Made by a program: the position numbers and the translations under genes. Below the pieces are notes generated by a model, which was not told where the DNA came from, did no database searches, and saw only the letters and a program-made list of their open reading frames with translations. Below are positions 1 through 47,976 of a stretch of 47,976 bases of DNA, in pieces. Source of the stretch: a virus. Its lineage: Duplodnaviria > Heunggongvirae > Uroviricota > Caudoviricetes. The number at the start of each line of letters is the position of its first letter. Position 1 is the first letter of the stretch. The stretch lies in IMG/VR virus record IMGVR_UViG_2512047041_000006; one strand, 5' to 3'.

Positions 1-1131
1 TCAAATGACCAGTTTTTTCCATTCCTTACCGCGTGCGTCGTTGTAAATATCGGTCATTTTTTGATTCGAATGGCCTAGCAAAATTTTGGTATCAACCCCC
101 TGCTCTCTGAACAATCGCTCTGATAAAGATCTCTGCTCATGGAAAGAGGGAGGGGTGCCATTAGCACGCCAGTTGTAATCCACAGAATCCCGGGCTTTTT
201 TAAATGCAACGGTTAATGTTGCTGGCTTAACCATCCCGCCGCGCTTAGCTGTCCCTTTCGCGTGATGGTGGTGCAATAGCCACGGACTAAGAACGCAATC
301 GCGGCAGGATGACACCACATCATCCAGGGTGAGATTTAATTTATCGCAACGCAGAGCCAGAGGGATGGCAATCCGGGTTCCTGTTTTTTGCTGTTCGACA
401 TGAAGATAACCATCCCGGATATCCGAAAATTGCATTTTGCAAATATCTGAAAGGCGCTGGCCTGTCATCAGTGCCAGCAGCATACCGCGCTGTAAAAAGT
501 AACCATCCTTTTCCGCTGCGTTATAAATCATCATCCACTCATCAAAAGTCAGTCGCTGTCTTGATATCCGCACCTGCGGTTTTTTTGCCGATTCTGCAGG
601 GTTAAAGCCTGGCGGGACATCGCCCGTTTGCTGAGCTTCCCGGAAAACATCGATCAGTACTTTCCTGAAAATTTGTCCCATTCTGTTATGTCCTCTGGCC
701 TTGTACTCTTCCAGTACTGATACCACATCTTTTACGGTTATGGCATCTAACGGTCTGGTGCCAAAACGTTCATCAAATACCCTGAGAGGAGCTGCTTTCT
801 GTTTCAGCGTGTTGAGTTTGATCTCGCCGTTTTCATATCTTTCCTGTTGAATTTTTCTGTAATTATTCAGAAAAATGGTAACGGTTGATGAACCGCCGGT
901 ATCACTAATAATTTTCTCCTGCAGACTGAGCATTTGTTCCATTTGCTGCCGGGCAAGACGGCTGTTCGCTTCTGCTGCAATAGTTTCTGCCAGTTTCTGG
1001 TCAATACTGCCGAGACCGTGATTTTTGCCTGTTATGGGATGCCTGTAACGCCAGTAAACTTTGTTATTTCTTTTGTCAAAATACGGAGATAATCCCGGAA
1101 CATCGGTTTTATATTTTCGCGGGCGCGCCAT
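1..1131 (-). CDS. int: Tyrosine integrase, lambda Int family
   Basis: 376-aa ORF; recognisable similarity to lambda Int incl. catalytic region motifs (TGQRLSDI, FHEQRSL, LLGHSNQKMTDIYND); stop codon at window positions 1-3; 5' end overlaps xis. Confidence 0.93.
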   Translation of the reverse strand: MARPRKYKTDVPGLSPYFDKRNNKVYWRYRHPITGKNHGLGSIDQKLAETIAAEANSRLARQQMEQMLSLQEKIISDTGGSSTVTIFLNNYRKIQQERYENGEIKLNTLKQKAAPLRVFDERFGTRPLDAITVKDVVSVLEEYKARGHNRMGQIFRKVLIDVFREAQQTGDVPPGFNPAESAKKPQVRISRQRLTFDEWMMIYNAAEKDGYFLQRGMLLALMTGQRLSDICKMQFSDIRDGYLHVEQQKTGTRIAIPLALRCDKLNLTLDDVVSSCRDCVLSPWLLHHHHAKGTAKRGGMVKPATLTVAFKKARDSVDYNWRANGTPPSFHEQRSLSERLFREQGVDTKILLGHSNQKMTDIYNDARGKEWKKLVI

Positions 1132-1357
1132 CTTCCAGTATCCTCTTCAAAGCAGGGTGATCTGTGGCGATCACCTCCGGCTTGTTTACCATTCCGACAA
1201 AGCGAGCTTGCGGATCCACTCGCCAGCGTCTTCCAACTTTTTTGGGGAGAGGAAATATCATTCCGGCTTTAGCGTATTTACTTAACGTACTCGGAGTAGG
1301 GACCGGTTCACTGAATTCCTCTTTTGCCCACTCAGTGAGCAGAATAAGTCTTGCCAT
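1109..1357 (-). CDS. xis: Excisionase-like small DNA-binding protein
   Basis: 82-aa ORF directly upstream of int, 3' end overlapping int start by 23 nt; assignment by position and size. Confidence 0.6.
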   Translation of the reverse strand: MARLILLTEWAKEEFSEPVPTPSTLSKYAKAGMIFPLPKKVGRRWRVDPQARFVGMVNKPEVIATDHPALKRILEDGAPAKI

Positions 1358-1421
1358 GGGCGTCGTTCGCTAATCATGGTCGCCGCCACTATAGCTGGTG
1401 GGCAACGACCGGGGTTGAACA

Positions 1422-2876
1422 TTAAAAATCAGCCTGACTTGGGATCAGTTTTTGCCAGATAACTGAAACGTATTTTGCCTGGTAACGGGCGTCATCAAGT
1501 GCATTATGGCGCTCACCTTCGAATGGAATAGCCGTTCTGGCATCGAAGTCTATGGCTTTCCCCAGCTCAACGATTGTGCGTACATCGCGATCGTTGTAGT
1601 AACGCCACGGGCAGGGGATCCCCTGCCGTTCGTATGAACGGCGCAAAATCGTGTTGTCGAAGTTGGCTCCATTTCCCCAAACCTGAACAAAAAATTCACC
1701 GGAGTTTTCGTCGATAAATTCCCGCAATTGTAACAGTGCATCATCTAACGGGATTTCATCGGTCATAATGGCAGATTGCGCTTCGCGTGATTGCTTAAGC
1801 CACCATTTAATGGTGTCCCGATCAATGACTCCGCCAGCAGTTTCCAGATCGATAGTCTTACTAAATTCCGGTCCCATATCTCCGGTTTGCGGATCGAAAA
1901 ATATTGCACCTATTGAGATGATCGGGGCATCAGGATTTTTTCCCATGGTTTCAAGGTCGATCATTAGATGGTCACACGTCCTGCTGGTGGATGTGATTTC
2001 GTGATGACCGTTCACCTTAATTGAGCGATCTGCCGTCTCGCCAGTTTCATTATCGCTATCGTGATGCTGATTGCCGCCAGTGTTCTCCTTGTGTGGATGT
2101 TCAGCGCCTTCCATTTCCTCCGGATCATCTTCCTGAACTTCAACCTGATACTCTTCATCGAATGTTTCCTGGTATGTTGCGTCGCCCATCACCGCGCCAC
2201 AATCAGGGCAGTTGCCGCCGCCGGTCTGACCGCAGGCGGTGCAGACTTTTTCCACTTCCTGTTGCGCCACTGGTTCAGGCTGTTTCGTTTCTGGCTCGTT
2301 TTGTAACGCATTTGGGCTGTTTTGTTCCGCTTTTTGGTAGTTCCGTTCCGATTCATGCTGATTCTGGTTCACAGAATCGCGGGTCTGGATCCCCTTAACC
2401 CATTTCGGATCATTCGGGTCACTAATCCCTTCAACAAATTCACCACGTGATGCAGCAAGCAACTTATCGGCGTCAGGCTGGCTGATATTGGCTGCCTGCA
2501 TAATTTTGTTTACTTCGTCAGCGGTAACTTTTATCGGCTCTGGTTGTTCTGAATCTTCAGCGGTATCTACATTTTGCGGTAAGCCCGTGTATGTGCCATT
2601 TTTTCGGGCAAAATATTCTTCTTTTGTGATTTCAGTGGCGCCAGCAGCCAGTGCCTTATCCAGACCAGAAAGTTTGTTTGCGCGACCGCATTTTTCTCCG
2701 TCCTTATCTGCGAAGAGGAAATAGAACGGCCCCTCACGCTCTACAGATGGTTCAGCTTCCGGCGCGGTTTCATTTTTTGGGATATCAGATACCTCAGTTT
2801 CCACTGCATCAGTTTGTGTTTCTGATGACTGGAGAACATCAACAGTGCCCAGGTCTGTTTCTTCATTCTCAAACAC
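1422..2876 (-). CDS. DEDDh (DnaQ-like) 3'-5' exonuclease domain protein with zinc ribbon
   Basis: 484 aa; C-terminal motifs MIDLETMG / WGNGANFD / [10 protein letters not shown] typical of DEDDh exonucleases; CTACGQ...CPDCG zinc-ribbon-like motif; acidic low-complexity N-terminal half. Confidence 0.7.
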
Positions 2877-3894
2877 GCCCTTTGTCGTCAGGTATTCGCA
2901 GATATATTTTGTTCAGTGCTATGGGATCTTTGTGAATGTCGATCGGACGCTCACGGACAAGGCCAAAAATAGTTTGGCGGTCGTAGCGAAGGGCATCAGG
3001 CTGTTTGCGCATTGATGCCGAGATACGCTTCCAGTCTTCGCGGTCGTTGTCGATAACTTCATTTTTTGCCCAGCGATGGATGCTGCCGTCAATGTTTCCG
3101 GCATCCACATCACCAGGCCAGAGAGCGTAGGCCAGTTCGTCATCCAGTGTTTTCCATGTCTGCTTGTATTCGCGATGAATGGCAGCAATGACCGGGCTGA
3201 TTTTTCCTGTTGAATTTTCACTGTGCTGTTGATTGGTTCTGGCGCGGGCGAGATCAATAACAGACGTGTATTTTCCGGTTTCCTTACGTTCACCTTCGCG
3301 ACGTTTTTTCCAGATGCGCATCTCTGCCTGAATTTCGGGCCATTTGGCACCAGGCTTACATTTATGCTTAACCCACCCGATGGCATGCAGCTTAAGCTCC
3401 GGATACATGGCGTTAACTTCTGGCATTTTCATCAACGCTTCAACGATATGTCCGTCGAATGTTGCCATGTCTTCCTGCAACAATTCCTGTGCGCTAATAA
3501 CCATATCAACGGTGATGTTTTCACATGTGTCGAACTTAACCATGACAGCGTTCTGTACTTCAGGGGCCAGCTTGTCAAAAGTGACGTTCATCGGATCGGA
3601 TTCAGTCTCAACCGGGACAAAGGAAGCAGACTCCTCATCCCAGCGGTTTTCCTGCATATATTCAGCATCCCAGGAATCGAGGGCAGGGCGGGGTATGCCG
3701 GGTTTATCCTCACAGACAATAAATTTATAAGCGCAGTCCTGAGCTGCAGGGAATTGCTCCAGAAATTGCCAATGAAATTTTGCGCGTGCGCGACGCTCAT
3801 CACCAGCTTCAATGGCAGTGGCCACCGCAACAGCGCTATCTTCTTTTATGGCCTGTTCATCAGGAATAGCAGCGCAAATAAAGACCTTACTCAT
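2869..3894 (-). CDS. Hypothetical early-left operon protein
   Basis: 341-aa ORF, translationally coupled (8-nt overlap) to the exonuclease gene; no family recognised. Confidence 0.5.
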
Positions 3895-3989
3895 TTTGTT
3901 TTAACCTCATTACAGATTTCAGGGTGAACGAATCCCTGCCATTGCTGGCATTTTTAATCCGTTGGTATGGTGTTAATATGGCTGGAGGG

Positions 3990-4178
3990 TTATCCAGCCG
4001 GTGTTTCGTTATTCAGGTACAGCGATACTTTTTTTAGCGGGAGGCATTCACCAGAAATTTTTTGCTCGTCTCTTGCCTGGAGGCAGGATTCTTTACTTGC
4101 ATAAATTCCGGTAATCACATTCTGTGATTCACCCGTTATAAGAAAAACCGTCATCATCAGTGCAAATGCTGAAGTCAT
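3990..4178 (-). CDS. Small membrane protein (YdfD-like position downstream of dicB)
   Basis: 62-aa ORF with hydrophobic N-terminus (AFALMMTVFLITG); start overlaps dicB stop (4175-4178); in Qin prophage dicB is followed by the small lysis protein gene ydfD. Confidence 0.4.
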   Translation of the reverse strand: MTSAFALMMTVFLITGESQNVITGIYASKESCLQARDEQKISGECLPLKKVSLYLNNETPAG

Positions 4179-4363
4179 TGACGTTCTCCGAAAATACCAA
4201 GTTCAAGAAGAGCAATTCGGGAAAGTATGGAATTATCATTGAGCAGATAAGGCTCATATTTCCTCATATTAATGGCATCTTCAGTAAACTCCCGGTTACT
4301 GAGCAGAACACCAATATCAAAACAACCTTCAGACGTATTAACGTTTGGTAATAACGTTTCCAT
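4175..4363 (-). CDS. dicB: Cell division inhibitor DicB homologue
   Basis: 62 aa, N-terminus METLLPNVNTSEGCFDIGV...FTEDAIN closely matches E. coli K-12 DicB as recalled; located immediately downstream of dicF on the same strand. Confidence 0.85.
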   Translation of the reverse strand: METLLPNVNTSEGCFDIGVLLSNREFTEDAINMRKYEPYLLNDNSILSRIALLELGIFGERQ

Positions 4364-4546
4364 TATCGCGTCCTCAACAATGAATTTTGTGATGCAGTGC
4401 CTGGTGCCTCCAGGTGACGTTAACCAGTTAACAATTAACGCCGGGTTAGTTGATGCTCGTTACGCCCGTAAAATACCGCCTTACTGCTTTAACTGTTCCG
4501 CGTGCGCATAGCCGCATTCACCGCATCACAAAATTCACTTTAAAAA

Positions 4547-4600
4547 GGGCGGCAGAGCAGTCACGGAGTAAAACTGATACCGCCAAATGTCACCAGAAAA
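4547..4600 (-). ncRNA. dicF: DicF small RNA
   Basis: Minus-strand sequence TTTTCTGGTGACATTTGGCGGTATCAGTTTTACTCCGTGACTGCTCTGCCGCCC followed by T-run; near-identical to the 53-nt DicF of K-12 Qin prophage as recalled; includes its 3' stem-loop. Confidence 0.85.
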
Positions 4601-4934
4601 TTGATAACAGAGGGCGTTGTAGCGGGGTTGTCACTTAAGCGTATGGTCAACCTGACAACCCGGTGCATTTTCTGGAGCAATGGAGGAAACCCCAGCCATA
4701 CTTACCGCCGCGCCATTTCGCGGAGTGCCACAACCGGAAGCGCACGGTCGAACTAAATTTAACGACACCGTACAGAGAGACCAATTTCGCCGTGCGCTTT
4801 CGCGTTATGCCCTGACTTTTCAGGGACATATCCTTTCAGTAAGCTGTCAGTGCCGGATGCTCACCCGTGTCCGGCGCACGCACTCCACCTGACCCGTGGA
4901 GAACTCCTTAATTACCAACCCTCAGGAGGGTGAA

Positions 4935-5213
4935 ATGGATAAAAAGCAAATTGAGGCCCTGCAATCTATTATTGAAGAACAAGATGAAGCTATCAGGATT
5001 CTTTCATATCGCACTGATATGATACTAAATATGCTTTCTGCATTAACGGCTGCGCTTGGTGGTACAAAAACAAACGTATACCGCGAAGTTGTTATTCAAC
5101 AGATAGATAAATTTGAAAAAAACATACCAGGTATTAATGCTCATCTTGCAGAACAAGAGAAAGACCATGCTCTTATGGCAATTTCTTCAGTAGCTCTCCC
5201 GAAAGTTGAGTAG
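4935..5213 (+). CDS. Hypothetical coiled-coil protein, opposite orientation to early-left operon
   Basis: 92-aa ORF from ATG 4935 preceded by strong SD (AGGAGG, 4924-4929); protein-like composition; 3' end overlaps the convergent 5173-5586 gene by 41 nt. Confidence 0.45.
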   Translation: MDKKQIEALQSIIEEQDEAIRILSYRTDMILNMLSALTAALGGTKTNVYREVVIQQIDKFEKNIPGINAHLAEQEKDHALMAISSVALPKVE

Positions 5214-5586
5214 TTTTAATTGTTGTTTTGAAATAATCACTGCTTTCACATTTGAGTGATTTCATGGCAATCCAAATGCGGGCCTCTGTGCCTGCATTTG
5301 GTTCCAGTTGCTGTAGACGTTTTGCGTCTTCCAAAAGTAAGGCGATAATGTGTTTCAGCTTCTCATCATTTGCTTGATTCTTGTTTTCAGGCGAATTCTG
5401 TCCGCCGAATAGGCGCTTCTCTTCATACAGACCTATAAAGGCACGACGCACGTTACCGGATATAGTATCGATGGTTTCCTTTTCTACGGTACTCAGGTCA
5501 AGAGTCGCCAGTTGAGAGCGAACCACATTCGATGCCATTTCCTGGAATGGTACTGGTAAATCTTTAAATTCCATCGTCAACCTCAT
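5173..5586 (-). CDS. Hypothetical early-left operon protein
   Basis: 137-aa ORF; start overlaps stop of upstream ydfA-like gene (ATGA-type coupling at 5586). Confidence 0.5.
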   Translation of the reverse strand: MRLTMEFKDLPVPFQEMASNVVRSQLATLDLSTVEKETIDTISGNVRRAFIGLYEEKRLFGGQNSPENKNQANDEKLKHIIALLLEDAKRLQQLEPNAGTEARIWIAMKSLKCESSDYFKTTIKTTQLSGELLKKLP

Positions 5587-5738
5587 CAGTCAGTGTTTCT
5601 GGTTAACCAGCGACGCGCGCCAGCTTCAGTTTTAAACGTTTTGCTTCTGGTATACGTCATCGCGGTGAACGTACCGTCCTGGTTGGGGAACACGCCACAT
5701 ACCAGAGATTCGCTGTTGCCAAGATCGATAGTATCCAT
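5586..5738 (-). CDS. YdfA-like small protein (DUF1391-like), first gene of early-left operon
   Basis: 50-aa product from internal ATG (5736-5738) with GAGG SD 7 nt upstream; size and position match ydfA of Qin; ORF track extends it to 5819. Confidence 0.5.
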   Translation of the reverse strand: MDTIDLGNSESLVCGVFPNQDGTFTAMTYTRSKTFKTEAGARRWLTRNTD

Positions 5739-5924
5739 GCTGACCTCATTTCCCCTTAACGCCGGGGTAGCGGAACAAAAACCTGCTGCATAGTTATTAA
5801 AGTTGAACCCTGCCGTCATGTTCTTACGCCTCGGGCTGGCTACTTAACCCCTGACCACTGCCTGGTAACTCGAAGTATTGCCCTGCATTCTGTGGGGCGG
5901 GGTGGGTTGGTATGAAAAGAAGGA

Positions 5925-5961
5925 TACCCATAGGTATTTAAAAAGTAAACACCCATGGGTA
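5925..5961. promoter_or_regulatory. Left operator region (two palindromic repressor sites) upstream of early-left operon
   Basis: TACCCATAGGTA (5925-5936) and ACCCATGGGT (5951-5960, perfect palindrome) between repressor gene 3' end and ydfA-like gene; same ACC-N-GGT half-site pattern as sites at 6459-6495. Confidence 0.5.
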
Positions 5962-6003
5962 AATTTTTGCGGTGTCTTAACTGGTGACTAGTTGTTTGGT
6001 GAG

Positions 6004-6423
6004 CTATGATGCGTTTTGTGCTTTCTTTTTACGGATTTCTTCGTAGATCATATTGTAATACTGTTTTTTCTCTTCAAGAGTTTTTAATAATTTATCCGCT
6101 TCACTTTCTGGCAGTTCGTCTAAGAGATCTAAAAAAATACGTTGTCGTGGCGTTAGAACCCTTGTTTCATAACTGGAGGCTGTGTTCGTTGATGATGAAA
6201 CGATACCATCCATCCATCCCCGGGGTAACCCAAAGGACTCTTCGATAATCTCCACCATATCATCAGCGATCCGTTTTTTTCCCTTTTTCCCCTCTGGGTA
6301 CAACATTCTTGATACATAAGAAGGCTCGCGCCCGATCTTTCTGGCCACGTTAACCGCTTTACCATCGCATTTCTCATCACGAATTTTGATGAGTTGCTGT
6401 CGTCTAAATTCATATTTGTCCAT
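6004..6423 (-). CDS. Prophage repressor, HTH DNA-binding protein (CI/DicA functional analogue)
   Basis: 139 aa; HTH-like segment GKAVNVARKIGREPSYVSRML; divergent from cro-like gene and flanked on both sides by palindromic operators; no S24 peptidase domain evident. Confidence 0.7.
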   Translation of the reverse strand: MDKYEFRRQQLIKIRDEKCDGKAVNVARKIGREPSYVSRMLYPEGKKGKKRIADDMVEIIEESFGLPRGWMDGIVSSSTNTASSYETRVLTPRQRIFLDLLDELPESEADKLLKTLEEKKQYYNMIYEEIRKKKAQNAS

Positions 6424-6458
6424 AGGTAAATAATAGATGCGATTACCGCAAGGTAAAC

Positions 6459-6495
6459 AACCTGTGGGTATTGACTTTTGTTTACCTGTGGGTAT
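6459..6495. promoter_or_regulatory. Right operator/promoter region (two repressor sites) between repressor and cro-like genes
   Basis: Direct repeat of AACCTGTGGGTAT (6459-6471) and TACCTGTGGGTAT (6483-6495) with TTGACT -35-like hexamer (6471-6476) between them; located in the 100-bp divergent intergenic region. Confidence 0.55.
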
Positions 6496-6523
6496 TCTTT
6501 GCTGTGTTTACTAAGGAGTAGCT

Positions 6524-6805
6524 ATGGAAGAATTAAGAATATTTCTCAATTCTCTTTCGTCAGATGAACAGCGTATGTTTGCATGCGAGTGTGGTACCAG
6601 CATCGGTTATCTAAGAAAGGCATTGAGTAAAGGTCAAGTGTTAGGGGCATCGTTATGTGTCCTTATTGAGCGAGCCAGTAATGGTGAAGTTACACGTCAG
6701 CAACTAAGGCCTTTTGATTGGATGAATATTTGGCCCGAGCTGGAAGATACCAAAACGTTAACACAACCACTTTCTAGGAGCTTGATTCATGAAAATCAAG
6801 CATGA
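6524..6805 (+). CDS. Cro-like regulator, YdaS family
   Basis: 93 aa; SD AAGGAG 8 nt upstream; motif CECGTSIGYLRKA...VTRQQLRPFDW resembles Rac YdaS/Cro-like HTH proteins as recalled; divergent from repressor. Confidence 0.6.
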   Translation: MEELRIFLNSLSSDEQRMFACECGTSIGYLRKALSKGQVLGASLCVLIERASNGEVTRQQLRPFDWMNIWPELEDTKTLTQPLSRSLIHENQA

Positions 6806-7214
6806 ACACATCCGCATGGCGATGAATGCCTGGGCGCGTCCTGATGGCGAAAAAGTTCCAGCAGCTGGAATAACCCAGGCTTATTTTGAGTTGGGTATGA
6901 CGTTCCCGGAACTGTATGACGACAGCCATCCGGAAGCCCTGGCTCGCAATACCCAGAAAATTTTCCGCTGGGTAGAGAAAGACACCCCTGATGCTGTTGA
7001 AAAAATGCAGGCTCTGTTACCGGCGATCGAAAAGGCGATGCCGCCTTTGCTGGTGGCCCGTATGCGCAGCCACAGTTCTGAATATTACCGTGAGATCGTC
7101 GAACGGAGGGATCGGCTGGTGAAGGATGTCGATGATTTTGTTGCGTCAGCGGTTGTTTTGTATGACCAGATGAATCGCGGCGGCCCGGCAGGGAATGCTG
7201 TGGTGATGCACTAA
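6789..7214 (+). CDS. YdaT-like protein (CII-position regulator)
   Basis: 141 aa beginning MKIKHEHI as in Rac YdaT (recalled); overlaps upstream gene by 17 nt. Confidence 0.55.
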   Translation: MKIKHEHIRMAMNAWARPDGEKVPAAGITQAYFELGMTFPELYDDSHPEALARNTQKIFRWVEKDTPDAVEKMQALLPAIEKAMPPLLVARMRSHSSEYYREIVERRDRLVKDVDDFVASAVVLYDQMNRGGPAGNAVVMH

Positions 7215-7236
7215 AAGCACGGTGTTCGGGGGTTTT

Positions 7237-8199
7237 ATGAGCAGCAAGCTTCATGGTCTTGTCTGGGAAGGGTGCGCCTTCACCGGCATGATCTTATCCA
7301 GGGTGGCGGTTATGGCCCGTCTTGCAGACTACAGCAATGACGAGGGCGTGTCATGGCCTGCCATTGAAACTATCCGGCGTCAGATCGGTGCAAGAAGTGA
7401 ATCCACAGTGAAATCGGCTATTGCAGAACTGGCGAAAGAGGGCTGGCTGACGAAGGAAGAGCGTAAGGTCGGTGGGCGTAATGTAAGCAATATCTATCGG
7501 CTTAATGTGGAAAAACTCGAAGCAGCTGCGGCGGCGGCGCGTGAGTCATATAAACCGAAAAGAAAAATTAGCCCGGCAAAAAATGACCCGTTAACAGTTG
7601 ACCCGTCAAATATTGACCCCTCAACGGTTGACCCGTCAAATTTTGATGGATCAACTGTTGATAAAAAACTGCCGATTAGGGGGGCGATGATTGACCCCGA
7701 TCCGTCAGTATTAAAACCTGATCCGTCAGATAAAAGATCTTCTTGTCCGGACGCTTCGCAACCGGACCCGCAGACGGCTGAACAGGATTTTTTAACCCGA
7801 CACCCTGACGCGGTTGTGTTCAGTGCGAAAAAACGCCAGTGGGGAAGTCAGGAAGATTTGGTGTGCGCACAGTGGATCTGGGGACGAATCGTGAGTCTTT
7901 ACGAGCAGGCGGCCAGCTATGATGGCGAGATCACTAGACCGAAAGAACCCAACTGGACAGCATGGGCCAATGACGTTCGCACAATGCGGATGCTGGATGG
8001 CAGAACTCACAGACAAATTTGTGAAATGTTTGGGCGTCTCCAGCGGGATTCGTTCTGGGTAAAAAACATCATGAGTCCGGCAAAACTCCGGGAAAAATGG
8101 GATGAACTGGTTATCCGCCTGGGGCGTTCGCCTGCGCAGCGTTGCGTGAATCACATTTCTGAACCGGACACTGAAATACCGCCGGGATTCAGGGGGTGA
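7237..8199 (+). CDS. Replication initiation protein (O-like, N-terminal winged helix)
   Basis: ATG 7237 with GGGGG SD; N-terminal wHTH; internal DP(L/S)xV peptide repeats encoded by 15-bp iterons; immediately followed by DnaC-like loader. Confidence 0.65.
   Translation: MSSKLHGLVWEGCAFTGMILSRVAVMARLADYSNDEGVSWPAIETIRRQIGARSESTVKSAIAELAKEGWLTKEERKVGGRNVSNIYRLNVEKLEAAAAAARESYKPKRKISPAKNDPLTVDPSNIDPSTVDPSNFDGSTVDKKLPIRGAMIDPDPSVLKPDPSDKRSSCPDASQPDPQTAEQDFLTRHPDAVVFSAKKRQWGSQEDLVCAQWIWGRIVSLYEQAASYDGEITRPKEPNWTAWANDVRTMRMLDGRTHRQICEMFGRLQRDSFWVKNIMSPAKLREKWDELVIRLGRSPAQRCVNHISEPDTEIPPGFRG
7583..7662. repeat. Iteron array (candidate replication origin) inside initiator gene
   Basis: Five tandem 15-bp units; core units GTTGACCCGTCAAAT at 7597-7611 and 7627-7641, ATTGACCCCTCAACG at 7612-7626, degenerate units at both ends; each unit is internally palindromic (TTGAC..GTCAA). 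Confidence 0.5.
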
Positions 8200-8205
8200 C
8201 GTGTC

Positions 8206-8952
8206 ATGAAAAACATTGCGGCAGTTGGGGTTCTTGAACGTATTCGCAGACTTGCACCACAGGGGTCGGTTCCACCGTACCGGACGGTGGAGGAGTGGCG
8301 GGAATGGCAACTTGCTGAAGGACGAAAACGCAGCGAGGAGATTAACCGCCAGAATCGCCAGTTGCGGGTGGAAAAAATCCTGAATCGTTCGGGCATCCAG
8401 CCTCTGCACAGCAAATGCTCGTTTGCAAATTATCAGGTGCAGAACGACGGGCAAAAATACGCGCTGAGCCAGGCCAAATCCATAGCTGACGAACTGATGA
8501 CCGGGTGCACGAATTTTGTGTTCAGCGGTAAAACCGGCACCGGGAAAAATCACCTTGCAGCGGCGATGGGCAACCGGCTGATGGTGAAGGGGCGCAGCGT
8601 GATTATCGTCACCGTGTCTGACGTCATGAGCGTGTTGCATGACAGCTACGACAACGGCAAATCCGGGGAAAAATTTTTACAGGAGCTTTGCGGGGTTGAT
8701 TTGCTGGTCCTGGATGAAATAGGCGTTCAGCGGGAGACGAAAAACGAGCAGGTGGTATTGCACCAGATAATTGATCGCCGGACAGCATCACTGTGCAGTG
8801 TCGGGATGTTAACAAACCTGAATCATGCCGCAATGAGTACGCTTCTTGGTGAGAGGATTATGGACCGCATGACCATGAACGGTGGTCGATGGGTGACGTT
8901 TAACTGGGATAGCTGGCGTCCAAATGTCAGCAATATGAGGGTTGTGAAGTAA
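8206..8952 (+). CDS. DnaC-like helicase loader (IstB-type AAA+ ATPase)
   Basis: 248 aa; Walker A GKTGTGKNHLA, Walker B LLVLDEIG; AGGGGG SD upstream. Confidence 0.85.
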   Translation: MKNIAAVGVLERIRRLAPQGSVPPYRTVEEWREWQLAEGRKRSEEINRQNRQLRVEKILNRSGIQPLHSKCSFANYQVQNDGQKYALSQAKSIADELMTGCTNFVFSGKTGTGKNHLAAAMGNRLMVKGRSVIIVTVSDVMSVLHDSYDNGKSGEKFLQELCGVDLLVLDEIGVQRETKNEQVVLHQIIDRRTASLCSVGMLTNLNHAAMSTLLGERIMDRMTMNGGRWVTFNWDSWRPNVSNMRVVK

Positions 8953-8973
8953 TTTTGTCCGGAGGAAATTTTA

Positions 8974-9744
8974 ATGGAAACCGTATCTGACGCACTGAAA
9001 GCACTGAAAAAAGCCTCTTCACATGTGGTGGCAGCTCGCCTTGGAATCAGTCGTGAAGAGGCTGTCAACGAGCTGTGGGAACTCAAAAGAAAAGGCGTCG
9101 TTGATAAAACTGGTCACACCTGGTTTCTGGCTGGCGAAGGTGAATCCCGGGTAACCGAAGAGCGGCCAGTAAAATCTGAAGCACAGGATATGCTGACCGG
9201 GGAGGTCGAACAAAAAGTTACCGCAGACATGATGATTGAGTTTATCGGTCAGGATGGGGCTAAAACGTGTGAGGAACTGGCGGGTAAGTTCGGTGTCAGT
9301 ACTCGCAAGGTTGCTTCCACGCTGGCGGTGGTAACCGCAACGGGGCGGCTGGCACGCGTTAATCAGAACGGTAAATTTCGTTACTGCATGCCGGGCGATA
9401 ATTTACCAGCAGAGCCGAAAGCCGCGCTGGTAACGGAAAGTGATGGTAAGGCCTTTCCTCAGCCAGCAGGTGCTGCGTTACCAGTCCGGGAAGCCGCAAC
9501 ACAGGAAGAAATTAAAACAGAAACTGTGGCGGACATTGTGCAGCCGTTGCCATCGTTTACCGAAACGCAAGCAGATGAGCTGATTTTTCCGTCCCTTCGC
9601 AGGGCAAACCTGGCGCTGCGCAGGGCGAAAAGTGATGTTCAGAAGTGGGAGCGAGTCTGCGCCGCGCTGCGGGAGCTGAACAAGCACCGGGATATTGTTC
9701 GACAGATTACTGATTCTTCCCGCCGTGTTGTATCGGAAAAGTGA
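8974..9744 (+). CDS. Hypothetical protein with two wHTH-like segments
   Basis: 256-aa ORF following dnaC-like gene; no family recognised. Confidence 0.5.
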   Translation: METVSDALKALKKASSHVVAARLGISREEAVNELWELKRKGVVDKTGHTWFLAGEGESRVTEERPVKSEAQDMLTGEVEQKVTADMMIEFIGQDGAKTCEELAGKFGVSTRKVASTLAVVTATGRLARVNQNGKFRYCMPGDNLPAEPKAALVTESDGKAFPQPAGAALPVREAATQEEIKTETVADIVQPLPSFTETQADELIFPSLRRANLALRRAKSDVQKWERVCAALRELNKHRDIVRQITDSSRRVVSEK

Positions 9745-9759
9745 TTGCCGGAGGCGCTT

Positions 9760-10185
9760 ATGGCAAAAGTATTTACACAAGAAGAGCGGGAAAAAATTAA
9801 AGGGCAGGTTGTTGAACTTGTACGTCTGAGCGGTCGCGAGACGTTGCGGCAACTGGAAGCCAGGACAGGTGCGACAAGATATCTGATGAGTGTTCTCGCC
9901 AGAGAGCTGGTTGCCAGTGGCGATGTATACAACTCTGGTTACGGGTTATTCCCGTCTGAACAGGCGCGTAAGGACTGGCAAAATGCTCGCAAAAAACTCT
10001 CAAGGGCAAAGGTGAAGAAACCTGCAGTGGTTGATCCGGACCTTATCTGGTCGTTACCAGACGGCGAAATACGCCGCTACGACAGGCGCCTGAATATAAT
10101 CTGTCGCGAGTGCCGGAAGAGCGAAGCTATGCAGCGTGTACTGGCATTTTATCAAGGAAATGTTAGGTATTTTAGACGTTACTAG
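9760..10185 (+). CDS. Hypothetical protein
   Basis: ATG 9760 preceded by GGAGG; 141 aa; ORF track begins at 9745. Confidence 0.45.
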   Translation: MAKVFTQEEREKIKGQVVELVRLSGRETLRQLEARTGATRYLMSVLARELVASGDVYNSGYGLFPSEQARKDWQNARKKLSRAKVKKPAVVDPDLIWSLPDGEIRRYDRRLNIICRECRKSEAMQRVLAFYQGNVRYFRRY

Positions 10186-10338
10186 ATTAAAGAGCATTAG
10201 TTCAGATGTGAATTGACATTTTCATGGCGCAGGGTAGAGCCAGCGTGGTTGTCCGCTTTGCGTCAAAACCAGATATTACCAGATTTAGACATATATTCCC
10301 GATAGACCTGCTCTGATGCTACACTCTGTGCTATTTTC

Positions 10339-11025
10339 ATGACCCCAATAAAAATATTTATGACTATTGCTGATTTCAAACGGCCTAAATTGGAGCTCCC
10401 AAACGGGGCAAACAAACTACTACTGCACTCTTGCTGTGCTCCATGTTCCGGTGAAGTGATGGAGGCGCTTCAGGCCTCGGGAATCGACTACACCATCTTT
10501 TTCTACAACCCGAACATTCATCCTCAGAAAGAGTATTTAATTCGTAAGGATGAAAATATTCGCTTTGCTGAACAACACGGCGTGCCGTTTATCGATGCTG
10601 ATTACGACACCGACAACTGGTTTGAACGTGCCAAAGGAATGGAATGGGAGCCTGAGAGGGGGATCCGTTGTACCATGTGTTTTGACATGCGTTTTGAGCG
10701 GACAGCGTTGTACGCTGCTGAAAATGGTTTCAGTGTGATCAGCAGTTCACTGGGCATTTCACGCTGGAAAAATATGCAGCAGGTTAACGAGTGTGGGCGG
10801 CGAGCTGTTGCGCATTATCCGGGTATGGTGTACTGGGATTATAACTGGCGCAAGCAGGGCGGCTCGTCCCGTATGATTGAAATCAGCAAGCGCGAAAAAT
10901 TCTATCAGCAGGAATATTGTGGCTGTGTGTATTCTCTGCGCGATACCAATCTACACCGCAAATCTCAGGGACGCCCTCTTATCAAAATTGGCCAACTCCA
11001 CTACGGAAAAGAAGAGAAGGAGTGA
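10339..11025 (+). CDS. queH: Epoxyqueuosine reductase QueH-like (DUF208)
   Basis: 228 aa with the DUF208/QueH cysteine motifs [11 protein letters not shown] and EYCGC; alternative start at 10360; no obvious SD at either start. Confidence 0.72.
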
Positions 11026-11262
11026 TTTTATGGATCACCTTTCTGATTGATTTCATATTGGCGAGGTGACGTGAGTTAAGTAGAATGGCTGCGGGTGCTT
11101 GAGGCTATCTGTCTCAGGCATGAACACTGAAAGGCAGATAGAGAAAAGCCCCAGTTAACATTTCGCGTCCTGCAAGACGCTTAACATTAATCTGAGGCCC
11201 AATCTATGTCTCACAAATGTAGGTTAGCCTCTTACGTGCCGAAAGGCAAGGGGAAGCAGGCT

Positions 11263-11418
11263 ATGAAGCAGCAAAAGGCGATGTTAATCGCCCTGATCGT
11301 CATCTGTTTAACCGTCATAGTGACGGCACTGGTAACGAGGAAAGACCTCTGCGAGGTACGACTCCGAACCGGCCAGACGGAGGTCGCTGTCTTCACAGCT
11401 TACGAACCTGAGGAGTAA
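11263..11418 (+). CDS. hok: Hok/Gef family type I toxin
   Basis: 51-aa product MKQQKAMLIALIVICLTVIVTALVTRKDLCEVR.RTGQTEVAVFTAYEPEE, near-identical to HokD/RelF as recalled; in-frame upstream extension from 11206 may be a mok-like leader ORF. Confidence 0.85.
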   Translation: MKQQKAMLIALIVICLTVIVTALVTRKDLCEVRLRTGQTEVAVFTAYEPEE

Positions 11419-11486
11419 GAGACCTGGCGGGGGAGAAATCCCTCGCCACCTCTGATGTGTCAGGCATCCTCAACGCACCCGCACTT

Positions 11487-11514
11487 AACCCGCTTCGGCG
11501 GGTTTTGTTTTTTC
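11487..11514 (+). terminator. Rho-independent terminator after hok
   Basis: AACCCGCTTCGGCGGGTT stem-loop followed by TTTGTTTTTT. Confidence 0.6.
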
Positions 11515-11584
11515 TGGCATTCTGGTTTACAATTCGCACGTCAGCCTGAACACCTGACACCTGCTGCGCCAGCAGAGAAAACAG

Positions 11585-11857
11585 ATGGCGCACAAAACCA
11601 AATTTCACAATTCTGATACCGACCTTGCCATCCGGCATGGGCGGCGTTCACACGCATTTAAAACCGACTGGTACCAACACCCACCATGTACTGAAGAACA
11701 GGCCGAATGGCTAATTCATAACTACCGCAGACGCGGATACGAGATTAAGAAAGCCCTCAGCCTCGATTATCGTCACTGGATAATCTCCGTCAGGCTTCCT
11801 TACTCTGAACGCCCACCGCGTCCGTCCCGCACATTCCAGCAACGCATCTGGAGGTAA
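11585..11857 (+). CDS. Hypothetical protein
   Basis: 90-aa ORF upstream of and abutting DUF968 gene. Confidence 0.4.
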   Translation: MAHKTKFHNSDTDLAIRHGRRSHAFKTDWYQHPPCTEEQAEWLIHNYRRRGYEIKKALSLDYRHWIISVRLPYSERPPRPSRTFQQRIWR

Positions 11858-11858
11858 C

Positions 11859-12914
11859 GTGCGGGTATTACTTCGACCTGTTCTGGTACCGGAACTCGGG
11901 CTGGTGATCGTTAAGCCGGGCCGTGAATCCATGCCGGTATTCCACAATACCCGGGTACTGGTGGAGCCGGAACCGAAAAGCATGCGTAATCTGCCGTCCG
12001 GGGTCGTTCCTGCCGTTCGCCAGCCGCTGGCGGAGGATAAATCATTACTGCCATTTTTCAGCGACGAACGAGTGATTCGTGCTGCTGGTGGCGCTGGCGC
12101 ATTGTCTGACTGGTTACTGCGCCATGTTAAATCCTGCCAGTGGCCACACGGCGATTATCACCACAGTGAAACCGTCATTCACCGTTATGGTACCGGCGCA
12201 ATGGTGTTGTGCTGGCACTGCGACAACCAGCTGCGCGACCAGACCTCCGAATCACTCGGGCAACTTGCTCACCAAAACCTGTCTGCATGGATGATTGACG
12301 TCATACGCCATGCAATGAATGGCTCGCAGGAGCGGGAATTATCGCTGGCTGAATTATCCTGGTGGGCGGTCCGCAATCAGGTGGCGGACGCGCTACCGGA
12401 AGCGGTATTACGTCGTTCGCTGGGGTTGCGTGCGGAAAAAATCCGCTCAATGTACCGTGAAAGCGACATCGTACCGGGAGAGCAGACCGCCACCAGCATA
12501 CTGAAGCAGCGCACAAAAAATCTTGCGCCGCTGCCTCACGCCCACCAGCAAAACCCGCCACAGGAAAAGACGGTGGTCAGCATTGCCGTTGATCCGGAGT
12601 CACCGGCTCAGTATCTCCAGCGCCAGAAATCACAACGGGAAGAGATGCCTGTATACACGCGTTGGGTAAAAACGCAGAAATGCATGACGTGTGGCAATCA
12701 GGCAGATGATCCGCATCACATCATTGGTCATGGACTGGGAGGGATGGGAACAAAGGCTGATGATTTGTTTGTTATTCCGCTGTGCCGTAAATGCCATAGC
12801 GAACTACACGCCGGGGTAAAAGATTTTGAAGAAAAACACGGCAGCCAGCTGTTGTTGCTGATTCGTTTTTTAATGCACGCGAGAAATTCGGGTGTTCTGA
12901 AGTGGAAAGCATAA
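11859..12914 (+). CDS. DUF968-like protein with C-terminal HNH-like Cys/His motif (YdfU-like)
   Basis: 351 aa; C-terminal CMTCGN...HHIIGHG...CRKCHSELH motif; position in nin-like region upstream of rusA. Confidence 0.55.
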   Translation: MRVLLRPVLVPELGLVIVKPGRESMPVFHNTRVLVEPEPKSMRNLPSGVVPAVRQPLAEDKSLLPFFSDERVIRAAGGAGALSDWLLRHVKSCQWPHGDYHHSETVIHRYGTGAMVLCWHCDNQLRDQTSESLGQLAHQNLSAWMIDVIRHAMNGSQERELSLAELSWWAVRNQVADALPEAVLRRSLGLRAEKIRSMYRESDIVPGEQTATSILKQRTKNLAPLPHAHQQNPPQEKTVVSIAVDPESPAQYLQRQKSQREEMPVYTRWVKTQKCMTCGNQADDPHHIIGHGLGGMGTKADDLFVIPLCRKCHSELHAGVKDFEEKHGSQLLLLIRFLMHARNSGVLKWKA

Positions 12915-13280
12915 ATGACTGAACGCATAGAATTTGTTTTGCCTTACCCGCCAACGGTGAACACTTACTGGCGACGTCGTGGCAGCACATATTTTGTATC
13001 AAAAGTCGGTGAGCGTTATCGCCGTGATGTGGCGCTTATTGTTCGCCAGCAGCAACTGAAATTAAACCTGTCCGGAAGGCCGGCAATAGAAATTATTGCA
13101 GAGCCACCGGATAAGCGCCGTCGTGACCTGGACAATATCCTGAAGGCACCACTGGATGTACTGACGCATGCGGGGCTGCTCATAGACGACGAGCAGTTTG
13201 ATGAAATTAATATTGTGCGCGGTCAGCTTGTTCCTGGTGGGCGGTTGGGGATAAAAATCACAGAACTGGAGTACGCATGA
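12915..13280 (+). CDS. rusA: Holliday junction resolvase RusA
   Basis: 121 aa; characteristic RusA sequence (YPPTVNTYW...RRDLDNILKAPLDVLTHAGL..DDEQ). Confidence 0.85.
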   Translation: MTERIEFVLPYPPTVNTYWRRRGSTYFVSKVGERYRRDVALIVRQQQLKLNLSGRPAIEIIAEPPDKRRRDLDNILKAPLDVLTHAGLLIDDEQFDEINIVRGQLVPGGRLGIKITELEYA

Positions 13281-13966
13281 ATAACCAGTATTTACAGTTT
13301 GTTCGTGAGCAACTCATGATTGCCACCGCCGATTTGAGTGGATCAACAAAAGGGCAGCTTGAGGCCTGGCAGGAGAATGCCATGTTTGATACAGGGCGTT
13401 ACAGGCGTAAAAAAATCCGGTACCGCGATGAAGTGACTGGAAAAATGATAACGCGGGATAATCCACCAATCCCGGGAAAGCAATCGCTGGCGAAGGGGGT
13501 GTCAATTCCTCTCGTCAGTCCGGTTGAGTTTTCGACATCATCGTGGCGGCGGGCTGTTCTGTCTCTTGAAGAACATCATAAAGCCTGGTTGTTGTGGTGT
13601 TACAGCGGGAGTATTTGTTGGGAATATCAGATCGCGATAACGCAGTGGGTGTGGAATGAATTTAAAACCCGGTACGGCACCAGAAAAATTGCAGGGAAAA
13701 CGCAGGAGCGCGTGAAGAAGTTGATCTGGCTGGCGGCACAGGATGTCAGAGGATGGATTACCGGGTGTGAGGTCTACCAGAGACAGGAGCTTGCCAGACT
13801 GTGTGGAGTTAAGCCTGATAACTGGAGCCATAATTATGCGAACTACTGGCGTGAGATGTGCGATATTTTTAAGAGTCTCGATAGAGAATCTGTGATTTGC
13901 ACCGTGAAAATAAGAGCGCAACAAAAAGCGACTTTTTCACGACGAGATATTGCAAAAGTCAATTAA
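13277..13966 (+). CDS. Late-gene antitermination protein Q-like
   Basis: 229-aa ORF directly after rusA and directly before a strong bidirectional terminator hairpin (tR'-like); assignment mainly positional. Confidence 0.55.
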   Translation: MNNQYLQFVREQLMIATADLSGSTKGQLEAWQENAMFDTGRYRRKKIRYRDEVTGKMITRDNPPIPGKQSLAKGVSIPLVSPVEFSTSSWRRAVLSLEEHHKAWLLWCYSGSICWEYQIAITQWVWNEFKTRYGTRKIAGKTQERVKKLIWLAAQDVRGWITGCEVYQRQELARLCGVKPDNWSHNYANYWREMCDIFKSLDRESVICTVKIRAQQKATFSRRDIAKVN

Positions 13967-14027
13967 ATAGCGTACGTTTCGTATAAATCTGATATTTTGC
14001 CGATTTTGTACGCGATGGCAAAGTAAG

Positions 14028-14057
14028 AAAAAAAACTGCCGTCAGGCGGTTTTTTTT
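14028..14057 (+). terminator. tR'-like intrinsic terminator downstream of Q
   Basis: A8-CTGCC-GTCA-GGCGG-T8 hairpin flanked by A and T tracts (bidirectional). Confidence 0.65.
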
Positions 14058-14179
14058 ATGCCCAAAATCGCGTCAGTACAGTAAACACGCTGGTGGTTGC
14101 GAATACGGGTCTTTCAGCTTGCTGGCTTTTTCGACAAGAGTTATTGGTATGTCACGTTAACCGGAAAAAGGAAAAAGAC

Positions 14180-14377
14180 ATGCTAAAACAGCAGGATATG
14201 ACAGAAACCGCCAGAGTGGTGTTTAATGAATTAAGCGTTACCGAACCGGCGACAGTCGGGGAGATAGCGCAGAATACTTACCTTTCACGCGAACGCTGCC
14301 AGTTAATACTGACCCAGCTGGTTATGGCGGGTCTGGCAGACTATCAGTTCGGTTGTTACAGACGCCTTCAGTCCTGA
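14180..14377 (+). CDS. Small winged-helix DNA-binding protein
   Basis: 65-aa product from ATG 14180; ORF track extends it to 14093 from a GTG. Confidence 0.45.
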   Translation: MLKQQDMTETARVVFNELSVTEPATVGEIAQNTYLSRERCQLILTQLVMAGLADYQFGCYRRLQS

Positions 14378-14387
14378 AGGCTTTTTT
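14364..14387 (+). terminator. Rho-independent terminator
   Basis: GCCTTCA-GTCC-TGAAGGC hairpin followed by TTTTTT; overlaps stop of wHTH gene. Confidence 0.55.
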
Positions 14388-14403
14388 ATTTGTGGTAAAT
14401 GGG

Positions 14404-14434
14404 CGGCTGGTGGGTGTTAGGGGCACCCACCAGC
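14404..14434. promoter_or_regulatory. Perfect 12-bp-arm inverted repeat (candidate operator) upstream of methyltransferase
   Basis: GGCTGGTGGGTG-N7-CACCCACCAGCC; each arm carries the Chi octamer GCTGGTGG, one per strand. Confidence 0.4.
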
Positions 14435-14527
14435 CATCTGCTCATGCGTTGGGTTCACAAGCAAACCTCAGGCCCACTGCTTTGCGCAAAAGCAGAATGA
14501 GCCTATCAGAGACAGGCTTAATGATCC

Positions 14528-15577
14528 ATGCTTAATACTGTAAAAATATCCAGTTGTGAGTTAATCAACGCCGACTGCCTGGAATTTATCCGGTCGTTAC
14601 CCGAAAATTCTGTTGACCTGATAGTCACGGACCCGCCGTACTTTAAAGTGAAGCCTGAGGGCTGGGATAACCAGTGGAAGGGCGACGATGATTACCTGAA
14701 GTGGCTGGACCAGTGTCTGGCGCAGTTCTGGCGGGTGCTGAAACCTGTCGGAAGTCTTTACCTGTTCTGTGGTCATCGCCTGGCATCTGATATCGAAATC
14801 ATGATGCGTGAACGCTTCAGTGTGCTGAACCATATTATCTGGGCGAAGCCGTCCGGACGCTGGAACGGATGCAACAAGGAAAGCCTGCGGGCGTATTTCC
14901 CCGCCACAGAGCGCATTCTGTTCGCGGAACATTATCAGGGGCCGTATCGTCCGAAAGATGCCGGGTATGCGGCGAAGGGCAGTGCACTGAAACAGCATGT
15001 GATGGCCCCGCTGATTTCTTACTTTCGTGATGCGCGCGCTGCCCTGGGGATAACGGCAAAACAGATTGCAGATGCCACAGGAAAGAAAAACATGGTGTCG
15101 CACTGGTTCAGTGCCAGTCAGTGGCAGCTACCGAACGAAAGCGATTATCTGAAATTACAGTCGCTGTTTGCCCGGGTGGCAGAAGAGAAACATCAGCGCG
15201 GTGAACTGGAAAAGCCCCACCACCAGCTGGTGGATACGTATACGTCACTGAACCGGCAGTATGTGGAGCTGCAGAGTGAATATAAGCATCTGCGGCGGTA
15301 TTTTGGTGTGACGGCGCAGGTGCCGTACACGGATGTGTGGACACATAAACCGGTGCAGTTCTATCCCGGGAAACATCCGTGCGAAAAACCGGCAGAAATG
15401 CTGCAGCAGATAATCAGCGCAAGCAGTCGTCCGGGTGACCTGGTTGCAGATTTTTTTATGGGCTCAGGTTCAACGGTAAAAGCGGCACTGGCGCTTGGGC
15501 GTCGTGCGATTGGCGTTGAACTGGAGACCGGACGTTTTGAGCAGACAGTCAGGGAAGTTCAGGATTTAATCGTTTGA
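14528..15577 (+). CDS. DNA methyltransferase, N6-adenine/N4-cytosine (beta-class), orphan
   Basis: 349 aa; catalytic DPPY motif near N-terminus (LIVTDPPYF) and AdoMet motif FFMGSGST near C-terminus; no adjacent restriction endonuclease gene. Confidence 0.85.
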   Translation: MLNTVKISSCELINADCLEFIRSLPENSVDLIVTDPPYFKVKPEGWDNQWKGDDDYLKWLDQCLAQFWRVLKPVGSLYLFCGHRLASDIEIMMRERFSVLNHIIWAKPSGRWNGCNKESLRAYFPATERILFAEHYQGPYRPKDAGYAAKGSALKQHVMAPLISYFRDARAALGITAKQIADATGKKNMVSHWFSASQWQLPNESDYLKLQSLFARVAEEKHQRGELEKPHHQLVDTYTSLNRQYVELQSEYKHLRRYFGVTAQVPYTDVWTHKPVQFYPGKHPCEKPAEMLQQIISASSRPGDLVADFFMGSGSTVKAALALGRRAIGVELETGRFEQTVREVQDLIV

Positions 15578-15626
15578 AACGGATGAGATTGCAGAATTAA
15601 TTACGCACCATTATTATTCTGCTCCC

Positions 15627-15702
15627 GGCCCTTTAGCTCAGTGGTGAGAGCGAGCGACTCATAATCGCCAGGTCGCTGGTTCAAATCCAGCAAGGGCCAC
15701 CA
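15627..15702 (+). tRNA. ileZ: tRNA-Ile2 (anticodon CAT, lysidine type; ileX/ileZ-like)
   Basis: 76 nt with encoded CCA; full cloverleaf fits; near-identical to E. coli ileX as recalled. Confidence 0.85.
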
Positions 15703-15709
15703 TCACATA

Positions 15710-15786
15710 CCGCCATTAGCTCATCAGGAAAGAGCGCCAGCTTTCGAAGCTGGTTGCGCGGAGTTCGGGTCCCCGAAGGCGGTCCA
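15710..15786 (+). tRNA. tRNA-Arg-like (anticodon TCG), atypical
   Basis: 77 nt cloverleaf with encoded CCA, anticodon loop TTTCGAA; one acceptor-stem and one T-stem mismatch, T-loop TTCGGGT, discriminator T - possibly degenerate. Confidence 0.5.
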
Positions 15787-15799
15787 TTATCTGTATCCT

Positions 15800-15876
15800 G
15801 CGTTGTTAGCTCAGCCGGACAGAGCAATTGCCTTCTAAGCAATCGGTCACTGGTTCGAATCCAGTACAACGCGCCA
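15800..15876 (+). tRNA. tRNA-Arg (anticodon TCT, argU-like)
   Basis: 77 nt; canonical cloverleaf, T-loop TTCGAAT, anticodon loop CTTCTAA, encoded CCA. Confidence 0.85.
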
Positions 15877-15891
15877 CACTTATTTTCCCTG

Positions 15892-15914
15892 GCTCGCTTT
15901 TGCGGGCTTTTTTT
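15892..15914 (+). terminator. Rho-independent terminator after tRNA cluster
   Basis: GCTCGC-TTTT-GCGGGC hairpin followed by T7. Confidence 0.5.
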
Positions 15915-15920
15915 AAATGT

Positions 15921-16133
15921 CTCACAATTCAGGCGGTTGACTGTTGTCTGGTTTGCGGGGAGTTTGTTAAAAGAAACTGGCATGGTGAATCCCCCTGTGC
16001 GGAGGGGCAATCAGCGAGTAGGTATATGGGATAATCGCGGATTCAGGTGCTGGTACTGAATTCACCGGGAGGCACCCGGCACCATGCAATGGCACATAGC
16101 GCCACTCTCCAGCCCCTCTCCGGAGGGGCTTTT
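15921..16133 (+). repeat. Noncoding repeat module, copy A
   Basis: Shares ordered conserved blocks with copy B: CTCACAATTCAG, GTTGAC, TTGTTAAAA, GCATGGTGAATCCCCCTG-GCGGAGGGGC, TCACCGGGAGGCACCCGGCACCATG, AGCCCCTCTCCGGAGGGGCTTT. Confidence 0.6.
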
Positions 16134-16388
16134 CTGTGCCGGATACATCACAGTTTCTGGAACCTTAGGTACTACAGTATCAGTCAGGGTGCTATATTTT
16201 CAGATGTGATGAAAGCCTGTCAGCAGGCAGGGCGTATCGGAAATGACCCAGTAGAGAAAACGTTGACTCAGATACCGGTGCTGAGTTACCGGGAAACCGG
16301 CATCACATGACCGCTATCCTTCCAGGCCCATCCGCTCCGGTGGGCCTTTTTACTGCAGAAAACAGGTTCCCCGTTAAATGCTATGTTG

Positions 16389-16620
16389 CTCACAATTCAG
16401 TAAGTTGACAGTTGCCTGTCAGACTGGGCATTTGTTAAAAAAATTTCGCATGGTGAATCCCCCTGAGCGGAGGGGCGACTGGTGACGGTATAATCTCTGA
16501 TTATCAAAACGAGAATGACGCGGGTTTAGTGGCACCGGGCTGAACTCACCGGGAGGCACCCGGCACCATGTGCATGATGATACAGATACGCGGCTTTAGC
16601 CCCTCTCCGGAGGGGCTTTC
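16389..16620 (+). repeat. Noncoding repeat module, copy B
   Basis: Second copy 468 bp downstream of copy A; contains a perfect TATAAT (in GGTATAATCTCT) and the same three GC-rich hairpins. Confidence 0.6.
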
Positions 16621-16850
16621 TTATGGACAAAAAAAGCCCGCGCTGGGAGACGCGGGCGGCAAGGAATAAACAATAAAACGTGAAGTAATATTTCAGCTGG
16701 CGAATAATACCCCATAGTAATCACTCTGCGCAACTGCGCGGTCTTTTTCGAATTGCGGGCTGTAGTCTCCCTTCTGCCATTGTCCTGTAACTTCCGGACT
16801 TCAGCCTGCTCCTTATCTGACTCACAACATTATCCCGCCCGGGAGGATTC

Positions 16851-18704
16851 ATGGCATTTAAACACTATGACGTGGTCAGGGCGGCATCGCCGTCAGACCT
16901 TGCGAAACGACTGACACAAAAACTGAAGGAGGGCTGGCAGCCGTTTGGTAGTCCGGTGGCCATAACCCCTTATACCCTGATGCAGGCGATTGCAGCAGAA
17001 GGTGATGTGGTCGTCAGTGGTGCAACTGAGCCGGAGTGGTACTACGTCATCGTACTGGCCGGGCAATCCAATGCCATGGCTTACGGTGAAGGGCTTCCGC
17101 TTCCGGATTCATACGATGCGCCCCATCCGCGCATTAAGCAACTGGCCCGTCGTAACACAGTGACTCCCGGTGGTGAAGTATGCGTATTTAACGACATCAT
17201 TCCTGCTGACCATTGTCTGCATGATGTTCAGGATATGAGTACGATTAACCATCCCCGGGCTGACCTGAGCAAAGGGCAGTACGGCTGTGTCGGACAGGGC
17301 TTACATATTGCCAAAAAACTGCTTCCGTATATCCCTAATAATGCGGGGATCCTGCTGGTACCATGCTGTCGTGGTGGTTCGGCATTCACCCAGGGCACGG
17401 AGGGGACATTCAGCGAGTCCACGGGAGCCAGTCAGGATTCGGCTCGCTGGGGAGTGGGTAAGCCGTTATATCAGGATCTGCTTTTCCGCACGAAGGCAGC
17501 ATTGCAGAAAAACCCGAAAAACGTTTTGCTGGCGATATGCTGGATGCAGGGGGAATTCGATATGACGAATGCCAGTTACGCCCAGCAGCCAGCAGCATTT
17601 CTTGCAATGGTACAGCAGTTCCGTGCTGACCTTGCCGGGCTGGCGGCGCAGTGTCACGGTGGAAGTCCGGCATCAGTCCCCTGGATTTGTGGCGACACGA
17701 CATACGCGTGGAAACAAGAACACGGTACGCAATATGAAGTGGTATATGGTGCATATAAAGGTAAAGAATCCCAGCAGATTTATTTTGTTCCCTTTATGAC
17801 CGATGGTAGCGGAGTTAATACACCGACAAACAACCCGTCAGAAGATCCTGATATTGCCGGGTCTGGTTATTACGGTTCGGCATCCCGAACGAACAAAAAC
17901 TGGGTATCATCAAATCGCCCGACGCATTTCAGCTCATGGGCGCGTCGTGGCATTATTCCCGATCGTATGGCAACTGCTATTCTGAACGTAGCCGGTCGCA
18001 CCTTAGCCTTCATTAGTGGTAAGGCACCGGAAATCAAAGCCTCGCCCGGCGGCGACACGCCATCGGGGCCGTCTGAAGATGCATCCATACGCACAATCTC
18101 CCTGTTGCCGACAGCCGGAGACGCTGCTGCGCAGGGCTGGAGCATTAAGAATGGCGGAATTCAGTTGTCAGATGGTGTATTTAAGATCACCAAGCAGAGC
18201 AATAAAGCCTGGTCCCTGACGCGCCCGGTGGATGACGCAGTCTCCCTGCTGACACGGGGTGGCAGACTGAGCTGTAAGTTTCGACTGTCAGGCGCACTGA
18301 CCAACAACCAGTTCGGTCTGGGAATTTATCTGTATACCGATGTAGCGTTACCTGACGTCGTGGCGATGACCGGGACTGGTAACCCGTTCCTGATGTCGTT
18401 CTTCACCCAGACCACAGACGGCAAACTGAATCTGATGCATCACAAGAAAGCAGGAAACACAAAGTTGGGCGAGTTCGGGAATTACAGTAACGACTGGCAG
18501 ACGCTGGAGCTGGTGTTCACCGCCGGCAGTGCCACGGTTACTCCGAAACTGAATGGAGTGGCTGGCCCGGCATTCCAGGTCATAAAAGACAGTCTGACAC
18601 TGGGGCTGAATGCGCTGACGCTGACGGATATTACCAAAAATGCAGCGTATGGCGTTGAGATAGAAAGTCTGGTGCTGGAGATAAATGCACCGGCATCATC
18701 ATAA
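16851..18704 (+). CDS. NanS-p-like sialate O-acetylesterase (DUF1737 + SGNH/SASA esterase)
   Basis: 617 aa; SGNH motif VLAGQSNAMAYGEG; N-terminal DUF1737-like segment; position between tRNA cluster and holin as in Stx-phage late regions. Confidence 0.72.
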   Translation: MAFKHYDVVRAASPSDLAKRLTQKLKEGWQPFGSPVAITPYTLMQAIAAEGDVVVSGATEPEWYYVIVLAGQSNAMAYGEGLPLPDSYDAPHPRIKQLARRNTVTPGGEVCVFNDIIPADHCLHDVQDMSTINHPRADLSKGQYGCVGQGLHIAKKLLPYIPNNAGILLVPCCRGGSAFTQGTEGTFSESTGASQDSARWGVGKPLYQDLLFRTKAALQKNPKNVLLAICWMQGEFDMTNASYAQQPAAFLAMVQQFRADLAGLAAQCHGGSPASVPWICGDTTYAWKQEHGTQYEVVYGAYKGKESQQIYFVPFMTDGSGVNTPTNNPSEDPDIAGSGYYGSASRTNKNWVSSNRPTHFSSWARRGIIPDRMATAILNVAGRTLAFISGKAPEIKASPGGDTPSGPSEDASIRTISLLPTAGDAAAQGWSIKNGGIQLSDGVFKITKQSNKAWSLTRPVDDAVSLLTRGGRLSCKFRLSGALTNNQFGLGIYLYTDVALPDVVAMTGTGNPFLMSFFTQTTDGKLNLMHHKKAGNTKLGEFGNYSNDWQTLELVFTAGSATVTPKLNGVAGPAFQVIKDSLTLGLNALTLTDITKNAAYGVEIESLVLEINAPASS

Positions 18705-18789
18705 AAAGTGAGCCAGCCAAATGGAAGGTATCGTTAAACTCACCGGTAGTGTCAGTGGGTCGTCTGAGATGCCTGCATGAGTTATCAGA

Positions 18790-18819
18790 GCCATCAGTAC
18801 TTAACTGGTGGCTTTTTTT
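18790..18819 (+). terminator. Terminator hairpin immediately upstream of holin gene
   Basis: GCCATCAGT-ACTTA-ACTGGTGGC stem-loop followed by TTTTTTT. Confidence 0.5.
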
Positions 18820-18854
18820 ATTGTTGTCAGCTTCCGGATAACGGGAGACGGGGT

Positions 18855-19070
18855 ATGTACCAGATGGAAAAAATCACAACAGGTGTGTCATACACCACGT
18901 CAGCGGTGGGAACGGGCTACTGGTTCCTGCAGTTGCTGGACAGGGTTTCCCCGTCTCAGTGGGCGGCAATAGGCGTGCTGGGGAGTCTGCTGTTTGGGCT
19001 GCTGACATATCTGACTAACCTGTATTTCAAAATCAGAGAGGACCGTCGTAAGGCTGCACGGGGAGAGTAA
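18855..19070 (+). CDS. S: Holin, pinholin class (S21-like), dual-start motif
   Basis: 71 aa beginning MYQMEK (two Met starts); two TM segments; C-terminus [22 protein letters not shown] matches phage 21 S as recalled; GGAG SD. Confidence 0.8.
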
Positions 19071-19074
19071 TTCA

Positions 19075-19419
19075 ATGACTCAAAACTATGAACTGATTGT
19101 GAAAGGGATCCGCAATTTTGAGAATAAAGTTACGGTAACTTTAGCGTTACGGGACAAAAAACGCTTTGACGGTGAAATTTTTGACCTGGACATCTCGCTG
19201 GACCGTGTTGAAGGTGCCGCGCTGGAGTTTTATGAGGCAGCAGCCAGAAGGAGCATCAGACAGGTCTTCCTGGATGTTGCTGCCGGGTTATGTGAAGGGG
19301 ATGAGCAGTCGCCGGAAAAGCGCCCCGTAATTTTAGAGGCGCAGGATGTGTTGATAACCTACAGAGGAAAACTACCGGGAATAATTACGGGTTCTCTGAA
19401 GAGTCCGCCGAAATGGTAA
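19075..19419 (+). CDS. Hypothetical protein between holin and endolysin
   Basis: 114-aa ORF, GGGGAG SD; protein-like composition. Confidence 0.45.
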   Translation: MTQNYELIVKGIRNFENKVTVTLALRDKKRFDGEIFDLDISLDRVEGAALEFYEAAARRSIRQVFLDVAAGLCEGDEQSPEKRPVILEAQDVLITYRGKLPGIITGSLKSPPKW

Positions 19420-19657
19420 TTTTACCAGCATATTTTTCATCCAGTAATACAGCAAGCCGCCTGAAAGAGTCTTGTTGTTCCTGAGACCATTTGGGATTGC
19501 ATGATTCAAACTGGATTGATGCCAGCGTTGATTGCATCTGTTCCCTTGGAATTGAGAATGCCAGATATGAGAAGGCGACGGTAAGGGTATTCACGTCTTC
19601 CCGAAGCCTGGAAATGCTGTCGAGCAACTCCTGTAGAGAAATGGTGTTATTGTCCAT
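19385..19657 (-). CDS. Hypothetical protein, antisense orientation within lysis cassette
   Basis: 90-aa ORF with GAGGA SD 8 nt upstream of ATG; convergent with 19075-19419 and overlapping it by 35 nt. Confidence 0.4.
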   Translation of the reverse strand: MDNNTISLQELLDSISRLREDVNTLTVAFSYLAFSIPREQMQSTLASIQFESCNPKWSQEQQDSFRRLAVLLDEKYAGKITISADSSENP

Positions 19658-19762
19658 AAATAATCCTCATGATTGTATTGACCTGTTAGCAGCCTGAGGC
19701 AACAGGCTGGAACTGATAAACATATCCAGGGCTCAGAAACCGATAAATCCTGATAAATATCC

Positions 19763-20296
19763 ATGAACGCAAAAATCAGATACGGCCTGTCGGCTGCCGT
19801 TCTGGCGCTGATTGCCGCTGGTGCGCCTGCGCCTGACATTCTCGACCAGTTTCTGGATGAAAAGGAAGGTAACCACACCACGGCATACCGTGATGGTGCG
19901 GGTATCTGGACCATCTGCCGCGGTGCCATCCTGGTGGATGGCAAACCTGTCGTTCCGGGCATGAAGTTGTCGAAGGAAAAATGCGACCGGGTTAACGCCA
20001 TTGAGCGTGATAAGGCGCTGGCATGGGTGGAGAAAAACATCAGAGTGCCATTGAGTGAACCCCAGAAAGCGGGGATCGCGTCATTCTGTCCGTACAACAT
20101 TGGTCCCGGTAAGTGTTTCCCGTCGACGTTTTATAAACGAATTAATGCAGGTGATCGCAGGGGAGCGTGTGAGGCGATTCGCTGGTGGATTAAGGACGGT
20201 GGCAGAGACTGCCGTATTCGTTCAAACAACTGCTACGGTCAGGTATCCCGTCGTGACCAGGAGAGCGCGCTGGCGTGCTGGGGAATCGACAGATAA
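19763..20296 (+). CDS. R: SAR endolysin (GH24 phage lysozyme, R21-like)
   Basis: 177 aa; weakly hydrophobic Gly/Ala-rich N-terminal signal-anchor-release segment; catalytic E-x8-D-x5-T triad (DEKEGNHTTAYRDGAGIWT). Confidence 0.85.
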   Translation: MNAKIRYGLSAAVLALIAAGAPAPDILDQFLDEKEGNHTTAYRDGAGIWTICRGAILVDGKPVVPGMKLSKEKCDRVNAIERDKALAWVEKNIRVPLSEPQKAGIASFCPYNIGPGKCFPSTFYKRINAGDRRGACEAIRWWIKDGGRDCRIRSNNCYGQVSRRDQESALACWGIDR

Positions 20297-20386
20297 GCAG
20301 AATATTTTGCTGAAAAATAAGGTATGGCCACGCGGGCGGATAACACGAAATCCTGCGAACTGGCGAAACGTAAGTGAATAAAAGTA

Positions 20387-20424
20387 AAAACCCCGTTTGT
20401 TGGCACCAAGCGGGGTTTTGTGTT
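20387..20424 (+). terminator. Candidate terminator between R and Rz
   Basis: AAAACCCCG...CGGGGTTTT hairpin followed by GTGTTT. Confidence 0.45.
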
Positions 20425-20494
20425 TCCTGACTCCGGAAAAGTCAAAGGAGAAAGTGTGTTTGATTTTAGCAAACTGATTCGGGAGATTCGAGTG

Positions 20495-20593
20495 ATGGCT
20501 GAAAAATTATCCACCTGGAAGTTCATTCTTATCTGGCTGGTGTTTGTGATTATGGCCTCCGGTTATTTCATCGGTCAGATACGCTGGTGGTGA
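20495..20593 (+). CDS. Small hydrophobic peptide (32 aa) upstream of Rz
   Basis: ATG 20495 with GGGAG SD; MAEKLSTWKFILIWLVFVIMASGYFIGQIRWW; stop 2 nt before Rz start. Confidence 0.3.
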   Translation: MAEKLSTWKFILIWLVFVIMASGYFIGQIRWW

Positions 20594-20594
20594 A

Positions 20595-21061
20595 ATGAAC
20601 CGCGTACTGTGCGTGGTCATCATTGCCCTGCTGGTGGCCTGTGGTGCGCTTAGTCTGGGGCTGAATCATTACCGTGAAACGCCATTACCTACAAAGCCCA
20701 GCGCGACAAAAATGTCAGAGAACTGAAGCTGGCGAACGCGGCAATTACTGACATGCAGATGCGTCAGCGTGATGTTGCTGCGCTCGATGCAAAATACACG
20801 AAGGAGTTAGCTGATGCGAAAGCTGAAAATGAAACTCTTCGCGCTGACGTTGCCGCTGGTCGTAAGCGCCTGCGTATCAACGCCACCTGTCCAGGTCCCG
20901 TGCGTGAAGCCACCGGCACCGCCCGCGTGGATAATGCAACCGGCCCCCAACTGGCAGACACCGTTACACGGGATTATTTCACCCTCAGAGAGCGGCTGAT
21001 GACGATGCAGAAGCAACTGGAAGGGGCGCAGGAATATATCCGTACTCAGTGCCTGAAATAA
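20595..21061 (+). pseudogene. Rz: Rz i-spanin, interrupted by frameshift
   Basis: N-terminal TM part in frame 0 (20595-20726, 43 codons, ends NHYR-ETPLP..stop); lambda-Rz-like C-terminal part ([12 protein letters not shown]...) in frame 2 from 20678 to 21061; consistent with a 1-nt deletion near 20677. Confidence 0.7.
20814..20999 (+). CDS. Rz1: Rz1 o-spanin lipoprotein
   Basis: 61 aa; lipobox LVVSAC; Pro-rich; embedded in +1 frame of Rz C-terminal region. Confidence 0.8.
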
Positions 21062-21411
21062 GTTTTGTTGATGCGCCGTATCGTCGCTGTATTCCCTCAT
21101 TAACAGAGACCGCAGCCCGACAGGGAGACTCCTCTGCGCGAGTGTGAGGGGATAATCAAAAACGATACACACCGGGGTTTACCGCGTTAACGGAGCGCGG
21201 CGTTGTCCCCTCATAGTCGCCTGTCCGGTGCGATGGTGGAAGAAACCGGATGTTTATCACTATTAATTGATGACACAGAAATGGATTCATTGAATTTCAG
21301 CACGTTTTTGTATTCGTGTTATTGAACATCTGTTTATTTTACTTTTAACATATTGATAATAAAAAGAGCTGTAAATCTTTAGATGAGTCGATTTTGTCCG
21401 GGGAAGTTCAA

Positions 21412-21552
21412 ATGGATTTTATGCTGACGGTTTCTGGTGTGGTTATCCTGTCCATTGCTTATACTGCAGATAAATATGGCTGCCATTTGTTATCACGTAT
21501 TGGCGCTTATTGTTCGTTGATGCTGATTTTCTCGTCGCTTTTTTTTGAGTAA
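21412..21552 (+). CDS. Small hydrophobic protein (46 aa), hypothetical
   Basis: ATG 21412 with GGGGA SD; MDFMLTVSGVVILSIAYT...; in AT-rich island. Confidence 0.25.
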   Translation: MDFMLTVSGVVILSIAYTADKYGCHLLSRIGAYCSLMLIFSSLFFE

Positions 21553-21684
21553 GTTATATTAATTATAACAAATAATTTTCTGTGTTATTTTTTCAGGCTA
21601 TCCCGTCAGAGGGGAAGCCTGTACTGCCGGGGAGCGAATGGAAAACTGATGTGTCCGGTAACTGCGTGTTCTGTGAACACCATG

Positions 21685-21870
21685 TTACTTAATTATGTAA
21701 TTCATACCCGAACTCTCTGTTGACAGCCTTCTTCTGCAGGCTTCAATAACCCACGCTGAAAAGTTTCCTGAACCTTTCAGATCAAGAGCGATGTTAATTT
21801 GTTCAATCATCTGGTTTGGAAATCGGATGTTGCGGGTTGTTGTTCTGCGGGTTCTGTTCTTTGATGACAT
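21685..21870 (-). CDS. Ribbon-helix-helix-like small DNA-binding protein
   Basis: 61 aa; basic N-terminus then RFPNQMIEQINIAL...GNFSAWVIEACRRRL pattern consistent with an RHH fold; AT-rich surroundings. Confidence 0.45.
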   Translation of the reverse strand: MSSKNRTRRTTTRNIRFPNQMIEQINIALDLKGSGNFSAWVIEACRRRLSTESSGMNYIIK

Positions 21871-22043
21871 AATGTTTCCCCATATTCAGTGTTGCTGATT
21901 TGTATTATCTGAAGTTGCTTTTACGTTAATTTGATGCAGATCAATTAATACGATACCTGCGTCATAATTGATTATTTCTCGTGGTTTGATGGCGTACACA
22001 GTGAACCGCCCCGGGTTTCCTGGAGAGTGTTTTATCTGTGAAC

Positions 22044-22934
22044 TCAGGCTGCCAGATCATCGTTTCCGATGGAAGCATAATAAGCTTTTTCTGCTTCTGC
22101 CGGAGGAGTATGGCCCAGCCTTTCCAGCAATCGTCGATTGTTATACCAGTCCACCCACGTGAGTGTGGCCAGTTCCACTTCTGCACGGTTTTTCCAGCTC
22201 TTACGGTGTATTACCTCCGCTTTGTAAAGACCATTGATGCTCTCCGCCATCGCGTTGTCATACGAGTCGCCTGTACTTCCTGTTGATGCCAGTAATCCGG
22301 CTTCCTTAAGCCGCTGTGTGTAGGCCAGCGATACATACTGAGAACCTTTATCACTGTGATGGACCGTGCCGGACGGTCGACGGGCCCATAACGCCTGCTC
22401 CAGTGCATCCAGCACGAATGTCGTTTCCATGGACGATGAGACCCGCCACCCCACGATGTATCCGGCAAACACATCAATGATGAACGCCACATAGACGAAG
22501 CCCCGCCATGTGCTGACGTAAGTAAAATCAGCCACCCACAGCTGGTCAGGTCGTTCTGCCACGAACTGACGGTTTACGCGGTCGCCTGCGGCAACGGCTT
22601 TCCGGCTGATGGTCGTACGGACCTTTTTACCCCGGAGAACACCGGCAAGTCCCATAACCGCCATGAGACGTGCCACAGTGCATCTGGCCACTCTGATACC
22701 TTCCCGTAACAACTGACGCCAGACTTTACGCACACCGTATACCTTGTGATTTTCATCGTATACGCGCTGTATCTCTTTCTTCAGCCAGTCATCGCGCTGC
22801 GCACGGGCACTGCGTTTATCCGGATGATGTCGCTGTTGCTGACAGTGGTAATACGTTGACGGGGCAATATGCAGTTCGCTGCATAGCGGTCCGACCCCGT
22901 ACTGCTCACGCAGCTTATCCAGCAGTGGCATCAT
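22044..22934 (-). CDS. IS3-family transposase OrfB (DDE integrase domain)
   Basis: 296 aa, IS629-type OrfB sequence; start overlaps orfA end at an A-rich site consistent with frameshift fusion. Confidence 0.9.
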
Positions 22935-23257
22935 TTTTTCCAGAGGCGGTCGAACTCCGCCTTCGCAAAATAAGCGGAAGCCTGGCGAAGGATATCGTTA
23001 CTGCGGCGCAGTTCACGATTTTCACGTTCCAGCTCTTTCAGACGCTGACGTTCAGCGGTGGTGAGCCCTCCATCACCGCCCCCGGTATCCCGCTCATGCT
23101 GGCGAACCCAGACACGCAGAGTCTCCGGCGTACAGCCAATCTTTGGAGCAATGGAACAAATTGTCGCCCATTGTGAGTCATATTCGCTCTGACTTTCCAG
23201 AACCATACGGACTGCCCGTTGACGGACTTCGGGGGAAAAACGAGTATTTTTAGTCAT
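22931..23257 (-). CDS. IS3-family transposase OrfA (HTH)
   Basis: 108 aa; leucine-zipper-like C-terminus; ends in TGGAAAAAATGA overlapping orfB start. Confidence 0.9.
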
Positions 23258-23390
23258 CCTGTTTACCTCTTTCTCAGGAAGTTTAGTCTCCAGGATTCCC
23301 GGGGCGGTTCACACATGTTGTGATAAACCTTATATAGATGATAATCATTATCATTTTCGTGGGTCCTTTCCGGCGATCCGACCGGTTACG

Positions 23391-23402
23391 GGGCGGCGAC
23401 CT
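23391..23402 (+). other. cosN cohesive-end site (lambda type)
   Basis: GGGCGGCGACCT preceded by ...GATCCGACCGGTTACG and followed by CGCGGATTTTCACTATTTATGAAAATTTTCCGG, matching lambda genome ends and cosB as recalled. Confidence 0.8.
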
Positions 23403-23586
23403 CGCGGATTTTCACTATTTATGAAAATTTTCCGGGATCCATGTCCGGTTTCTCTGCAAGTTAACCATATGAAAAATATAAAAACATGCTTTCCATGAAC
23501 CGGGCATGCGCAAAAAATAGACACTAAAACCGGACATGACCGGTTTTGTTGTGATTGTGAGGTGAGAGTTTTTTGCGAGGTGAGGA

Positions 23587-24096
23587 GTGGCTACGCAGAC
23601 TGAAGTTGCCAGGCATTTAAGTCTGACCGATCGCCAGCTTCGCAGATTGCAGAAATTGCCGGGTGCCCCGATATCGAATAAGCGAGGGCAACTGGATCTG
23701 GATGCCTGGCGCGATTTTTACATATCGTATCTGAGAAGAAGTAAAAACGATGTGCCTGATGGCGATAGCGAAGACGACTATGAGGAGAAATTGCTTATTG
23801 CCAGATGGGAACTGACAGCAGAACAGGCTGTTACACAGCAGTTAAAAAATGAGGTGTCAAAAGGAAAACTTATTGACACCGGGTTCTGTATTTTTGCCCT
23901 CAGCAAGCTGGCAATGGCGTTATCCAGTACGCTTGATTCCATCCCTTTATCCATGCAGCGACAGTTTCCTGATTTAACACCGCGCCATCTTGACCATCTG
24001 AAAACCCTTATTGCGAAGGGGGCAAATCAGTGTGCGCGGGCGGGGGATAAATTACCGGATTTACTCGATGAATATATCAGAGCAACAACTGAATAA
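23587..24096 (+). CDS. Nu1: Terminase small subunit (gpNu1-like)
   Basis: 169 aa (GTG start); similarity to lambda Nu1 (FC.F.LS..A...S.LD..PLS.QR.FP.L); directly downstream of cos. Confidence 0.85.
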   Translation: MATQTEVARHLSLTDRQLRRLQKLPGAPISNKRGQLDLDAWRDFYISYLRRSKNDVPDGDSEDDYEEKLLIARWELTAEQAVTQQLKNEVSKGKLIDTGFCIFALSKLAMALSSTLDSIPLSMQRQFPDLTPRHLDHLKTLIAKGANQCARAGDKLPDLLDEYIRATTE

Positions 24097-25996
24097 TATG
24101 ATGAGTGCTGTCACAACAGCATTACAGCCCCTGATAAGGGCATTGCCGGTGACGCCAGTTGAATGGGCTGATCAAAATTATTATCTGCCTAAAGAATCTT
24201 CATATGGTGAGGGAGAATGGAAAACGCTGCCGTTCCAGATCGCCATCATGAACAGCATGGGGAATGATCAGATCCGGACTGTTAATCTGATTAAATCTGC
24301 CCGTGTTGGCTATACAAAGATGTTGCTGGGAGTCGCCGGGTATTTTATTGAGCATAAATCCCGAAACAGTCTGCTTTTTCAGCCCACGGATTCTGCCGCT
24401 GAAGATTTTATGAAGTCTCACGTGGAGGCGACGATTCGCGATGTTCCCTGCCTGAAAAAACTTTCTCCCTGGCTGGGACGTAAACATCGTGATAATACCA
24501 TCACGCTGAAACGCTTTTCATCGGGTGTGGGCTTCTGGTGCCTGGGCGGCGCTGCCGCCAAAAACTACCGTGAAAAATCCGTGGACGTGGTCTGCTATGA
24601 CGAACTTTCCTCGTTCGAGCCGGATGTCGAAAAAGAGGGCTCGCCAACCCTGCTGGGGGATAAGCGTATTGAGGGCTCGGTATGGCCAAAATCCATTCGC
24701 GGCTCGACGCCTAAAATAAAAGGCTCCTGCCAGATCGAAAAAGCGGCCAACGAGTCGGCGCATTTCATGCGTTTTTATGTGCCCTGCCCGCACTGTGGGG
24801 AGGCGCAGTATCTGAAATTTGGCGATGAGTCCACGCCTTTTGGCCTTAAATGGGAGAAGGACAGCCCCGAAAGCGTTTTCTACCTCTGTGAACATCATGG
24901 CTGCGTGATCCATCAGTCTGAGCTTGACCAGAGCAACGGGCGGTGGATCTGTGAAAACACGGGGATGTGGACCCGTGACGGTCTGACGTTTTTCAGCGCC
25001 GCGGATAATGAAATTCCGCCGCCGCGCTCCATCACGTTCCATATCTGGACGGCGTACAGTCCGTTCACCACCTGGGTACAGATAGTCTATGACTGGCTGG
25101 ATGCACTGAAAGATCCCAACGGCCTGAAAACCTTTGTGAACACCACGCTGGGCGAGACCTGGGAAGAGGCCGTGGGCGAAAAACTCGATCACCAGGTACT
25201 GATGGATAAGGTCGTGCATTACACGGCGGCGGTGCCAGCCCGGGTGGTTTATCTGACGGCGGGCATTGACTCGCAGCGAAACCGTTTTGAGATGTATGTC
25301 TGGGGATGGGCTCCGGGAGAGGAAGCCTTTCTGGTGGATAAAATCATCATTATGGGGCGTCCCGATGAGGAAGAGACGCTGTTACGTGTGGATGTGGCGA
25401 TCAACAAAAAATACCGCCATGCAGACGGAACCGAAATGACCATTTCCCGTGTCTGCTGGGACACCGGGGGGATCGATGGCGAAATTGTCTATCAGAGGTC
25501 AAAAAAACACGGTGTTTTCCGGGTGCTGCCGGTAAAAGGTGCATCTGTTTATGGCAAGCCGGTGATCACCATGCCAAAAACCCGCAATCAGCGGGGCGTG
25601 TATCTGTGCGAAGTGGGGACGGACACCGCAAAAGAAATTCTCTATGCCCGTATGAAAGCCGATCCCACGCCTGCGGATGAAGCCACGTCGTATGCCATCC
25701 GTTTTCCTGATGATCCGGAGATTTTTTCGCAGACAGAGGCGCAGCAACTGGTGGCGGAAGAGCTTGTGGAGAAGTGGGAAAAAGGAAAGATGCGTCTGCT
25801 GTGGGATAACAAAAAGCGGCGTAACGAAGCGCTGGACTGCCTGGTGTATGCCTACGCGGCATTACGTGTGTCCGTGCAACGCTGGCAGCTTGATCTGGCT
25901 GTACTGGCAAAATCCCGGGAAGAAGAGACGACCCGGCCAACCCTTAAAGAACTGGCAGCGAAGCTGTCCGGAGGAGTGAATGGTTACAGTCGCTGA
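24068..25996 (+). CDS. A: Terminase large subunit (gpA-like)
   Basis: Starts MNIS..; strong similarity to lambda gpA throughout (WADQNYYLPKES, RIEGSVWPKSIRGSTPK, CPHCGE.QYLKFGD); overlaps Nu1. Confidence 0.92.
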   Translation: MNISEQQLNNMMSAVTTALQPLIRALPVTPVEWADQNYYLPKESSYGEGEWKTLPFQIAIMNSMGNDQIRTVNLIKSARVGYTKMLLGVAGYFIEHKSRNSLLFQPTDSAAEDFMKSHVEATIRDVPCLKKLSPWLGRKHRDNTITLKRFSSGVGFWCLGGAAAKNYREKSVDVVCYDELSSFEPDVEKEGSPTLLGDKRIEGSVWPKSIRGSTPKIKGSCQIEKAANESAHFMRFYVPCPHCGEAQYLKFGDESTPFGLKWEKDSPESVFYLCEHHGCVIHQSELDQSNGRWICENTGMWTRDGLTFFSAADNEIPPPRSITFHIWTAYSPFTTWVQIVYDWLDALKDPNGLKTFVNTTLGETWEEAVGEKLDHQVLMDKVVHYTAAVPARVVYLTAGIDSQRNRFEMYVWGWAPGEEAFLVDKIIIMGRPDEEETLLRVDVAINKKYRHADGTEMTISRVCWDTGGIDGEIVYQRSKKHGVFRVLPVKGASVYGKPVITMPKTRNQRGVYLCEVGTDTAKEILYARMKADPTPADEATSYAIRFPDDPEIFSQTEAQQLVAEELVEKWEKGKMRLLWDNKKRRNEALDCLVYAYAALRVSVQRWQLDLAVLAKSREEETTRPTLKELAAKLSGGVNGYSR

Positions 25997-26186
25997 ACTG
26001 CAGGCGCTGCGTCAGGCGCGCCTTGATTTATTAACCGGTAAACGGGTGGTGTCTGTCCAGAAAGATGGTCGCAGAATTGAATATACGGCAGCTTCTCTGG
26101 ATGAGCTTAACCGGGCGATCAATGATGCGGAGTCGGTACTGGGGACAACCCGCCGTCGCCGTCGTCCGCTGGGAGTGAGGTTATGA
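25980..26186 (+). CDS. W: Head-tail joining protein gpW
   Basis: 68 aa; LTGKRVVSVQKDGRRIEYTAAS resembles lambda W. Confidence 0.85.
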   Translation: MVTVAELQALRQARLDLLTGKRVVSVQKDGRRIEYTAASLDELNRAINDAESVLGTTRRRRRPLGVRL

Positions 26187-27775
26187 AACGAACGCCTGTC
26201 CTGATTGATGTGAACGGCGTTCCGCTTCGGGAGAGCCTCAGCTACAACGGTGGCGGTGCAGGATTTGGCGGGCAAATGGCAGAGTGGTTGCCACCCTCGC
26301 AGAGTGCCGATGCGGCCCTGCTGCCCGCGTTGCGTCTGGGGAATGCCCGTGCAGATGATCTGGTGCGCAATAACGGAATAGCGGCCAATGCGGTGGCCCT
26401 GCATAAGGATCACATTGTCGGGCATATGTTTCTGATTAGCTACCGTCCGAACTGGCGCTGGCTGGGGATGCGGGAGACCGCGGCAAAAAGTTTTGTCGAT
26501 GAGGTGGAGGCGGCCTGGTCAGAATACGCAGAAGGGATGTTTGGTGAGATCGACGTGGAAGGGAAACGCACGTTTACGGAATTTATCCGTGAAGGTGTGG
26601 GCGTTCATGCGTTTAACGGCGAAATCTTTGTGCAGCCGGTCTGGGATACGGAGAGCACGCAACTGTTTCGTACGCGTTTTAAAGCCGTGAGTCCGAAACG
26701 GGTGGACACGCCAGGACACGGTATCGGGAACCGTTTTCTGCGGGCCGGTGTGGAGGTTGATCGATATGGCCGTGCCGTTGCGTACCATATCTGTGAGGAT
26801 GATTTTCCTCGCTCCGGGAGTGGACGATGGGAACGGATCCCGCGTGAACTTCCCACCGGGCGTCCGGCCATGCTGCATATTTTCGAGCCGGTGGAGGACG
26901 GGCAGACCCGTGGAGCCAATCAGTTTTACAGCGTTATGGAACGGCTGAAGATGCTGGACTCCCTGCAGGCAACACAGCTTCAGTCGGCCATAGTGAAGGC
27001 GATGTATGCAGCGACGATTGAAAGTGACCTTGATACCGAAAAGGCCTTTGAATATATCGCCGGTGCGCCGCAGGGGCAGAAGGATAATCCGCTTATTAAT
27101 ATTCTGGATAAGTTCTCCACCTGGTATGACACGAATAGCGTGACGCTGGGCGGTGTCAAAATTCCGCACCTTTTCCCCGGTGATGATCTGAAACTTCAGA
27201 CCGCGCAGGATTCAGACAATGGATTTTCGGCGCTTGAACAGGCGCTGCTGCGGTATATCGCCGCCGGTCTTGGCGTTTCCTACGAACAGTTGTCCCGTGA
27301 TTACTCGAAGGTCAGTTATTCAAGTGCCCGCGCATCCGCCAATGAGTCGTGGCGCTATTTTATGGGGCGGCGAAAATTTATTGCGTCCCGACTGGCCACG
27401 CAGATGTTTTCCTGCTGGCTGGAAGAGGCACTTCTTCGGGGGATTATTCGTCCGCCACGGGCACGTTTTGATTTTTATCAGGCGCGATCAGCCTGGTCAC
27501 GGGCTGAGTGGATTGGAGCCGGAAGAATGGCCATTGACGGGCTCAAGGAGGTTCAGGAATCAGTGATGCGCATTGAGGCCGGACTGAGCACGTATGAGAA
27601 AGAGCTGGCGCTGATGGGCGAGGATTATCAGGACATTTTCCGCCAGCAGGTCAGGGAATCTGCAGAGCGGGAAAAAGCCGGACTCTCACGTCCGGTGTGG
27701 ATAGCGCAGGCGTATCAGCAGCAGATAGCGGAGAGTCGCAGGCCGGAAGAGGAGACAACACCACGTGAGACGTAA
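26183..27775 (+). CDS. B: Portal protein gpB
   Basis: 530 aa; size, position and sequence as lambda B. Confidence 0.9.
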   Translation: MKRTPVLIDVNGVPLRESLSYNGGGAGFGGQMAEWLPPSQSADAALLPALRLGNARADDLVRNNGIAANAVALHKDHIVGHMFLISYRPNWRWLGMRETAAKSFVDEVEAAWSEYAEGMFGEIDVEGKRTFTEFIREGVGVHAFNGEIFVQPVWDTESTQLFRTRFKAVSPKRVDTPGHGIGNRFLRAGVEVDRYGRAVAYHICEDDFPRSGSGRWERIPRELPTGRPAMLHIFEPVEDGQTRGANQFYSVMERLKMLDSLQATQLQSAIVKAMYAATIESDLDTEKAFEYIAGAPQGQKDNPLINILDKFSTWYDTNSVTLGGVKIPHLFPGDDLKLQTAQDSDNGFSALEQALLRYIAAGLGVSYEQLSRDYSKVSYSSARASANESWRYFMGRRKFIASRLATQMFSCWLEEALLRGIIRPPRARFDFYQARSAWSRAEWIGAGRMAIDGLKEVQESVMRIEAGLSTYEKELALMGEDYQDIFRQQVRESAEREKAGLSRPVWIAQAYQQQIAESRRPEEETTPRET

Positions 27776-29270
27776 TCTTTCACACATTATTGCAGCAGCA
27801 TTCAATGAACCGCTGCTTCTGGAGCCCGCCTATGCGCGGGTTTTCTTTTGCGCGCTCGGGCGCGAGATGGGGGCAGCAAGTCTTTCGGTACCACAACAGC
27901 AGGTACAGCTTGATGCACCCGGAATGCTGGCTGAAACGGACGAGTACATGGCCGGAGGTAAACGACCGGCCCGTGTTTACCGGGTGGTGAACGGTATTGC
28001 TGTACTGCCGGTGACCGGCACGCTGGTGCACCGGCTGGGGGGTATGCGGCCATTTTCCGGAATGACAGGCTATGACGGCATTGTCGCCTGTCTTCAGCAG
28101 GCAATGGCAGATAGCCAGGTGCGGGGTGTACTGCTGGACATTGACAGTCCGGGCGGGCAGGCCGCCGGTGCGTTTGACTGTGCTGACATGATTTACCGCC
28201 TCCGTCAGCAGAAGCCGGTCTGGGCACTGTGCAATGACACGGCCTGTTCTGCAGCCATGCTGCTGGCGTCGGCCTGCTCCCGACGGCTGGTTACCCAGAC
28301 ATCCCGTATCGGCTCCATTGGCGTGATGATGAGCCATGTCAGCTATGCCGGTCATCTGGCGCAGGCCGGTGTGGATATCACGCTGATTTACTCAGGGGCG
28401 CACAAGGTGGATGGCAATCAGTTTGAAGCGTTGCCGGAAGAGATTCGCCAGGACATGCAGCAGCGGATTGATGCGGCGCGCCGGATGTTTGCCGAAAAAG
28501 TGGCGATGTATACCGGTCTGTCTGTTGATGCAGTCACGGGAACAGAGGCCGCCGTTTTTGAAGGTCAGTCCGGCATTGAGGCCGGGCTGGCGGATGAATT
28601 AATCAATGCGTCGGATGCCATCAGCGTGATGGCTGCGGCGCTGAACACACATGATACAGGAGGCACTATGCCGCAATTAACTGCAACGGAAGCCGCCGTG
28701 CAGGAGAACCAGCGAGTGATGGGGATCCTGACGTGTCAGGAAGCGAAAGGACGTGAACACCTTGCCACGATGCTGGCAGGACAACAGGGCATGAGCGTTG
28801 AACAGGCCCGGGCGATTCTGACCGCGGCAGCACCACAGCAGCCGGTGGCATCCACGCAGAGTGAAGCCGATCGCATTATGGCGTGTGAAGAGGCTAAAGG
28901 TCGTGAACAACTGGCGGCAACGCTGGCGGCGATGCCGGAGATGACGGTGGAAAAAGCCCGCCCGATCCTTGCGGCTGCACCACTGGCGGATGCCGGACCC
29001 TCACTCCGTGATCAGATTATGGCTCTGGATGAGGCAAAAGGGGCTGAGGCGCAGGCTGAAAAACTGGCGGCGTTTCCCGGAATGACGGTGGAGGCTGCCC
29101 GCGACATTCTGTCCTCATCGCCGGATAAAGCAGAACCGGTCTCTGCATCCACAACCGCCCTGTTTGAACATTTCATGGCGAATCATTCACCGGCAGCGGT
29201 GCGGGGTGGCGTGTCACAGACGTCAGCAGACGGTGATGCGGACGTGAAAATGCTCATGGCCATGCCATGA
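27765..29270 (+). CDS. C: Head maturation protease/scaffold gpC (S49-type) with C-terminal Nu3-like scaffold region
   Basis: 501 aa; N-terminal FNEPLLLEPAYARVFFCAL as lambda C; three ~40-aa internal repeats in C-terminal third. Confidence 0.9.
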   Translation: MRRNLSHIIAAAFNEPLLLEPAYARVFFCALGREMGAASLSVPQQQVQLDAPGMLAETDEYMAGGKRPARVYRVVNGIAVLPVTGTLVHRLGGMRPFSGMTGYDGIVACLQQAMADSQVRGVLLDIDSPGGQAAGAFDCADMIYRLRQQKPVWALCNDTACSAAMLLASACSRRLVTQTSRIGSIGVMMSHVSYAGHLAQAGVDITLIYSGAHKVDGNQFEALPEEIRQDMQQRIDAARRMFAEKVAMYTGLSVDAVTGTEAAVFEGQSGIEAGLADELINASDAISVMAAALNTHDTGGTMPQLTATEAAVQENQRVMGILTCQEAKGREHLATMLAGQQGMSVEQARAILTAAAPQQPVASTQSEADRIMACEEAKGREQLAATLAAMPEMTVEKARPILAAAPLADAGPSLRDQIMALDEAKGAEAQAEKLAAFPGMTVEAARDILSSSPDKAEPVSASTTALFEHFMANHSPAAVRGGVSQTSADGDADVKMLMAMP

Positions 29271-29306
29271 AGTCAGTGCTGACCATCAATATGAGGTTTT
29301 TACAAT

Positions 29307-29654
29307 ATGGTAACGAAAACCATCACTGAACAGCGTGCGGAAGTACGTATTTTTGCCGGTAATGATCCGGCTCACACCGCCACAGGCAGCAGCGGGATTT
29401 CCTCGGCAACACCGGCACTGACACCCCTGATGCTGGATGGGGCCACCGGGAAACTGGTGGTCTGGGACGGACAGAAAGCCGGTAGTGCGGTTGGCATACT
29501 GGTACTGCCGCTTGAAGGCACAGAGGCGGTGCTGACGTATTACAAGTCGGGGACCTTTGCGACGGAGGCAATCCGCTGGCCTGAAAGTGTGGATGAACAC
29601 AAAAAGGCCAACGCCTTTACCGGCAGTGCCCTGAGTCACGCGGCGCTGCCGTAA
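29307..29654 (+). CDS. D: Head decoration protein gpD
   Basis: 115 aa; DPAHTAT...TPLMLD...WDG motif pattern as lambda D. Confidence 0.9.
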   Translation: MVTKTITEQRAEVRIFAGNDPAHTATGSSGISSATPALTPLMLDGATGKLVVWDGQKAGSAVGILVLPLEGTEAVLTYYKSGTFATEAIRWPESVDEHKKANAFTGSALSHAALP

Positions 29655-29711
29655 CACGTTATCAGGCCACCGCGTTGGCCTGACTGATTTCTTAATGAAA
29701 GGAACTGATTT

Positions 29712-30740
29712 ATGGGATTGTTTACGACCCGCCAGTTACTCGGTTATACCGAACAAAAAGTTAAATTCCGTGCGCTGTTTCTGGAGCTGTTTTTCCGCCG
29801 CACGGTGAATTTCCACACCGAAGAGGTGATGCTGGACAAAATTACCGGAAAAACGCCGGTGGCGGCCTATGTCTCCCCGATCGTTGAAGGAAAAGTGCTT
29901 CGCCATCGCGGTGGTGAAACCCGCGTGTTACGTCCGGGCTACGTCAAGCCCAAACACGAATTTAATTACCAGCAGGCGGTTGAGCGCCTTCCTGGTGAAG
30001 ATCCGGCTCAGCTGAACGACCCGGCCTACCGTCGTCTGCGTATCATTACCGATAACCTCAAACAGGAAGAGCACGCCATTGTCCAGGTGGAAGAAATGCA
30101 GGCGGTGAATGCCGTGCTGTATGGCAAATACACCATGGAAGGGGATCAGTTTGATACTGTCGAGGTGGATTTCGGGCGCTCTGAAGGAAATAACATTGAG
30201 CAGGCTGACGGTAAAAAATGGTCTGAGCAGGACCGTGATACGTTTGATCCGACGCATGATATTGACCTCTACTGCGATCAGGCCAGCGGCCTTGTGAATA
30301 TCGCCATTATGGACGGTACGGTCTGGCGTCTGCTGAATGGCTTTAAGCTGTTCCGCGAAAAACTGGATACCCGTCGCGGCTCAAATTCACAACTCGAAAC
30401 GGCAGTGAAAGACCTGGGGGCGGTGGTGTCCTTCAAGGGGTATTACGGCGATCTGGCCATTGTGGTGGCGAAAACGTCTTATGTGGCAGAGGACGGTACC
30501 GAAAAACGTTATCTGCCGGAGGGCACACTGGTCCTGGGGAATACGGCAGCAGAGGGCATTCGTTGCTATGGTGCCATTCAGGATGCGCAGGCGTTGTCCG
30601 AAGGTGTGGTGGCCTCTTCCCGTTATCCGAAACACTGGCTGACTGTGGGCGATCCGGCCCGTGAATTCACCATGACGCAGTCCGCACCGCTGATGGTGCT
30701 GCCGGATCCGGATGAGTTTGTGGTGGTACAGGTGAAATAA
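29712..30740 (+). CDS. E: Major capsid protein gpE
   Basis: 342 aa; extensive similarity to lambda E (YVSPIV.G.V, PGYVKPKHE, LDTRRGSNS.LETAVKDLG, DPAREFTM.QSAPLM). Confidence 0.95.
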   Translation: MGLFTTRQLLGYTEQKVKFRALFLELFFRRTVNFHTEEVMLDKITGKTPVAAYVSPIVEGKVLRHRGGETRVLRPGYVKPKHEFNYQQAVERLPGEDPAQLNDPAYRRLRIITDNLKQEEHAIVQVEEMQAVNAVLYGKYTMEGDQFDTVEVDFGRSEGNNIEQADGKKWSEQDRDTFDPTHDIDLYCDQASGLVNIAIMDGTVWRLLNGFKLFREKLDTRRGSNSQLETAVKDLGAVVSFKGYYGDLAIVVAKTSYVAEDGTEKRYLPEGTLVLGNTAAEGIRCYGAIQDAQALSEGVVASSRYPKHWLTVGDPAREFTMTQSAPLMVLPDPDEFVVVQVK

Positions 30741-30791
30741 TCCGTGAGCGGGGGCGAAATGCCCCCGTGTCTTTTTTCACAGGAGGCTGAG

Positions 30792-31175
30792 ATGGCAACA
30801 AAAGAAGAAAATCTGAATCGTCTTCGTCAACTGGCTGGCCTGCTGGGGCGCGAGGCGGATATGTCGGGGAGTGCTGCGGATATTGCTCAACGTGTGTCTG
30901 AGTGGGAAGAGGAGCTTGCTGTTTCCCCGGAGGGCATTATGCACTCTGATGAGAGCGGGGCTGATCAAAATCACACAGACGATGGTGAGCAGTTGCACAA
31001 CACTGATGCTACGGATGATGTTAAAGCGGTCCGTGTGCGGAAATGCCTGCATGTGATGGGGTATTGCCCGGAGACAGGCCGTCCCGTTGAACTGACGTAC
31101 CGGGGCATGCGTGTTATGGTGCCATCACCACTGGCGACAGCCATGATACAGCACGGAACGGCTGAGCATGCGTGA
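30792..31175 (+). CDS. FI: DNA packaging protein gpFI
   Basis: ATG 30792 with AGGAGG SD; position between E and FII; ORF track begins at 30744. Confidence 0.8.
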   Translation: MATKEENLNRLRQLAGLLGREADMSGSAADIAQRVSEWEEELAVSPEGIMHSDESGADQNHTDDGEQLHNTDATDDVKAVRVRKCLHVMGYCPETGRPVELTYRGMRVMVPSPLATAMIQHGTAEHA

Positions 31176-31521
31176 TTTTCAGAATGCCTTTGATGCTGCC
31201 CTTGCCGGGGTGGACAGCACGATTGTTGAAGTGATGGGGCTCTGTGCGCAGTTCACCTCGGGAGCACAGCGTGGAAGCGAAGTTCAGGGGGTTTTTGACG
31301 ATCCGGAGTCGCTGGGTTTTGCCGGTGGCGGGGGCCGTATTGAAGGAAGCAGCCCGTCATTATTTGTGCGGACGGATACGGTGCGTGCCGTGCGGCGTGG
31401 TGACACGCTGACCATTAACGGCGAGATGTTCTGGGTGGATCGTGTTTCTCCGGATGACGGGGGCAGCTGTTATCTCTGGCTCAACCGTGGGCAACCACCC
31501 GCTGTTAACCGGCGACGATAA
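31168..31521 (+). CDS. FII: Head-tail connector gpFII
   Basis: 117 aa; C-terminus DRVSPDDGGSC.LWL.RG.PPAVNRRR as lambda FII. Confidence 0.88.
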   Translation: MRDFQNAFDAALAGVDSTIVEVMGLCAQFTSGAQRGSEVQGVFDDPESLGFAGGGGRIEGSSPSLFVRTDTVRAVRRGDTLTINGEMFWVDRVSPDDGGSCYLWLNRGQPPAVNRRR

Positions 31522-31536
31522 ACGCAGGGTGAAATT

Positions 31537-32070
31537 ATGGCGATAAAAGGGCTTGATCAGGCGATTGATAATCTGAGCCGGGTTCGTAAAAACGCCATTC
31601 CGGCGGCTTCAGCAATGACGATTAACCGCGTGGCCACAACGGCGATTAATCAGTCTTCATCACAGGTTGCCCGGGAGACAAAGGTACGCCGGAAACTGGT
31701 AAAGGAACGGTCCAGACTGAAACGGGCGACGGTCAGAAATCCGAATGCCAGAATTATCGTTAACCGCGGTGATCTTCCAGTGATTAAGCTGGGGATCAGG
31801 ATGCTGGGCCGTCGTCCGAACAGCATACTTAAAGCCGGTCAGCATCGGTATCAGCGGGCATTCATTCAGCGATTAAAAAACGGTCGCTGGCATGTCATGC
31901 AGCGTGTGGCCGGGAAAAACCGTTACCCTATTGATGTGGTGAAAATCCCGATGGCGGCCCCACTGAAACAGGCATTTGATGAGAATATTGACCGTATCCG
32001 GCGTGAACGCCTGCCTAAAGAACTGGCATACGCGCTGAAACAACAACTGAGGATTGCGATAAAACGATGA
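31537..32070 (+). CDS. Z: Minor tail protein gpZ
   Basis: 177 aa; position and similarity to lambda Z. Confidence 0.85.
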   Translation: MAIKGLDQAIDNLSRVRKNAIPAASAMTINRVATTAINQSSSQVARETKVRRKLVKERSRLKRATVRNPNARIIVNRGDLPVIKLGIRMLGRRPNSILKAGQHRYQRAFIQRLKNGRWHVMQRVAGKNRYPIDVVKIPMAAPLKQAFDENIDRIRRERLPKELAYALKQQLRIAIKR

Positions 32071-32462
32071 AACACACTGACATTCGTGCCGCAGTGCTGG
32101 ATGCACTCGAGCAGCATGAACACGGGGCGACGCTGTTTGATGGTCGCCCCGTTGTTTTTGACGAAGAGGATTTTCCTGCGATCGCGGTTTATCTGACGGA
32201 TGCAGAGTATACCGGTGAAGAGCTGGATGCAGATACCTGGCGGGCCACGCTGCATATTGAGGTGTTTTTACCGGCACAGGTACCGGATTCAGAGCTTGAT
32301 CAGTGGATGGAAAGCCGGATTTACCCGGCGATGACTGCGATCCCGGCACTGGCAGGACTGATTACCACGATGGTTACGCAGGGCTATGAGTATCGTCGTG
32401 ATGACGATATGGCGTTATGGAGTTCTGCAGATCTGACTTATTCCATTACATACGAGATGTGA
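32067..32462 (+). CDS. U: Tail terminator gpU
   Basis: 131 aa; near-identical in length and motifs to lambda U ([25 protein letters not shown]). Confidence 0.9.
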
Positions 32463-32469
32463 GGACGAT

Positions 32470-33216
32470 ATGGCAACACCAAATCCCCTGGAGCCGGTAA
32501 AAGGTGCCGGTACCACTCTGTGGGTTTACAACGGCAAGGCTGATGCTTATGCAAACCCGTTGTCAGACGATGACTGGCAGCGACTGGCTAAGGTGAAGGA
32601 TCTGACGCCGGGCGAGATGACGGCTGAATCCTACGATGATAACTACCTGGATGATGAAGACGCGGACTGGAGCGCGACCGGGCAGGGGCAGAAATCTGCA
32701 GGTGATACCAGTTTTACGCTAGCCTGGAAACCGGGAGAGGAAGGCCAGAAAGGGCTTATAGGCTGGTTTGAAAGCGGCGATGTCCGGGCCTATAAAATCC
32801 GTTTTCCGAATGGCACGGTGGATGTGTTTCGTGGCTGGGTCAGCAGTATCGGTAAGGCCGTGACGGCGAAAGAAGTGATCACCCGCACGGTGAAAGTCAC
32901 TAACGTGGGTAAACCTTCTGTAGCGGAAGAACGCAGCAAAATTACGCCGGTCACTGCGATTAAGGTAACGCCGACAGGTACGGTTGAAAAAGGGAAAACA
33001 ACCACCCTGACCGTTACTGTGGAACCGGAAAATGCAACGGATAAGACATTCAGGGCGATTTCCGCCGATCCATCAAAAGCCACCATTAGCGTGAAAGATA
33101 TGACGATTACTGTGACGGGGGTTAAGGATGGAAAAGTCAGCATCCCTGTGATTTCCGGTAATGGTCAGTTTGCTGCGGTGGCTGAAATTACCGTTAATAA
33201 TGTGCCGGGTGGCTAA
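32470..33216 (+). CDS. V: Major tail tube protein gpV with C-terminal Ig-like domain
   Basis: 248 aa; lambda V-like N-terminal domain, Thr/Val-rich Big_2-like C-terminal domain. Confidence 0.9.
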
Positions 33217-33234
33217 AGAGCTGAGAGATAAGCG

Positions 33235-33666
33235 ATGTTCCTGAAAACAGAACAATTTGAATATAACGGTGTATCCGTCACGCTTTCTGAGCTGTCTGCG
33301 CTGCAGCGTATTGAGCATCTTGCCCTCCTGAAACGGCGGGCAGAAGAGGCTGAAGCCAGCGGCAACCTGCAGGTGAGTGTGGAAGATCTTGTCAGAACCG
33401 GCGCGTTTCTGGTGGCGATGTCCCTGTGGCATAACCATCCACAGAAAACGCAGTCACCGTCAATGAATGAGGCCGTGATGAAGATAGAGCAGGAAGTGCT
33501 CACCACCTGGCCTGCCGATGCCATTGCCCGGGCGGAAGACGTGGTGTTGTGCCTGTCCGGGATGATCGAAGCTGTTCGTCCGGATACTGATATTACTGAA
33601 GTGGCGAAAAATAACACGCTGACTGATGATGATTTTTCTGCGGGAAAGTCTTCGACGGCGAGCTGA
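33235..33666 (+). CDS. G: Tail assembly chaperone gpG
   Basis: 143 aa; MFLKTE.FE.NGV.VTLSELSALQRIEHLAL as lambda G; slippery heptamer G GGA AAG at 33642-33648 near 3' end. Confidence 0.88.
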   Translation: MFLKTEQFEYNGVSVTLSELSALQRIEHLALLKRRAEEAEASGNLQVSVEDLVRTGAFLVAMSLWHNHPQKTQSPSMNEAVMKIEQEVLTTWPADAIARAEDVVLCLSGMIEAVRPDTDITEVAKNNTLTDDDFSAGKSSTAS

Positions 33667-33692
33667 ACTTTGCCCTCAGACTGGCGCGTGAG

Positions 33693-34106
33693 ATGGGGAG
33701 ACCCGACTGGCGCGCCATGCTTGCCGGGATGACATCCACCGAATATGCCGACTGGCACCGTTTTTACCGCACGCATTATTTTCAGGATACCCAGCTGGAT
33801 ATGCATTTTTCCGGGCTGACGTACGCTGTACTCAGCCTGTTTTTTTGCGATCCGGATATGCATCCCTCTGATTTCAGTCTGCTTGTCCCCCGGCATGAGG
33901 AAGAGCAGGTGGAGAGGCCGGATGAGGACAAAATGCTGATGCAGAAAGCGGCAGGACTTGCCGGAGGCGTCCGGTTCGGTGGGGACGGAGGGCGCGATAT
34001 TTTATCGTCTGCGGATGTGGCGGATGTCATGGTGGATGATGCCGCATTAATGATGGCTTCAGCGGGGATTCCGGGAGGTGTGAGATATGTCCCAGCCGGT
34101 TGGTGA
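33693..34106 (+). CDS. T: gpT portion of G-T tail assembly fusion (expressed by -1 frameshift from G)
   Basis: ORF in -1 frame relative to G, beginning just after G; coordinates are the ATG-bounded ORF, true product joins at 33642-33648. Confidence 0.8.
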   Translation: MGRPDWRAMLAGMTSTEYADWHRFYRTHYFQDTQLDMHFSGLTYAVLSLFFCDPDMHPSDFSLLVPRHEEEQVERPDEDKMLMQKAAGLAGGVRFGGDGGRDILSSADVADVMVDDAALMMASAGIPGGVRYVPAGW

Positions 34107-36648
34107 TCTTGTTATTGACCTTAGTCTGGATGCTGTCCGTTTCGATGAGCAGATGAGCCGGGTAAGGCGTCATTTTTCAGGTCTGGATACCGACGCCAGA
34201 AAAACCGCCAGTGCTGTTGAACAGGGCCTGAGCCGCCAGGCGCTGGCTGCACAAAAAGCAGGGATTTCCGTCGGGCAGTATAAAGCGGCCATGCGAACCC
34301 TGCCCGCACAGTTTACGGATATCGCCACGCAGCTTGCCGGTGGTCAGAATCCCTGGCTGATCCTGCTGCAACAGGGCGGTCAGGTGAAGGACTCCTTCGG
34401 CGGGATGATCCCCATGTTCAGGGGGCTTGCCGGTGCGATCACCCTGCCGATGGTCGGGGTCACCTCGCTGGCGGTGGCGACAGGTGCGCTGGTGTACGCC
34501 TGGTACCAGGGAGATTCCACGCTTTCAGCGTTTAATAAAACCCTGGTTCTTTCCGGTAATCAGTCCGGACTGACTGCCGATCGCATGCTGACGCTCTCCA
34601 GAGCCGGACAGGCCGCAGGGCTGACGTTTAACCAGGCGAGTGAGTCACTGGCAGCCATGGTGAATGCCGGTGTGCGTGGTGGTGAACAGTTTGATGCCAT
34701 CAACCAGAGTGTCGCGCGTTTTGCTTCTGCATCCGGTGTGGAGGTGGACAAGGTTGCAGAGGCTTTCGGAAAACTGACCACTGACCCGACGTCGGGGCTG
34801 ATTGCGATGGCGAAGCAGTTCCATAACGTGACGGCGGAGCAGATTGCGTATGTTGCTCAGTTGCAGCGTTCCGGCGATGAAACCGGGGCATTGCAGGCGG
34901 CGAACGAGGCCGCAACGAAAGGGTTTGATGACCAGACCCGCCGCCTGAAAGAGAACATGGGCACGCTGGAGACCTGGGCAGACAGGACAGCGCGGGCATT
35001 CAAATCCATGTGGGATGCGGTGCTGGATATTGGTCGTCCTGATACCGCGCAGGAGATGCTGATTAAGGCAGAGGCTGCGTTTAAGAAAGCAGACGACATC
35101 TGGAATCTGCGCAAGGATGATTATTTTGTTAACGATGAAGCGCGGGCGCGTTACTGGGATGATCGTGAAAAGGCCCGTCTTGCGCTTGAAGCCGCCCGAA
35201 AGAAGGCTGAGCAGCAGACTCAACAGGACAAAAATGCGCAGCAGCAGAGCGATACCGAAGCGTCACGGCTGAAATATACCGAAGAGGCGCAGAAGGCTTA
35301 CGAACGGCTGCAGACGCCGCTGGAGAAATATACCGCCCGTCAGGAAGAACTGAACAAGGCACTGAAAGACGGGAAAATCCTGCAGGCGGATTACAACACG
35401 CTGATGGCGGCGGCGAAAAAGGATTATGAAGCGACGCTGAAAAAGCCGAAACAGTCCGGCGTGAAGGTGTCTGCGGGCGATCGTCAGGAAGACAGTGCTC
35501 ATGCTGCCCTGCTGACGCTTCAGGCAGAACTCCGGACGCTGGAGAAGCATGCCGGAGCGAATGAGAAAATCAGCCAGCAGCGCCGGGATTTGTGGAAGGC
35601 GGAGAGTCAGTTCGCGGTACTGGAGGAGGCGGCGCAACGTCGCCAGCTGTCTGCACAGGAGAAATCCCTGCTGGCGCATAAAGATGAGACGCTGGAGTAC
35701 AAACGCCAGCTGGCTGCACTTGGCGACAAGGTTACGTATCAGGAGCGCCTGAACGCGCTGGCGCAGCAGGCGGATAAATTCGCACAGCAGCAACGGGCAA
35801 AACGGGCCGCCATTGATGCGAAAAGCCGGGGGCTGACTGACCGGCAGGCAGAACGGGAAGCCACGGAACAGCGCCTGAAGGAACAGTATGGCGATAATCC
35901 GCTGGCGCTGAATAACGTCATGTCAGAGCAGAAAAAGACCTGGGCGGCTGAAGACCTGCTTCGCGGGAACTGGATGGCAGGCCTCAGGTCCGGCTGGAGT
36001 GAGTGGGAAGAGAGTGCCACGGACAGTATGTCGCAGGTAAAAAGTGCTGCCACGCAGACCTTTGATGGTATTGCACAGAATATGGCGGCGATGCTGACCG
36101 GCAGTGAGCAGAACTGGCGCAGCTTCACCCGCTCCGTGCTGTCCATGATGACAGAAATTCTGCTTAAGCAGGCAATGGTGGGGATTGTCGGGAGTATCGG
36201 CAGCGCTATTGGCGGGGCTGTTGGTGGCGGCGCATCCGCGTCAGGCGGTACAGCCATTCAGGCAGCTGCGGCGAAATTCCATTTTGCGACCGGAGGATTT
36301 ACGGGAACCGGCGGCAAATATGAACCTGCGGGGATTGTTCATCGCGGGGAGTTTGTCTTCACGAAGGAGGCGACCAGCCGGATTGGTGTCGGCAATCTGT
36401 ACCGCCTGATGCGGGGCTATGCGGAAGGTGGTTATGTCGGCGGTGCCGGAAGTCCGGCGCAGATGCGGCGGGCGGAAGGCATTAATTTTAATCAGAACAA
36501 TCACGTGGTGATTCAGAACGACGGCCCCAACGGGCGGGCAGGGCCGCAGCTGATGAAAGCGGTGTATGAGATGGCCCGCAAGGGGGCACAGGATGAACTC
36601 CGGCTGCAGTTGCGTGATGGCGGTATGTTATCAGGGAGCGGTGGATGA
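34087..36648 (+). CDS. H: Tail tape measure protein gpH
   Basis: 853 aa, same length as lambda H; coiled-coil rich; Gly-rich C-terminal region. Confidence 0.9.
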   Translation: MSQPVGDLVIDLSLDAVRFDEQMSRVRRHFSGLDTDARKTASAVEQGLSRQALAAQKAGISVGQYKAAMRTLPAQFTDIATQLAGGQNPWLILLQQGGQVKDSFGGMIPMFRGLAGAITLPMVGVTSLAVATGALVYAWYQGDSTLSAFNKTLVLSGNQSGLTADRMLTLSRAGQAAGLTFNQASESLAAMVNAGVRGGEQFDAINQSVARFASASGVEVDKVAEAFGKLTTDPTSGLIAMAKQFHNVTAEQIAYVAQLQRSGDETGALQAANEAATKGFDDQTRRLKENMGTLETWADRTARAFKSMWDAVLDIGRPDTAQEMLIKAEAAFKKADDIWNLRKDDYFVNDEARARYWDDREKARLALEAARKKAEQQTQQDKNAQQQSDTEASRLKYTEEAQKAYERLQTPLEKYTARQEELNKALKDGKILQADYNTLMAAAKKDYEATLKKPKQSGVKVSAGDRQEDSAHAALLTLQAELRTLEKHAGANEKISQQRRDLWKAESQFAVLEEAAQRRQLSAQEKSLLAHKDETLEYKRQLAALGDKVTYQERLNALAQQADKFAQQQRAKRAAIDAKSRGLTDRQAEREATEQRLKEQYGDNPLALNNVMSEQKKTWAAEDLLRGNWMAGLRSGWSEWEESATDSMSQVKSAATQTFDGIAQNMAAMLTGSEQNWRSFTRSVLSMMTEILLKQAMVGIVGSIGSAIGGAVGGGASASGGTAIQAAAAKFHFATGGFTGTGGKYEPAGIVHRGEFVFTKEATSRIGVGNLYRLMRGYAEGGYVGGAGSPAQMRRAEGINFNQNNHVVIQNDGPNGRAGPQLMKAVYEMARKGAQDELRLQLRDGGMLSGSGG

Positions 36649-36974
36649 AAACCTTTCGCTGGAAAGTGAAGCCGGATATGGAGGTGAACTCGCAGCCATC
36701 GGTGCGTGAAGTGCGTTTTGGTTACGGGTACTCACAGCGTATGGCGGCAGGGCTGAATGCTGACCTGAAAACATACAGGGTGACGCTTTCCGTGACCCGG
36801 GAGGAGGCCCGGCATCTGGAAGCGTTCCTGGCAGAGCACGGTGGCTGGAAGGCATTTTTGTGGAAGCCACCCTATGCATACCGGCAGATAAAGGTGACCT
36901 GTGCCGGGTGGTCTGCGCGGGTCGGGATGTTGCGCGTTGAGTTCAGCGCGGAGTTTAAGCAGGTGGTGAACTGA
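36645..36974 (+). CDS. M: Minor tail protein gpM
   Basis: 109 aa; MKTFRWKVKP...LRVEFSAEF.QVVN as lambda M. Confidence 0.92.
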   Translation: MKTFRWKVKPDMEVNSQPSVREVRFGYGYSQRMAAGLNADLKTYRVTLSVTREEARHLEAFLAEHGGWKAFLWKPPYAYRQIKVTCAGWSARVGMLRVEFSAEFKQVVN

Positions 36975-37672
36975 TGCAGGATATTCGCGAAGAAAGTCTG
37001 AACGAGTCGGTTAAGTCAGAGCAGTCACCGCGGGTGGTACTCTGGGAAATCGACCTGACGGTGCAGGGCGGTGAGCGGTATTTTTTCTGCAATGAGCTGA
37101 ATGAAAAAGGGGAGCCGGTGACCTGGCAGGGGCGTGAATATCAGGCGTACCCGATTGAGGGGAGTGGCTTTGAGATGAACGGGAAGGGCAGCAGTGCCAG
37201 ACCATCGCTGACGGTGTCCAATCTGTTTGGTCTGGTCACCGGGATGGCGGAAGACCTGCAGAGTCTGGTGGGGGCCACGGTGGTCCGCCGCCGGGTGTAT
37301 GCCCGTTTTCTGGATGCGGTGAATTTCGTTGCGGGCAATCCGGAGGCGGACCCGGAGCAGGAGCTGAGTGACCGCTGGGTGGTGGAGCAGATGTCGCAGC
37401 TGACAGCCATGACGGCCTCGTTTGTGCTGGCCACACCGACCGAGACGGACGGGGCGCTGTTTCCCGGTCGTATCATGCTGGCGAACACCTGTATGTGGAC
37501 CTGCCGCTCTGATGAGTGTGGTTACACGGGCGGGGCTGTGGCGGATGAGTTCGATAAACCCACCACGGATATCCGTAAGGACAGATGCAGCAAGTGCATG
37601 CGCGGGTGTGAACTGCGCAGGAATGTCGGCAATTTTGGCGGTTTCCTTTCCATTAATAAACTTTCGCAGTAA
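36974..37672 (+). CDS. L: Minor tail protein gpL
   Basis: 232 aa; C-terminal Cys-rich motif (CMWTCRSDECGY...CSKCMRGC). Confidence 0.9.
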   Translation: MQDIREESLNESVKSEQSPRVVLWEIDLTVQGGERYFFCNELNEKGEPVTWQGREYQAYPIEGSGFEMNGKGSSARPSLTVSNLFGLVTGMAEDLQSLVGATVVRRRVYARFLDAVNFVAGNPEADPEQELSDRWVVEQMSQLTAMTASFVLATPTETDGALFPGRIMLANTCMWTCRSDECGYTGGAVADEFDKPTTDIRKDRCSKCMRGCELRRNVGNFGGFLSINKLSQ

Positions 37673-37682
37673 ATCCCGGTTT

Positions 37683-38426
37683 ATGACACAGACTGAATCA
37701 GCGATTCTGGCGCATGCCCGGCGGTGTGCGCCTGCGGAGTCGTGCGGCTTCGTGATAAGCACGCCGGAGGGGGAGCGGTATATCCCTTGTGTGAATATTT
37801 CCGCGGAGCCGGAGGCGTATTTTCGTATCGCACCGGAAGACTGGCTGCGGGCAGAGATGCAGGGGGAGATTGTGGCACTGGTCCACAGTCATCCCGGTGG
37901 GCTGCCCTGGCTGAGCGAGGCTGACCGGCGGCTGCAGATAAAAAGCGCACTGCCCTGGTGGCTGGTCTGCCGGGGTGACATTCACAAATTCCGCTGTGTG
38001 CCACATCTGACGGGACGGCGCTTTGAGCACGGGGTGACGGACTGTTACACGCTGTTCCGGGATGCTTATCATCTGGCGGGGACTGAAATGCCGGATTTTC
38101 ATCGCGAGGATGACTGGTGGCGCAACGGCCAGAACCTGTACCTGGACAACCTGGCGGAAAACGGCTTTTGCCGGGTGTCTCCGTCCTCTGCACAGGCAGG
38201 CGATGTGCTGCTGTGCTGCTTTGGTTCATCGGTGCCGAATCATGCCGCCGTTTACTGTGGTGACGGCGAGCTGCTGCACCATATTCCTGAACAACTGAGT
38301 AAACGGGAGAGGTATTCCGAAAAATGGCAACGACGAACGCATTCAGTCTGGCGTCACCGCCACTGGCACGCATCCGCCTTTACGGGGATTTACAACGATT
38401 TGGCCGCCGCCTCAGCCTGTATGTGA
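37683..38426 (+). CDS. K: Tail tip assembly protein gpK (NlpC/P60-like)
   Basis: Starts MTQTESAILAHARRC; Cys/His catalytic region; 3' end overlaps gene I by 103 nt; ORF track begins upstream at 37422. Confidence 0.85.
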   Translation: MTQTESAILAHARRCAPAESCGFVISTPEGERYIPCVNISAEPEAYFRIAPEDWLRAEMQGEIVALVHSHPGGLPWLSEADRRLQIKSALPWWLVCRGDIHKFRCVPHLTGRRFEHGVTDCYTLFRDAYHLAGTEMPDFHREDDWWRNGQNLYLDNLAENGFCRVSPSSAQAGDVLLCCFGSSVPNHAAVYCGDGELLHHIPEQLSKRERYSEKWQRRTHSVWRHRHWHASAFTGIYNDLAAASACM

Positions 38427-39004
38427 ACACGGCAGCGGAAGCCATTCGCGCCCTGTCGATGCAGATGCCGGGCTTTCGCCGTCAGATGAACGAAGGCTGG
38501 TACCAGATACGTATTGCCGGTGATGACACGGCACCGGAGGCGGTGTACGCCCGTCTTCACGAACAGCTGGGTGAGGGAACGGTCATCCACATTGTGCCGC
38601 GACTGGCCGGGGCCGGAAAGGGTGGACTGCAGATTGTGCTGGGGGCGGCAGCCATCGTGGGCTCTTTCTTCACGGCCGGTGCCTCGATGGTGTTATGGGG
38701 TACAGCCCTGAGTGCCGGCGGTTTTTCTGCCACCACGATGCTGTTTTCACTGGGGGCCAGCATGATACTGGGCGGTGTGGCCCAGATGCTGGCCCCGAAG
38801 GCAAAAACACCGGATTACCGCGCAACGGATAACGGCAGACAGAACACGTACTTTTCCTCGCTGGATAACATGATTGCCCAGGGGAACCCGATGCCGGTGC
38901 CTTACGGGGAAATGCTGGTTGGCTCCCGCCGTATATCCCTGGACATCAGCACCCGTGATGAAGGCGGGGGCGGAAAGGTCGTGGTTATCGGGCGGCAGGG
39001 GTAA
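38324..39004 (+). CDS. I: Tail tip assembly protein gpI
   Basis: 226 aa; LYGDLQRFGRR...IHIVPR.AGA..GG...IVLGAAAI.GSFFTAGA as lambda I. Confidence 0.88.
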   Translation: MATTNAFSLASPPLARIRLYGDLQRFGRRLSLYVNTAAEAIRALSMQMPGFRRQMNEGWYQIRIAGDDTAPEAVYARLHEQLGEGTVIHIVPRLAGAGKGGLQIVLGAAAIVGSFFTAGASMVLWGTALSAGGFSATTMLFSLGASMILGGVAQMLAPKAKTPDYRATDNGRQNTYFSSLDNMIAQGNPMPVPYGEMLVGSRRISLDISTRDEGGGGKVVVIGRQG

Positions 39005-39007
39005 AAA

Positions 39008-39108
39008 GAATAAAAAAATCCCGCAGTGATCGCGGACAGGAACTGCGGGAGAGTTACGAAGATTAAGTGTAAGGAATTATTCTTATATCACGACAAAAAA
39101 ATTAACGC
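39008..39108 (-). ncRNA. Candidate small RNA in I-J intergenic insertion
   Basis: Minus-strand promoter (-35 TTCACA at 39137-39142, 16-bp spacer, -10 TATAAT at 39115-39120) followed about 65 nt downstream by hairpin CCCGCAGT...ACTGCGGG (39020-39049) and T-rich run ATTTTTTTATTCTTT; no ORF. Confidence 0.35.
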
Positions 39109-39114
39109 AGAGAA

Positions 39115-39142
39115 ATTATACGCGCCACAGTCAGTTTGTGAA
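39115..39142 (-). promoter_or_regulatory. Sigma70-like promoter driving candidate sRNA
   Basis: TTCACA-N16-TATAAT read on minus strand; AT-rich upstream region. Confidence 0.4.
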
Positions 39143-39347
39143 AATGTGAAGATATTCAGAATTTTTATGCCATTACCGGTTTTAACCAACAGGATTATCG
39201 GTGGGCATGAAAGAAAACCCCGGTATCTGCTGATACCGGGGTTTCTCTTTAGCATGGCAGAAATGTGTTTCATGCTTTTCGGGCGAAGGATATCCGACTT
39301 CTGTACGGAATGGCAAGTGGCGGTTAATTTATTCAGGGGAAGGCTGT

Positions 39348-42300
39348 ATGGGAAAAGGTGGCGGTAAGGCACACACGCCTCGTGAGGCGAAGGATAATCT
39401 CAAATCCACGCAGATGATGAGTGTGATTGATGCGATTGGTGAGGGACCGATAGAAGGTCCGGTGAAGGGACTGCAGAGTATTCTGGTGAACAAAACCCCG
39501 CTGACGGACACGGACGGTAATCCCGTGATACACGGTGTGACTGCGGTCTGGCGTGCCGGGGAGCAGGAGCAGACACCACCGGAAGGCTTTGAGTCCTCCG
39601 GAGCTGAAACCGGACTGGGCGTGGAAGTGACGAAGGCAAAACCGGTGACGCGCACCATTACGTCCGCGAACATTGACCGCCTGCGGGTTACCTTCGGGGT
39701 GCAGTCACTGGTGCAGACCACGTCAAAGGGCGACCGTAATCCTTCCTCTGTCCGGATTCTGATTCAGTTACAGCGTAATGGCCGCTGGGTGACGGAAAAG
39801 GATGTCACCATTAACGGCAAGACCACCTCGCAGTTCCTGGCCTCGGTGATTCTGGATAATCTGCCTCCCCGGCCCTTTAACATCCGGATGGTCAGGGAGA
39901 CGGCGGACAGCACCACGGACCAGCTGCAGAATAAGACGCTGTGGTCGTCATACACCGAAATCATCGATGTGAAACAGTGCTACCCGAACACGGCCATTGT
40001 GGGGCTGCAGGTGGATGCGGAGCAGTTCGGCGGCCAGCAGATGACGGTGAACTACCATATCCGCGGTCGCATCATCCAGGTGCCGTCAAACTATGACCCG
40101 GAAAAACGCACGTACAGTGGTATCTGGGACGGCAGCCTGAAACCGGCATACAGCAACAACCCGGCCTGGTGTCTGTGGGACATGCTGACTCACCCGCGCT
40201 ACGGCATGGGAAAACGTCTGGGGGCGGCGGATGTGGACAAGTGGGCGCTGTATGCCATCGGGCAGTACTGCGACCAGACGGTCCCGGATGGTTTCGGGGG
40301 GACCGAGCCGCGGATGACCTTTAATGCGTACCTGGCACAACAGCGTAAGGCGTGGGACGTTCTCAGTGATTTCTGCTCTGCGATGCGCTGTATGCCGGTA
40401 TGGAACGGCCAGACGCTGACGTTCGTTCAGGACCGTCCGTCGGATGTGGTGTGGCCGTACACCAACAGCGATGTGGTGGTGGATGATAACGGCGTGGGTT
40501 TCCGCTACAGCTTCAGTGCCCTGAAGGACCGGCACACGGCAGTGGAGGTGAATTACACCGACCCGCAGAACGGCTGGCAGACCTCCACGGAACTGGTGGA
40601 AGACCCGGAAGCCATACTGCGCTACGGACGCAACCTGCTGAAGATGGACGCGTTCGGCTGTACCAGCCGCGGTCAGGCCCACCGTGCCGGGCTGTGGGTG
40701 ATAAAGACCGAACTGCTGGAAACGCAGACGGTGGATTTCACGCTCGGGTCACAGGGGCTGCGTCACACACCCGGTGACATCATTGAAATCTGTGATAACG
40801 ACTATGCCGGGACCATGACCGGCGGACGTGTCCTGTCCATCGATGCCGCCAGCCGTACCCTGACGCTGGACCGGGAGGTGACACTGCCGGAGACCGGCAC
40901 GGCCACTGTTAATCTGATTAACGGCAGCGGTAAGCCGGCGAGCGTGGCCATCACCGCACACCCCGCGCCTGACCGGATACAGGTCAGCACCCTGCCGGAT
41001 GGTGTGGAGACATACGGGGTGTGGGGACTCTCCCTGCCGTCACTGCGTCGTCGCCTGTTCCGCTGTGTCTCCATCCGGGAAAACACGGACGGCACGTTCG
41101 CCATCACGGCGGTGCAGCACGTACCGGAAAAAGAAGCCATTGTGGATAACGGTGCCCGCTTTGAGCCGCAGTCAGGCAGCCTGAACAGCGTTATCCCACC
41201 GGCAGTGCAGCACCTGACGGTGGAGGTGAGTGCAGCTGACGGTCAGTATCTGGCACAGGCGAAATGGGACACGCCGCGGGTGGTGAAGGGTGTGCGCTTC
41301 AGTCTGCGTCTGACCAGCGGAAGCGGAGAAGACAGCCGTCTGGTGAGCACCGCCATCACCGCAGACACGGAGCACCGTTTCAGTGGTCTGCCGCTGGGGG
41401 AATACACCCTGACGGTGCGGGCCATTAACAGCTACGGCCAGCAGGGCGAACCTGCGACCACCACCTTCCGGATTAACGCGCCTGCAAAACCCGCCACCAT
41501 TGAGCTGACGCCGGGGTATTTTCAGATAACGGCGGTACCGGTGCTGGCGGTGTATGACCCGACGGTGCAGTTTGAGTTCTGGTTTTCGGAAAAACGCATC
41601 ACGAACACGGCACAGGTGGAAAAATCTGCCCGTTATCTGGGGACCGGCAGTCAGTGGACTGTCCAGGGCGATCGGATTAAGCCGGGGATGGATTTCTGGT
41701 TTTATGTGCGCAGTGTCAACCTGGTGGGCAAGTCTGCATTTGTGGAAGCCAGCGGGCAGGCCAGCAATGATGCAAAAGGGTATCTGGAATTTTTCCGTGG
41801 TCTGATAGATGAGACGCTGCTGGGGCAGGCACTGAAAAAGCGCATTGATGCGTCAGCCCTGCGATCGGATGTCACTCAACTGGAAGAGAATATCGGACAA
41901 CTGGAAGAAGACATCCGTCAGCGGATGGACACGGATATTGCGGAAGTGACCCGGAAAATCGGGGAGGCGGAAAACAGCCTCACGCAGCTGGTTGCGAAAA
42001 AGAATGAGGATCAGACGCTGGCCATCGCGCAGGTGAGTCAGAAAGTGGACCGTGTCAGCAGTGAAATCTCACAGACGGTCAGTCAGAGCAGTGAGGAAAA
42101 TACCCGACAGATAGCACAGGTCCGCCAGTACGTGGACAAAAAGCAAAGTGAAATCAAGCAGACAGTCAGCCAGGGCCAGTCAGAAAACGCCCGGCAGATA
42201 GCACAGGTCCGTCAGTACGTGGATGAAAAAGGGAGTGAAATTGCCTCGACCACGGATAAAAAACTGGGTGACCAGGCCGTGACCATACAGCAAATCCAGC

Positions 42301-43148
42301 GGGTTCAGTCAGACACGCGCGATAATCTGAATGCCATGTATATGCTGAAGGTGCAGAAAACGAAGAAGGGTATTCCGTATGTGGCCGGGATTGGCGCGGG
42401 GATCGAGGATGTCGATGGTCAGACGCTGAGTAACATTCTGCTGCAGGCCGATCGCATTGCGATGATTACTCCGGAGAACGGTAACACCACGCCGTTATTT
42501 GTGGCGCAGGGGAATCAGCTGTTCATGAACGACGTGTTCCTGAAGCGACTGTTTGCGGTGAGCATCACGTCATCCGGCAATCCTCCGACGTTTTCCCTGA
42601 CGCCGGATGGCAGGCTGACAGCCCGCAATGCGGATATCAGTGGAGCCATCACGGCGAATACCGGCACGCTCAATAATGTCACCATTAACGAGAACTGTGT
42701 CATCAGAGGGAAACTGTCTGCAAACCAGATTGAAGGCGATCTCGTTAAAACAGTGGGTAAGGCTTTCCCCCGTGACTCCCGTGCACCGGAGCGTTGGCCA
42801 TCAGGAACCATTACCGTCAGGGTTTATGACGATCAGCCGTTTAACCGGCAGATTGTTATTCCGGCGGTGGCTTTCAGCGGTGCCAGACATGAGCGGGAGA
42901 ACAGCGATACTTATTCGTCATGCCGCCTGATAGTGAAGAAAAACGGTGCTGAAATTTATAACCGTACCGCGATGGATAATACGCTGGTTTACAGTGGTGT
43001 TATTGATATGCCTGCTGGTCGCGGCCACATGACGCTGGAGTTTTCTGTATCAGCATGGTGGGTAAATGGCTGGTATCCCACAGCAAGTATCAGCGATTTG
43101 CTGGTTGTTGTGATGAAGAAAGCCACTGCAGGCATCACGATTAGCTGA
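39348..43148 (+). CDS. J: Tail tip host-specificity protein gpJ
   Basis: 1266 aa; lambda J-like N-terminal two-thirds; coiled-coil tandem repeats around residues 840-960; GGAAGG SD. Confidence 0.9.
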
Positions 43149-43166
43149 ATTTTATAACCCCAATAC

Positions 43167-43191
43167 GGGCGCCAGAAATGGCGCCTTTTTT
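43167..43191 (+). terminator. Rho-independent terminator after J
   Basis: GGCGCC-AGAAAT-GGCGCC hairpin followed by TTTTTT. Confidence 0.6.
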
Positions 43192-43215
43192 ATTGCAGAA
43201 AAGCGAGAGGTAATT

Positions 43216-43815
43216 ATGCGTAAATTATGTGCTGTTATTCTGTCCGCAGTAGTCTGGCTGGTTGCCGCTGGTACGCCAGCGAGCGCAGCAGAGCATCAGT
43301 CCACACTAAGCGCCGGGTATCTTCAGACCCACACTGATATGCCAGGAAGCGATAATCTGAACGGGATTAACGTGAAATACCGTTATGAATTTACGGACAC
43401 GCTGGGGCTGATTACGTCTTTCAGTTATGCCGACGCAGAAGATGAACAAAAAACGCATTACAGCGATACCCGCTGGCATGAAGATTCCGTGCGTAACCGC
43501 TGGTTCAGCGTAATGGCGGGGCCGTCTGTGCGCGTGAATGAATGGTTCAGCGCGTATGCGATGGCGGGTGTGGCTTACAGCCGTGTGTCGACTTTCTCCG
43601 GGGATTATCTCCGCGTAACTGACAACAAGGGGAAAACGCACGACGTGCTGACCGGAAGTGATGACGGTCGCCACAGCAATACCTCTCTGGCGTGGGGGGC
43701 TGGCGTGCAGTTTAACCCGACCGAATCCGTGACCATTGACCTTGCTTATGAAGGTTCCGGTAGTGGCGACTGGCGAACGGATGCATTTATTGTTGGTATC
43801 GGATACCGTTTCTGA
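43216..43815 (+). CDS. lom: Lom-like outer membrane protein (Ail/PagC family)
   Basis: 199 aa; signal peptide, beta-barrel C-terminal GYRF; position after J as in lambda. Confidence 0.85.
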   Translation: MRKLCAVILSAVVWLVAAGTPASAAEHQSTLSAGYLQTHTDMPGSDNLNGINVKYRYEFTDTLGLITSFSYADAEDEQKTHYSDTRWHEDSVRNRWFSVMAGPSVRVNEWFSAYAMAGVAYSRVSTFSGDYLRVTDNKGKTHDVLTGSDDGRHSNTSLAWGAGVQFNPTESVTIDLAYEGSGSGDWRTDAFIVGIGYRF

Positions 43816-43920
43816 CAACAGACGCCGATTTATCTTCTGTAAATATTGTTATGATACGCAGGTTCATCCGCCTTATGGGGTGAACTGCGTTTGAGGAAAC
43901 GTAAAGTTACACTGTCCTGA

Positions 43921-43954
43921 AGCCCGTGGCGTCACTGCTGCGGGCTTTTTTTAT
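43921..43954 (+). terminator. Rho-independent terminator after lom
   Basis: AGCCCGTGGC...GCTGCGGGCT hairpin followed by T9. Confidence 0.6.
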
Positions 43955-43966
43955 TGGTGGAAAAGT

Positions 43967-46030
43967 ATGACAGTAAAAATTTCTGGCGTGCTTAAAGATG
44001 GCACAGGAAAACCAGTACAGAACTGCACCATTGTGCTGAAGGCCAGACGGACCAGCAGCACGGTGGTGGTGAACACGGTGGCCTCTGAAAATCCGGATGA
44101 AGCCGGGCGTTACAGCATGGATGTTGAGTATGGCCAGTACAGCGTCACCCTGCTGGTTGAAGGTTTTCCACCTTCACATGCCGGGACCATTACCGTCTAT
44201 GAAGGTTCCAGACCAGGTACGCTGAATGATTTTCTCGGTGCCATGACGGAGGATGATGCCCGTCCGGAGGCACTGCGCCGTTTTGAGCTGATGGTGAATG
44301 AAGTGGCACGTCATGCCGGAGCGTCATCACAGAGTGCAGCGGCGGCAAAGAAATCCGAAACGGCAGCAGCCTCATCGAAGAATGCAGCGAAAACCTCAGA
44401 AACGAATGCAGCTAACAGCGCACAAGCGGCAGCGGCCTCGCAGACTGCATCGGCAAACTCCGCGACAGCAGCCAAAAAATCAGAAACCAACGCGAAAAAT
44501 AGCGAGACAGCCACAAAGGCCAGCGAAAAAAACGCAAAATCCAGCCAGACGGCAGCGAAAACCAGTGAGACGAATGCCAAAGACAGTGAAGCCAACGCAA
44601 AGGTGAGCGAAACAGCGGCGGCGAACTCGGCGAAAGCATCGGCAGCAAGCCAGACGGCAGCAAAAGCAAGTGAAGATGCTGCCAGAGAATACGCAAACCA
44701 GACAGCAGAGCCGTACAGATATGTTTTACAGCCGCTGCCGGATGTGTGGATACCCTTTAATGATTCGCTGGATATGATTACGGGCTATTCTCCGGGTTAT
44801 AAAAAAGTGAAGATTGGTGATAATGTGGTTCAGGTTGCCAGTGATAAACAGGTTAATTTCAGTCGCGCATCAACGGCAACATATATCAACAAATCTGGCG
44901 AACTGAAAACGGCGGAAATTAATGAGCCACGATTTGAGTGTGATGGCCTGCTTATTGAGGGGCAAAGAACGAACTTCTTCCCGAACAGTACAGACCCTTC
45001 GAAGTGGAATAAGTCAACTTCACTGGACGTTACAGAAACAGGCACAGATAGTTTCGGGTTTAATTATGGCCGGTTTGTCGTACAGGATTCGATTGTTGGT
45101 ACAAGTAAAGCGCATACCATTATCGGACTGTATTCGAGTACCGGAGGGGTTGATACTTCAGGGGACGAAAAGCATGTAACTATATCCTGTCGGGTAAAAA
45201 GTGAAGTTGATAATATCGCCGTTCGTATTTTATTTGAACATTATGATGGGGAGGTAAGGACATCAATAGGAGCAGCAAACCTGAACCTTACCACCCGCAT
45301 AATTAGCAAGACAGGTCAGACAAGCCGTGTTACAGCAAGGTCTGTTAAGGATGATGCAACTGGCTGGATATTTTTTGAGGCTACATTAAAAGCAGATACA
45401 ACAGAAAATACGGTTGGTGGTTTTGTCCAGTATTCTCCGGATACAGGGCAGATGGTTGCATCAGGGGATTATCTCGATGTAACCACTCCACAGATTGAGG
45501 CTGGTACAGGCGCATCATCTTTTATTGTTACGGGGACGGCACCGGTAACGCGGGCAAGCGATATGGTTACAGTTCCGATTAAGAATAATCTTTATAATCT
45601 TCCTTTTACGGTTCTTTGTGAGGTACATAAGAACTGGTATAAAACGCCAAATGCAGCACCGCGTGTTTTTGACACATACCGGCATCAGGCAGATGCGGGG
45701 ATCGTAATGGGGTTTGGTTCATCAGGTGGGTACGACGGTTTTCCGTATTGTGATATAGGTGGTTCAAACCGACGAATAAATGAAAATGCCGGGCTGGAAA
45801 AAATGCTTATTGGTATGCGGGTAAAGTCCGAACGGTCCACATGTGTAGTCAGTAACGGTAAGTTAAGCAGCGAAACTAAAACCAAATGGGAATATATCCG
45901 GAGTACAGCAACCATTCGCATTGGTGGACAAACTACAGCAGGATTACGCCATTTATTTGGGCATGTGAGGAATTTTCGTCTCTGGCATAAAGAGCTAACA
46001 GATGCGCAGCTTGGGGAGGTTGTGGAGTGA
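43967..46030 (+). CDS. stf: Side tail fibre protein (Stf-like), mosaic
   Basis: 687 aa; N-terminal ~110 aa near-identical to lambda Stf as recalled (VKISGVLKDGTGKPVQNCTI...); Ala/Ser/Thr/Lys-rich repeat stalk; divergent C-terminal domain. Confidence 0.8.
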   Translation: MTVKISGVLKDGTGKPVQNCTIVLKARRTSSTVVVNTVASENPDEAGRYSMDVEYGQYSVTLLVEGFPPSHAGTITVYEGSRPGTLNDFLGAMTEDDARPEALRRFELMVNEVARHAGASSQSAAAAKKSETAAASSKNAAKTSETNAANSAQAAAASQTASANSATAAKKSETNAKNSETATKASEKNAKSSQTAAKTSETNAKDSEANAKVSETAAANSAKASAASQTAAKASEDAAREYANQTAEPYRYVLQPLPDVWIPFNDSLDMITGYSPGYKKVKIGDNVVQVASDKQVNFSRASTATYINKSGELKTAEINEPRFECDGLLIEGQRTNFFPNSTDPSKWNKSTSLDVTETGTDSFGFNYGRFVVQDSIVGTSKAHTIIGLYSSTGGVDTSGDEKHVTISCRVKSEVDNIAVRILFEHYDGEVRTSIGAANLNLTTRIISKTGQTSRVTARSVKDDATGWIFFEATLKADTTENTVGGFVQYSPDTGQMVASGDYLDVTTPQIEAGTGASSFIVTGTAPVTRASDMVTVPIKNNLYNLPFTVLCEVHKNWYKTPNAAPRVFDTYRHQADAGIVMGFGSSGGYDGFPYCDIGGSNRRINENAGLEKMLIGMRVKSERSTCVVSNGKLSSETKTKWEYIRSTATIRIGGQTTAGLRHLFGHVRNFRLWHKELTDAQLGEVVE

Positions 46031-46305
46031 GAGATTTCACGTTGCGTTTCAGTGATAAAGCAGATTTCAGGGCATTTCTCAGGAAACTTAACTGGGAAGA
46101 GGACGAAGAGCTGCAGAATGCCGTTCTGGTTGATGAGATTGGTTTTACGTTCAGTGAGTCAGGTGTTTCTGCTGACGGGGAGCCTGAATACACGCGAGAC
46201 GAAGGGTACTTTGTTAATATTCGTCTTCTTGACGATGGCTTTGATGAATCCGTGTTCCGTGAGTGGGTGGTTACACCAGAGCGCCCGCTCAGGGAGTGGT
46301 TTTAA
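46027..46305 (+). CDS. Hypothetical acidic protein coupled to tail fibre gene
   Basis: 92-aa ORF, GTG start overlapping stf stop. Confidence 0.45.
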   Translation: MRDFTLRFSDKADFRAFLRKLNWEEDEELQNAVLVDEIGFTFSESGVSADGEPEYTRDEGYFVNIRLLDDGFDESVFREWVVTPERPLREWF

Positions 46306-46314
46306 GGGGAGCAG

Positions 46315-46611
46315 ATGGATATCACGCCGATACTTCATGCAATTTGTGCTGTGGCGGTACAGGGGCTGGTTGGGTGCATTACCGGTGACTGGGCTTATGG
46401 TGCAGCCATTGCCTGTACGTTTTTTGTTGCCCGCGAATATACCCAGGCAGAATATCGCTGGATTAAGCGTTTTGGTGATGGTCACCGACATAAGATGCCG
46501 TGGTGGGGCGGTTTTGATCCGCACGCGTGGGATGTGGCAAGCCTGATGGATTTTGTGGTGCCGGTGGTGGCCTGTGCGGGATTGTATGGCTGTATGCTGA
46601 TTTTTAGCTGA
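46315..46611 (+). CDS. Hypothetical membrane protein
   Basis: 98-aa ORF with two to three hydrophobic segments; GGGGAG SD. Confidence 0.45.
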   Translation: MDITPILHAICAVAVQGLVGCITGDWAYGAAIACTFFVAREYTQAEYRWIKRFGDGHRHKMPWWGGFDPHAWDVASLMDFVVPVVACAGLYGCMLIFS

Positions 46612-46635
46612 AAAAAAGGGAGCGCTCAGGCTCCC
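46611..46635 (-). terminator. Terminator for minus-strand ykgJ-like gene
   Basis: On minus strand GGGAGC-CTGAGC-GCTCCC hairpin followed by TTTTTTT. Confidence 0.45.
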
Positions 46636-46728
46636 CAATCGGAAGAAATCGCTTGAAACGACAAGCTTGTTGTTACGCCCTCTAAGAATGTTATATAAAA
46701 CATGCCATTGCCGTGATTATGATCGCGT

Positions 46729-47061
46729 TTAATAAAGAGGGGGTAGCCCATATTTTGCACGAGCGCGGTTGCATGCTTCATTCACGATGCCGTGTTCTCC
46801 GGACATCGGAAATTCTCTGCAGGTGGATGAGCGATGTTCATAAATGCTGCAGTAGGCATTGACTCCCGGTTGGCCGATCAGGGCCACACAGCGAGGATTT
46901 TTCTGGTTAGTGCCCTGCATGCATTGATGGTAGGGAGAGATTTGTTCTGTCATCGTTACGGGGATGGTGCCGCCAGCATCATCTGTTTCAACCCAGTAAA
47001 AAGAGACGCGGAAAAATGCACAACAGGCACCACACGTCATACATGGATTAGGATTGTTCAT
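46729..47061 (-). CDS. ykgJ: YkgJ-family zinc/iron-chelating domain protein (UPF0153)
   Basis: 110 aa; CxxCxxCC motif ([12 protein letters not shown]) and conserved C-terminal [25 protein letters not shown] as E. coli YkgJ (recalled). Confidence 0.8.
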
Positions 47062-47246
47062 ACTTTTATTGCTTTAGCATCAATGAGTTATTATTACAGA
47101 TGTAACTGCAGAATTATGAATGGCATTCTGATATTTCTTTTATCATTTTGTTTACTTTTTATTTACTTTTGTAACTTGAAAAAGTGCTGTCTATGGTCAA
47201 TTAATTATAATGCAATCTATGAATTGCAATCCCATAATTACTTTTA

Positions 47247-47699
47247 ATGGTGACTACTATGACTAAATGTTCAAACCTTAGACAGCAGATTATGGATGAT
47301 GTACAAAGAAGATATGGAGAATATCTTGATAAGGATAAAGTATCTTGTATTACAAGCAAGATAGCTGCGGCAGAAAATAAATACCCAGCAAAAACTACAT
47401 TAGCTAGTGCAATATTTTATATAAAAGTAGACACTCAGATCACCAGTGAAGGTGGAAAACATTTTTCGGGAAATGCAGGAGGATTATCATCTCCAGGTGG
47501 TGGTGTGCTGTTTGGTGACTTATATACAGATGATTTGGATGATCTGTATACAAATACGGTTAGCTTCCAGATAACAATGACCCCTGTATTTTGTAGTGTA
47601 TTGTTTTTTGATTCTGCATCAAATCTTTTGGGGCATTTCGAGGGAGGTGGTGTGTCAACAGTATCGGGTGTTGCAGGTGGCACAGGCTCGTGGTCCTGA
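47247..47699 (+). CDS. Hypothetical Gly-rich protein in AT-rich region
   Basis: 150-aa ORF; no SD; very AT-rich flanks. Confidence 0.4.
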   Translation: MVTTMTKCSNLRQQIMDDVQRRYGEYLDKDKVSCITSKIAAAENKYPAKTTLASAIFYIKVDTQITSEGGKHFSGNAGGLSSPGGGVLFGDLYTDDLDDLYTNTVSFQITMTPVFCSVLFFDSASNLLGHFEGGGVSTVSGVAGGTGSWS

Positions 47700-47875
47700 T
47701 GCTTTAAAATATAAATAGTGCAAAGTCAGACCCGGCTTTGTATTTATTAATGAATAACATTGTCGGGTCTGTATTAATAAAATAATCTGGTATAGAAAGT
47801 CGTTTCTGAGCTATTTAACAAAACAATGAGCAGAAAATTTTACTGAATAAACCCGGCATTCGAGTTTCTCAGACT

Positions 47876-47976
47876 TACTGCAGCATTTCATGAACGAACT
47901 CTTGCGCAGTATCTTTGTCTACGGCTCTTAAGATGGTGAGCCCATCATTGGTGAATTTTGACAATCGTGTGTACAT
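47876..47976 (-). CDS. 3' end of a minus-strand ORF running off the window edge (partial)
   Basis: In-frame from window end to TAA at 47876-47878 (..TRLSKFTNDGLTILRAVDKDTAQEFVHEMLQ); may extend beyond window. Confidence 0.25.

Follow-up and report, generated by a model that had tools for sequence, protein, structure and literature searches.

A shared one-nucleotide deletion splits the Rz spanin gene, with embedded Rz1 intact, in an Escherichia coli lambdoid prophage

The DNA analysed here (the window) is the whole 47,976-nucleotide stretch of the Caudoviricetes record IMGVR_UViG_2512047041_000006 and represents a lambdoid prophage which adjoins ompW in Escherichia coli. In its lysis cassette, located at 18.8–21.1 kb of the window, the gene for the i-spanin Rz has lost a single nucleotide at codon 28, so that its two parts are read in different frames, and the o-spanin gene Rz1 embedded within it is intact. 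It is highly probable, in our judgement, that this lesion is a genuine, vertically inherited loss-of-function mutation of the i-spanin gene. The features concerned are:

20595..20726, + strand: 5' fragment of Rz (i-spanin); PHROG 13 positions 1–34, alignment to intact Rz
20677..20678, + strand: site of the 1-nt deletion, T gone from codon 28, GAT (Asp); DNA alignments to lambda Rz and the nearest intact allele
20678..21061, + strand: 3' part of Rz, in the −1 frame; Pfam PF03245 Phage_lysis, E=2.1e-51, and translation
20814..20999, + strand: Rz1 (o-spanin) lipoprotein gene, intact, 61 aa; Pfam PF06085, E=1e-19

The initial annotation, made by reading the sequence without database searches, had the N-terminal part of Rz ending after 43 codons at the TGA 20724–20726, and this is what the translation gives. 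From the ATG at 20595 there are 27 native codons, encoding the cytoplasmic N-terminus, the transmembrane domain and the residues NHYR (the native residues from this start codon read MNRVLCVVIIALLVACGALSLGLNHYR), followed by 16 out-of-frame codons and the TGA, so that the open reading frame 20595–20726 encodes 43 aa. The remainder of Rz was said to resume at 20678 after a TGA at 20675–20677, and it does; the TGA lies ahead of it in the frame starting at 20597, and the translation is open from 20678 until the TAA at 21059–21061. This 3' part comprises the entire periplasmic domain, residues 29–155 of the intact protein, with both conserved Cys present.

Alignment to intact Rz genes, which had been proposed as a check, was made against lambda Rz (NC_001416, 45966–46427) and the nearest uninterrupted allele, that of E. 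coli 2017C-4173W12 (WP_001082539.1). The 467-nt gene shows exactly one gap in either DNA alignment, a T missing at 20677/20678, in agreement with the suggestion that one base had been lost around 20677, leaving GAAAC for GATAAC. The junction reads CGTGA-AACGCC in the window and CGTGATAACGCC in both lambda Rz and the 2017C-4173W12 allele. The missing T falls between GA and AAC, outside any homopolymer run, and this one-base gap is the sole difference from the intact allele over the 701 nt compared. All coordinates in the initial annotation are correct.

The 3' part aligns with positions 1–125 of the 126 in the PF03245 profile, the periplasmic domain matches PHROG 13 (Rz-like spanin) with E=6.8e-63, and the two pieces jointly span the full Rz profile, a degree of similarity that points to homology far beyond chance. 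In the repaired protein both periplasmic Cys are kept, C99 and C153, and align with those of lambda Rz, where C99 and C152 are the Cys of the intermolecular disulfides. The position is also that of an i-spanin gene, with Rz distal in a holin–endolysin cassette and Rz1 embedded in it. The anchor (20595–20675) and the periplasmic domain (20678–21061) do not share a continuous frame, and because they are split in this way the gene is assigned to the Rz family as a pseudogene rather than as a functional member. Rz of the window is thus best described, as far as its sequence goes, as a lambda Rz-family pseudogene with a standard embedded Rz1.

Rz1 contains no stop within its 61 codons and has an AAGGAG at 20801–20806, 7 nt upstream of its ATG at 20814. 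As had been claimed for it, the gene is intact and shares the frame of the N-terminal piece of Rz, being +1 relative to the C-terminal piece. Its product carries LVVSAC, with the lipobox VSAC and Cys20, and Cys30 and a Pro-rich region are conserved with lambda Rz1; as expected of an o-spanin, it therefore has a lipoprotein signal that contains the lipobox Cys, a mature domain that is short and rich in Pro, and a conserved Cys for the disulfide.

Upstream of Rz, the cassette contains four further genes on the same strand:

18855..19070, + strand: class II (phage 21 S-type) holin, 71 aa, first gene of the cassette, intact; Pfam PF04971 Phage_holin_2_1, E=9e-33
19075..19419, + strand: YdfR/DUF1327 gene between holin and endolysin; Pfam PF07041, E=7e-43
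19763..20296, + strand: endolysin (phage lysozyme family), 177 aa, intact; Pfam PF00959, E=1.3e-23, and PHROG 7, E=2.5e-61
20456..20593, + strand: small membrane-protein ORF, 45 aa, conserved; PHROG 6632, E=1.4e-29, no Pfam match

The holin is labelled "class II holin family protein" by PGAP in the E. coli strains N32, AF57 and AR_0013. The endolysin sequence begins MNAKIRYGLSAAVLALIAAGAPAP, and its Ala/Gly-rich N-terminus resembles a SAR signal-anchor. The cassette is of the P21 type, with a pinholin and a probable SAR-endolysin. The 45-aa ORF has a GTG start with AGGAG 5 nt upstream, and a single nucleotide separates its TGA stop from the Rz ATG; it encodes a C-terminal hydrophobic helix and is found with exactly this sequence on at least 1000 contigs, with cluster members also in Yersinia, and is annotated by PGAP in some genomes only. 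It may be an extra component of the lysis cassette. Two other elements were seen in this region. A strong terminator-like hairpin of 13 pairs with a T-rich tail (20387–20419) lies inside the lysis operon, within the gap of about 300 bp that separates the endolysin gene from the small ORF and Rz, and a 90-aa ORF on the − strand (19385–19657) runs antisense to the end of ydfR and the ydfR–endolysin spacer; the latter is annotated as hypothetical protein WP_000369850.1 in all relatives and has no Pfam hit on record.

The consequences of the deletion can be predicted from what is known of lambda, where Rz is a type II inner-membrane protein whose periplasmic coiled coils bind the outer-membrane lipoprotein Rz1. 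The need for Rz in outer-membrane disruption at lysis is established in lambda and phage 21 homologues, and lambda mutants in which one or the other spanin gene has been knocked out fail to lyse, their cells persisting as spheres enclosed by the outer membrane (PMC5295617, PMC6139136). Every nonsense mutation obtained in the periplasmic domain of lambda Rz was lysis-defective, and the length of the chain is strictly required, with loss of the last two residues abolishing function (PMC5295617). In the window, translation from the Rz start would yield a 43-residue peptide consisting of the transmembrane anchor and 16 junk residues, and the periplasmic coiled-coil domain would be stranded in the −1 frame, with neither anchor nor export signal. 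Rz1 should still be producible from its own ribosome-binding site and frame, but would be partnerless. On prophage induction the holin and endolysin would still destroy the cell wall, and the final step, disruption of the outer membrane by the spanin complex, would be expected to fail; cells would turn into fragile spheres, from which virions would either not escape or escape only with the help of shear or of low divalent-cation levels. Given that the periplasmic domain has no start and Rz1 no partner, an i-spanin-null phenotype upon induction is the expected outcome. A functional two-piece Rz was rejected, as the 3' frame has no start codon near its 5' end; its first ATG, at 20753, is not preceded by a Shine–Dalgarno sequence, and the product from it would have no anchor or signal peptide.

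The defect may be mild under some conditions, given that lambda spanin mutants still lyse in shaken cultures to which no Mg2+ is added, in which shear breaks any spheres whose outer membrane is not stabilised by divalent cations at millimolar levels (PMC6139136). The host strains also contain one to four other Rz-like loci (2–5 places per record), which could in principle supply a spanin if co-induced.

A further way in which some Rz might be made is a −1 ribosomal frameshift, programmed or fortuitous, in the 49-nt zone 20678–20726, most plausibly at CAAAAAT (20707–20713), the product of which would be a 155-aa Rz with residues 28–38 replaced and a spanin activity reduced but non-zero. Both frames are open throughout this zone, it contains an A5 run where tRNA-Lys could re-pair in the −1 frame, and the resulting fusion would be exactly as long as wild-type Rz. 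No X XXY YYZ heptamer occurs in 20678–20726, however; there is only CAAAAAT, where re-pairing in the −1 frame is impossible for the P-site codon ACA. Intact alleles and lambda share this CAAAAAT, which therefore did not arise as a recoding site. Nor was a stimulatory RNA structure found on folding the 88 nt downstream (20713–20800), which at −26.2 kcal/mol fold no better than shuffles (mean −24.3 kcal/mol, z=−0.64). The replaced segment would fall at the start of coiled-coil CC1, which in lambda Rz spans residues 27–87 (PMC5295617). The two-frame arrangement is furthermore limited to one rare lineage: it occurs in 3 of the 5,426 complete E. coli genomes, whereas a single frame is present in about 2,700 of them and in each of the 213 matching phage records. 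Programmed frameshifting was rejected on the absence of a heptamer and on the z-score of the downstream region, and frameshifting of either kind is very improbable as an account of the split gene, although background −1 slippage on CAAAAAT, at a few events per thousand, is possible.

The preferred reading, a genuine inherited mutation, is supported by the recurrence of the deletion. A 60-nt probe across it found a perfect match in only 3/5,426 complete E. coli genomes, compared with about 2,700 that contain the uninterrupted homologous stretch with the extra base present, and the deletion occurred in none of 50,697 phage records. The three carriers, AR_0013 (CP032204), N32 (CM165895, a CSF isolate) and AF57 (OZ546943, from a UK blood culture), are the nearest complete-genome relatives of the window, and in each of them PGAP labels the gene "lysis protein; frameshifted" (RefSeq loci AM340_RS18480, ACYX5H_RS11420 and AC9VUB_RS03190, respectively). 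A 701-nt region with the deletion is identical to that of the window in all three, which have the same prophage at the same locus. The exact 43-aa product was found on 38 contigs (67 index blocks) of public assemblies, including those of E. coli HVH 187, NCTC strains and two metagenome scaffolds, and ten further loci fetched for this product all contained the deletion motif. Most deletion carriers show 0–1 substitution in Rz/Rz1; one metagenome scaffold has four, all in Rz beyond the end of Rz1. No complete RefSeq genome matches the window exactly, and it is a different genome from AR_0013, N32 and AF57, with 41 positions separating it from N32 and 22 separating it from AF57; over the 8 kb around Rz its nearest relative is the NCTC contig UGBC01000003.1, with three indel differences. 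On this distribution, the allele is derived and rare.

The initial annotation had set a real lesion against a read error, and here the identical deletion in three complete RefSeq genomes of different projects, together with the 38 public contigs, favours the former. Were the deletion an artefact of sequencing or assembly, the real genome would have GATAAC and an intact Rz. The window does contain three single-base indels (2907, 11508 and 14050) that are private to it among its closest relatives, all in T runs, and its assembly may therefore hold indel errors. The missing T of Rz, in contrast, is outside a homopolymer and is common to genomes of unrelated projects and to 10/10 further public contigs, and the carrier prophages differ from one another at other sites. 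Because the deletion is shared by three independently sequenced complete genomes and by all ten further loci, at a non-homopolymer site, a sequencing error was rejected, and an artefact of any kind is barely credible.

The three private indels differ in kind from the Rz deletion that the carriers share, and suggest that the source assembly may carry homopolymer errors. At 2907, in a gene on the − strand (1422–3894), the window has an extra T in a T run (TTTT versus TTT in N32 and AF57), so that the gene, for an 823-aa 3'-5' exonuclease, is divided between two ORFs, of 484 and 341 aa; either the window has here a second pseudogene, of very recent origin, or the extra T is a homopolymer sequencing error. 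The other two are one-base differences in T-run length, T6 versus T7 at 11508 and T8 versus T9 at 14050, the latter within the T tract that belongs to a GC-rich hairpin immediately after the gene for the antiterminator Q.

Considering whether the loss of Rz could have been selected, a domesticated spanin-null state might benefit the host lineage, for example if spontaneous induction then no longer led to the release of virions or to explosive lysis, and Rz1 would be kept because it serves a separate function. The allele has lasted long enough to occur in dozens of assemblies, some of its prophages being mosaic in the adjoining lysozyme gene, and Rz1 is intact in all carriers of the deletion. 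The near-identity of the carriers in Rz/Rz1, with 0–1 substitution in most, leaves almost no time for Rz1 to have decayed, and the intact Rz1 therefore says nothing about selection; Rz1 is intact because the lesion lies upstream of it and too little time has elapsed. Clonal expansion of the host explains the frequency of the allele, and the other lesions of the lineage look like random decay, so that a selected state is scarcely to be entertained. That the frameshift has any meaning beyond neutral decay, be it low-level slippage on CAAAAAT that delays lysis or a spanin-null state selected in a clinical E. coli lineage with Rz1 as an orphan outer-membrane lipoprotein, is most unlikely.

The history of the prophage, in which the Rz deletion would be one case of inherited loss, can be followed in part from a second event located between the lysis cassette and cos:

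22001..23312, − strand: IS3-family (IS629-like) insertion; 26-nt inverted repeats, 296-aa transposase ORF
23391..23402, + strand: cosN, identical to the cohesive-end sequence of lambda, GGGCGGCGACCT; separated from the IS by 78 bp and followed after about 185 bp by the small terminase gene

The IS629-like element has ACA on both sides and is annotated by PGAP in N32 as "IS3 family transposase, programmed frameshift". Because an exact cosN survives 78 bp from its end, packaging is not obviously disabled, and the idea that the insertion destroyed cos found no support in cosN. Wherever a deletion-bearing locus reaches the IS site, the IS is present or the locus breaks off at the IS or inside it, and the insertion therefore probably preceded the Rz deletion. 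OZ547117, the closest relative with an intact Rz, spans 1,312 bp less than the query and appears to have no IS; two other relatives with intact Rz, 2017C-4173W12 and PCP06238, have a 900-bp deletion at the IS. Later events are seen in some of the deletion carriers: AR_0013, AF57 and the loci L011 and L012 have a group II intron (ltrA) inside the IS, L011 has a second IS between ydfR and the lysozyme gene, and L012 has a frameshifted holin. A slowly decaying prophage would fit the IS, the intron, the second IS and the broken holin, and nearly all structural genes are retained. Split holin and terminase calls were seen in an NCTC contig (L010), where they are possibly sequencing errors, as single-base indels of NCTC contigs may be, and the two metagenome scaffolds (L016 and L017) have a mosaic, diverged lysozyme gene beside the same Rz deletion.

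Among known systems, lambda Rz/Rz1 is a close counterpart, an embedded two-component spanin to which the repaired Rz is 72% identical, with long stretches of identical DNA; Rz1 is 68% identical to its lambda homologue, occupies the same relative position in the +1 frame and conserves the Cys, the lipobox and the Pro-rich region. In contrast to lambda, codon 28 of Rz has lost 1 nt here, which interrupts the gene, the cassette follows the phage 21 pattern, with a class II holin and a SAR-like endolysin in addition to the DUF1327 gene and the 45-aa ORF, and about 300 bp separate the endolysin from Rz. A precedent is the resident Rac prophage of E. coli K-12, in which the i-spanin pseudogene rzpR contains an intact, annotated embedded o-spanin gene, rzoR, although Rac has undergone heavy deletion and its rzpR is a remnant truncated at the 5' end, whereas in the window the whole gene is present with a single frameshift. 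The prophages of AR_0013, N32 and AF57 differ from the window elsewhere by 22–41 substitutions or indels, and those of AR_0013 and AF57 also by the group II intron inside the IS. Stx-converting and related lambdoid phages (H-19B, CP-1639, Stx1a/Stx2a) are 92–94% identical in DNA over the small ORF and Rz/Rz1 and have the same late-region layout, but Rz is uninterrupted in all of them and none has the deletion. Two PHROGs families consist of Rz pieces only, phrog_35719 (N-terminal) and phrog_2934 (C-terminal), and fragmentary Rz calls may thus recur in phage records.

The frameshift is real but ordinary, as the allele is already flagged as frameshifted in RefSeq and the same state is known in K-12 Rac, and it has little significance beyond annotation. 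It marks the ompW-site prophage as probably unable to complete normal lysis, which helps in judging prophage activity in clinical E. coli; the 1-nt deletion and the IS629 insertion together provide a convenient clonal marker for the carrier lineage; and the locus is a clean natural example of how the embedded Rz/Rz1 architecture permits loss of one subunit with the other intact.

The late region upstream of the cassette, 13277–18704, has the layout of a Stx-converting phage, without stx:

13277–13966: Q
14528–15577: DNA methyltransferase
15627–15876: three tRNA genes
16851–18704: 617-aa SASA/NanS-p-like esterase

The first of the three tRNA genes is called Met (CAT) by ARAGORN and Ile by PGAP, and the stretch of about 1 kb between the tRNA genes and the esterase contains a gene remnant only. 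Of the 41 differences from N32, 27 cluster within 14245–15343, at the DNA methyltransferase gene and immediately upstream of it; AF57 does not differ from the window here, and this segment looks like a recombination patch.

Follow-up and report, generated by a model that had tools for sequence, protein, structure and literature searches.

A predicted small RNA gene antisense to the tail operon of a lambdoid prophage, and its relationship to PasB and EcOnc22-24

Small RNAs from the junction of tail genes I and J

Two sets of Hfq-bound RNAs described in pathogenic E. coli are the closest known relatives of the element considered here. The first is PasB (E2348CN_0006) of EPEC E2348/69, an 83-nt RNA encoded in prophage PP6 on the minus strand (NC_011601, 1466343-1466261), between E2348C_1436 and E2348C_1437 (Pearl Mizrahi 2021, PMC8550237, Table S6). 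By RefSeq and the GFF of the same study, these two genes are the tail genes I and J. PasB is Northern-validated and Hfq-dependent; it ranks 15th by interaction number in RIL-seq, with 37 interactions, and its level is 5- to 100-fold lower in an hfq mutant (log2FC -6.8 and -2.4; PMC8550237). In E2348/69 it reaches a baseMean of 482-1082, compared with 5-15 for the nearly silent I and J, and its level is higher in overnight LB than in DMEM (PMC8550237). It is found as the 3′ partner in Hfq chimeras, and its RIL-seq partners in the activating condition are bfpB, bfpI, the ftsZ leader, galE, ler, perB and rplX (PMC8550237). The second set consists of EcOnc22 (Sp15), EcOnc23 (Sp14) and EcOnc24 (Sp11) of EHEC Sakai, three homologous orphan Hfq-CRAC peaks (Tree 2014, PMC4104026, Table S2). 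EcOnc22 gives a Northern band of ~85 nt and is destabilized without hfq (PMC4104026).

Here we describe the I-J spacer of another lambdoid prophage, contained in a stretch of 47,976 nucleotides (IMG/VR record IMGVR_UViG_2512047041_000006), which we call the window and to which all positions refer unless another record is named. This spacer probably carries a non-coding "moron": an antisense sRNA gene with its own promoter and terminator, set in the silent late tail operon, and a diverged allele of the PasB / EcOnc22-24 family. What is new here is the very probable link of EcOnc22-24 to PasB, a probable under-count in the published survey of PasB, and an allele typical of ExPEC with another seed.

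The I-J spacer and its transcription unit

The features on which the argument depends are the following.

38324-39004, plus strand: tail assembly gene I (context); PF06805, lambda tail assembly protein I, E = 3e-16
39012-39049, minus strand: intrinsic terminator and putative 3′ module for Hfq binding; stem CCCGCAGT/ACTGCGGG, a loop of variable length, A + U7
39012-39108, minus strand: predicted sRNA of 97 nt, W-type allele of the PasB / EcOnc22-24 family by its fold and by alignment with PasB and the Sakai Sp15, Sp14 and Sp11 units
39057-39084, minus strand: conserved single-stranded core AAGAAUAAUUCCUUACACUUAAUCUUCG; an (AAN)3 tract, then UCCUUA...AAUCUUC; the most conserved internal block
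39115-39142, minus strand: sigma-70 promoter; -35 TTCACA (39142-39137), 16-nt spacer, -10 TATAAT (39120-39115); 11/12 match to consensus
39143-39347, plus strand: right-hand "long" spacer module, reaching the J start codon; recombines independently of the sRNA allele; fold z = -2.8
39145-39160, plus strand: candidate regulator site TGTGAAGATATTCAGA, directly before the -35; agrees with the CRP consensus TGTGA-N6-TCACA at 9/10 positions
39216-39243, both strands: second hairpin; perfect 12-bp stem, 4-nt loop, T-rich tails (plus TCTCTTT, minus TTCTTTC)
39348-43148, plus strand: tail tip / host specificity gene J (context); six gpJ Pfam domains, the full gpJ set

A Pfam search finds both I and J full-length around the spacer. 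Since the Pfam-identified I ends at 39004 and J begins at 39348, the noncoding gap is exactly 39005-39347, or 343 bp from the I stop to the J start. Its GC content is 41.7%, compared with 60.8% in I and 57.2% in J. The original prediction had called it an AT-rich noncoding insertion of this length, at a place where J follows almost directly after I in lambda. The ORF ends, the Pfam domains and the base composition bear out the length, the noncoding nature and the AT-richness, and the remark on lambda is fair, the gap there being 60 nt. "Insertion" is right in comparison with lambda, but in about one third of complete E. coli genomes this spacer is what lambdoid prophages normally have between I and J. 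The CFT073 genome has the same spacer at 100% identity (within the locus 1361641-1366983); because J there is 3693 nt and 3801 nt in the window, the two prophages are relatives and not the same. In RefSeq, the locus tags of CFT073 skip C_RS06870 exactly at the spacer, and no annotation is present there.

Mechanical ORFs cross the spacer at 39026-39367 (plus, 113 aa), 39088-39372 (minus, 94 aa) and 39182-39316 (minus, 44 aa), and one phage record annotates a hypothetical protein there. That the spacer encodes a small protein instead of an RNA regulator is nevertheless extremely unlikely. Of these ORFs the 113-aa and 94-aa ones were searched against Pfam, and neither has a match. The ORFs run through modules that are swapped wholesale among relatives (186 nt vs. 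83 nt), RefSeq leaves the place without annotation in CFT073 and the other top matches, and the promoter-to-terminator unit, read from its sequence, has no ORF of more than two codons after any start codon.

The promoter is the sole sigma-70 site matching at least 11 of the 12 consensus positions on either strand of the 48-kb window, 0.3 being expected from Markov-simulated sequence. The terminator has arms CCCGCAGT (39049-39042) and ACTGCGGG (39027-39020), forming a stem of 8+ bp, with A + U7 at 39019-39012; it folds with -15.7 kcal/mol (z = -3.2) and adjoins the I stop codon. Its U7 exceeds the minimum U-tract of four asked of a Rho-independent terminator in Table S6 of Pearl Mizrahi (2021). 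The start of the RNA was placed at the 7th nt past the -10 hexamer (39108) and its end at the U7 run, which gives the 97 nt. In the consensus fold, the core at 39057-39084 is unpaired, making it a candidate for both the Hfq distal-face site and the seed.

The minus-strand TTCACA-N16-TATAAT foreseen at 39142-39115 was recovered by the consensus scan. The untranslated minus-strand RNA of ~100 nt that had been proposed from it finds support in the predicted length, the lack of a usable ORF and the homology to PasB. Of the terminator, placed earlier at 39049-39005, the stem and the T-run are real, but the range down to 39005 takes in bases past the U-run, which ends at 39012.

The CRP-like site is centered about -44.5 from the predicted start, 3 bp off the class II norm of -41.5. 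By count it is not significant, as the 48-kb window has 2 such matches vs. 1.76 expected. Its half-sites are invariant in the family, and the 6-nt spacer between them differs among the W/E, Sakai and L130 lineages. Activator-dependent promoters often have a poor -35, and such a -35 is seen in the Sakai allele. Spf is CRP-repressed. The higher level of PasB in overnight LB than in DMEM is the opposite of Spf behavior and would fit, without proving, a hypothetical control by CRP.

The right half of the spacer is formed by one of two modules that can replace each other, one of 186 nt, present in the window, and one of 83-84 nt; both combine freely with the sRNA alleles. Because of this interchange, Stx phages share only 39005-39168 with the window. 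The second hairpin, with the perfect 12-bp stem that had been predicted at 39216-39243, stands out on both strands (z about -5). It occurs only within the 186-nt module, in 1444 genomes, the same number as have the full spacer; a dispersed repeat was considered and rejected on account of this confinement to the long I-J module. In one IMG/VR locus the hairpin has been lost by a 47-nt deletion (window 39214-39260) between the short direct repeats CATGAAAGAAA and CATGGCAGAAA. At the equivalent place, the 83-nt module has on its plus strand a different hairpin followed by TTGTTTTTGTG, so that both modules present a strong hairpin and a T-rich run on the sense (plus) strand between the sRNA promoter and J. 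We tentatively suggest that the second hairpin is a sense-strand terminator or attenuator before J, passed only by Q-modified polymerase, a reading that we hold at somewhat less than even confidence. It is the simplest one because the same operon has sense-strand terminators after J and after lom. The hairpin could also halt antisense transcripts before they reach the sRNA promoter.

The two sense-strand terminators are at 43167-43194 (plus; GGGCGCC-AGAAAT-GGCGCC + T6), after J, and at 43921-43953 (plus; AGCCCG…CGGGC + T7), after the Ail/Lom gene (43216-43815). The latter has CTGCGGGCTTTTTT in common with the sRNA terminator motif. Bracketed in this way by terminators, the lom gene looks like a classical moron.

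Relationship to PasB and EcOnc22-24

By homology and by position, the window unit is a divergent allele, here W-type, of the PasB / EcOnc22-24 family. Like PasB, it lies in the I-J gap of a lambdoid prophage, between genes identified by Pfam, and is antisense to the tail operon. The two also share the central core and are of similar size; their promoter blocks are nearly identical, and both RNAs end in the same 25 nt. The Northern probe for PasB, AATCCCGCAGTGATCGCGGAGCT, has 23 nt, 20 of which are present at window 39019-39038. Aligned pairwise, the transcripts show ~79% identity, the figure in the multiple alignment being 60%, and a chain of intermediate mosaic variants joins the window allele to PasB of E2348/69. 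Unlike PasB, the window allele has a different 5′ third and pre-terminator segment and a longer terminator loop, and the right half of its spacer is the other module (186 nt vs. 84 nt in E2348/69). In E2348/69 the RNA is 83 nt by RNA-seq coverage and would be ~98 nt from the promoter; the predicted 5′ end lies ~15 nt upstream of the reported one, which may be either a primary start or the product of later processing.

The original prediction had noted that prophages of pathogenic E. coli encode Hfq-binding sRNAs and anti-sRNAs, and left the class of this unit undecided. The homology to PasB settles the question in favor of the former; the unit is not an anti-sRNA of the AgvB / AsxR kind. The observation and the interpretation put forward then were both correct. 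Since expression, size, Hfq dependence and RIL-seq partners are known from the homologues, we infer by analogy that the W-type allele, too, would be expressed and Hfq-dependent. We found no report of the W-type RNA in the UPEC/ExPEC literature; a UPEC Hfq co-IP study (PMC4546395) describes only PapR and C271, and nothing at the I-J locus.

Homologous units are present in the I-J gaps of all three EHEC Sakai prophages concerned, Sp15, Sp14 and Sp11, where they represent a third allele (S-type). In the current Sakai record, EcOnc22-24 each lie between the tail assembly and host-specificity genes, on the antisense strand. The coordinates of Tree (2014) refer to NC_002695.1. The shift to NC_002695.2, measured at AgvB1 (1941920-1941981, located by its Rfam model), is +137 to +146. 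The shifted EcOnc22 peak is 2902851-2902920, within the Sp15 RNA predicted at 2902836-2902926, and EcOnc23 and EcOnc24, shifted likewise, are also within their units. EcOnc22-24 are, therefore, very probably PasB homologues, the link falling short of proof in that the site used to determine the shift is 1 Mb from the locus. Any reuse of the EcOnc table of Tree (2014) needs a lift-over to the current Sakai record. The likeness to the window unit comprises an Hfq-bound RNA of ~85 nt in the I-J gap, antisense to the tail operon, and homologous promoter, core and terminator; the S-type differs in its -10, AATAAT, in its poor match to the -35 and in its body, which is shorter by 6 nt. Two sRNAs named independently, in 2014 and in 2021, are thereby tied together. 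Table S6 of PMC8550237 gives EHEC homologues for PasA and PasD and none for PasB, and the link is absent from the sections consulted of the 2026 PasB survey (Zhu, Shabalina and Storz 2026, bioRxiv 10.64898/2026.05.13.724894).

Rfam 15 has no family at gathering score over the window spacer, and none in 38900-39450 even at E ≤ 10; weak matches over the spacer merely settle on the hairpin. Nothing is found in the Sakai Sp15 spacer either, the PasB / EcOnc22-24 family being without an Rfam model. To define the family, 120 IMG/VR loci were fetched by a 24-mer from the promoter-upstream block, and E2348/69, Sakai and four diverged chromosomal copies were added, giving 42 distinct units. The comparison of I-J junctions among lambdoid prophages, as proposed originally, places the homologous sRNA unit between I and J at every locus inspected. 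Conserved are the promoter, almost invariant among the 42, with ~30 nt upstream of it; the first transcribed bases, GCGUUA and a U-run; a central block of (AAN)3-4 followed by UCCUUA..UUAAUCUUC; and the terminator stem with its U7 tail. The segment past the 5′ U-run, the segment before the terminator and the terminator loop (4 to 14 nt) are variable and mosaic.

For 28 transcripts, RNAalifold predicts the terminator stem as the only structure; its 7 bp are invariant, and no compensatory changes occur among the 28 variants. As the stem never varies, the structure is backed by invariance and not by covariation. A standard Hfq-dependent base-pairing sRNA begins with a weak hairpin, keeps its A-rich and seed region unpaired, and ends in a terminator with a long U tail. 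The layout of the family would fit this description. In two loci (L032 and L122), an IS-like sequence (…TGAACCGCCCCGGGAATCCTGGAGACTAAACT…, encoding the start of a transposase) splits the unit immediately past TTTTCACAAACTGA; as the interruption falls between the -35 and the -10, the sRNA gene there would be inactive.

According to Zhu et al., the seed directly precedes the terminator (bioRxiv 10.64898/2026.05.13.724894). In that segment the W-type and E2348/69 alleles share only AUCUUC, and half of the proposed seed differs. A sliding 18-nt scan predicts that the core of the E-type, the E2348/69 allele (CCUUCACAUUGAUCUUCA), can form two helices with the RIL-seq-mapped ler stretch (-20.6 kcal/mol), and that the W-type core cannot. 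It is the one persuasive pairing of the scan; the other matches are GC-rich and not trusted. In predicted whole-RNA duplexes with ftsZ, ler and galE, which proved uninformative, the W and E alleles do no better than shuffled sRNA, and the S allele is only nominally better, 21 of 300 shuffles being at least as good. Because half of the proposed seed differs, the target set of the W-type probably differs from that of PasB in E2348/69. This difference, together with the loss of the predicted ler pairing, means that the published PasB partners are not transferable to the W-type.

The family is widespread in E. coli. The 104-nt unit of the window (W-type) is present in 799 of 5426 complete genomes, in ~633 of them at 99% identity or more. 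The identical 343-bp spacer occurs in CFT073, S88, ATCC 25922, IAI39-type and ST131-type strains, and the full spacer in 1444 genomes. A sensitive blastn with the window unit and promoter finds the whole family in 1846 of the 5426 genomes, at 4759 places and up to nine per genome, a number reached in O157 strains. With the 83-nt PasB of E2348/69 as the query, megablast returns 956 genomes, all matches being at least 90% identical. The exact promoter-upstream 24-mer is present in just 3 of 185,579 GTDB species representatives: E. albertii and two short contigs. The contigs, one of 546 bp in Asaia platycodi JCM 25414 (L122) and one of 3.4 kb in Streptomyces flavalbus (L124), carry the E. coli prophage spacer and are almost certainly assembly contamination.

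The 2026 survey of PasB used blastn with word size 28 and query coverage >75%, and its relaxed search left out Escherichia and Shigella (Zhu, Shabalina and Storz 2026, bioRxiv 10.64898/2026.05.13.724894). By these settings the window allele escapes detection with the 83-nt query, because the longest exact stretch shared is 25 nt, below the word size. The W-type allele was probably not counted, and the same is probably true of the Sakai S-type. By these counts the family is about twice as widespread as an identity-based search suggests (1846 vs. 956 of 5426 complete genomes).

These numbers also bear on whether the W-type allele is an inactive relic in a decaying prophage, either unexpressed or without targets. 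Its body shares no more than 60-79% identity with the validated PasB, the prophage holds an IS-type element (the ALIL match given below), and some members of the family are IS-disrupted in the promoter, as in L032 and L122. A relic would not be expected to show an intact 11/12 promoter and terminator, a retained core, full-length I and J on either side and copies at least 99% identical in ~633 genomes. We consider this explanation very unlikely.

Proposed action and comparison with other prophage RNAs

We envisage the unit as working in the lysogen. Host RNA polymerase would start at ~39108 and stop at the U-run 39018-39012, producing an RNA of ~97 nt. Hfq would bind and stabilize it through the terminator hairpin and U7 tail, and probably also through the AAG-AAU-AAU tract. 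The core UCCUUACACUUAAUCUUCG (39075-39057), with the adjacent segment, would then act in trans, base-pairing with mRNAs from other mobile elements and the host core genome and so altering how these are translated or how stable they are. The seed of the W-type would lie in this region.

The same RNA might instead act mainly in cis on the late tail mRNA, lowering or uncoupling J expression in lytic growth via RNase III or transcriptional interference, with pairing in trans being incidental. The geometry is suggestive: the RNA is perfectly complementary to the I-J intercistronic stretch and is transcribed head-on, from a strong promoter convergent with late transcription; in all loci inspected the gene is confined to the I-J junction; its terminator adjoins the I stop codon; and in both module types a sense-strand terminator-like hairpin lies toward J. 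However, the RNA overlaps no coding sequence, nor the J ribosome-binding site, which is ~240 nt away, and lambda manages without such an element. The E2348/69 RNA accumulates at a time when the tail genes are silent, and 37 unlinked partners are joined to it in Hfq-dependent chimeras. The seed-like core is also kept where the flanking complementary sequence varies, a pattern that a pure antisense RNA does not need. An action mainly in cis thus appears unlikely.

A further generalization can be entertained, although we regard it as rather doubtful: the I-J junction may be a conserved sRNA "socket," in which a fixed promoter (perhaps CRP-controlled) and Hfq-binding terminator are combined with seed segments shuffled by recombination, the W-type being a functionally distinct regulator with its own targets. 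Were this so, the W-type, which ~15% of complete E. coli genomes carry and which is typical of ExPEC lineages (CFT073 and S88, for example), would not be a mere copy of PasB, and about half of the family would have escaped the survey, as would the link to EcOnc22-24. With its differing seed, the ExPEC-typical allele offers a concrete case in which a prophage may regulate post-transcriptionally in a strain-specific way, and any target found for it would be new. The result is modest: a 343-bp gap, unannotated in many clinical E. coli genomes, gains a name and a likely mechanism.

The window contains other RNA genes. Rfam matches DicF at 4547-4598 (minus, 77 bits) and two tandem copies of STnc100 at 15951-16141 and 16419-16628 (plus, 165 and 136 bits). 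The latter are in the PR′/moron region, with three tRNA genes (15627-15873, plus) just upstream. With DicF, the two STnc100 copies and the PasB-type unit, the prophage has at least four sRNA genes. A match to the sok antitoxin RNA at 11093-11268 (plus, 120 bits) implies a hok/sok-type toxin locus, and one to the ALIL pseudoknot at 22860-22976 (minus, 120 bits), an IS3-family frameshift signal, implies an IS element in the prophage.

AgvB and AsxR (RF02702, RF02703) were considered as the identity of the I-J unit and rejected: their locus is another, and neither matches within 38900-39450 at E ≤ 10. The AgvB model does find AgvB1 of Sakai, which served as a positive control, and elsewhere in the window AgvB / AsxR are matched only by way of the related STnc100 family. 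STnc100 is in turn related to PasD by Zhu et al. (bioRxiv 10.64898/2026.05.13.724894). AgvB / AsxR and STnc100 / PasD resemble the I-J unit in being Hfq-bound, terminator-ended sRNAs of lambdoid prophages in pathogenic E. coli. They differ in position, the PR′ moron site downstream of Q being ~23 kb away, and in size: AgvB / AsxR are 51-60 nt with a conserved 3′ region of ~42 nt, and STnc100 / PasD about 170-200 nt, compared with the 97 nt predicted here. DicF, an sRNA of Qin/Kim-type prophages, is also Hfq-dependent, and the ftsZ leader is both its classical target and a RIL-seq partner of PasB. However, DicF is unrelated in sequence and locus, and is processed from a longer operon transcript, without a promoter-terminator unit of its own.

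In general organization, there is a parallel with the lambdoid morons, such as lom and bor (Juhala et al. 2000). The I-J unit has, like them, an autonomous promoter and terminator and a deviant composition, and is an extra unit between two genes of the late operon. Morons are expressed from the repressed prophage; for the I-J unit, expression in the lysogen is known from the E2348/69 homologue. It differs from the lambdoid morons in having no protein-coding gene and in being antisense to the operon in which it lies.
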